A DNA stretch of 64,000 bases from Convolutriloba macropyga (lineage: Eukaryota): assembly GCF_964194025.1 (NCBI RefSeq), contig NC_134475.1, positions 44,206,001 through 44,270,000 of the forward strand, read 5' to 3'. Position numbers and translations under genes: made by a program. This document shows, in pieces, positions 1 through 64,000 of the stretch (its first letter is position 1; each line of letters begins with the position of its first letter). Below the pieces are notes generated by a model, which did not search any database, was not told the DNA's origin, and saw only the letters and a list, made by a program, of their open reading frames with translations.

Positions 1-447
1 GAGATAACTACATTTATCGAGTTATAAGTTAACAAAAACAATCTTCTAATTGCTACTTTGTGTACACCTTTCGCGGATTTTTTTTTTTAAATTATTCAAA
101 AGACATTACTGAATGATTCCATTTGCTGTCGCAGGGGCTTCCTAAATGGGTAAAAAGTTGTCAAAAATAGAAAATTCCAAACAAATTGAGAATTTCATCT
201 ATTTTTCTGCTTAGATTTTTTTCTTTTTTTTTGAAGTGATATCCAATTGCAAAAGAATTGAGGGCAGTGCTCAGTGATCCAGTCGGATCCGTAAACTGTC
301 CTCTCTGAGTGCATAATGGTTTTATGTGTAATGCAATGATAACTTGACGCTTTCTGATCTTGAACTCTAAAAGTAGGAAATTTTGTCACGTGTTATATTC
401 TGATGTTCAGAGGAATTATTTATACTCAGAGGAATTAACTCTCTCTT

Positions 448-789
448 NNNNNNNNNNNNNNNNNNNNNNNNNNNNNNNNNNNNNNNNNNNNNNNNNNNNN
501 NNNNNNNNNNNNNNNNNNNNNNNNNNNNNNNNNNNNNNNNNNNNNNNNNNNNNNNNNNNNNNNNNNNNNNNNNNNNNNNNNNNNNNNNNNNNNNNNNNNN
601 NNNNNNNNNNNNNNNNNNNNNNNNNNNNNNNNNNNNNNNNNNNNNNNNNNNNNNNNNNNNNNNNNNNNNNNNNNNNNNNNNNNNNNNNNNNNNNNNNNNN
701 NNNNNNNNNNNNNNNNNNNNNNNNNNNNNNNNNNNNNNNNNNNNNNNNNNNNNNNNNNNNNNNNNNNNNNNNNNNNNNNNNNNNNNNNN
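448..789. other. assembly gap (N run)
   Basis: Run of N directly visible, preceded by a short (CT)n. Confidence 0.99.
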
Positions 790-1104
790 TCACTCAAAAT
801 TGCAAAAGAAAAAAAATGACAGGACAACACAGCCCCTTGTGATTTTTAGTTGAACAATAAAGTTTACTTTGAAAAACTGCACCAAAACTATCATCATCCA
901 ATGAATAAAAAAATTATTTAAAGTTATTTCCACAGAATAATCAGTATACTTGAAACTGAAAAACCAACTCCGTAGTCTTTCAACTTGCATTTTGAGACAT
1001 GGTTCATGCAGACATTCTCATACTTTTTCCCCGCACTATGTTTCAGTTCAAAGAAGTTAGTACAAAACGATTGAATATGCTGTTTAACCTTTAAATTAAT
1101 TTAG

Positions 1105-4012
1105 GCAGTTCATATCGTGTCCGGACAAAACAGTCCCTGACAAAACAGTCCCTGACAAAACAGTCGCAGACAAAACAGTCCCAAATTGCAAAATATTCCC
1201 AGACAAAATAGTCCGATAAAAGCAGAAAAAATAGCCCCAGACAAAATAGATGTTTGAGTTTTAAAAACTTGTTTCACACCCAAACTACTAATTGAATTAC
1301 ATAATGCCATGTCTCACAACAGCGCTCAAAAGATCTGCCAAGAAAAAGACTACGAGAAAAAAACAAATAAGCAAAATTTAAAAAAATTAATGACGAAAAC
1401 TCAATATCTAAATGTAAAAGGAGCTAGTAAACAACGTCAAAATGCATTCAGATAAAAGCTTAACTGCACAAATTTTCTTTTACCTTAAGTATTCAGCAGA
1501 TGGGACTTTTCGTTAAGAAGACCAGGTAACAAGTAAAAAGGAAAAATAATGATGCTAAATTCAAACATCTATCAACATTTTTTAAAACAAATAATTTCAA
1601 ACGTCTTAAAATCACTAGCTTTAACAAAACAATTCTCCATATGTTTGTTATGAAACAATTACGAAACTGATAAGACCGGTCTTTGCTTAGACTAAGCCAT
1701 AGAAACGTACTAAAGATACAGAAAATCTCAAGAAAATACAAATAATCTGCGGAAACAAATCGATGAGGCCATTAAAAGTATTAGCTACATCTAAATTTTG
1801 CTTTTTTATTTAAATTGTGATCTATACTGATCGAGCTAAAATTATACTGAACGATTAAATAAGTTCACTTGGGCCACATTTGAAAACAATTGGGCTCAGT
1901 GATTACGCGAACGTGGTAAAAAAATGAAAAAAAAACAGACATTGACAACTCACAAAACATTTATGAAAACGCATATTTTCCTCGAAACAAAACATCAGTT
2001 ACAATATAATATCAATCGAAAATTTAATTTTTGAATAACAAGGAGTTGGATGGAAACACTCAATGATGAGAATTAGTTAAAAGTCGACGAAAGCAACAAC
2101 AAAACTATACAAAAAACAATACAAAAACGAAAAAAAACAAAAATAAAAAAGAATAATATAAGATTTGAGACTATTTGCTATCATCTAACAGCATAGGGTA
2201 ATATCATTTATTCAATCTTCAATTAGAAGCTTATGAGACCTTTCAGCACTTTGCGGCTACACAAAGAATAAAAAACAGCTAATTCTAAAAAAATGAGACA
2301 ACTGTCGACGCCATTAGAAAATGAATTTTTCAGTACAAGGAATTCTATTTTCAATTAATTTTTTAACAGCTATAAGCCTCCTCTTTCTGTAACTATAGGA
2401 CTTCAAAAAATCAACAAATATGGACAAATATTATAAAACCACGAAATCTTATCAGAAAACCCGTAGTATCAACGACATTAAATTCAGTAGCATTCAACCG
2501 AAGTCAATAAATACGCTACATTATCACTCGATTGGAAGAAATGCTGTTTGTCGTTGACCAGTCAGCGATCAGGAATCAGAATAAGTCTCATGACTTTTAA
2601 AAACAATAACAAATACAGACAAATACAAAACTCTTTAGAAAATTGCGAGAAGAAAGTGTCGAATCCATTTGATCCAAGAGCTTTTCTCTGAAAACTTTAT
2701 CATTGATTCTTTTAACGTCTTCTCTGAGCCAATGGGAACTATCAATTTTAGGATAATGCGATAAGATTCCAAAAAACAAAATTAAGAAGAAAATATCCAA
2801 AGATTTTAAAATATATATAGAAACTCGTCGCATTGAAGTCATAAAGCCAATAATTGAAGGAAAAAACAATTAGCCAAATTAATGTTGGTTGCAGTACGAA
2901 ATACGGGGGTCCTGTCATTACTGAAATTCAATTAGAGTTAGCAAAAATAAGCTTAATACCGGCTAACGTTCAAAAAAATTCAAGAAATTATTTTTCAATG
3001 TCTTAACAACCATTAGCTTTCCACTCAAAGCACTAGATAGGTTCACTTAATTCTCATTAGGAAAACTATTGCACTTTTAGTCATCGTCTCTATGGCATAG
3101 GACTTCTAAAATTCAGTAAAATTTAAAAGAAAATCAAAATTTCATTAAAAATTACGAACACTCAGTGTCGAAGGCAAAAAAAATTATGAGCGATTCCTTG
3201 TAAGCTATTTTATCTGTTCATTGGGCATCATTGGAATGTAATGAGGTTTGTCATTAGCGGTTCATCGATATGAAAGGTGATTATTTTAGTGACTTAAAAA
3301 AATAAAATTTCTAATAAACAGCTCTGAAATAGAATTCGAATTTTTTTGATAGTAAATCTCCCTGTGAGACAAGAACTAGTCTTTTTTATCGCCTTTCGTC
3401 TATTGGGAACACCAAATTCATGCATCTTGTAGCGTGAAAGTTAATTGTGAATTAATTTTTTCTGGTAAAAATGTTAATTCGAACATAAATTACGTTAAAA
3501 GTGAACAAAAGTGAACCAAATATCCCGTGTTCACATGAAACTTTAAACCTCGATAACTCCTCGAAAAAAAAAACGAAATTAAAAAACTTCTTTAATTGCG
3601 AATTCTACGCTAGACGAGCTTCTCAATGATACTACTCACATTTCTCTACGGTGAATATATCGATCGGACAAAATTGTCTGAACAAAAAAAACCATTTGAG
3701 TTTATAGTTCCTCCCCACACAAGTGGGATCGGAACGATTAACAACCATAGTCTATGCGTTAATTTTCTGAATGTTTTGTTTTTAATTGATACGAACAAGG
3801 ATTATAAGAAAAAGTTGTTTCAAAATACATATTTTGGCTAAAACTAAGTAAAAATCAGCTTAATGTTTTGTCTGGGAATATTTTGCTGTTCGGAACTGTT
3901 TTGTCCGGGATTGTTTTGTCTGGTATTGATTTCAAGTACCAGACATGGCACTTGTACCAGACATGGCACTTGTCCCGGACATTATAATATGGCACTTGTT
4001 TTGTCTGGTACA
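1105..4012. mobile_element. non-autonomous TIR/foldback-type DNA element with subterminal GACAAAACAGTCC repeats
   Basis: Tandem GACAAAACAGTCC-like motifs at ~1120-1245 are mirrored in inverted orientation (TGTTTTGTC.GG) at ~3863-4010, including GCAAAATATTCCCAGACAAAA / TTTTGTCTGGGAATATTTTGC. No intact transposase inside; exact ends and TSD not resolved. Confidence 0.6.
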
Positions 4013-4960
4013 AATTTCACCAACAGGAATTTAATTTTTGGAAGTATGGTTTCGTTTGAAAAATATCAATTCTCTTCACAGATTATTACGCTATCTTTTA
4101 AATGTCTTCAAAGAAGCGGTATCATAGTCTCCAAACTCTGAGCTTTAATACGTTTCGCTCTCAAGGTTTCAAGCAATTACAGAACCAATTACAATTTCCT
4201 TGAAGTATCATTGTGGCAAACGGATCATTCATTTGCACAGAAAATTGGATAAGTCCTCGAACGCCTAATTTGGATCAATGCGGGAATGGATTTTCATCAT
4301 TTTTAAGAGTTAGCGCATCTTTTAGAGCCAGAAGACAGTTTTCGTTAAACTTGGCGTCTTTTGTAAAACTTTTGTAAATTTTCTTGTCCACATTTAAGAA
4401 ACCTCCATTTTAAAATGACAGGATAGTGATCACCGAAACTTTCGTGCTCAACTACTTCAACACTGTGATTTAGATTTTGTACAATTAAATGGTTAGTACA
4501 ATAGAAAAGACTGTTACTCTTATAGCTTTATTCTGGAATAGTTGAAATCCATTGGCTAATATTTAGCATTTGTTTACCGTTTAAAATTTCAATGTTAAGA
4601 TGTGAAACTAAAAATTATGTAAGTTTGAAAAACCTATAGAATATGGCTTCAATAATTTGTGGATGAGAGGGGTCGAAACATATTGTGCGACTGAACACAA
4701 CCGATCCTACATATTGACAGTTACCACGCAATAGCTGCAACTGGCTGTAAAACTGTATTCAAATAGATTAATTTAGTAAAATCTCAAATCTCAATATTCT
4801 ACTAAAAAGAAAATATAGCCCGTCCAGCTATCTTTTTATGCAAATACAACAGCACATTAGAAACATAAACAGACTAACGTTGGACGGACTTCCTCGGTCG
4901 ACTGGCGTGTCAGACAATTTAGGGGTATGGGCTAGGGAAATACTTTGGGCGCAAAAACTT

Positions 4961-5035
4961 CCGATTGGGGAGGGGTTTGAACCCACGACCATTTGGATGA
5001 GAGTCGGTAACATTACCCTCATCGCTTCAAGTGCT
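4961..5035 (-). pseudogene. degenerate tRNA-like sequence / SINE head
   Basis: Minus strand reads ...GGTCGTGGGTTCAAACCCC, a T-arm/B-box signature; no complete cloverleaf. Confidence 0.35.
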
Positions 5036-5263
5036 ATCTATGGTCATCGCTCACAATCGGTTCCATTTTAGCAACAACTTTTAGCAGCGACTTAACTTCT
5101 GAATCACTCAAAAATCAAAAGTCAAACGTGAAAAAGTCACTTAAGAAGAGAAATCGATAGAATGTTCTAAAAGAAAACGGTCAAACAAAAACTTAGCATT
5201 AAAAACAGAAACACGTTTACAAAAATTGCTTCAAACTTGGTTCGAGAGCAATTAAAAACTCAC

Positions 5264-5639
5264 TGAGAATGATGAAGGCGACAATCATTGTAAAAGCTGT
5301 TTGAGTCTGCATCAAGAAACCAATCTCCGTCAGAGGAAAGTACGCCAAGCTCGAATAAAATAAAGCAGCTGCTGCAGAATCAAAGCCAGATCGCAGGAAC
5401 AAAAGCTTCCAATTTTTCTGAATTTGGCGGACACCGTCATAGCCACAAGAATAGATCGTAATTAAAAGCAATACCTGAGCTGCGAAGAAACCACGGTATA
5501 AAAATGGCACCAGAGGCGGCAATTTTGAAATTTTGACAAGAGAGAATATCGCTGTCATGCAGACACACGCCAGGATTCCGATAAGCTTTCCTCGAGAATG
5601 TGTCCAGACAATTTGAAGACAAGCCAGCACTGATTGCAT
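5264..5639 (-). CDS. first coding exon of an EamA/DMT-family (SLC35G-like) transporter
   Basis: Hydrophobic ORF with the pattern LLFLRSGF..AALFYSSLAYFPLTEIGFLMQTQTAFTMIVAFIILS typical of the first EamA repeat; GTGAGT splice donor begins at 5263 on the minus strand. Downstream exons not located. Confidence 0.75.
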
Positions 5640-6918
5640 AGTTCCAGTGAAAAATGTAAATATGATAGAAATAACAGAAAATAAATAGTCGTAATCGTAT
5701 TTACAATTGAGATGATATGTTACAAAGCACGCTATAGACCTGAGAACGATAGATTACCGGAATTGCACGGAAGAAATAGTAGTAAGTATTGGCCGCGTTG
5801 GATAATACATGTTAACCTGCAATAACAACAACAAACATGAAAAACAGAAATTGGAACCTCCCAAAACTGTCACTTTCCTTTTTTCTTAGTTATGGATTCG
5901 AATCCACTCTAGAATGCAAATTAGGGCGTTGTTTAATGCATATTAATCAAGTCGAATGATTATAAAAAATCCAATTTCACGAAGAAATTCAGAAGTAAAA
6001 ATTATTTTCATCAGACGCGGTTATTGACCGTCACGCGCGCAAAATATGCTTAAAATTTGCCATGTAGCTTTTCGCTTAAATTATAAAAAAATCTGTCTGA
6101 GCTGAGAAAAATGCATTAAAATTTCATTTTCGATTATTTTTGAGCATGCATTAAACAATGCTAGCATAAAATTTAGCTCAAATTGTATAAAACTTGTTTA
6201 ACTATAAACAAAAAGCAGCGGCAAATTAACTACAGTTCAACGTCGTTCACCACAGAAAACCAAGTTAAAAGCTTTCAGTTATTCAAATTTTTATGTAGCC
6301 TTCACAGTCACACTTAATTAATTTTAGTTCTCAGTTCAAACGGCCTACCGCCTGTGATTGAGTGGTTGAATGTCACTTAAAAAACCTTATATTTGTGTGC
6401 AAAGATGCCAAATTTCTTCAAAAATTATTATTAAAGACAGTACATTGGAAATCATGTGACAACTTAACAACAAAAAGCTGATTTTAATTCCTTGGGTTAT
6501 GAATTAAATTGATATTAACTGGTTACTTAAAACTCACTCGAGTTTCCTAACAGTTCTTGATTAAATTTGAGAAGTATTAACTATCGGCGAACTCCACTTG
6601 ACCCCGTTTGTTTGTCCTCTTCTTCTTTTACCTCACTAAATAACGTGTTTACTAAGTGCTGTCTCCTAGTACTCCATGAAATCTATTTGCGATGTTGGGC
6701 CGTTGAAGAGACACCTCAATTTTCAATTTCGCGACAAAAAAAATGAGAAAACAGTACACCTTTTATCGCCGTGTCATATTTAATGCCAGCGAGCAGACGT
6801 TTTTTCGCATCCCAAGTATGCAATAGACATAAATAGACCAGAACAAAACGTGATTAATTTCAACATATTTATTTATGGCGGCTGTTCATAGTTCTAGCTG
6901 TGATTCACATCGAAAAAC

Positions 6919-9900
6919 TGCCGTGGTCGATAACACGTGTCAAAACAGTTCACTAAGTTGACTTTTAAATTAAAATTGAAACCGAAAATATAAACAATTT
7001 AGCTCGTATTTATAGTAGTTATCTATGCAAAAATATACAGAGAAAATTTAGATTTGCTAAAAATATTTTATTTGACTGACATATGAATAGATCTTTAGTT
7101 CCGAATCCCGGACGTGTTTTTCTATTCTCATCAGCATTTTATGAAAATCACATACGGCCTAGATACAATCGAGTTCATTAGTTGGAGGTCGGTGGATGTT
7201 AGAATCAGGTTTCTATGGGTGGGGGAATTTACTTCTGACATCTTATTGATAGGTCAAAAAGATAATCATTACGCCAAACAAAATCAGAATCCAGTTGAGT
7301 TTTTGATCGTCTTATCCTCCCTCCTTTAAGCAATTTTGTGGGTATAGGTTCTCCAAATCTGTCGGGTTGTTTTCTATTTCTTGTTGATGTTCGTGCGGGT
7401 TGTCGTTGCACTGCAGTTGATGTGGCTGCAGAAGCTTTGTTTTGATGTGAAGGCCCCAAATCTTTTCTGAAATTGGGTTATGGTCCACTCAACTGGTGGT
7501 TCAGTTTTCACATTGTCCTCGTCTAATCACGCAAATTAGGTTGTCGCTCATTAGGATAGTCAGTGGAGTTTTCGGGCTGTTTGAAAGATGTGTTCAAGCC
7601 TTTCCTGAAAATTGCAGGAACTGTCTTTGTTTTTTCGTTGACCCTGAATACAATGCGTTCGCACAAGTCGAAGTCAGCTATTACTGGTAGTCTCACTCTG
7701 CATCCCAATAGAAGTTCAACCCGAATTTTGTCCCTTTGCTTGCGATGTGTCTCAGTGCCAATAGCAGAATGCTCAGAATGACGCATTAAGATTGAGTCTT
7801 CACGCTTGAAGTGCCCACGTCACAGTCTGAACAGCTCTCTCAGCCAGTCCATTAGCTCTTGATAGACGGGTGATTCCATTTTTTTACTGTTTACTCTACC
7901 ACTTTCAAATTCAGGGCCCTTTTTGAGATACTAAAGTTTTTGGTATTCCCAATCTTGCAAAGATTTGAATAAGATATACGTTAACTGTTTCTGATATTTT
8001 TCCCGAGGGGAAAGCTTCTAACCAGCCTGATATTGTGTCAACAATTATTAAGACATTGCCTCGGTCCTTAACATAGCCCCAGTCTATGTGAAGCCGTTAC
8101 CGAACGTCTGCATCTGGCAAAGCAGAGATTGTTTTTCCCAGGCTATGCCTGATCATTTGGCAATTCTTACAATTACTAACAAAATAGTGAACGCCTTGGG
8201 TAATGCCAGGCGACCATGTTATCAGTCTGAGTGCTGCCTCAGTTGCATTCTTCCCAGGGTGTGTCTCATGCGCTTTTGCCAAAACCAAATGTAGTTTGGG
8301 TGGAATGAAAGGAACACCTCGGAAGATAATACAATTGTTTATGGTCAACGCATCTTTCCGTTGTTAGAATCCTTTTTCCGCTTCTGAACATTGTTTTCAA
8401 TCGCCGCCTTTGATTTGTTTCTTTATGTCCTGGAAGAGTCTTTTCTTCAGGTTGTTTTGATTTCTGCTTGGTTTACCAAATCACTCTGAGCGAAGTAGAT
8501 GTCATTGATTGCGAAGCACACTCGATCGTTGTCGGATTCGTCATCATCAAAATCCATTCTGCTCAAAGCATCTGCATGGGGCATTTTATCTCCTGGTGTG
8601 TACTTCAACTCAAAGTCAAAGGCCATTAGAGCTATTGCCCATCTTGTGATTCTAGCTGATGCTGTTATCGTGATCTCCTCGTCTGGTGCAAAGAGATATT
8701 TGAGTGGTTTGTGGTCTGTCTGTAGGATAAATCGTCTTGATAGAAGAAACTAATTCATTCTTGTGACCACAAAGACAATTGCCAGTGCTTCACGCTCAAT
8801 GATTGAGTACGCTGGAGTCAATTTCCTCGAGACATATATTACTGGATGTCCTTTTTGCTAAAGAACTCCGCCAACTGCTTTTTCAGAGGGGTCAGTCATT
8901 AGTGGCTCCTTTTTGCAAACTGTAAGGCTGTACCAGTGGGTTGTTGTTGTACAAGGCTTGTTGTTGCATTTTGTCCCATGAGAAATCGCTATTTCTCATG
9001 TCAGCATTTTAGTTGCAAAATCAGAAATCAATCTTCCATAAAAATTTGCCAGCCCAAGAAATGATTAGGGTTGTCTGTGGTTAGTTGGTGTTTTCACATT
9101 TCTTTTAATTTCTCAACATACTTGAGATCTGGTGCTTTTTCCTCTTTTGCAATGGAGTATCCCAAAAAAAACGCTAGTGACTGCTTTTGAGTATGATTTT
9201 TTCTCATTAATCGTAAAACTTTTCTCACATAATCGACTGACTGCAAGCAAGCATTTGTCGAACTGCTCCTTAGTAGTTTCATAGACCAACACGTCGTCTT
9301 GAAAGATCAGAATACCACTGATTCGTTTAAGTGTTGATTCGATGCAATTCTGGAACATTGGAGAAGAGTGTTTAAATCCCTGAGGTAGTCGGCACATCTT
9401 GAACAGTCCCTGCGACTTGCCGATTGTGAATAGGTCTTTTGCCTCTTCGTCAAGTTCAATTTCATAGTAGGCATCTGAGAAATCAATTTTGCAGAAGTAT
9501 GAGGCCTCATGAAGGTTTTGAAAGATTGTCTCTATGCCTGGTATTGGGTAGTACTCATCCATGACCTTGCCATTGATATGTACTTTCAAGTCCGCACACG
9601 GTCTCAGTTCTCCACTCTTCTTTCTCTGCCACACCACTGGAGATGCATTAGTGACTCCTTCTGGCTGTACCAGTCGAAGGATGCCCTGTATGACCATCTG
9701 TTCCAGTTTCTCTGTGACCTTGTCTTGTAAAGTAGAGATCAGGCTTAGCAGAACAATGGCTGTGATCCTGGCATCAGCTTCAAATGAGCTTTGTAACCCT
9801 TCAAAGCAGGTAAGTATTGGGTTGTGAAGCTTTTTACAACGTGTTTGTGTAGAATGTCTCTGCCAAGTAGTCCAAATTCTCTCTCAGACTGCACAACTGC

Positions 9901-10775
9901 TAGTTCCTTCTGTGTATGCCTGCTTCCGTTCCACTCAAATGTAAGTGATCCCAGAAGCGTTAATTTATGACCATCAGCTTCGAGATGTCTTGTTTTGAGT
10001 CACAAAAGCGTGCCTCTCTATGACGTGCTAGGAAATCGTCATCTGACTCCCCTACACCTTGTATTACGGACAGAAACTTAGCCCTTTCTGTCTTTACTAC
10101 TCTCTTTAGGAGAAACAATTTTGAATAGCCGATCTGATGTCTTTATACGGAGTGTCTATCAAATTCCTAGGACTCCTAAGTTTAATAAATGCATCTTGAA
10201 CGCACATACTTAGAAAGAGGTTGGTTACCTGTAAGTCCACTATAGTACCCTCATTGCTGATCTTGTCTTTTTTCTTCGCTGCGCGAATTTCGCCACAAAA
10301 GACAATCCACGCAGTAGCCGGTTCTCCATTTTGTAGATCCAGGATTTGTCTGTCTGCTGATGGTCTGGACACCATTGTCGTGGTCATATCACGGGTCAAA
10401 AAAATTCAACAAGTTGAATTTAAATTAAAATTGGAACAAAAAGTATATAAAATTTAGCGTTATTATAGTAGTTATCTATGCAAAAATATACAGAGAAAAT
10501 TTTGATTACCTAAAAACATTTTACTTGATTGCCATGTGAATAGATCTTGGTTCCGAATCCCGGACGTGATTTTCTATTTTCGACAACATTTCATGAAAAT
10601 CATATACGGCCTAGATATAATCGATTTCATTAGTTGGAGGTCGGTGGATGTTAGAATCAGGTTTCTATGGGTAGGAGAATTTAATTCTGACTTCTGATGA
10701 TAGGTCAATAAGAAAATGACAGCACCAAAACAAAATAAGAACAGAGTTTAGTTTTGTGGCCATTACTTATCGACA
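6919..10775 (-). mobile_element. degenerate Ty3/Gypsy LTR retrotransposon
   Basis: Minus-strand RT (NASPVVWQRKKSGELR, KIDFSDAYY, RLPQG, FQDD), RNase H (~8550-8920) and integrase (AHETHPG..CKNC) fragments, internally deleted gag; diverged ~395-bp LTRs at 6919-~7312 and 10376-10775 (TGTCG...CGACA); TGG-starting PBS next to 10376 and PPT at ~7315-7328. Confidence 0.9.
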
Positions 10776-13700
10776 TAGCAGCAAAGTTGGTCAGGAAAAT
10801 TTTTCTTTCGTTCTTTGAAACTTTAATTAAGAAAACTTGATGTTTCTTTGAAACCACTTTAAGAATTCACAAAAGAAATAAGTTGATCCGCTAATTTCTC
10901 TCGCCTTTCCAAGTTCTCAGAACACCTATATACAAGAATTTTCTCATTAATCGTAAAATTTTTCTCACAATCGACTGACTGCAAGCAAACATTTGTCGAA
11001 CTGCTCCTTAGTAGTTTCATAGACCAACACGTCGTCTTGAAAGATCAGAATACCTCTGATTCGTTTAAGTGTTGATTCGATGCAATTCTGGAACATTGGA
11101 GAAGAGTGCTTAAATCCCTGAGGTAGTCGGCACATCTTGAACAGTCCCTGCGACTTGTCGATTGTGCATAGGTCTTTTGCCTCTTCGTCAAGTTCAATTT
11201 GATAGTAGGCATCTGAGAAATCAATTTTGCAGAAGTATGAGGCCTCATGAAGGTTTTGAAAGCTTGTCTCCATGCCTGGTATTGGGTAGTACTCATCCAT
11301 GACCTTGCCATTGATATGTACGTTCAAGTCCGCACACGGTCTCAGTTCTCCACTCTTCTTTCTCTGCCACACCACTGGAGATGCATTAGTGACTCCTTCT
11401 GGCTGTACCAGTCGAAGGATGCCCTGTATGACCATCTGTTCCCATCTGTTCCAGTGACTTAGCAGAACAATGACTGTGATCCTGGCATCAGCTTCAAATG
11501 AGCTTTTTAACCATTCAAAGCAGGTAAGTCTTGGGTTGTGAAGCTTTTTACAACGTGTTTGTGTAGAATGTCTCTGCCAAGTAGTCCAAATTCTCTCTCA
11601 GACTGCACAACTGCTAGTTCCTTCTGTGTATGCCTGCTTCCGTTCCACTCAAATGTAAGTGATCCCAGAAGCGTTAATTTATGACCATCATCAGCTTCGA
11701 GATGTCTTGTTTTGAGTCAAAAAAGCGTGCCTCTCTATGACGTGCTAGGAAATTGTAATCTGACTCCCCTACACCTTGTATTACGGACAGAAACTTAGCC
11801 CTTTGTCTTTACTACTCTCTTTAGGAAACAATTTTGAAGAGCCGATCTGATGTCTTTATACGGAGTGTCTATCAAATTCCTAGGACTCCTAAGTTTAATA
11901 ATTGCATCTTGAACGCACATACTTAGAAAGAGGTTGGTTACCTGTAAGTCCACTATAGTACCATCATTATTGATCTTGTCTTCTTTCTTCGCTGCGCGAA
12001 TTTCGCCACAAAAGACAATCCACGCAGTAGCCGATTCTCCATTTTGTAGATCCAGGATTTGTCTGTCTGCTGATGGTCTGGACACCATTGTCGTGGTCAT
12101 ATCACGGGTCAAAAAAATTCAACAAGTTGAACTTAAATTAAAATTCGAACCAAAAGTATATAAAATTTAGCGTCTTTATAGTAGTTATCTATGCAAAAAT
12201 ACACAGAGAAAATTTTGATTCCCTAAAAATATTTTACTTGATTGCCATGTGAATAGATCTTGGTTTCGAATCCCGGACGTGATTTTCTATTTTCGACAAC
12301 ATTTCATGAAAATCATATACGGCCTGGATACAATCGAGTTCATTAGTTGGAGGTCGGTGGATGTTAGAATCAGGTTTCTATGGGTAGGAGAATTTAATTC
12401 TGACTTCTGATGATAGGTCAATAAGAAAATGACAGCACCAAAACAAAATAAGAACAGAGTTTAGTTTTGTGGCAATTACTTATCGACATAGCAGCAAAGT
12501 TGGTCAGGAAAGTTTTTCTTTCGTTCTTTGAAACTTTAATTAAGAAAACTTTATGTTTCTTTGAAACCATCTTAAGAATTCACAAAAGAAATAAGTTGAT
12601 CCGCTAATTTCTCTCGCCTTTCCAAGTTCTCAGAACGCCTACATACAAGATTTTTCTCATTAATCGAAAAATTTTTCTCACATAATCGACTGACTGCAAG
12701 CAAACATTTGTCGAACTGCTCCTTAGTAGTTTCATAGACCAACACGTCGTCTTGAAAGATCAGAATACCACTGATTCGTTTAAGTGTTGATTCGATGCAA
12801 TTCTGGAACATTGGAGAAGAGTGTTTAAATCCCTGAGGTAGTCGGCACATCTTGAACAGTCCCTGCGACTTGTCGATTGTGCATAGGTCTTTTGCCTCTT
12901 CGTCAAGTTCAATTTGATAGTAGGCATCTGAGAAATCAATTTTGCAGAAGTACGAGGCCTCATGAAGGTTTTGAAAATTTGTCTCCATGCCTGGTATTGG
13001 GTAGTACTCATCCATGACCTTGCCATTGATATGTACGTTCAAGTCCGCACACGGTCTCAGTTCTCCACTCTTCTTTCTCTGCCACACTGGAGATGCATTA
13101 GTGACTCCTTCTGGCTGTACCAGTGGAAGGATGCCCTGTATGACCATCTGTTCCAGTTTCTCTGTGACCTTGTCTTGTAAAGTAGAGATCAGACTTAGCA
13201 GAACAATGACTGTGATCCTGGCATCAGCTTCAAATGAGCTTTGTAACCCTTCAAAGCAGATAAGTCTTGGGTTGTGAAGCTTTTTACAACGTGTTTGTGT
13301 AGAATGTCTCTGCCAAGTAGTCCAAATTCTCTCTCAGACTGCACAACTGCTAGTTCCTTCTGTGTATGCCTGCTTCTGTTCCACTCAAATGTAAGTGATC
13401 CCAGAAGCGTTAATTTATGACCATCATCAGCTTCGAGATGTCTTGTTTTGAGTCACAAAAGCGTGCCTCTCTATGACGTGCTAGGAAATCGTCATCCAAC
13501 TCCCCTACACCTTGTATTACGGACAGAAACTTAGCCCTTTCTGTCTTTACTACTCTCTTTAGAAACAATTTTGAATAGCCGATCTGATGTCTTTATACGG
13601 AGTGCCTATCAAATTCCTAGGACTCCTAAGTTTAATAAATGCATCTTGAACGCACATACTTAGAAAGAGGTTGGTTACCTGTAAGTCCACTATAGTACCA

Positions 13701-14385
13701 TCATTGCTGATCTTGTCTTCTTTCTTCGCTGCGCGAATTTCGCCACAAAATACAATCCACGCAGTAGTCGATTCTCCATTTTGTAGATCCAGGATTTGTC
13801 TGTCTGCTGATGGTCTGGACACCATTGTCGTGGTCATATCACGGGTCAAAAAAATTCAACAAGTTGAATTTAAATTAAAATTGGAACCAAAAGTATATAA
13901 AATTTAGCGTCTTTATAGTAGTTATCTATGCAAAAATATACAGAGAAAATTTTGATTACCTAAAAATATTTTACTTGATTGCCATGTGAAAAGATCTTGG
14001 TTCCGAATCCCGGACGTGATTTTCTATTTTCGACAACATTTCATGAAAATCATATACGGCCTAGATACAATCGAGTTCATTAGTTGGAGGTCGGTGGATG
14101 TTAGAATCAGGTTTCTATGGGTAGGAGAATTTAATTCTGACTTCTGGTGATAGGTCAATAAGAAAATGACAGCACCAAAACAAAATAAGAACAGAGTTTA
14201 GTTTTGTGGCCATTACTTATCGACATAGCAGCAAAGTTGGCCAGGAAAGTTTTTCTTTCGTTCTTTGAAACTTTAATTAAGAAAACTTGATGTTTCTTTG
14301 AAACCATCTTAAGAATTCACAAAAGAAATAAGTTGACCCGCTAATTTCTCTCGCCTTTCCAAGTTCTCAGAACGCCTACATACAA
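9195..14385. repeat. three tandem ~1.73-kb copies of an RT-gag-LTR-flank segment
   Basis: Units 9195-10935, 10936-12648, 12649-14385 are near-identical (same RT and gag ORFs thrice in the ORF track) and include ~160 bp of flank beyond the LTR. Confidence 0.95.
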
Positions 14386-28600: not shown

Positions 28601-29452
28601 CGGAGCTTCCTCCGGCCGCGAGAAGTACCGACGACAGTGCCGAAACGGATGACTATTCTGGCTGAGCTTGTTGTGTTACTGCCAGCTGGCTCCGACAAGC
28701 AGTCTCCCAATGTCCTTTCTTTTGGCATTTATGACAACTGTCGTTCCAAGCTGGGCAGTTTCGTCGCGGATGGCCACGAAGTCCGCAAAACTGGCATTTA
28801 TTTCGAACTTGTCCTCCTTCATTGACAGTACTAGTTGGCGGTCGACCTGTGGCGCACAACTCTGATGCCGCCTCCGATGATGACACAGACGAGTCCAGTC
28901 CTTCAGTTCCACGAAAACTTCGGTTGTAGTCTGATGACAGTTCAATAGCGCTTGCAAGTGAAATGCAATTCTCCAGAGTTGCATCTTCGTCCGTTTGCTC
29001 CAGAAGTCGCATGCGAATGATATCCGATCTCACGCCCGCAACGAGGGCGTCCCGAATCAGGAGCTGTTGATGTTCCTGAATATTGACGGCTTTGCATTCG
29101 CACTTTTGCAGTAGAATTTTCAATATATTGATGAAATCCGAAATAGACTCATCCGATTTCTGACGGCATGAGAGGAGCTGATGACGGGCATATATGATCC
29201 TAGTGGGTTTCTTGAAGTGCTTTTCCAGTATGGAAATGGCCTCGTTGTATGAAGGAGCGTGTTCCAAGATGGCAAAAAATCCGAACCTACATGCGAAATC
29301 AAAAAGGTCAGTTTGTGTTCGTCTTCTGTGATTTTGTTGACATCCAATCCCTTGGAGAAACAGTCTTTCCACCAGCGCCATTGTTCTGGAGTCGGACTTG
29401 AAGGAAGTTGTGGCGGCTTGAACTTCATGGCATTCACAACGTTGAGTTAAAT

Positions 29453-29586
29453 TGTAGTGGAAAACAGGCTTTGTCTTAAAGCTTTAACTCAACGTTGGTT
29501 CTGAAAGATACACGATATCAAACACATAAAGAAATGCAGGAATAAGAACAAGGAATGGTAGATTATTTATAACGACTATCACAACA
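29453..29586 (-). repeat. 5' LTR (134 bp)
   Basis: Direct repeat of 25551-25684; contains TATAAATA on the minus strand; followed by gag ATG at 29428. Confidence 0.95.
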
Positions 29587-30879
29587 AAACTGAAAGCAAA
29601 AGGACCTAACAGGATAGGCAACGACCTCTTAGTTGAACTAGCCCCAACAACTCGCTTGCATTCCATTTTAACAACTATCGAAAGAACAAATTGACCCCAG
29701 TGCTAGGAAAACTAGAGAGTGCTCCAATCTCAAAGCATGGAGATGGCGAAGCAGTCTCAAACTACCGAACCATCAACCTCCTTTCTATTGTCTCAAAGTA
29801 CTTGAGAAAAATTGTTCGACAAACTCCTCATAGTCATCTAACCGCAGCTCTCCGATCAAATGCACGGATTCCGAAGGCAGAGACTATTATCAACAAACCA
29901 TATAAACTATATTCATGACTTTTTTTTTATTAAGATAATGTCAATTGTTCCTATCTAATCTCTTTCTATTTTGACTGTCAAAAAGCCTTTGACAAAAAAA
30001 ACACTCAACTTGTAGAGAAGCTCCAGATGTACGCCGTACACGGCGCAAGTCTGAAGCTCGAAGAAAGCTATCTCACAGGACAACCACAACGCTCAAAGAT
30101 TGAAAGTTCCGACTATTACTCTTCAATGTACCGTGGAACTCCCCATGGTTCTCTCTTGGGCCCCAACTTCTTTCTTGCTTTTGCAAATGACCAGCCAAAT
30201 TGTGTCATGTCACTAAGCTCTAGCTACGCAGAGAACTGCAAAGTAATTGGGCCAAAACCCGTTAAAAATGCGATTGACATCAAGATCTGGAAATGGTTTG
30301 AAACAAATTCTTTGGCTTTTTGCCCTTAAAAAGCATCTATGCCATCAAAATATATCTGGAAAAACACTAGGAATATGGAAGGAAACGGACGACTGGGGCC
30401 TGACGGTGTCACAAAATTGTACCTGGTCATTGCAAGCTAAAAGAGATATTTTTAGGGCGTTGAAATGTCTTTACATTCTCCAGAAAAATATTACAATTTC
30501 GGGCTCGAGCACTAAGATTGCTTTTGAAAATTACGTGGAAGTTACGTTGTTTTGTTAGTCAGCTTTGGTAGCTCTTTCCAGATTTCGAGCTAAAGATTTC
30601 GAGCCCACAACACTTTTATTACGTGGAATTTAAAGTGGTGGTAGTTGTAAAAGACTTCTATTTCTTTGATAGGATAATACAACATTATAAAATAAGTAAG
30701 CATTGTTTTCGTGGGTCATGTATAAGAAATAACGTAAGCAAATACTGTAAAAATGAACTAAAACATTAGAATAGTGCCTATCCTGCGCAAAAACTACACC
30801 TACATTCTAGAGCCCAAGTATACGTATTATTGATGTCATATTTCATTTTTGTCAAGTTCAAAAGACATCTATGTATAAG

Positions 30880-33800
30880 ATCTTGACATGGGTTTTTCGA
30901 TTTTCAGCTGCTTTTACCGACATTCAGGAGACCAGCTGCGTCATTGACCAAAATTGGTACTCGGAAGAAGACGGACTTCTCAGTATGAAGAAATCATTAA
31001 AATTTAGAGAGTTTTGCTCGTTCATTATAGCAAAGAAGAAACGTAACTCACTCTCAATCAGATGATAGGCAACTGGCAGTGAATTCGATGTAATCAAAAA
31101 GCCAGTATAGTCACCAGGTCCATAGCACCACCTAAGGCCTTGTAGGTTCAAGAGTTCCAACTTGCGCAAATGGTTAATGTCCCGGAACCAGGGAGAATAG
31201 CCATATAACAAGACTGACAGAACACAATCTTTGTATAAATTAAAATTAACACCAGAGGATAGACCGTATGGAACGTTATGTTCCAAATAATTTAGAGCTC
31301 TCCGAGCTTTTACAAGTCTAATTTTAACACGATAGCTCCACTTCAATCCCAAATTTGTTTTTTGGTCAACTCGAGATAAATCGTCCCTTCCAATAAATAA
31401 GGAATACGTAGAAGTCCGGCTGAAATGAGGATAAACACATTAGATAGCATTGAAGTTAATAGAATTGCAAAATGGTCACAGACTTAGCGCCTGTAAATCA
31501 CTTTGAACTGCGCGTAGGTGCTTGCTGCGATGAGTGCTTGCTGCAGACTAGTTTGGTGCCATCAGCAAAGCAATATACTTTAGAATATTTAGGGATATCA
31601 AGCATATCATCGATATAAATTAAGAACAAGATAGGCCCCAATACGCTCCCTGCTGCACGCCACTGCTGACATTTGAGACGTCTGAGAGGCTGTTCCCAAC
31701 TTTAATTCTTTGTATTCTACATTCTAAGTATGACGAGAGCAATTGTTACAAAATCTTTTTTTTCAGAACCAAAAGATGCTATTTTAAAGAGCAGACAGGA
31801 ATAGTCGACAGGGTCACACGCTAAGCAAAAGTCAGAAGCACAACTTGTTCCACATTTTCGTCGAAACTCAAGTACAAATCCTTTAGAAAAAGGACCAGTT
31901 GCGTCACCCTAGAATGCTTCGTACGAAAACCAAGCTGCCTTGCATTAAGAACTTTCCTAACTTTTCCGTATATGTACATAAAGAGAATCTTTTCGGAGAT
32001 AAGAGAAACCCTTGGAAGTATAGATACTGGTCGGTAACCTTTGACATTTGCTCTTGATCCCTTTTAAAAAACTGGCGTGACAAAGGCACCCTTCCAAGTA
32101 TCAGGCCATTTTTGAGTTTTGACAACGTACCAAAACATAAGGCACAGTAACTTGGACAATGTATCAGCTGCATTATTCAAGATAGTTGGTGGTACCCCGT
32201 CACAAACTGCTATGGAACTATCGGACATTTTTGCCAGCAGATGTGAATTTCGTTTAAGCTAAGTTCAATTTCCGAGAGCTTGACCAATTTTCCAAATGGT
32301 AAATCGTCTGTAGAAAAGGTAGCCTTAAGAAGGAAGACCGAATGAAGGTACCGGTTAATTAAATTGTCCTTATCAAAATCATTCGAAGCCTCTAAGTTAT
32401 TGTAAAAAGTTTACCAGGCAGACAGCTATTACCATTCAACTTTTTAAGCAAGGAAAACATTGTCACTGGTACTGAAACTCTTAACACTGTTAAGAAACAC
32501 TTGTTTATCCATATCTATTAAAATTGTTTGTTCGTTTTCAAGGCTTTGAACGCTACTTTTTTTACTTTTTCTCGAAAAGTCCAATTTGTTCAAACAGTGC
32601 ATCGTTGCCGAACAATAAACGAACGGTGCATCAATCCTTCTCTTGTGGTTCATATTGACACTTATTTGAAGGGCTCTTTCCAAGAACTTACATTATCTAG
32701 AGATAAACGCTGGACGTGAATTGGGGCAATCGTGCGCTAGCAAATTTGTGATTGGAATATTTTGAACAAGAAACTTTGCATTGAATGAGGAGAATGAAAA
32801 AGCACTCCATGAGCAATGATTTTATCGAATACCTTCTAAAGTCAGAAACATATTATTATTATTAGAGCAACTGGAGTTTTTGAAAACAAAATCCCAATCC
32901 CATGGTTTGGAGCCAAAAACCAGGTCAAAATTGTTTCCTGCTCTATGAGTGGGTTGATCAATTATTTATTAAAAAAAACTGCTCGGTTATGAACTCCATG
33001 AGAGTCTGCCCATCCGAGTGTGCCAATGACATACATTCCCATTGTACGCTCGGGTAAACAAAAATCTCCTAAGATTAGCCACTGTATCAAATGTGAGCTT
33101 TTCAATTTCAATTTGTGTTCTACTTCACTCATGCCATCGCGAATTTTGAGTTATGCAATAATTTTTTTGACCTAAAAGAGAATAATACAAAGTTTTGGGC
33201 TCGCGTATGTAAATAACACGACGCAATCATTTTCGGATTTTCAGGATTATTTGATTTGGATATCTCTCATGAAATTATTTTGAAATGCAATGGGGATTCC
33301 TCCATGATAACCGTTGATCCAATCTGATCGCAGAATTGCAGAGTACGGATTGCCAACAAAAATAGCACTATCATAAATCGATTTATCAAGCCAAATTTCA
33401 GTAGGACAAGCAGTTGCAGGAGATAGCATAGACATATGGCTACAAACTGATAGCCCGTTCTCAATGGATAGGATACTCAGCACATTCATGAGAAGTACGG
33501 AAGTGAAGGCAAGTACTGAACTTGTAGTCATTTCTCCTCCTCGCAAACTCGGCCCTATCTTATTCTGTACGTAATTGCGGAGTTTTGACTCTCCAATTGT
33601 CGTTTTTCATTTCGCAGGTTATATTGTTGCACGTGCTCCGCTCGTGTTATATTGAACGACACATATATACTCGAGAAATTGGGACATTTTTGAAGATTGC
33701 CAGATTTTCGTAGAAACACTTTCCTTTTCATCTGCTCCCTAAATTTGAGTAACAGCTACTGCTACTGATGCCTGGTTGATTCTTGGGCTCTTCCTATTCT

Positions 33801-34300
33801 TTTCAGTTCCACATCATTTGCTTAAATTTTCACGTCCCATGTTTTAGCTAACTCTTGGACAATAGTTGCGTCCTTTTTTAAATCTGACGGTTTGGTTCCT
33901 TTCACAAAAGGTTCCTTTTTGCATCCTCGCGTGCCTGCTCCTGCTGAACCTCAGCGAATAATGTAGCTCGAGTTTGCTGTGTATTTCTAATTGAATTTGT
34001 AACAGCTGAGGAGTATGTCTTTTGATAGTCAGTTCTACTGCTGGCAGCGCAAAATCCGCAAAGAAAGAGTGGAGAACAATCGAAGCTCGAGGGAACATAT
34101 ACTTTCGTTTGATCAATTGTCTCTTATGCGGGGCATACGTTTTTCGATCAAGTCAGTGTCTTGCTTTTTAGTTCGTTTCGACATTGGGCAGACAGTTTTT
34201 CGAAGCTATATATAAAAGAAAACATGAAATCAGTCAAACAGATTCGGAGAACCTCACGCCAAATGTTTTATCTGAATCCGGGGACTAACTTATGAATGCT
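30880..34300 (-). mobile_element. near full-length decayed CR1-like LINE (ORF1 + APE-RT ORF2)
   Basis: Minus-strand ORF1 C-terminus (LKRIGR..LLLKF..IYVSFNITRAE), endonuclease motifs (CPTEIWL, RSD....HGG, LILGDF, GNNFDLV), RT remnants (SVLGPILFLIYIDD, FADGT) and C-terminal region; many stops. Ends approximate. Confidence 0.8.
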
Positions 34301-34962
34301 AATTGTAAGTGCTTCAAATTATGTCAACAAAGCAATTGCGAAAAACCCTTAGCCCAAATGCTTTTAAAAATTTGTATTTTGAAGGCTGTAACTGAAGCAC
34401 TGTTATTCCAAAACTGTGATAAATTGCAGCGATTACCCCGAAAAGATACCTTCTGCCGGAAACTGAAATTTCCTATAACTGGGGCTACCCAAAAAATGTC
34501 CGGCCTCTATTGATCCAGTAATTGCAATCATCGCAATAATTGCAATCAGAAGCTGAAACCAAAGTAAATAGCCTCCCGGGTGCACCTGGAGACTATTTAA
34601 TGAGTTTATCACCACAATTAGTCAAATGTCAACTATTTAAAAAGTTTATCAGAACAATTAGTCAACATTATTCAAATGTTGAGCAGAGAGAGATTGAGCT
34701 ACAATGACTGTCGGCTCAAACCGCAAGTCCTTCTGCTCTAAATCTGCCAGAGAGTGCGAGCGTGTCCTCCTTTTTGGCCAAATCTTGACTAAAAAAATTA
34801 ACATGGACTTACGAAGGACTGTAAGTGTCTCAAAATTTGGCATATCCAGAACTGCATTGACACAAAACTTCACACCTACGAATTTTTGCTTGAAGAAATG
34901 CAAATCTCACCTTTTATTGCGAGCATGTTATTTGGCGAACACAAGCAGCGACTTGGGGCAAT

Positions 34963-36276
34963 CGTGAATTGGGGCAATCGTGCGCTAGCAAATTTGTGAT
35001 TGGAATATTTTGAACAAGAAACTTTGCATTGAATGAGGAGAATGAAAAAGCACTCCATGAGCAATGATTTTATCGAATACCTTCTAAAGTCAGAAACATA
35101 TTAATATTATTAGAGCAACTGGAGTTTTTGAAAACAAAATCCCAATCCCATGGTTTGGAGCCAAAAACCAGGTCAAAATTGTTTCCTGCTCTATGAGTGG
35201 GTTGATCAATTATTTATTAAAAAAAACTGCTCGGTTATGAACTCCATGAGAGTCTGCCCATCCGAGTGTGCCAATGACATACATTCCCATTGTACGCTCG
35301 GGTAAACAAAAATCTCCTAAGATTAGCCACTGTATCAAATGTGAGCTTTTCAATTTCAATTTTTGTTCTACTTCACTCATGCCATCGCGAATTTTGAGTT
35401 ATGCAATAGTTCTTTTGACCTAAAAGAGAATAATACAAAGTTTTGGGCTCGCGTATGTAAATAACACGACGCAATCATTTTCGGATTTTTAGGATTATTT
35501 GATTTGGATATCTCTCAAGAAATTATTTTGAAATGCAATGGGGATTCCTCCATGATAACCGTTGATCCAATCTGATCGCAGAATTGCAGAGTACGGATTG
35601 CCAACAAAAACAGCACTATCATAAATCGATTTATCAAGCCAAATTTCAGTAGGACAAGCAATTGCAGGAGATAGCATAGACATATGGCTACAAAGTGATA
35701 GCCCGTTCTCAATGGATAGGATACTCAGCACATTCATGAGAAGTACGGAAGTGAAGGTAAGTACTGAACTTGTAGTCATTTCTCCTCCTCGCAAACTCGG
35801 CCCTATCTTATTCTGTACGTAATTCCGGAGTTTTGACTCTCCAATTGTCGTTTTTCATTTCGCAGGTTATATTGTTGCACGTGCTCCGCTCGAGTTGTAT
35901 TGAACGACACATATATACTCGAGAAATTGGGAAATTTTCGAAGATTGCCAGATTTTCGTAGAAACACTTTCCTTTTCATCTGCTCCCTAAATTTGAGTAA
36001 CAGCTACTGCTACTGATGCCTGGTTGATTCTTGGGCTCTTCCTATTCTTTTCAGTTCCACATCATTTGCTTAAATTTTCACGTCCCATGTTTTAGCTAAC
36101 TCTTGGACAATAGTTGCGTCCTTTTTTAAATCTGACGGTTTGGTTCCTTTCACAAAAGGTTCCTTTTTTGCATCCTCGCGAGCCTGCTCCTGCTGAACCT
36201 CAGCGAAAAATGTAGCTCGAGTTTGCTGTGTATTTCTAATTGAATTTGTAACAGCTGAGGAGTATGTCTTTTGATA
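34963..36276 (-). repeat. duplicate of LINE segment 32715-34027 (ORF1 3' part + endonuclease)
   Basis: Near-identical 1.31-kb direct repeat at ~2.25-kb offset; duplicated ORFs in the track (33247/35495). Confidence 0.95.
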
Positions 36277-39200
36277 TAATGGCCCAATCTGAGACATTTT
36301 TGTTCTTTCGGTTCCAGCAGGGAGCTGAATTCTCCCACGCATTGGTTTCCTGGAAATGAGCATCGTCATTTTCTGATATATTTTTTTTCATATTGAGCTC
36401 AAGCTATCAATCGTCTGCCGCTATTCTATTGCTGGTTTCGAAATTGATCGGTTCCTTTTCTAGCATTAATATTCTTTGTTTAAACCGTGCCTGTTCTAGT
36501 CCCAACGCCATTTCAAGTTCTTTATCTAATTTTGTCGTATACTGTCCTTTGTTTGTTTTCATCTAATTTCACATCTTCTGTGATCGCAAAATGACAGCAA
36601 TTATTCTTCTTTGTCCGTTATTATGGTTCTACTGCCTTACCATCCTGGTTCCGTTAAGGAGGCGAAAAGTTTATTTCGCTTTACTTACTTGTTTTCTAAT
36701 GGGCGTTGTTTCTCATAAACATCTTTTCCAAGGATGGTTCGAACTACAACCAATTTGACATTTTCGTTTTGCTGAACACTGAGTTGATTTGGGTTTTGCT
36801 TCAGCTTGTTGTAGACACACTTCGTGTATCCAAACAAAATTGATGGCTTTTCATATGAATCAACCAAATGCAGCTTTCAAGTTTGTCCATTATTTTCCAT
36901 AGGAAAGTTGTCTCTCCTCAGATAGATCTTTCATTCAATGTATGCCAGCTGAACATTACGTCGACTGAACATTGATACATATGGGAGAAAAAATCTTTGT
37001 TCAAACTGTCACCAACTCTTTTTTTTAAACAGAAAGTATCTGGAGAAAGCTCGAACTTTTTTGCTACTTTCGTTATTTGTGGCTGAGCTTACGTTGTTGC
37101 CTCCTCATCCCAGGGTAATAATCATTCATAATCACGTTCCTGAACAATGGATTGTCCAATCTTACTTAAGTTTTTTTAAATAGTGGGCATCAACTGTTGC
37201 AATTGCTTCGTTTCTTTCACATTGGATTTTGCACTGAGAATCGATGTCTTCAAGACCCGTCTTTTTCTTTTAGCAGCAAAAGGTTGCGCTACTTGCTAAC
37301 TTCATTTATACTGTACCCGTTGAATTACAATATTTGCATGTCATTTGAACAGACACCCATGACATAAGCGTTGCTTCCTTGCTACAGGGTACTTATCTAA
37401 CAGACTTATGTTCCTGAACAATGGATCGTCCCATATTTTTTAAGTGCTTCAAGTAGTGTGCACCAATCTTCTAGCAATTGCTTCGCATCTTTTACATTGG
37501 CACTTGTTTTGAAGTTCTAGTACAGTTAGTTTGTCTTTTTTTGTGACCCTTGGAAAGTTGAAAACTCTTCAAGTGCGTTTGTCATTCCAGTTAGAGAATT
37601 TGAAGAAATAATCATATCAACCAAGTCATCATCTTTATGGTCAATATAGAGCCACACTTTTCCTTGAAGTAGCTTAGAAGTAGAACCAACTTTAAGTAGG
37701 TCATCTCCTTCGGAATAATGACTCAAGTTTGGTTGCAGGTTGCCAAATTGTCTGTTTTCTTTTAATTCATCTCTTTGGCCACATTGGAAAACGGGACTGA
37801 GAATCAGGAGCCATCAATTGAATTGCCTGCTGAATACATTCTAGCTGCTTAAAACTTCGATGTTTGCTTGAATTTTTTCAAATGTCCTCTCGCGAATGAT
37901 TCAGTCAGCGCAAAAGAACTTTTCAGAATACCCCATTCCATATTTTGCAGACAATGTTTTGCGGTTTTGCCTGTTGGCAGGATTTACAGATAGCTTATTT
38001 TCCATGAGCCTGCTGTTGGTTGTTGGTCCACTATAGTAAGAGATATACTAGACCACTCTTTCCATTCCACAGAATTTTCATAAAAATTGTTCACTTTAAG
38101 TTTCAGTAGGTTGTTCCCACCTTAGTGTAAACCAGCTCTGGGAGACCCGGCCCATAATGCATCTCTTTCTGAAACATCACCTGAGTTTGATACCTTGAGA
38201 GGGTCATATGGCAGCTCAGTTCATGGGACATTAGTCCAATCTGATACATTTTTTAGGGCGGCAGCTGGAAGAAGAGTTTTTCCGCGCACTGTTTCGCTAG
38301 AAATGAACATCATCTTCATCGAGCGCCGCTCTTCTCATATTGCACGATAGCTCACATTCGTCGGTCGGAAGAGGATTATTGATATCGAGTTTCTTTGTTT
38401 TCATTTATAGCATTAGCTTTCTTCGGTCAAAATTTCCCTGTTCTAGTACCTACGTCACTTCAAATTCGTTATCTAATTTCCTCTTCCGCTTTCGTTTGTT
38501 TATTTTCTGGTAATTTCACATCTTCTCTGAACACAAAATGACACTATTTTTTCTCCTTTGTGATTATGGTTCTACTGCCTAAATATCCTAGTTCCACTAT
38601 GGAAGCAAAAAGTTTTTTCTTTACCTACTTATTTTCCAATAGGCGTTGTTCCTAATAAGCATCTTGTCCAAGGATGCAACTTCAATCAATTTGATGATGT
38701 TGTTTTGCGCAACAATGCGTCGATTTAAGCTTTGCTCCAGCTTGTTGTAGACACACTTCGTGATTCCAAACAAAATTGAAGGTTTTTCATATGCATCAAT
38801 CAAATGCAGGTTTCAATTTTTTCCATCGTTTTGATAGGAAAATTTTCTCTCCTCAGATAGATCTTACATTCCATGGATGCCCGCTAAAGATTACGTCGAC
38901 TGAACACTGATACATATGGGAGAAAAAAATCTTTGTTCAAACTTTCAGCAACTCTCTTTTTTAAACAGAAAAAATCTGAACAAAATCTCGAATTTTTGCA
39001 ACCTTCGTTGTTTTTGGTCGCACTTGCGTCGCTGCTTCCGCACTTCAGGGAAATAATCATTCAGACACACGTTCCTGAACACTGGATCGTCCAATATTAC
39101 GTAATTGTTTTAAATAGTGGACATCAACTCTTGCAATTGTTTCGTTTCTTTCACAGTGGAATTTTGCACTGAAATTCGATGTCTTCTAGAACCGCCTTTC

Positions 39201-41620
39201 TCTATTAGTGATTTTTTCCTTCAGACTCGATTGTCATTTTAGATAGCGAATTTGAAATATAATCAGATCAAATATTTCTTCATATTTATAATCAATAGAG
39301 AGCCACACACTTCTTTGCAACTTGAGGTGATTTATCTGCTGCCGATAAATGTCTCAATCTCGTTGCACATCAACAAATAGTCTGTTTTCTTTTCATTGAT
39401 ATCGCTGGCCACATTGGAAATCAGGACTATGAAATTGAACCGACCTGAATCATGAACTTTCACTTGACTTGCCTGGTGAATACTCTCTAGCTTCGCGACG
39501 ATGATCACCTGAAGACTTTCAAATATGCCCTCTAGGATGCCCCAGGCCACGCAATAGAACTTATCATTATAACGCATTACAGATTTTGCTGACATTGAAT
39601 TGCTTGTTAGCAGACTTTTGAGATGGCTTAATTTCTCTGAGCCTAATAGTGGCCCTAACTAAACTAGACCACTGTTTCATTCGTCTAAGTTTTCTTCAAA
39701 GCTGTGCAACTTAGCCTTAATTAGATTACTCCCACATTACTATTCGCCAATTTATCGGAAAATAGATCTGGGAAACGCGTCCCAATTGAATCTTGATACC
39801 GTCCAAAGGCAATAAGACTGCTCAGTTCAGGGACTGCTTCGCAGCAAGATCTAAGTGGATCGTGCGTTAGCAGGTTATGAATTCTATTGGCTCAATCTGT
39901 GAAATTTTTTAGGGGGCAAGTTGGAAGAAGAATTTTTCCGCGCACTGTTCAGCCAGAAATGAAGAAATGAACATCATCTTTTTCTAATGCCGTTCTTTTC
40001 ATATTGCGCGCTAGCTCACACTCTTCTGTCACTAGATAATTATTGGTTTCAACTTCCTTCATTTTCCTTTTTAGCACTTGCTTTCTTCGTTCAAAATTTG
40101 CCTGTTCTAGCACCTACGTCACTTCATATTATTTATCTAGTTTCCTCTTCCGCTCTCGTTTGTTTCTTTTCAGCTAATTTCATATATTCTGTGAACACAA
40201 AATGACCGTGTTTTTTCTTTTTTGCCCGTTATTATGTGTCTACTGCCTAGCCATCCTAGTTCTGTTAAAGAGGCGAAAAGTTTACTTCACTTTTCTAGCT
40301 TGTTTTCCAATGGGCGTTGTTCCTCAAATGCATTTTGACCAAGAATGATGTTCACTTCAATCAATTTGATGATTTTTTTTGTGGAACACTGGGGCGATTT
40401 AAGATTTGCTTCAGCTTGATGTCATACTTTGTGTTCCCAAACGAAATTGACGGGTTTTCAAATGCATCAATCAAATGCAGCTTTGAATGTTGTCCTTTTG
40501 TTTTGATATGCGGTGCTTAACGTCGGCTCATTGGCTCGTAAGTTTTCAGCCTTTTTTGATCGATGAATGATATCACTGGTTCACTAGGGGGGAAAAATAT
40601 TTTCAAACTATCGCCAGCTGTCTTTTTTGAGAAAGAAATTATTTGAAGAAAGCCCATATTTTGTGTTGTTCTTGATGTTTGTTGCTGCTCTTACGTTGAC
40701 GGCGTGCTTGATGTCTTAAATTGAGTTTTTCATTGCAAAAACCATTTGCGCTTCTTGCTAAGTTTATTCATACTGCACGCGTTGACTATACAATATTTGA
40801 TTTCTGTCATTTGAACAGACATCCGTGGCATAAGCGTTGCTTCCTGACTTTAGGGTAATAATCATTCAGACTCAGGTTCCTGAAGAATGGATCGTCCAAT
40901 ATTCCGTGAGTTATTTAAATAGTGGGCATCAACCTTCTTGTTTGCTTCGTTTGTTCACAATGTAAATTGCACTGGAGTTCATTTTCTTCTGTGAAACCGC
41001 TTGTATCTATTAATTAGTCTTCATTTTTCTTGTTTTTGTGTTTCTCTCGAAGCTGAAAACCCTTCAAACACGATTGCATTTCCAGATAGCGAATTTGGAA
41101 AAAAAAACAATCAGATCAGTCAAGTTTTCAAATTTATCGTCAATATAGAGCCACAATTTTCTTTGAGAACTGAAGATAGTTTATCTCCGACCAAATAATG
41201 TCCCAAGTTTGGTTGCAAATCAATTATTGTCTCTTTTCTTTTCGTTGATCTCGTTGGCCACAATGAAAACCAGGACTAAGAGGTTAATCAGACCCGAATC
41301 ATGAAGCTTCACTTGACTTGCCTGGTAAACACCTCTAGCTTCGCAACGATGATCACCTGAAGACTTTCAAATATCGTTTATAGGATGCTCCAGGCGACGC
41401 AATAGAATTTATCAGAATAATGCATTCTAGATTTGGCTGACATTGATTTGCTTTTTAATACATTTTTCAGAGGACCCATTTTCTCCGAGCCTGATAGCGG
41501 CCGTTGGTTCCTCTGTAGTAATAAATATACTCGTCCACTCTAGTTTCTTTTTTTCAGCTATTTTCACGTCTTCTGTGAACACGAATTGACAGTATTTTGT
41601 CTTTTTTGCCCGTTATTTTT
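36277..41620 (-). pseudogene. three diverged tandem copies (~1.7-1.95 kb) of a decayed coding-like sequence, family unknown
   Basis: Shared landmarks recur at ~36283, ~38237, ~39893; homologous minus-strand peptides (YEKPSILFG.TKCVYNKL; ILDDPVFRN.CLNDY) recur but are broken by stops and frameshifts. Confidence 0.55.
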
Positions 41621-43230
41621 TGTTAATCATTTTCTGTTACGTGCTTTTGTTTATGTATGCATCTCGATGAATGTCGCTTTAACTTGTTTTGCACTCTCTC
41701 GGTCGCTTTAAATTGTCTTTAGGTTTGGTGGCTTGGGTGAGAACCTAATTTTACGCTTCAGATGATCACGAATTTTTTCATTAGGATGTGGTCAACCTTT
41801 TGATAGAAAACCTTTATTTTATTAAGTCATACTGAGCCTTCGTGCTAACTAAGGCAGGCTTCCTTTTAGTTAACTTCTTTCACTGAAATGATTCTTAATT
41901 TTTTTCTCCAGAAAATAGGTTATCGATGTTAAGTTCAGCGAATTATTTTATCAGTCGTACTAAAAATTGTCCTTGCGTTACAATTTGCTTCGTCTGAAAT
42001 AAGAAAATTTTAAAATTTCAAATGACCAAATGGTCACAAAATAATTACTTTTCAGTAATATCACGCAGTCAGCAAATGTCATTGCTTTGCGTCGTTTTAA
42101 ACCTTGATTAATGCTACTCTCTGGCATGGAAGTTAATGACGCGGCAGCGGGCGTTATTGGGGTTTCCTTTTCTATTTTTTATTCTCTCTTTAAATTAAAA
42201 CAAAATTAAATGTTGAATAACGTCGTATGGAAAAATTCAAATCCGAGCATACTTTGCAGTGTTTCACAATGTGTTATAACTATTCACACAAAAGGGGTTG
42301 AAATAATTTGATTTAATCCTATTTTGAAAAAAATATATAGCAAACTTTAACTCAGACTTGAACTTTCTGATTTTTTTATTATAATCAAAATTTGATTCTC
42401 AATATGAATGAAAAACGGTTTGAGAATATCGGAGTAAACTTTGCTTCTATACAGGTCAAATTTGGTTAGGCTGTCAAATAACTTAAATAAATTACAGAGA
42501 AAAGACACTACAAATTCTGATTAACCACTCAAGAACGAATTTTGCTTCAATACGACCTGCATGTCAATTCTAAATGCCCACGTTAACGAAGTTAAACTGA
42601 TTTTTTGCTGGCCCTTTAAGCTCTTTTTATGCTGCTAATAACGTGGCCTTACATGTCAACGTCCTATCTTTGGGGATTATCCGATATCAGCAACAAATCG
42701 AGTCGCAGACCAAACGTAGGGAAAGTGATAAAATAACAGATTCGAGTTTGAAATTTTGAGAATACGGGACAATATTGATTTTATGATCGTGGAGGAAAAT
42801 CGTGTTCCAGATTCAGTTTCCGTTTTAACTTTTTTGTAATAACCAGGTACTCGTAATAGTTACTAAATACGTTGACAAGCTCAAAGAATTTGATGAAGTG
42901 TGAGCATTCAATTTTGATTGTCATTCTGTTCTCACTGCATAATTTAGCCTTAAATGAAATTTCATTTAAAACACTCGGTCTCAACAGTAGATCACAAAAA
43001 GTCTGTCCCTTGTCGTAAACTGTCTGTCTCTTGTAATTTGCCAAGAATATTAATACAAGGCAGCAAAAAAAAATCAATTTTTTGCAGTGAATAAAGCAAT
43101 CTTTTTATGTCAACTTCAACCAGGAAACAAATAAGAGCCAAAAATAGTTTGGTGGATGTATCCATTAAAGAGAGGCCAGACACACATAAGTTGCTCTTCC
43201 GAATAAGCAGATAGAAAAAATGGCACCTTG

Positions 43231-43500
43231 ACCCGGGCCGTGGTTTTTTGCTGAATTTTCGTAAGAAATGCGGTGAAATACGGTGAAAAACAATAATTTT
43301 CACTGCGTATTTCTTACATCTTTTTGCGGTGAATGCGGCGAATCGCGGTGAACTATTTTTTTCACCGCTTTCTCAGTGGCGGTGAATTATTTTTTCACCG
43401 CTTGATGCGATGAATTATTTTTTTCACCGCATCTAGCAGTGAAAAAAAATAATTCACCGCTTGGGAGAACGCGGTGAAAAAAGATAATTCATCGCATTAA
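43231..43500. mobile_element. fragment of the GCGGTGAA/TTCACCGC-rich non-autonomous TIR element
   Basis: Dense inverted GCGGTGAA/TTCACCGC motifs; begins with a variant of the family terminus. Confidence 0.6.
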
Positions 43501-44275
43501 GAACTTCACATATCACCAACAAAAATTAACTCTAAAATACTTTTTTAGGTGAACAATTGTAAACTTTCACTTTTATCTATGCATTTTTGCAACTGTTTTG
43601 ATGAAAAATGAGCTTTTACAATTGAGACGTGTGATCGAGCACGATTCACTTTCCAACTAATTGAAATGGAGTGCATATTTTTGTCAATACGGCGGTTGAT
43701 TCTAAATAAGCCTCCAAGACCTTAAACAGTTCATTCCAAAATACAACTTATGATTTTCTTTTTGAGATTTGACTTCAAGTACTTGTTTGTCCAATTCTGT
43801 GTTTGTATTATCTGATTGGGACTTGTCAAATTTATATATTCGTGTTTTGCTATGTGCAGATAAGAACTGGAATACATGCGACAGCAGAGCTGTATCACTT
43901 TGTTGCCTTTAGATTGGCTCTGAAGGCCGACGCAAATTCTGTAACAACCATGCCATTTACCAAAAAAGACAAAATCAAAACCCGAGAATTCGGAAGGTAG
44001 TTGCTATTGTATTCTTCACATATACAAAGGTCACTATTACATGAAGTAGGGATCTTCGGCACACTTATAGGCTAAATGGAGTAAATCTAGTTTCTTCAAC
44101 TGAGCAACACAGAACAAGTATTGCCACTCTAAGTCTGTAATTTGAAGTGATCTCCTTTTCTTGTTCACGCAATTTACTCTTTTCAATTTCGTCACAGGTT
44201 GGGCAAATCTCGGCTCGTCCAATTTTTTTTGTAAAAACCTGAAAAATGTGTTTTGGTCGGACTATTTATGTCCTC

Positions 44276-44783
44276 CCAGGTCGAGGTTTGGTGGTGAATT
44301 TTCGTAGGAAATGCGTTGAAATGCGGTGCAAACCTATGTAAAATCTGAACTTCTAATTTTATGGCTGAATTATTAACATCAATGCAAAATTATGTTAGAT
44401 GTACGCCAAATTCAATGCAAAATTACATTAGATCGACGTTAAATTCAACGCAAAGTCATGTAGTATTGGCGCTCAAACGTAGATTTTACATAAATTCAAT
44501 GCATACAGAACCAAAATTACATAATTTTGCTTTTTTTAGCGTTGACATCTAGGCCTGGGAAGAGCCGTGAATTATTTTTTTTCATCGCATTCACCGATTT
44601 GACAGCATTTCTCACATTAATTTGCCATAATGGTCTATGCGTAGAATTTTTCTAAGATATGCGGTGAATTTCGTGTGAATTTTTGTAAGAAAAGCGGTGA
44701 ATTATTTTTTCACCGCTTTCACCGCAATCACCGAATTTCTTACGATAATTCACCGCATTCACCGCATTTCTTCACCGAAAAAC
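44276..44783. mobile_element. non-autonomous TIR element (terminus ~CACGGGTCGAGG)
   Basis: CAGGGTCGAGGTTTGGTGGTGAA at left, TTCACCGAAAAACCTCTACCCGTG at right, subterminal GCGGTGAA repeats. Confidence 0.7.
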
Positions 44784-45346
44784 CTCTACCCGTGGAGAAA
44801 GGGTCATGAGGATCAGGTCTGCAATGATATTGTACACTCAAATGCAAAATAACTTTTTTGATTTGGAAATAAAGGCCTATTTCTTTATAAAAACCTTTCT
44901 TTGCCGCACTATTGAAATCGCGAGCGTATATATAATGCACTCGCGTTTTCGATTGACTTATAGTAATATATTTACTGGTCAGTGGGAATCATATGCAAAA
45001 TTAAAACAAAGACACTCAAAACGATTTTTGTAGACCCACTATTTGATAGATATGAAAAGAATTTATCTCAAATGTATTGAGAATACAAAAATATTCTTGT
45101 TTGATATGGGAATTGACTTTATCTTTGCGGCTATATATTAAGTTCCTGAAACAACACAACATATGTTTACGGTTTATCCCAGCTTTGTAGCCTCAACGGT
45201 AAAAACTCTTGTTTGATTTAAACAGCAAAGTGCATCCCTTCCCAGGCTGAGACCCCAGGCCGAAACTTGATATTTCCAGACCGAAATTAAAGAACGCACT
45301 AAATTGGTGTCATGCGTTCAAAATTACACGATCTGGAAACACGAAT

Positions 45347-45444
45347 GAAAGCATGATAGTCTGGACATAGATAACTTTGAACGCATGATAGTCTGGACAT
45401 AGGCAACTTTGAACGCAAGATAGTCGGGACATAGGCAACTTTGA
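45347..45444. repeat. 32-bp minisatellite x3 inside a CCCAGGCTGA-ended repeat
   Basis: GCATGATAGTCTGGACATAG..AACTTTGAAC at 45351, 45383, 45415; related element at 52808-53064. Confidence 0.85.
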
Positions 45445-45639
45445 CAAACTTGTTTGCAAACATTTGCAAATGTAGTACTTTATTTACAAAAAATAGAAAT
45501 CCTTTTGCAAGTTTTTAATTGCTCTCAAACGCAGTTTGTAGCAATTATATTAGTCCTGTCGGCTAGCCCCCCCCCCCCCCCCCCTCCCGTGGCTAGCTAC
45601 TGACGAACAACCACTCGCTAAAAACGCAATTTTTTACTA

Positions 45640-46450
45640 TTTTGCAATTTTTTTCAAGCTTTTTGAAAATTTTTGAAAACTTTTGATTTTTATCAGCCCT
45701 AGGTGTCAAAGAACCTCCTCTAGGGTCCGACAATAGGTTACTGCATTGTTTCTAGTTGTAATTGAATGGTTTCAACATTTTAAAATCACGAATTTTAGCA
45801 ATTTTTGGCAAAACGTGCAATTTTTTCAAATTTTTTGACATTTTTCCCCCTTTTCAGGTCTTTCCAGGGGCCAAGAAACATCCTAAGGGGTTTGATAATA
45901 AGTTACTGACAATTTCTCAATGGCGATGGAATAGTTTTCAACTTTTTAATGTCATAAATGTTAGCAATTTTATAGCTTTTTTTCAAGTTTTCTGGAAACT
46001 TTTGTAGTTTTTTTAGAATTTAGCAGCCTCAAGAGCCAAGAAACCTCCTCTAGTGTTTGAAAATAGAGAACTGAATAATTTTTAGATTAAATGGAATGTC
46101 TTGTAAGATTTTAACATCACGAATTTTGGCATATTTTTGATATTTTTTTTGCCGTTTTTCAATTTTTTGGCATTTATAGTCATTATTCAGATTTTTTGAG
46201 CCTCAAGGGTCAAAAAACCTCCGTTAGGGTTTGATAATAAGTTAGTGGAAAATTTTCGTTGGCCATGGATTATTTTTCAACTTTTTAATATCACAAGTTT
46301 TGGCAATTTTTTAAAACAAAGCTTGCAATTTTTTGTCTTTTTTTTAGGTTTCTCTGGCCTCAAGAGACACGGAATTTCTTCTAGGGTTTGATAATATTTT
46401 ATTGCATAGTCTATAGATGTAATGGGAAGATTTCTTTCTGCAAGATTTTA
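45640..46450. repeat. diverged ~165-bp tandem repeat, ~5 copies
   Basis: AGCCTCAAG.G.CAAGAAACCTCCTCTAGGGTTTGATAAT-like core at ~45695, 45862, 46026, 46199, 46356. Confidence 0.8.
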
Positions 46451-46669
46451 ATATCAGTAATTTATAATTTAATTTTCATTTTAATATATTAATCCTCTTT
46501 GTCCTTTATGCAATTTTTCGCTAGGCCGATTTTTTGTCTGACGCATTTGACTTTCGTCTTCAGAAACGGGATAAAGTGGTAGTGTCCTGAGGTCACTAAA
46601 CCGTGGCTAGCTGTTGACGGTCGTTTGAGAGCAATTCGCCCGACGTTAGTCAGTTATGTTCTGTAAATT

Positions 46670-49600
46670 TGATCTTAGGTTTCAATTAGGACACTTTTTA
46701 GAATAACATCAAAATTTCGATTTCAAAAATTCTCATTTCTTTCAAAATGACAAGATTTATTTATGTATAGCTAGTGTTTATGTATAACTAGAGAACTTAT
46801 TCTTTAGACTGATATAGCTTTGATTTATTCTTTCAAAAACCTTTATTTGCTTTAAACCTATTACCGTAAGGATACCGACCTTTTTATATAAATTCCTACA
46901 GATTTGAACATCGAGTTATGAAAAGACCATGCTTGACAAAAAAGGCATATGAAAAGACTTATGGGCAACCCATGAAAAGTTTTTTCCTCGACTTTAAGGA
47001 GGAAACTTGACTAAAAAAAAACGTTAAACCAAAAAGGCCTTCACGAAAAGAAAATGTTGGCAATTTCCTACGGCCAGTTTGAAACCCTTGGTCGTGTAAA
47101 TAGTGATCAAGGTTAAAACCTTGTCTCCCTTGACACGATTGTAGAAAGATTTTATCTTTGCTTTAATAATAATTAGGCGAAACGTAAATTTTGATACAGC
47201 TCATTGGGTTCATTTCATCAACATTCAACGCATTCAGCTCACAATGTTCAACTGACTCTTTCAAATTTGTACAGGTAATATTAAATTAAACGTAATGCTT
47301 TTCTTCGTGATGATTTTTATTTGAATTATTGTTTTAAAAATTTATCGATACTCACAAAAAACGTGTACTTCAATATTATGCAACGTTTTTTTTTCGAAGT
47401 GAGGATGGATTCAGATTAGATTAATGACCTCTTTAAACGAAAACAAAAAAATTAGAGGTTATAAACTTATTCGTTATATAAATTAGACGTTATAAAAATT
47501 TTCGAACATTATTGTGACAGTTGCAAAACTTGATAAATTTTAAAATTTGTTCGCAAATATTTGCAAATTGAACACGTTATTTTGCAAATATTGTAAATTC
47601 TTTTGCTAATTTTTGCAAAAATGACCTTAGGTTTCAATAAGCGCAGTTTTTAACAATATATTAAATATAAAATTCAATTTCCTTCAAAATAACAAGATTT
47701 ATTAATATATAGCTATCGAACTTGAGAACTTTTTATTTAGACTGATACAGCGTTGATATGTTCTTCTAAAAATGTTCTTCCAAAAGCCTATTACCAGATT
47801 GTTACCTTGGTTTTTAAATAAAGGGCTCCAGGTTTGAACATCGAGTTATCCACAGCCCATGCTTGGCCAAAAGGCGCTTGAAAAAACCTTTGGGCAACGC
47901 ATGGGAAGATCTTCCCTCGTCTTCAAGGAGGAAGCTCAACTATTTTTACTCAATAGAGGTCTTCCCCAATAGAAACTTTTAGCAGTTTCCTAAGTCCATG
48001 TCTCTTTGTTGCGTAAATTCTGCTGAAGCCTAAACCCTTGCCTCCTTTTTTGAGATAGGGACGGGATTGTAGAAAGATCCAATCTTTGCTATATTCATAT
48101 TTAGTTGAAAAAAAAACTGATTAGCTGCTTTTGCTCAACAATCCACGCATTCAGCTCACATCCTTCGCATTGCGCTCGCTATCTTAACTTTGTATAAGTA
48201 TAATCCTTTCATAATTCTGCTGAAGCCTAAACCCTTGCCTCCTTTTTTGAGATAGGGACGGGATTGTAGAAAGATCCAATCTTTGCTATATTCATATTTA
48301 GTTGAAAAAAAAACTGATTAGGTGCTTTTGCTCAACAATCCACGCATTCAGCTCACATCCTTCGCATTGCGCTCGCTATCTTAACTTTGTATAAGTATAA
48401 TCCTTTCATAATTAATGCCTATTTTCGTGGTGTTTATTAATACAAATATATTTTTAGAATTTATCGACGCCCATGAAATAATTTTACATTCATATTTTGC
48501 GACTTTTTCATTTTTTAAAAGTGAAGAGGCCTCATGTTTAGATTAAAGATTTTGTTGAAGACTTTTTGAACCAGTTTTTGATTGCAAAATCTAAGTTTAA
48601 ATTTATTTCAAAAAATTGCAAATTAATGTCGGAGTCATAATCTTGTTTAAAATTAAAGTCAAAGTTTGTATATGAAAATGGTTTTCAAAAAATTGTGAGA
48701 ATTTGTAATAATTTGCAAATTTCTGTCGAAATTTCAATACCTCTTTGCGAACCTTTGGAAATGTAATATTTAACTTCACAAAATTTTAAAATCAATTTGC
48801 TAATTTTTGCAAACTTAACCTAAGGTTTCAATTGGGTCACTTTTTAGCATTACTTTAATATATCAATTCAGAAATTTTTCTAGTCTTTCAAAACAATGAT
48901 ATTTATATATGTATAGTTTTCGAACTTAAGAACTCAGTATTTAGACTGATACAGCCTTGATGTGTTCTTCCAAAAATTCTCAGGTTCCTTAAAGCTATTT
49001 TCAGAAGGATACTTTTGTTTTGTTTTAATTAAATGACTCCAGATTTGAACCTCGAGTTATGAAAAGAATATGCCTGACCAAACAGGCGCATGAAAAGACC
49101 TTCGCAGGACCCATGAAAAGAGCTTTCATCAACATTAAGAAGGGAGCCCGACTTATTTCACTCAATAAATGCTTTCCCCAATAGACACTTTTAAAGCGTC
49201 AGAAGTCCAGGCCTATATCTTTGCTCGCGTAAATATTGATCAAGCTTGAATCATTTCCTTCCCTATTGCGATAGAGAAAGCGATTGTTGAAATATCCGAT
49301 CTTTGCTATATTCATAATTATGCAAAATGTAATATCACTGGTCGAGGATTTTGGGTAAATTTTTGTAAAAAATGCGGCGAATGCGGTGAATTTTTATAAG
49401 AAATGCGGTGATTGCGGTAAAAGCGGTGAAAAAAAATATTTCACCGCTTTTTTTACAACAATTCAAGGCAAAACTCACTGCATTTTTTTACAAAATTTCA
49501 CTGCGTCAACTTTTGTGGCAAATTAATGTAAGAAATGCGGCGAAAACGGTGAAATCTGTGAAAAAAAAATAATTTACCGCATTTCACCGCAAGATGTATG

Positions 49601-49915
49601 TGACAGTTGGTGCAGCGGATTAAGAGGTTGAAGGCATACAGGAGGTCAGAGGTTCCAGCCTCTGCAATGAACCTTTTTTTCTAAAAATACTGAGGACGCG
49701 GTGAAAATAAAAAATTCACCCGATTCATCGCTTTAACTGCAAAAAAGATGTAGGAAAAATGCAGTGAAAATTTTTTTCATAGCATTTCATCGCAATTCTT
49801 ACAAAAAATTGCCACCAAACCTCGACGCGGTTTTATAGGGGTGATTAGGTACATTTCCTCAACATTCAACGCATTAACCTTCATTCCTTCGCATTCAGCT
49901 CATTCTTTTAAATTT
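46670..49915 (+). repeat. three diverged ~1.0-1.2-kb tandem units, possibly decayed exon-bearing duplicates
   Basis: TAGGTTTCAAT...TTTAGACTGATA..GC...CAG.TTTGAAC.TCGAGTTAT recur at ~46670, ~47625, ~48820; copy 2 has a 197-bp internal tandem duplication (48016-48412); copy 3 is split by a TIR element. Confidence 0.75.
49336..49831. mobile_element. non-autonomous TIR element (GGTCGAGG family) with internal tRNA-like segment
   Basis: CACTGGTCGAGG ... CCTCGACGCGGT ends; interrupts a repeat unit whose paralogues lack it. Confidence 0.8.
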
Positions 49916-50024
49916 TATTCATATAATTAAATTATTCGTATTTTTTCATCTGTCCTAGCCCAAATATTTTCATTTGACAGTTCTTTTGACTCCACTGGCT
50001 TCAAATTCCCTTTTTCTTCTGAAA

Positions 50025-50908
50025 CACTCGGGTCGAGGTAAAACCGGAAAATTATGTAAGATATGTGTTGAAAAGTTTTTTTTTTCACCGCAAATTTTCT
50101 ACATAATTTTGCAGTGAAATGCTGTGCATGCGGTGAAATTATATAAGTTCACCGGAAGAGTAAGCGGTGAATTTACAAAAAGTTGCCTCATTTCTCCTCT
50201 TACTACTATCCTCCATCCTTGCACGGGTTCGAACCTCTCACCTCCTGCCTGTCAGCTACTTCTTCTTCCACTACGCCACCTCTCACTAACTTCCAGGGTT
50301 TTTGTTTTGAATTTAATTAAATCAAATTCATTCTACTTTCAGTTAAACATGCGCGTTAAATTTTTGTAAGATTTGCAATTTTTTGTGGTGAAATTACATT
50401 TTTGAGCGGTGAAATGTGGTGATTTTTTGTTCTCCGCTTACTCTAGTGGAGAAATTACATAAAATCGCCGCTTAGAAAATAGTGTCAAAAAGATGTTAGA
50501 TTAACTTATTCCCCATTGTTCATTTATCTTACATCGTTTTATTCCCCTAAAATTAACTCTAAATCTTGCATCTTTTAGACTCTTTTTTCTAAGCTGTGAA
50601 CTTATGTAAGTTCATCACTAAGCTAAGCGGTAAATTTATGTAATTTCATCGCATTCACCGCTTATCTTGCATAATTCGGACACTTTTTTCTAAGCGGTGA
50701 ATTTGTGTATTTACAGCGATAAATTCAGCGGTGAAATTATGTAATTTCACCGCTACCAGAAGATAAAGGTTTTTTTCACCGCATTCACCGCCTGATTTAT
50801 GTAATTTCACCCCATTCACCGCATTCATTTTATCTTACATAATTTTCCGCATTCGCCGCTCATCTTACATAATTTTGCGTTGATTGGTGGTGACACCTCG
50901 CCCCAGGC
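50025..50908. mobile_element. non-autonomous TIR element (GGTCGAGG family) with internal tRNA-like segment
   Basis: CGGGTCGAGGT ... ACCTCGCCCCAG ends, many GCGGTGAA/TTCACCGC subterminal motifs. Confidence 0.75.
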
Positions 50909-52385
50909 ACCGTTGAATGGTACTTGAATGTGGTCAACGTAATTATTATATCGAGACACGAAAGCCATAAAGAACGGATTTTATGGGCATTTTTAATGTA
51001 AAATTATGGGAATATGAGCACATATGTTGTTTTTAAGTGCTTTCTGATGGGTCAAGATTAATATTAATGCTCAATATTCCCACCAGATATCGGATAGAAA
51101 TTAAGAATATATCTTGAACAGCGTGTATGGCTACAGTAAAGCCAACACTCAAGATATAGGTTATGTTACCGTAAAAGGATCATGTTACTAAAAAACAGTT
51201 CTTTGGGCATCATTACCGAAAACTGACTCCCATAATCTTTTCCTCACAATATCAGCCCCCTCTCTTGACAAGTATAATGTGAATGAAAATTAACGACCCC
51301 TTATTTCTCTCACGTCAAGTCATATATTCCTATTACGGTTATTTCTGCTCTTGTGACATTCGCTACAACACGACATGTCACTTCATATCCGCTCAGCCCC
51401 TTTTTCTTACCTGCCTCGGGGTAAATTTTAATTGAAGTGAAATGAAAAACGGGTGAATTCTGGATGTTAGGGAAATAGTATTCCCAAAAAGTGAAATTGG
51501 ACACCCAAGCTTACTGGACTCTTTTTCCTTTTGCTATCTCCTTTTGCAGCCCAAAGGTGGAAATGAATCTAAATTTTCCCAATTTTACTCCGAAACAATT
51601 TCTGCCTCTTTATGAACAGATAAATCTTTCTCCCAGGTTTTGGTGGGAAAAATTTAAGGCCATAAATTTGCAATTCAAATTAAACCGAGAGTTGAGGTGG
51701 CATATATATGATATGCATTTTCTACTTCCATCGGGCAATTTTCCCTAATTTTGAGGCTGAAGTTGAACATCGGTGGGGGTGGTTTTTGTGTTTTTTATTC
51801 AACCCAGTTTACCTTCTGAGCCATTTTTCTCTTCAATTTATGGACAAATTTAATTCCTAATCCCCAGCTTTGCAGGGAATTTGTTTCCTCGTGTACAAAT
51901 TCCTAATTTGTCATCTGACCTGTTTTCAAAATATAAATTCACTTTTGGCCGCTGTTCGATAACAAAAAAATCAATAATTCAATTTTTAATACTTTTGGAC
52001 AGATTTTTACTCCACAAATACTTCAAATGTGATTTTTCACCGAAGAATAGAGATTCTTGCATTTATTTTTGTTCATAGTTTTTTTCGCAGAATAAAAATT
52101 AACTCCAAAACAATGGTAGAATCATTTCCTTAACTTTATTACCATTATTTGTTTCATTTTAAAATTTTATATTCATGCTTTGCTATCACAGTGCAGTTAG
52201 ATTGCGGCAATTATTACAAAACTCTGATTTATAAAATACAGGATCCGATCCATTCAGAAAAAATATCTATTACTCATTGTAAAATTTGTAATTAGACAGT
52301 GGAAAATAGTTATTGATCATAACTCACGTCGAGTTACTGTTAGTTCAACTTAGGTTATCACATTAGATCATTCGAATTAGCAAAA

Positions 52386-52624
52386 ATGTCCGAATTAATT
52401 GCAAATAATATCAGCAGGTCTGGTGAAGTTGATGAAGAATTTGTCAATACTCTTTTGACCTTTTTGCCCGGAGTAGCAAGCCGCTGTACGATAGTGTTTG
52501 CAGTTCTTGGTGTGATTGGAAGTTGTGCTGTTGTTTGTGTTTACAACTGGAACTACTCCCCCAATGCAAGCGAGACCATAATCACTCTTTACAGTATCAC
52601 AGATGGAGTTTTTGTTATTCTAAA
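52386..52624 (+). CDS. first exon of a probable rhodopsin-like GPCR (N-terminus, TM1, TM2)
   Basis: ATG in AAAAATG context, N-glycosylation sequon NIS, TM1 with VLGVIGS (cf. GxxGN), TM2 with LYSITD (cf. LAxxD), then GTTAGT donor at 52625. Rest of gene not seen (gap follows). Confidence 0.6.
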
Positions 52625-52807
52625 GTTAGTGTTTGTTTTAAATTATTAACATAATTAACACAAGTCTAGATCCCGACTTCATAAAAAATAAACTGTCAAA
52701 AATAAGACGAGGACAACAGGTGCCATTACTCTCGGAGTGTTTTGTTGATATAACCTAATGAATTTTTTTGGTGTTCCACGAAATATCTTTGCATGAATAA
52801 GTTTCTA

Positions 52808-53064
52808 CCCAGGTTGAGCTACCACCAAATGGAATTAAGCACATACAGGCCGAATATGAACGCACGCGGGGGCGTGGTGATTGCGAAAAAATATAGTCTG
52901 GAAACATCGAAAAAGGCACGAACGTCTAAATATGAACGCAAAAAAGTCTGAACATGAATGGACATAAGTCTGAAAATAAACAAGCTAAATTCTGAAAATG
53001 GACGCGATGACAGTTTTTATAATGAAAAGTCTAAAAAAGAAAGCAGCATTTTTTTCAGCCTTGG
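52808..53064. mobile_element. small MITE-like element
   Basis: CCCAGGTTGA...TCAGCCTTGG imperfect TIRs; internal TGAACGCA/AGTCTG motifs shared with 45241-45444. Confidence 0.45.
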
Positions 53065-53098
53065 TGAAAATCTAGTACTTATCAGATGAGTTTTAGCA

Positions 53099-53100
<2 letters not shown>

Positions 53101-53160
<60 letters not shown>
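53101..53160. repeat. (CT)n microsatellite
   Basis: 30 CT units running into the gap. Confidence 0.99.
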
Positions 53161-53360
53161 NNNNNNNNNNNNNNNNNNNNNNNNNNNNNNNNNNNNNNNN
53201 NNNNNNNNNNNNNNNNNNNNNNNNNNNNNNNNNNNNNNNNNNNNNNNNNNNNNNNNNNNNNNNNNNNNNNNNNNNNNNNNNNNNNNNNNNNNNNNNNNNN
53301 NNNNNNNNNNNNNNNNNNNNNNNNNNNNNNNNNNNNNNNNNNNNNNNNNNNNNNNNNNNN
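53161..53360. other. assembly gap (200 N)
   Basis: N run. Confidence 0.99.
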
Positions 53361-54437
53361 CTTGAGCTAGCTAGCTAGCTTGAGCTAGCTAGCTAGCTTG
53401 AGCTTGAGCTTGAGCTTGAGCTAGCTAGCTTGAGCTTGAGCTAGCTAGCTAGCTTGAGCTTGAGCTAGCTAGCCAGCTTGAGCTTGAGCTAGCTAGCTAG
53501 CTTGAGCTTGAGCTTGAGCTAGCTAGCTTGAGCTTGAGCTTGAGCTAGCTAGCTAGCTTGAGCTTGAGCTAGCTAGCTAGCTTGAGCTTGAGCTTGAGCT
53601 AGCTAGCTTGAGCTTGAGCTTGAGCTAGCTAGCTAGCTTGAGCTTGAGCTAGCTAGCTTGAGCTTGAGCTAGCTAGCTTGAGATTGAGCTAGCTAGCTAG
53701 CTTGTGCTTGAGCTAGCTAGCTAGCTTGAGCTTGAGCTTGAGCTAGCTGGCTTGAGCTTGAGCTAGCTAGCTTGAGCTTGAGCTAGCTAGCTTGAGCTTG
53801 AGCTAGCTAGCTAGCTTGAACTTGAGCTAGCTAGCTAGCTTGAGCTTGAGCTTGAGCTAGCTAGCTAGCTTGAGCTTGAGCTAGCTAGCTAGCTTGAGCT
53901 TGAGCTTGAGCTAGCTAGCTTGAGCTTGAGCTTGAGCTAGCTAGCTAGCTTGAGCTTGAGCTAGCTAGCTTGAGCTTGAGCTAGCTAGCTTGAGCTTGAG
54001 CTAGCTAGCTAGCTTGAGCTTGAGCTAGCTAGCTAGCTTGAACTTGAGCTAGCTAGCTAGCTTGAGCTTGAGCTAGCTAGCTAGCTTGAGCTAGCTAGCT
54101 AGCTTGAGCTTGAGCTTGAGCTTGAGCTAGCTAGCTTGAGCTTGAGCTAGCTAGCTAGCTTGAGCTTGAGCTAGCTAGCTAGCTTGAGCTTGAGCTAGCT
54201 AGCTAGCTTGAGCTTGAGCTTGAGCTAGCTAGCTTGAGCTTGAGCTTGAGCTAGCTAGCTAGCTTGAGCTTGAGCTAGCTAGCTTGAGCTTGAGCTAGCT
54301 AGCTTGAGCTTGAGCTAGCTAGCTAGCTTGAGCTTGAGCTAGCTAGCTAGCTTGAGCTTGAGCTAGCTGGCTTGAGCTTGAGCTAGATAGCTTGAGCTTG
54401 AGCTAGCTAGCTAGCTTGAGCTAGCTAGCTAGAGCTC
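53361..54437. repeat. compound AGCT-rich satellite of CTTGAG and CTAG units
   Basis: Irregular alternation of (CTTGAG)1-4 and (CTAG)2-3 for >1 kb, directly upstream of the rDNA IGS repeats. Confidence 0.97.
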
Positions 54438-54497
54438 GACCTATGAAAAGCTGCGCAAACACTTATTCTATAATAATTGCGAAAATTAAAAATTTCA

Positions 54498-54555
54498 CAA
54501 GTGAAAAGCTGCATAAACAGTAATTCTATGTGTGGGGCATTATTAGGGGGAGGTG
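54498..54555 (+). promoter_or_regulatory. putative Pol I spacer promoter 1 (+1 ~54545)
   Basis: AAGTGAAAAGCTGCA..AATTCTATGTGTGGGGCATTATTAGGGGGAGG duplicates the sequence at 58092-58145. Confidence 0.7.
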
Positions 54556-55684
54556 TCTTGTCAAAATATGGCTGGACTAAAGACCTCAACCCAGATAGGG
54601 TGGAAGGCCCTATGATCGGTCTGTTACTAATCGGTGACCGATAAAGACCTGACCAAGGCCTGTAGTAAGCTTGGTTAGGCATTACAGGAGATAACACTAA
54701 GACCGAGGGGTCTTAGAGAGCCCTCTAGCGGGGCGAATAGAGCTAGATCGAGCCTTGGGAAAGCTAGATCGAGCAGGACTGAAGCTAAAGGATAGACCGA
54801 GAGGTCTGTCTGGTCCTCCTAGAGAGGCCAAGAGAAAGTACGAGAAGCCAACTAAAGCTTGATCGGGCCTTCAGCAAGCACGACCGAGCTGTACCGGAGC
54901 TAACACTAAGACCGAGGGGTCTTAGAGAGCCCTCTAGCGGGGCGAATAGAGCTAGATCGAGCCTTGGGAAAGCTAGATCGAGCAGGACTGAAGCTAAACG
55001 ATAGACCGAGAGGTCTGTCTGGTCCTCCTAGAGAGGCCAAGAGAAAAAACGAGAAGCTAACTAAAGCTTGATCGGGCCTTCAGCAAGCACGACCGAGCTG
55101 TACCGGAGCTAACACTAAGACCGAGGGGTCTTAGAGAGCCCTCTAGCGGGGCGAATAGAGCTTGATCAAGCCTTGGGCAAGCTAGATCGAGCAGGACTGA
55201 AGCTAAGCAAGAGACCGAGAGGTCTGTCTGGTCCTCCTAGAGAGGCCAAGAGAAAGTACGAGAAGCCAACTAAAGCTTGATCGGGCCTTCAGCAAGCACG
55301 ACCGAGCTGTACCGGAGCTAACACTAAGACCGAGGGGTCTTAGAGAGCCCTCTAGCGGGGCGAATAGAGCTAGATCGAGCCTTGGGAAAGCTAGATCGAG
55401 CAGGACTGAAGCTAAACGATAGACCGAGAGGTCTGTCTGGTCCTCCTAGAGAGGCCAAGAGAAAGTACGAGAAGCTAACTAAAGCTTGATCGCGCCTTCA
55501 GCAAGCACGATTGAGCAAGACCGGAGCTAACACTAAGACCGAAGTGTCTTAGAGAGCCCTCTGGTGGGGCGAATAGAGCTAGATCGAGCCTTGGGAAAGC
55601 TAGATCGAGTAAGATTGAAGCTGAAAGAGTGTCAGAGGAGCAAATGAACCTCCAAAAAGTGAAAATCAAATTTTAGAAAAAACA

Positions 55685-55742
55685 CAAGTTAAATACTGCA
55701 TGGACAGTATTTCTATGTGTGGGGCATTATTAGGGGGAGGTG
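55685..55742 (+). promoter_or_regulatory. putative Pol I spacer promoter 2 (+1 ~55732)
   Basis: TTCTATGTGTGGGGCATTATTAGGGGGAGG copy. Confidence 0.7.
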
Positions 55743-56872
55743 TCTTGTCAAAATATGGCTGGACTAAAGACCTCAACCCGGATAGGGTGGAAGGCCCCAT
55801 GATCGGTCTGTTACTAATCGGTGACCGATAAAGACCTGACCAAGGCCTGTAGTAAGCTTGGTTAGGCATTACAGGAGTTAACACTAAGACCGAGGGGTCT
55901 TAGAGAGCCCTCTAGCGGGGCGAATAGAGCTAGATCGAGCCTTGGGAAAGCTAGATCGAGCAGGACTGAAGCTAAGCAAGAGACCGAAAGGTCTGTCTGG
56001 TCCTCCTAGAGAGGCCAAGAGAAAGTACGAGAAGCTAACTAAAGCTTGATCAGGCCTTCAGCAAGCACGACCGAGCTGTACCGGAGCTAACACTAAGACC
56101 GAGGGGTCTTAGAGAGCCCTCTAGCAGGGCGAATAGATCTAGATCGAGCCTTGGGAAAGCTAGATCGAGCAGGACTGAAGCTAAACGATAGACCGAGAGG
56201 TCTGTCTGGTCCTCCTAGAGAGGCCAAGAGAAAGTACGAGAAGCTAACTAAAGCTTGATCGGGCCTTCAGCAAGCACGACCGAGCTGTACCGGAGCTAAC
56301 ACTAAGACCGAGGGGTCTTAGAGAGCCCTCTAGCAGGGCGAATAGAGCTAGATCGAGCCTTGGGAAAGCTAGATCAAGCAGGACTGAAGCTAAACGATAG
56401 ACCGAGAGGTCTGTCTGGTCCTCCTAGAGAGGCCAAGAGAAAGTACGAGAATCTAACTAAAGCTTGATCGGGCCTTCAGCAAGCACGACCGAGCTGTACC
56501 GGAGCTAACACTAAGACCGAGGGGTCTTAGAGAGCCCTCTAGCAGGGCGAATAGAGCTAGATCGAGCCTTGGGAAAGCTAGATCGAGCAGGACTGAAGCT
56601 AAACGATAGACCGAGAGGTCTGTCTGGTCCTCCTAGAGAGGCCAAGAGGAAGTACGAGAAGCTAACTAAAGCTTGATCGCGCCTTCAGCAAGCACGATTG
56701 AGCAAGACCGGAGCTAACACTAAGACCGAAGTGTCTTAGAGAGCCCTCTAGTGGGGCGAATAGAGCTAGATCGAGCCTTGGGAAAGCTAGATCGAGTAAG
56801 ATTGAAGCTGAAAGAGTGTCAGAGGAGCAAATGAACCTCCAAAAAGTGAAAATCAAATTTTAGAAAAAAACA

Positions 56873-56930
56873 CAAGTTAAATACTGCATGGACAGTAATT
56901 CTATGTGTGGGGCATTATTAGGGAGAGGTG
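56873..56930 (+). promoter_or_regulatory. putative Pol I spacer promoter 3 (+1 ~56920)
   Basis: TTCTATGTGTGGGGCATTATTAGGGAGAGG copy. Confidence 0.7.
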
Positions 56931-57834
56931 TCTTGTCAAAATATGGCTGGACTAAAGACCTCAACCCGGATAGGGTGGAAGGCCCTATGATTGGTCTGTT
57001 ACTAATCGGTGACCGATAAAGACCTGACCAAGGCCTGTAGTAAGCTTGGTTAGGCATTACAGAAGATAACACTAAGACCGAGGGGTCTTAGAGAGCCCTC
57101 TAGCGGGGCGAATAGAGCTTGATCAAGCCTTGGGCAAGCTAGATCGAGCAGGACTGAAGCTAAACGATAGACCGAGAGGTCTGTCTGGTCCTCCTAGAGA
57201 GGCCAAGAGAAAGTACGAGAATCTAACTAAAGCTGGGTCGGGCCTTCAGCAAGCACGACCGAGCAGTACCGGAGCTAACACTAAGACCGAGGGGTCTTAG
57301 AGAGCCCTCTAGTGGGGCGAATAGAGCTAGATCGAGCCTTGGGAAAGCTAGATCGAGCAGGACTGAAGCTAAACGATAAACCGAAAGGTCTGACGGGTCC
57401 TCATAAGAGGCATGGAGAAAGATCTGATACTAAAGTACCTCTCGGAAGTAATAAAATATGCCTGATGAAGCCGGGTATGATGTTTGTTGTTTGATGGCAT
57501 TCATCGATTAGGTCTGGTGGATTCCCCATTACTCCGAGTGGTACTAGTAGAGGCTCCTACAGGGGTGAGCAAAGCGAGATCAAGCCTTAGGCAAGCTAGA
57601 TCGAGCAGAACTGAAGCTGAAAAGCAAAATAAATGACAGGTCTGTCCAAATCAATAAACTTGAAATCCAGTGTGGTCACCACGGGTCACGAGGTGAATTC
57701 CTAGCGATTGTCTGCTGAACGTATAGGAAGGCCCGAAACGGACGATAATTTCATTGCACAGTGGAGATACTATACGTTCAGGAGTAGCATACATCGGGTT
57801 TGATCTATGATCATGTCTGGTCTCCGAGGATCCA

Positions 57835-57908
57835 CCGGGTTACCAACTGGCACCGCTGTACTGGGTGTAAAACTGGGCCACCTGAAGTCCCGGGTGTAAA
57901 ACTAGGTG
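57835..57908 (+). terminator. candidate promoter-proximal Pol I terminator boxes
   Basis: Three C(C/T)GGGT..(.)AACT(G/A)G motifs at 57835, 57861, 57890, about 250-300 bp upstream of the putative start; function inferred from position only. Confidence 0.35.
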
Positions 57909-58049
57909 CCTCTGTGCCAAAGTAGCGGCTTGCGTAGTGCATTATGCCTCCGGCTTGCGAAATGGTTATAAGCAATAACAACAGGACGCCGCGGGGTGTT
58001 CACTTAAAGGAGTAACGTTCTCTCAAGGGAGGGGATCTAAAAATCTTGA

Positions 58050-58148
58050 TAAAACATTTATTCTATGCAAAATTTGTGCGCAAATTTTGCAAAGTAAAAA
58101 GCTGCACTGTAGCAAATTCTATGTGTGTAGCATTATTAGGGAAGTGTT
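58050..58148 (+). promoter_or_regulatory. putative rRNA gene (Pol I) promoter, +1 ~58138
   Basis: Last copy of TTCTATGTGTG..GCATTATTAGGG before the 18S; TATTAGGG resembles TATAGGG-type Pol I initiation sites. Confidence 0.7.
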
Positions 58149-59727
58149 GTTTGATGGCACCTCTCTACTTGATGCACCAAAGAACTACCTTGATGGCTCA
58201 TGACCGCTGGTAATCTGTCGTCGCTAGTAGTTCGGAACTGAGAACAAATATGTTCGCAAATTACAACAATTATACAGCATATTGCTGAATAAAGCAGAAC
58301 CGAATAATACTCAGTGACTTTACACCAAGACTGACTAATGTCTGGATTGTATCGTCCTACTCGAGTAAGGCGAAGAAAAGCTAGAAAGATACGCTTTTCA
58401 CAAAGCAGGCTTAATGCATGCAAACCAAGGAGGAAGGAGTGATGCCCCTCCTTATAATAAGCAGAACCAAATAAAGAACAGACAGCATCATCTGTACAGT
58501 GACCAAGAAGAGGTGAAACTTCTGTATGTGAAAAGGCAATTTGAGCGAGATTTATTAGCAGACTAGTATTATGTTGTTTCTAGTAGGCGAAAGCCGAAAC
58601 ATCAACATGTGAAAATCTGATATTAAATCCTCAATCATTTTCCCTAGTATTATACAGCTATGAGTAACCTTAATTGGACACGGCAATTATTGCTGACCGG
58701 TGAAACTTTCGCATGGGAAAGACACACACACTTCTTGACAAAGCAATAAGTATTATGCTGTTTCTAGTACGCGAAAGCAGAAACATCAGCATGTGAAAGT
58801 TGTGAAGTTGAAGAATTTTTGTGTTGAGTACGATGTTGTTACTAGTAACCATGTCGACAGCTGAGAACTGTTCTCTAACCAATAGAAGGTGAAACTTCTG
58901 TATGTGAAAAGGCAATTTGAGCGAGATTTCTTAGCAGACTAGTATTATGTTGTTTCTAGTAGGCGAAAGCCGAAACATCAACATGTGAAAATCTGATATT
59001 AAATCCTCAATCATTTTCCCTAGTATTATACAGCTACTAGTAGCCGTAATTGGTCAGGGAAACATTGTTGACCGGTGAAACTTCACATGGGAAAGACACA
59101 CAAATTACTTGACAAAACAATAAGTATTATGCTGTTTCTAGTATGCGAAAGCAGAAACATCAGCATGTGAAAGTTGTGAAGTTGAAAAGTTTTTGTGTTG
59201 AGTACGGTGTTGTTACTAGTAACCATGTCGACAGCTGGAAAGCTGTTCTCTAACCAATAAAAGGTAAAACTTCTGTATCTGAAGAGGCGGCGTGATTGAG
59301 ATTTTTAACAGACTAGTATTATGTTGTTTCTAGTAGGCGAGAGCCGAAACATCGACATGTGAACATCTGGTTTTTAAATCATGAGTCAATTCTCCCTAGT
59401 ATGATACAGTTGTTAGCCGGTATTGGTAACAGTAGAACAGAGATTTGGAGGGCAAAACCTGCTCATGGGAAATGCTCACAGAGCGCTATCTACCAGTACA
59501 CATAGTATTATGCTGTTTCTAGTACGCGCGAGCCGAAACATCAGCATGTGAAATGTGTAATCGTGGGTAACTCTAAGTGTGTAGAGTACTGTGTAGTAAC
59601 TAGTAGCCATGCCAAAGCATGCATTGAAACTCTTCGTGATTTAAAAAGCTCAAAGCAAGATTGACGAGGCCGCAAGGCTATGTCTTTCTAAATTCGAAAA
59701 AATCGAAAGATTGTTCAAAGTACAATT
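58138..59727 (+). ncRNA. 5' external transcribed spacer of pre-rRNA
   Basis: Between the putative Pol I start and the 18S 5' end; highly structured on the + strand. Confidence 0.75.
58503..59612 (+). repeat. ETS array of six structured hairpins (A-B x3, ~375-bp period) with GNRA loops and AGUA/GAA motifs
   Basis: Core AGTATTATG(T/C)TGTTTCTAGTA-NGC-GNRA-GCN-GAAACATC..CATGTGAA six times, tetraloops at 58589, 58773, 58965, 59147, 59339, 59528; compensatory substitutions between copies. Confidence 0.92.
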
Positions 59728-60725
59728 AAACTGATTGATCCTGTCAGTTGCCATATGCTTGTCTGAAAGACTAAGCCATGCATGTGCAAGCGAAGCTTGA
59801 AAAAGTGGAACCGCGAATGGCTCATTAAATCAGTTACTATCTATTAGTTGATTTGCAAGCTAAATGAATAACTGCGGTAACCCTGCAGCTAATGCATGCT
59901 GATTGTCCGACACTGTCGGAGACTTTTACAAGACTACACCGGGTGATTTGCTAAGTACAGACACATCCCGTGATGAGTCCTAGTAACTGAAAGATCCCAG
60001 ATAGCTTCGGCTTGGGGACGGAACTTCCGAATTTCTGACCTATCAACCTATGATGGTAGTGTAACGGACTACCATGGTTGTGACGGGTAACGGGGAATCA
60101 GGGTTCGATTCCGGAGAGGGAGCCTTAGAAACGGCTACCACATCCAAGGAAGGCAGCAGGCACGCAAATTACCCACTCTCCGCACGAGGAGGTAGTGACT
60201 AGAAATAATGATATGAACCTTTATGGTTTGTAATCAGAATGGAATGGACTTAAAAGCTCCATTGATGAACGAGTAGAGGGCAAGTCTGGTGCCAGCAGCC
60301 GCGGTAATACCAGCCTCTACAAGCGTATGCAATAGTTGCTGCGTTTAAAAAGCTCATAGTTGGATCTGTTTGAGTAGAACGGCAACATGGTCTTCAGTTA
60401 AATCTGTTGACTCGTTCCGCTCATCCTTCGCATCGAAGAAATAGTTTGCACTTAAATGTGACGAACTGTGGAAACGGTGTTTTCACCCTGAGAAAATTAG
60501 AGTGTTCAAAGCATCCTTTGGGATCGAATAATAAAGCATGGAATAATGGAGAATGACCCGCTACTCGATTGATGCCGGTTGGCTGAGTGCGGTAATGATT
60601 GAAAGGAACAGACGGGGGCATTTGTATTGCTACGTTAGAGGTGAAATTCTTGGATCGTGGCAAGACAAACTACTGCGAAAGCATTTGCCAAGAATGTTTT
60701 CATTAATCAAGAACGAAAGTCAGAG
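59728..60725 (+). rRNA. 18S rRNA, 5' ~1 kb only (truncated)
   Basis: Conserved blocks TTGATCCTG.CAGT, AAGCCATGCATG, GGGTTCGATTCCGGAGAGGGAGCC, GTGCCAGCAGCCGCGGTAAT, GGTGAAATTCTTGGA, ATCAAGAACGAAAGTCAGAG; similarity stops abruptly at 60725. Confidence 0.97.
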
Positions 60726-63700
60726 TATTACATGTAAAATTAAGGAGACAATCGCATCGCAATTTCCAAATCTAATGTCGATAATTGGACTCTCAAAGAC
60801 TCATGTAGCGAAATCATAGTCTCATCAAATGTTTACAGCAAAGCGTCAAAAAGGTCGATGCGTTCCGATTAATATACAACCTAGAGTCACAGTTGAATCA
60901 AATCGATTACAGAAAGAAGGACATAGTGAAAAAATTGTCTAGTTGTTCTGATGAATACTTCTTAACTCTGATAGTAATCACAATAAAGGAAGATCAATCT
61001 ATAAAATTAGCACTGGACTCCAAAGTTTTAATTAAATCAACCAACAAAAATAAATATCAATTGCCTAACAACGAAATGTTAATTTATTCAATTTCACGAC
61101 AACTTACAAATACTCAAAACGGTCAGCAAGCATACTTTTCATCAATAGACCTTATGTTGCTTATAGTTGGTTACAATCGCATGTAGACACTGCAAAACAC
61201 TCCAATTTCAACTTCCATTCTGGAGAATCAACTGGCACTTATAGATTTAAAACTGGATTCTACGGTCTCACTGACATGTCAGCAGAATTTCAAAAAGCTA
61301 TGGATTATACACTTGTAGATCTTCAAAACACTTATTGCTTTCTTGGTGACATTATTATTGTTAGCATAGGATCTGAATCCGATCACCTTAGTTATGTCAC
61401 CAAATGTCTCAAAAAGTTAGACGAAGATAAATTAAGAATTAATCTTCAGAAATGCCTCTTCGCAAAAACAGAGACCGAATGGCTTGGGCACATATTTACT
61501 CAAGCCGGTATATGACCACTTGAAAATAAAACCGCAAATATATTAGCAATACCAGCATCATCGACATTATAACACTTAAGATCCTTTCTTGGTTCAGTAC
61601 ACTATATTAGTAAATTCAAACCAAATTTAGCACAACTTTGTCAACCCCTTAGACCACTTCTCAAAAAATCTGCTCAATTCGTCTGGACTGAGGACCACAC
61701 TAAACATTTCAATATCATAAAAACAAAATTGCAGCAAGTACTGAAAATGGCCATTATAATCCTCAGCTAGATGTTCGTGTTAAATGTGATGCATCTCTTT
61801 CTGTATTGGGAGCTGCACTTGAACAGAATAACCTTGACGGATGACAACTCATGGCAATCGCGTCGCAATTTCTAAATCAAACAGAAGAGCGATATAGTGT
61901 CAACGAATTGGAGCTATTAGGAGTCGTTTGGTCAATCGACTACTTCAAATACTTTCTGTATGGAAAAAACTTCACGGTAATAACCGATTATCGTGCATTA
62001 TTATCAATACTAAAAGAAGATAGATCAAATAAATCCTATAATAACCGCCTTTCTAGATGGATTGACCGTCAGCTTCCCTATAACTTAACAATTGAATTTA
62101 TGCTTGGAGCAAAAATGGACCTTGCAGATTATATATCTAGAAATCCTTTTGCCAAAGCTAAAAATGTTTCCGCATATAACGAACATTTTGTAGTACTAAC
62201 AATATCTAAAATTCGGGACTTATTGAAACATTTAATTCGAAAGAAACAGCACATTGTACAGAAATTCAATAGAATATTAAAAGTTACATTCACCCTCTTA
62301 TCCTGCAAATCGGTTAATCGCGCCGCAAATACCTACTTTAATACAAAACAATGCAAAATTTCGCATTAAACCAGTTGCATTACAATCGTCACACTATAAT
62401 ACAGTATTACCACTTGCCTCGCAATTGGTTACTAAAAATAAAATTATTAATCCTCATCTCAATATGTCAATCGCATCGCAAATGCCTTCTCAAAATTTAA
62501 AACCACAATTTGCACTAAAAAATCTATCATTGCATAAATCACATTCCATTAACAAATTTGCTACAACTGCGCTGCAAAAGTCAGACAATAAAGAAGGCGA
62601 ACAATCTGAAGATTTAGACTCAATAAAGCCCATATTTGACACCAACTCAAGGAATCAACACAAATTCTCAATATTAGGCGCGAAACTGCAAATTCCTGAG
62701 TATAAATACAACCAACCGAAAAAAACCTCTGTTTTTGACCAAAGCAAACTCAGAATTCATCCGTCAAATAATCATTCGATAAAATCAATCTCTAAGATGA
62801 CACGAACTAGAGCAGAAAAATCCACACCAACGAGGGCCCGAGTCACCTTCTCGGACAACTCCCTTTCTAATACGACACCTGCAACAAATACATACTCAAA
62901 CACAAAAACTACTTCGTCTGTCAGTGCCTTCGATACATCAGAAGACATGAGATTTACAGATACCCTTAATCGAATTTTCAGCAAGAAATTGTAGGCAATT
63001 CTATCTGGAAAGGATGATATATTGAAAGAGGTGCGCGATTGTGTCATCCGAAATGACGAGGACAGACTAAAAAATTAGCCCCTAGTTCTATTCCTACTGG
63101 CGGTACCTAAGCGTAAAACATGGTTGTCTGTGCATAGACGAAAGGATTGCAATTCCTAAAGCAATCAAAGACGCTATGCGAGAGGACATTCTTTCCACGC
63201 ATCCTGGAAGCTTTGCAATGATGTCCCTAGCACAGAACATTTTGTGGCCATATATCCACCAAGATGTGTTGGCAAAAACCAGCGAGTGCAAAGCTTGCAC
63301 GGAAATTGGTAAGAACTTAAAACCATTGATTCCGCAGAGGAAATGGTCACAATTACCAAAGTGTATTGAACCGAACGACGAAATCCAAATAGATTTTGAT
63401 GAACCTATTATTGATGAAAAAGGCATAGAACAACATTTCATTAAAAGCATAGATTGATACTTAAAATAACCTACCGCAGAAATAGTAAAGAAGGCTTCTG
63501 ACCTAATAGTTATTAAATTCCTTATTAAGTATATTTACAATCACGGAGTACCCAGAACACTTAGATTAGACCAAGCTAGATGTTTTACAGGAAAAAGAAG
63601 TTGGAAACTTTTTTTACTGAAAATAATATTACACCAATATATGCACCTGCAAAGAACCACAGAGCAATAGGATTAGTACAACGCCTTAATCAACCTTTTA

Positions 63701-64000
63701 AGCGTCAATTATCATGTGTTAAAGCACACCTAAATAAAAAATTTAATCTCGCACATTCAATACATGCAATTATACAGCGATTAAGAATATCTAAACGCAA
63801 AACAATTGAAAATACACCATTTGAAGCACATTTTGGTAGACGATGTAACACACCAACTTCAAATATCACCACAAAGTCAAGCAATAAGAATTTAAATTTT
63901 AACAAAATAATTAAATGTTATTTTGATGAAGATACAATCCCAGGCAGGTCTTACCTCACAGACACGCAATGGGCGGATACGGGCATGTGTTCGGACTTTG
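60726..64000 (+). mobile_element. decayed Ty3/Gypsy pol (RT, RNase H, integrase), runs off window
   Basis: QKGR.VP, SIKLALDSK, FKTGFYGLTDMSAEFQKAMD, FLGDIII, CDAS, YSVNELELLGVVW, HPGSFAM..CKAC, GVPRTLRLDQ; multiple stops and frameshifts; no LTR at the 18S junction. Confidence 0.9.

Follow-up and report, generated by a model that had tools for sequence, protein, structure and literature searches.

The three transcribed spacers of the ribosomal DNA (rDNA) of Convolutriloba macropyga, the 5' ETS, ITS1 and ITS2, very probably share a selected, structured RNA module. In this module, loops with AGUA on one strand and GAA on the other stay nearly constant, and the stems between them are rewritten with compensation. 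It is tentatively proposed that the arrays formed by the module are docking platforms on the nascent pre-rRNA for a trans-acting factor. The chances of the whole statement, in which a lineage-specific family of selected modules occupies all three spacers and makes up a multivalent docking platform, are about even.

The hairpin array of the 5' ETS

The window is the whole stretch of DNA that was analysed, 64,000 nucleotides long. At 58502–59612, TRF finds a tandem array with a period of 374 bp (2.4 copies, 90%), whose third copy is more diverged. Each 374-bp repeat consists of two related halves of ~187 bp, and each of the six half-units, when folded alone, gives a single long imperfect hairpin. 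The hairpins alternate between types A and B and are 151–159 nt long (n=6). Their limits, taken from the unit alignment, lie within a few nucleotides of those in the original prediction. The features of the region are as follows:

54486–57540, + strand: IGS super-repeat, about 1187 bp in three copies, each with a promoter-like 51-nt element followed by 209-bp subrepeats
58092–58142, + strand: putative Pol I gene promoter or start region, a fourth copy (76%) of the spacer-promoter element, containing AAAAGCTGCA
58252–58381, + strand: block of the 5' ETS shared with the metagenomic contig L042 (130 nt, 76%), with the U3 complements inside
58512–58669, + strand: hairpin unit E1, type A, four AGUA/GAA loops, apical GAAA
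58699–58850, + strand: hairpin unit E2, type B, four AGUA/GAA loops, apical GAAA
58888–59045, + strand: hairpin unit E3, type A, four AGUA/GAA loops
59074–59224, + strand: hairpin unit E4, type B, four AGUA/GAA loops
59263–59421, + strand: hairpin unit E5, diverged type A, three AGUA/GAA loops, the outermost degenerate; apical GAGA
59451–59608, + strand: hairpin unit E6, diverged type B, three strict AGUA/GAA loops; apical GCGA
59609–59727, + strand: non-repeated 3' tail of the 5' ETS, ending at the 5' end of 18S
59728–60729, + strand: first ~1002 nt of 18S rRNA, a broken copy whose match to the standard gene stops at 60729
60730–64000, + strand: decayed LTR-retroelement pol fragments (RVT_1, RNase H, integrase) in place of the remaining 18S

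The apical sequence AGUA-NGC-GNRA-GCN-GAA, which had been claimed for each hairpin, occurs in all six ETS units. The apical loop is GAAA in four of them, GAGA in one and GCGA in one. AGUA lies opposite GAA at 22 of the 24 internal-loop positions. In the outer two loops GAA is the 5' strand and AGUA the 3' strand, an order that is reversed in the inner two. Both the count of about 22 motifs and the reversed outer pair are recovered as predicted. The outermost loop of E6 has AAA in place of GAA. At the level of short words, AGTA is found 26 times in the ETS array, against 8.9 ± 3.1 expected under a first-order model; its complement TACT shows no enrichment there, with a count at expectation.

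The placement of the array within the 5' ETS, also part of the original prediction, is supported. Downstream, Rfam puts the 5' end of 18S at 59728, ~120 nt past the last hairpin. Upstream, the IGS super-repeats carry their 51-nt promoter-like elements at 54499, 55686 and 56874, and the putative gene promoter is a further duplicate of this element. Spacer promoters that share a duplicated element with the gene promoter are a classic arrangement.

A metagenome scan with the unusual 18S 5' end returned five contigs with 72–82% 18S identity. The nearest of them, L042 (82%), has AAAAGCTGCA twice at its 5' end and shares the 130-nt block of the 5' ETS. Inside this block lie a complement of U3 nt 64–72, in the 3' hinge (9 nt, at 58263–58271), and a complement of U3 nt 38–47, in the 5' hinge (10 nt, at 58367–58376). 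Such short matches are weak alone. They do stand in the order expected for the 3'-hinge and 5'-hinge sites, and both fall within the part conserved with L042. Taken together, the promoter duplicates, the U3 hinge complements and the shared block indicate that the array probably sits within a 5' ETS of about 1.6 kb, counted from the putative start site. It then makes up about 70% of the ETS, downstream of the U3 docking region.

Copies in the genome

The 18S gene of the window runs into pol fragments, and the window copy is thus a broken rDNA unit, located on a chromosome arm (G000:C8). The array is found identical, over a 1248-nt stretch, in at least 40 other places of the 1.18-Gb genome. The core pattern matches ~5766 times genome-wide, against 0 times for a reversed control. 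At ~9 matches per unit, this corresponds to roughly 640 rDNA units.

The array is also present in intact rDNA; its absence from functional rDNA units would have spoken against the original prediction. A fully intact unit on contig C72, at 14500–34499, has a 1824-nt 18S, a 5.8S and an uninterrupted 3522-nt 28S, together with the same arrays. In its 28S, the R2 site and the sarcin-ricin loop (SRL) are intact. A separate observation concerns another rDNA unit, on contig C426: its 28S is interrupted at the R2 site by ~2.15 kb of inserted sequence that ends in poly(A) and has a 14-bp target duplication.

A mobile element, such as a MITE- or SINE-like hairpin, was rejected as the source of the copies at the four chromosomal places outside the rDNA contigs that were examined (C3, C5, C6 and C13), a small part of the 5766 matches. 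These places hold fragments collinear with rDNA spacers and not independent insertions. The dispersed variant copy on C5 has matched 3-nt deletions in both strands of helix H5 (helices are numbered below). In the dispersed C5 and C13 fragments the loop sites are unchanged, and the differences that they do show may have arisen in functional rDNA.

Parts of the array can be found in public runs from 11 studies. In the runs X1–X15, the share of its k-mers that is present ranges from 18% to 88%. One of these runs is labelled RNA, and it contains 33% of the array's 31-mers.

One family in three spacers

The original prediction treated the hairpin array as a feature of the 5' ETS. This was too narrow, since ITS1 and ITS2 are made of this module too. 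A BLAST search of the ETS array against the whole rDNA unit gives matches in both internal spacers. With an nhmmer profile, the number of units per rDNA unit is six in the 5' ETS, nine in ITS1 and eight in ITS2, or 23 altogether. A covariance model of the 63-nt core recovers the same 23 units at 68–87 bits each. All of them are on the + strand, in sense orientation. With the core covariance model, 18S, 28S, the IGS and the first 1.2 kb of ITS1 have no comparable match, and the minus strand of the rDNA unit has none.

The module is ~185 nt long, and the linkers between hairpins, ~20–35 nt, are poorly conserved. AGUA and GAA are present at 84 of the 92 loop positions of the 23 units, which amounts to 84 loops per pre-rRNA. 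The array makes up most of ITS1 (2959 nt) and most of ITS2 (1683 nt). In each spacer it reaches close to the next gene: the last hairpin stem ends ~120 nt before the 5' end of 18S, ~80 nt before that of 5.8S and ~60 nt before that of 28S. With linkers included, the arrays end ~100, 66 and 46 nt upstream of 18S, 5.8S and 28S, respectively.

Unit types are 48–68% identical to one another. In ITS1, copies of one type reach 96–99% identity, and their number varies among rDNA copies in steps of 378 bp. In ITS2, all eight units are mutually different. The divergence between types and the near-identity within ITS1 indicate an old family with a recent amplification in ITS1. As is typical of concerted tandem subrepeats, the copies stand head to tail in the spacers and are homogenised across rDNA copies.

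The family is restricted in its distribution. No hairpin units are found in the five relative contigs, either with nhmmer (E<=1) or with the core covariance model, and the core motif has 0 matches in the metagenome scan. L042 has no units between its conserved block and 18S. The family is therefore lineage-specific. As the nearest available relative has none of the units in its ETS, the family lacks deep conservation and cannot be generally essential. Because the module occurs in ITS1 and ITS2 as well, any function would concern the spacers in general and not docking of the SSU processome in particular.

Covariation and conservation

The 23 units were aligned with MAFFT, by sequence only. All are paralogues of one genome and share common ancestry. 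From this alignment RNAalifold predicts an unbranched rod of six helices (H1–H6) with 30 pairs. Compensatory double changes are seen in 21 of these pairs, and some paired positions show four to six different standard pair types. Every compensatory change cited in the original prediction is present in the alignment.

Pairing was compared with shuffled alignments, using the RNAalifold structure plus the pair that adjoins the apical motif. In the 23 units, 91.4% of the cells pair, against 76.6 ± 1.0% in the shuffles, a value reached by none of 500. Cells with double changes number 110, against 35.8 in the shuffles. In a control where the partners were slid by 1–3 columns, 27–46% of the cells pair. 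A set of 14 non-redundant units behaves likewise, with 88.2% pairing against 72.7% and 71 double changes against 22.7 (0 of 1000 shuffles).

Conservation reaches 97% in the AGUA and GAA columns, compared with 65% for the four outer helices H1–H4; the central variable part and the linkers are at 42–49%. Thus the earlier observation on the ETS array, that stems covary and drift while the AGUA and GAA strands remain near-invariant, extends to the whole family.

The alignment also tells which strand is constrained. G-U and U-G pairs occur 109 times in the 23 units, whereas A-C and C-A mismatches occur 21 times. The minimum free energy of the sense strand is below that of the reverse complement in 23 of 23 units. 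The excess of G-U pairs and the better fold of the sense strand argue for a constraint on the sense RNA, not on the DNA or on an antisense transcript. Judged from the alignment, the target of purifying selection is very probably the sense pre-rRNA or pieces cleaved from it.

Free-energy z-scores range from about -0.1 to -3.3 with mononucleotide shuffles, and one unit gives -0.65 with dinucleotide shuffles. Since these scores are unremarkable, the support for the fold comes from covariation and not from free energy. Weak scores are expected of stems that are interrupted every 5–7 bp by loops carrying a penalty in the energy model.

A different fold, in which the 3' side of a unit pairs with the 5' side of the next, was tried and rejected. 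Within-unit pairing is better than cross-junction pairing in every helix and array compared (H1–H3, all three arrays). Unit junctions do score weakly with the core covariance model, which reflects a half-period pseudo-symmetry.

The loop motif

The bulged-G or loop E motif, whose non-canonical geometry comprises a bulged-G triple and trans U-A, sheared A-G and A-A pairs, is known from the 28S SRL, eukaryotic 5S rRNA, PSTVd and domain IIId of the HCV IRES. In all of these, as here, 5'-AGUA-3' lies opposite 5'-GAA-3' between Watson-Crick helices. The AGUA/GAA loops of the spacers, flanked by covarying helices, fit the loop E consensus at the level of sequence. The second loop has the form AGUAC / GGAA, which is that of the eukaryotic 5S loop E consensus. 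The outermost loop has AAA in place of GAA in six of the 23 units, which may be a tolerated sheared A-A substitution. What differs from the known loop-E RNAs is that there are 84 AGUA/GAA loops per predicted transcript, in two orientations and in spacer RNA.

In most units the helix distal to the apical loop is ambiguous. In the competing register, GUUUC is paired with GAAAC, which leaves UAGUA as a bulge. In the D-type units of ITS1 and in one ITS2 unit, the changes CGUU/AACG and CUGU/ACAG fit only the loop-E register.

As in the SRL, a short stem and, in most units, a GNRA loop come after the apical motif. In the SRL proper, the GAGA tetraloop has a single closing C-G pair, which directly adjoins the bulged-G motif, and the 28S SRL of the same genome reads AGUACGAGAGGAAC. 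In the spacer units, the stem between motif and tetraloop is 3–4 bp long. Among the 23 units, the apical loop is GAAA in 11 and GAGA in one (E5A); ITS1 units have CUUG, CCUG or a 7-nt loop.

Rfam contains no family that explains the array, a comparison that was part of the original prediction. At the gathering threshold and at E<=10, the search returned only rRNA, a sub-threshold hit to RT-2 RNA and noise, with no match to a ribozyme, a snoRNA or 5S. The hit to RT-2 RNA (RF03077), at 17.8 bits and an E value of 0.28, was rejected, as the gathering score of this family is 40. RT-2 RNA likewise has an AGUA-gcc-gaaa-ggc-GAAA hairpin inside an outer helix. It is, however, about 220 nt long, and no other part of its model matches here. 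The likeness is best read as a shared local module, not as membership.

The conserved blocks were also compared with mature 18S, 5.8S and 28S, where only 8–9-mers at chance level are shared. The array and U3 have only chance 9-mers in common.

Alternative explanations

One alternative takes the units for spacer subrepeats of a neutral or selfish nature. They would be products of unequal crossover that are tolerated because they fold on themselves, and their conservation would result from recent amplification and gene conversion. Hairpin-forming tandem subrepeats do exist elsewhere: Anopheles has them in ITS2 and ITS1 (PMC3994965), and plants occasionally have them in the 5' ETS (PMC8724763). 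The near-identity and the 378-bp steps of the ITS1 copies would be expected of such repeats, and so would the lack of an array in the nearest relative. On the other hand, the unit types differ by 32–50% and still keep 97% conserved loops, in eight short blocks that alternate with covarying stems. Conversion tracts cannot yield a pattern of eight fixed blocks amid covarying stems. The sense-strand G-U bias points to selection at the RNA level as well. Neutral or selfish origin is accordingly an unlikely account of the module, although it keeps some weight.

Another model is that the hairpins are excised as stable RNAs of ~150–190 nt, or serve as substrates of a Dicer- or Drosha-type enzyme that yields smaller RNAs, in excess over rRNA. 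This would suit discrete, rod-like hairpins with poorly conserved linkers of ~20–35 nt, and it requires selection on the sense RNA, as is seen. Typical Dicer substrates, however, do not have stems interrupted every 5–7 bp, and the hairpins have no Rfam family match. Excision has a low probability.

The remaining alternatives are disfavoured. In one of them, raised in the original prediction, the hairpins mimic the SRL and act as a decoy for ribotoxins or translational GTPases. The apical order AGUA-stem-GNRA-stem-GAA is the same as in the SRL. The similarity ends there: a stem of at least 3 bp replaces the single C-G pair, GAGA is present in 1 of 23 units, the ITS1 loops are of other kinds, and three of the four motifs of each unit are internal loops without a tetraloop. 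Moreover, pre-rRNA spacers are nucleolar, away from the cytosolic ribotoxins and elongation factors. A decoy is thus very improbable.

A role at the DNA level has an equally slight chance. Here the units would be cruciform palindromes or protein-binding sites that take part in replication, recombination or transcription of rDNA. They are imperfect palindromes and include short perfect ones, such as GTTACTAGTAAC and CATG. Yet sites in DNA would account neither for the strand bias in G-U pairs and folding nor for the fact that the 23 units share one orientation and lie only in transcribed spacers; likewise, AGTA is enriched and TACT is not.

Finally, small self-cleaving ribozymes that cut the spacers into units are the least probable explanation: CU-AGUA-GGC-GAAA-GCC-GAAAC superficially resembles the helix II region of the hammerhead, and loop B of the hairpin ribozyme is loop-E-like, but the Rfam scan of the ETS at E<=10 has no ribozyme family, there is neither a CUGANGA core nor a three-way junction with a UH cleavage site, and the covarying structure is an unbranched rod.

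Comparison with known spacer repeats

Among the closest known systems are repeats of mosquitoes. ITS2 of Anopheles barbirostris contains ~110-bp tandem hairpin repeats, and ITS1 of An. punctulatus is likewise repeated (PMC3994965). As in the present case, the tandem repeats enlarge the spacer, to more than 1.5 kb; each forms a hairpin, and they evolve in concert (PMC3994965). Here, in contrast, one family occupies the 5' ETS, ITS1 and ITS2. At about 185 nt its units exceed the mosquito repeats in length, and their divergence is much greater. The units also have four near-invariant loops and strong compensatory change, and no such conservation of a motif is described for the mosquito repeats (PMC3994965).

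In a review of plant rDNA, subrepeats of the 5' ETS are listed as “occasional” and those of the ITS as “exceptional” (Table 1 of PMC8724763). The plant 5' ETS subrepeats resemble the present array in being a repeated block between the transcription start and 18S (PMC8724763). Unlike it, they are not described as covarying loop-E rods, nor as common to both ITS (PMC8724763).

The full-text literature searches turned up no account of a single family that occupies all three spacers, nor one of spacer repeats with fixed loop-E-type loops. This agrees with the original prediction, which knew of no ETS with this architecture. The enlargement of spacers by hairpin repeats is therefore already known; for one family in three spacers with fixed loops no earlier description was found, and this part appears to be new.

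Proposed function

Conserved loops on drifting stems are the usual mark of sequence-specific recognition sites. As the loops of the module are fixed while its stems drift, we infer that the loops are recognition sites. The unit is a rod-like hairpin with helices H1–H6, four AGUA/GAA loops between the helices, and a pseudo-twofold symmetry, and the family has been tandemly amplified in the 5' ETS, ITS1 and ITS2. In the proposed mechanism, the roughly 84 loops of a transcript may act as repeated sites for a putative trans-acting factor, most likely a protein. Such a factor could organise how the unusually long spacers are folded, compacted, processed or turned over.

The “landing array” for a factor that had been suggested for the ETS is plausible in this form. 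A more far-reaching version, which we regard as rather unlikely, is that the lineage has its own layer of ribosome biogenesis. A dedicated factor that recognises the bulged-G loops would dock up to about 84 times on each nascent pre-rRNA, in all three spacers, and would serve as a multivalent scaffold that compacts the spacers, times or marks their removal, or organises the nucleolus.

Implications

Transcribed spacers are usually seen as fast-evolving regions with few conserved processing signals. In this genome, about 4.3 kb of spacer per rDNA unit consists of one module, in which the loops are constant and their surroundings are rewritten with compensation. It is a rare case where function of a spacer can be read from covariation within a single genome.

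A single transcript is predicted to present 84 natural sequence contexts of one 3D motif. If the family is selfish after all, it would still show how a structured repeat can spread into three separate spacers of one essential gene. Should the loops prove to be recognition sites, the spacers would offer a naturally occurring RNA-protein system of high multivalency, produced in parallel with rRNA.

Variation and damage among rDNA copies

The rDNA copies of this genome differ in the length of the ITS1 array, and the step of variation is one 378-bp dimer. Judged by the spacing of core motifs, ETS and ITS2 lie 6292, 6672 or 7050 nt apart, depending on the copy. A copy on contig C3 (G000:C3:24324543-24326999, L040:7554-10000) has at least 13 ITS1 units, compared with 9.

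Other copies are rearranged, probably damaged, dispersed or interrupted:

L036:2050-4605 (G000:C352:29049-31604), minus strand: aberrant rDNA unit
L033:8070-9942 (G000:C8:58933069-58934941), minus strand: second chromosomal rDNA copy, from the window's own chromosome
L039:3524-3882 (G000:C5:51715523-51715881): dispersed fragment of two units
L034:1490-3680 (G000:C426:24489-26679): 28S insertion of about 2.15 kb, ending in poly(A), in one rDNA unit

The dispersed fragment matches ETS units 5-6 at 91% identity. Its helix H5 carries matching 3-nt deletions on both strands, and none of its 58 loop-E sites is changed.

The second chromosomal copy has an ETS array identical to that of the window. 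Its 18S is probably damaged, since its score is just 962 bits across 1873 nt, whereas intact copies reach about 1465 bits. In the aberrant unit, a complete ETS plus about 37 nt from the start of 18S runs straight into the ITS2 array at its middle, and 28S comes next; ITS1, 5.8S and the remainder of 18S are absent.

On either side of the 28S insertion stands a 14-bp duplication, TAGCCAAATGCCTC, whose start coincides with the classical R2 target site. The insertion is probably a 5'-truncated non-LTR element.

Unit junctions

Four junctions between units in the window weakly match the core covariance model:

58638-58725: junction
58819-58915: junction
59014-59099: junction
59193-59245: junction

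They score 20-26 bits, and the corresponding junctions of the stretch L031 score 10-23 bits. The array thus shows a pseudo-symmetry at half its period. At the end of many units stands a perfect palindrome, GTTACTAGTAAC, that is able to form a competing local hairpin.

Flanks of the array and U3 complementarity

The window also contains the following flanking features:

53359-57540: IGS, a minisatellite followed by three super-repeats
60730-64000: decayed LTR-retroelement pol with many stops (domains RVT_1, RT_RNaseH and Integrase_H2C2)

The IGS minisatellite is long, with a 20/24-nt GCTAGC/TTGAGC repeat. A promoter-like element heads each 1187-bp super-repeat, and a 209-bp subrepeat comes after it in about 4.5 copies. 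The 18S of the window is broken off at about position 1002, where the decayed pol adjoins it.

Contig C10 carries at least four U3 genes in a region of about 3.5 Mb (G000:C10:44.5-48.0 Mb). Complements to the U3 3' hinge (9 nt, window 58263-58271) and 5' hinge (10 nt, window 58367-58376) occur in the expected order, within the ETS block that is kept in the metagenomic relative.
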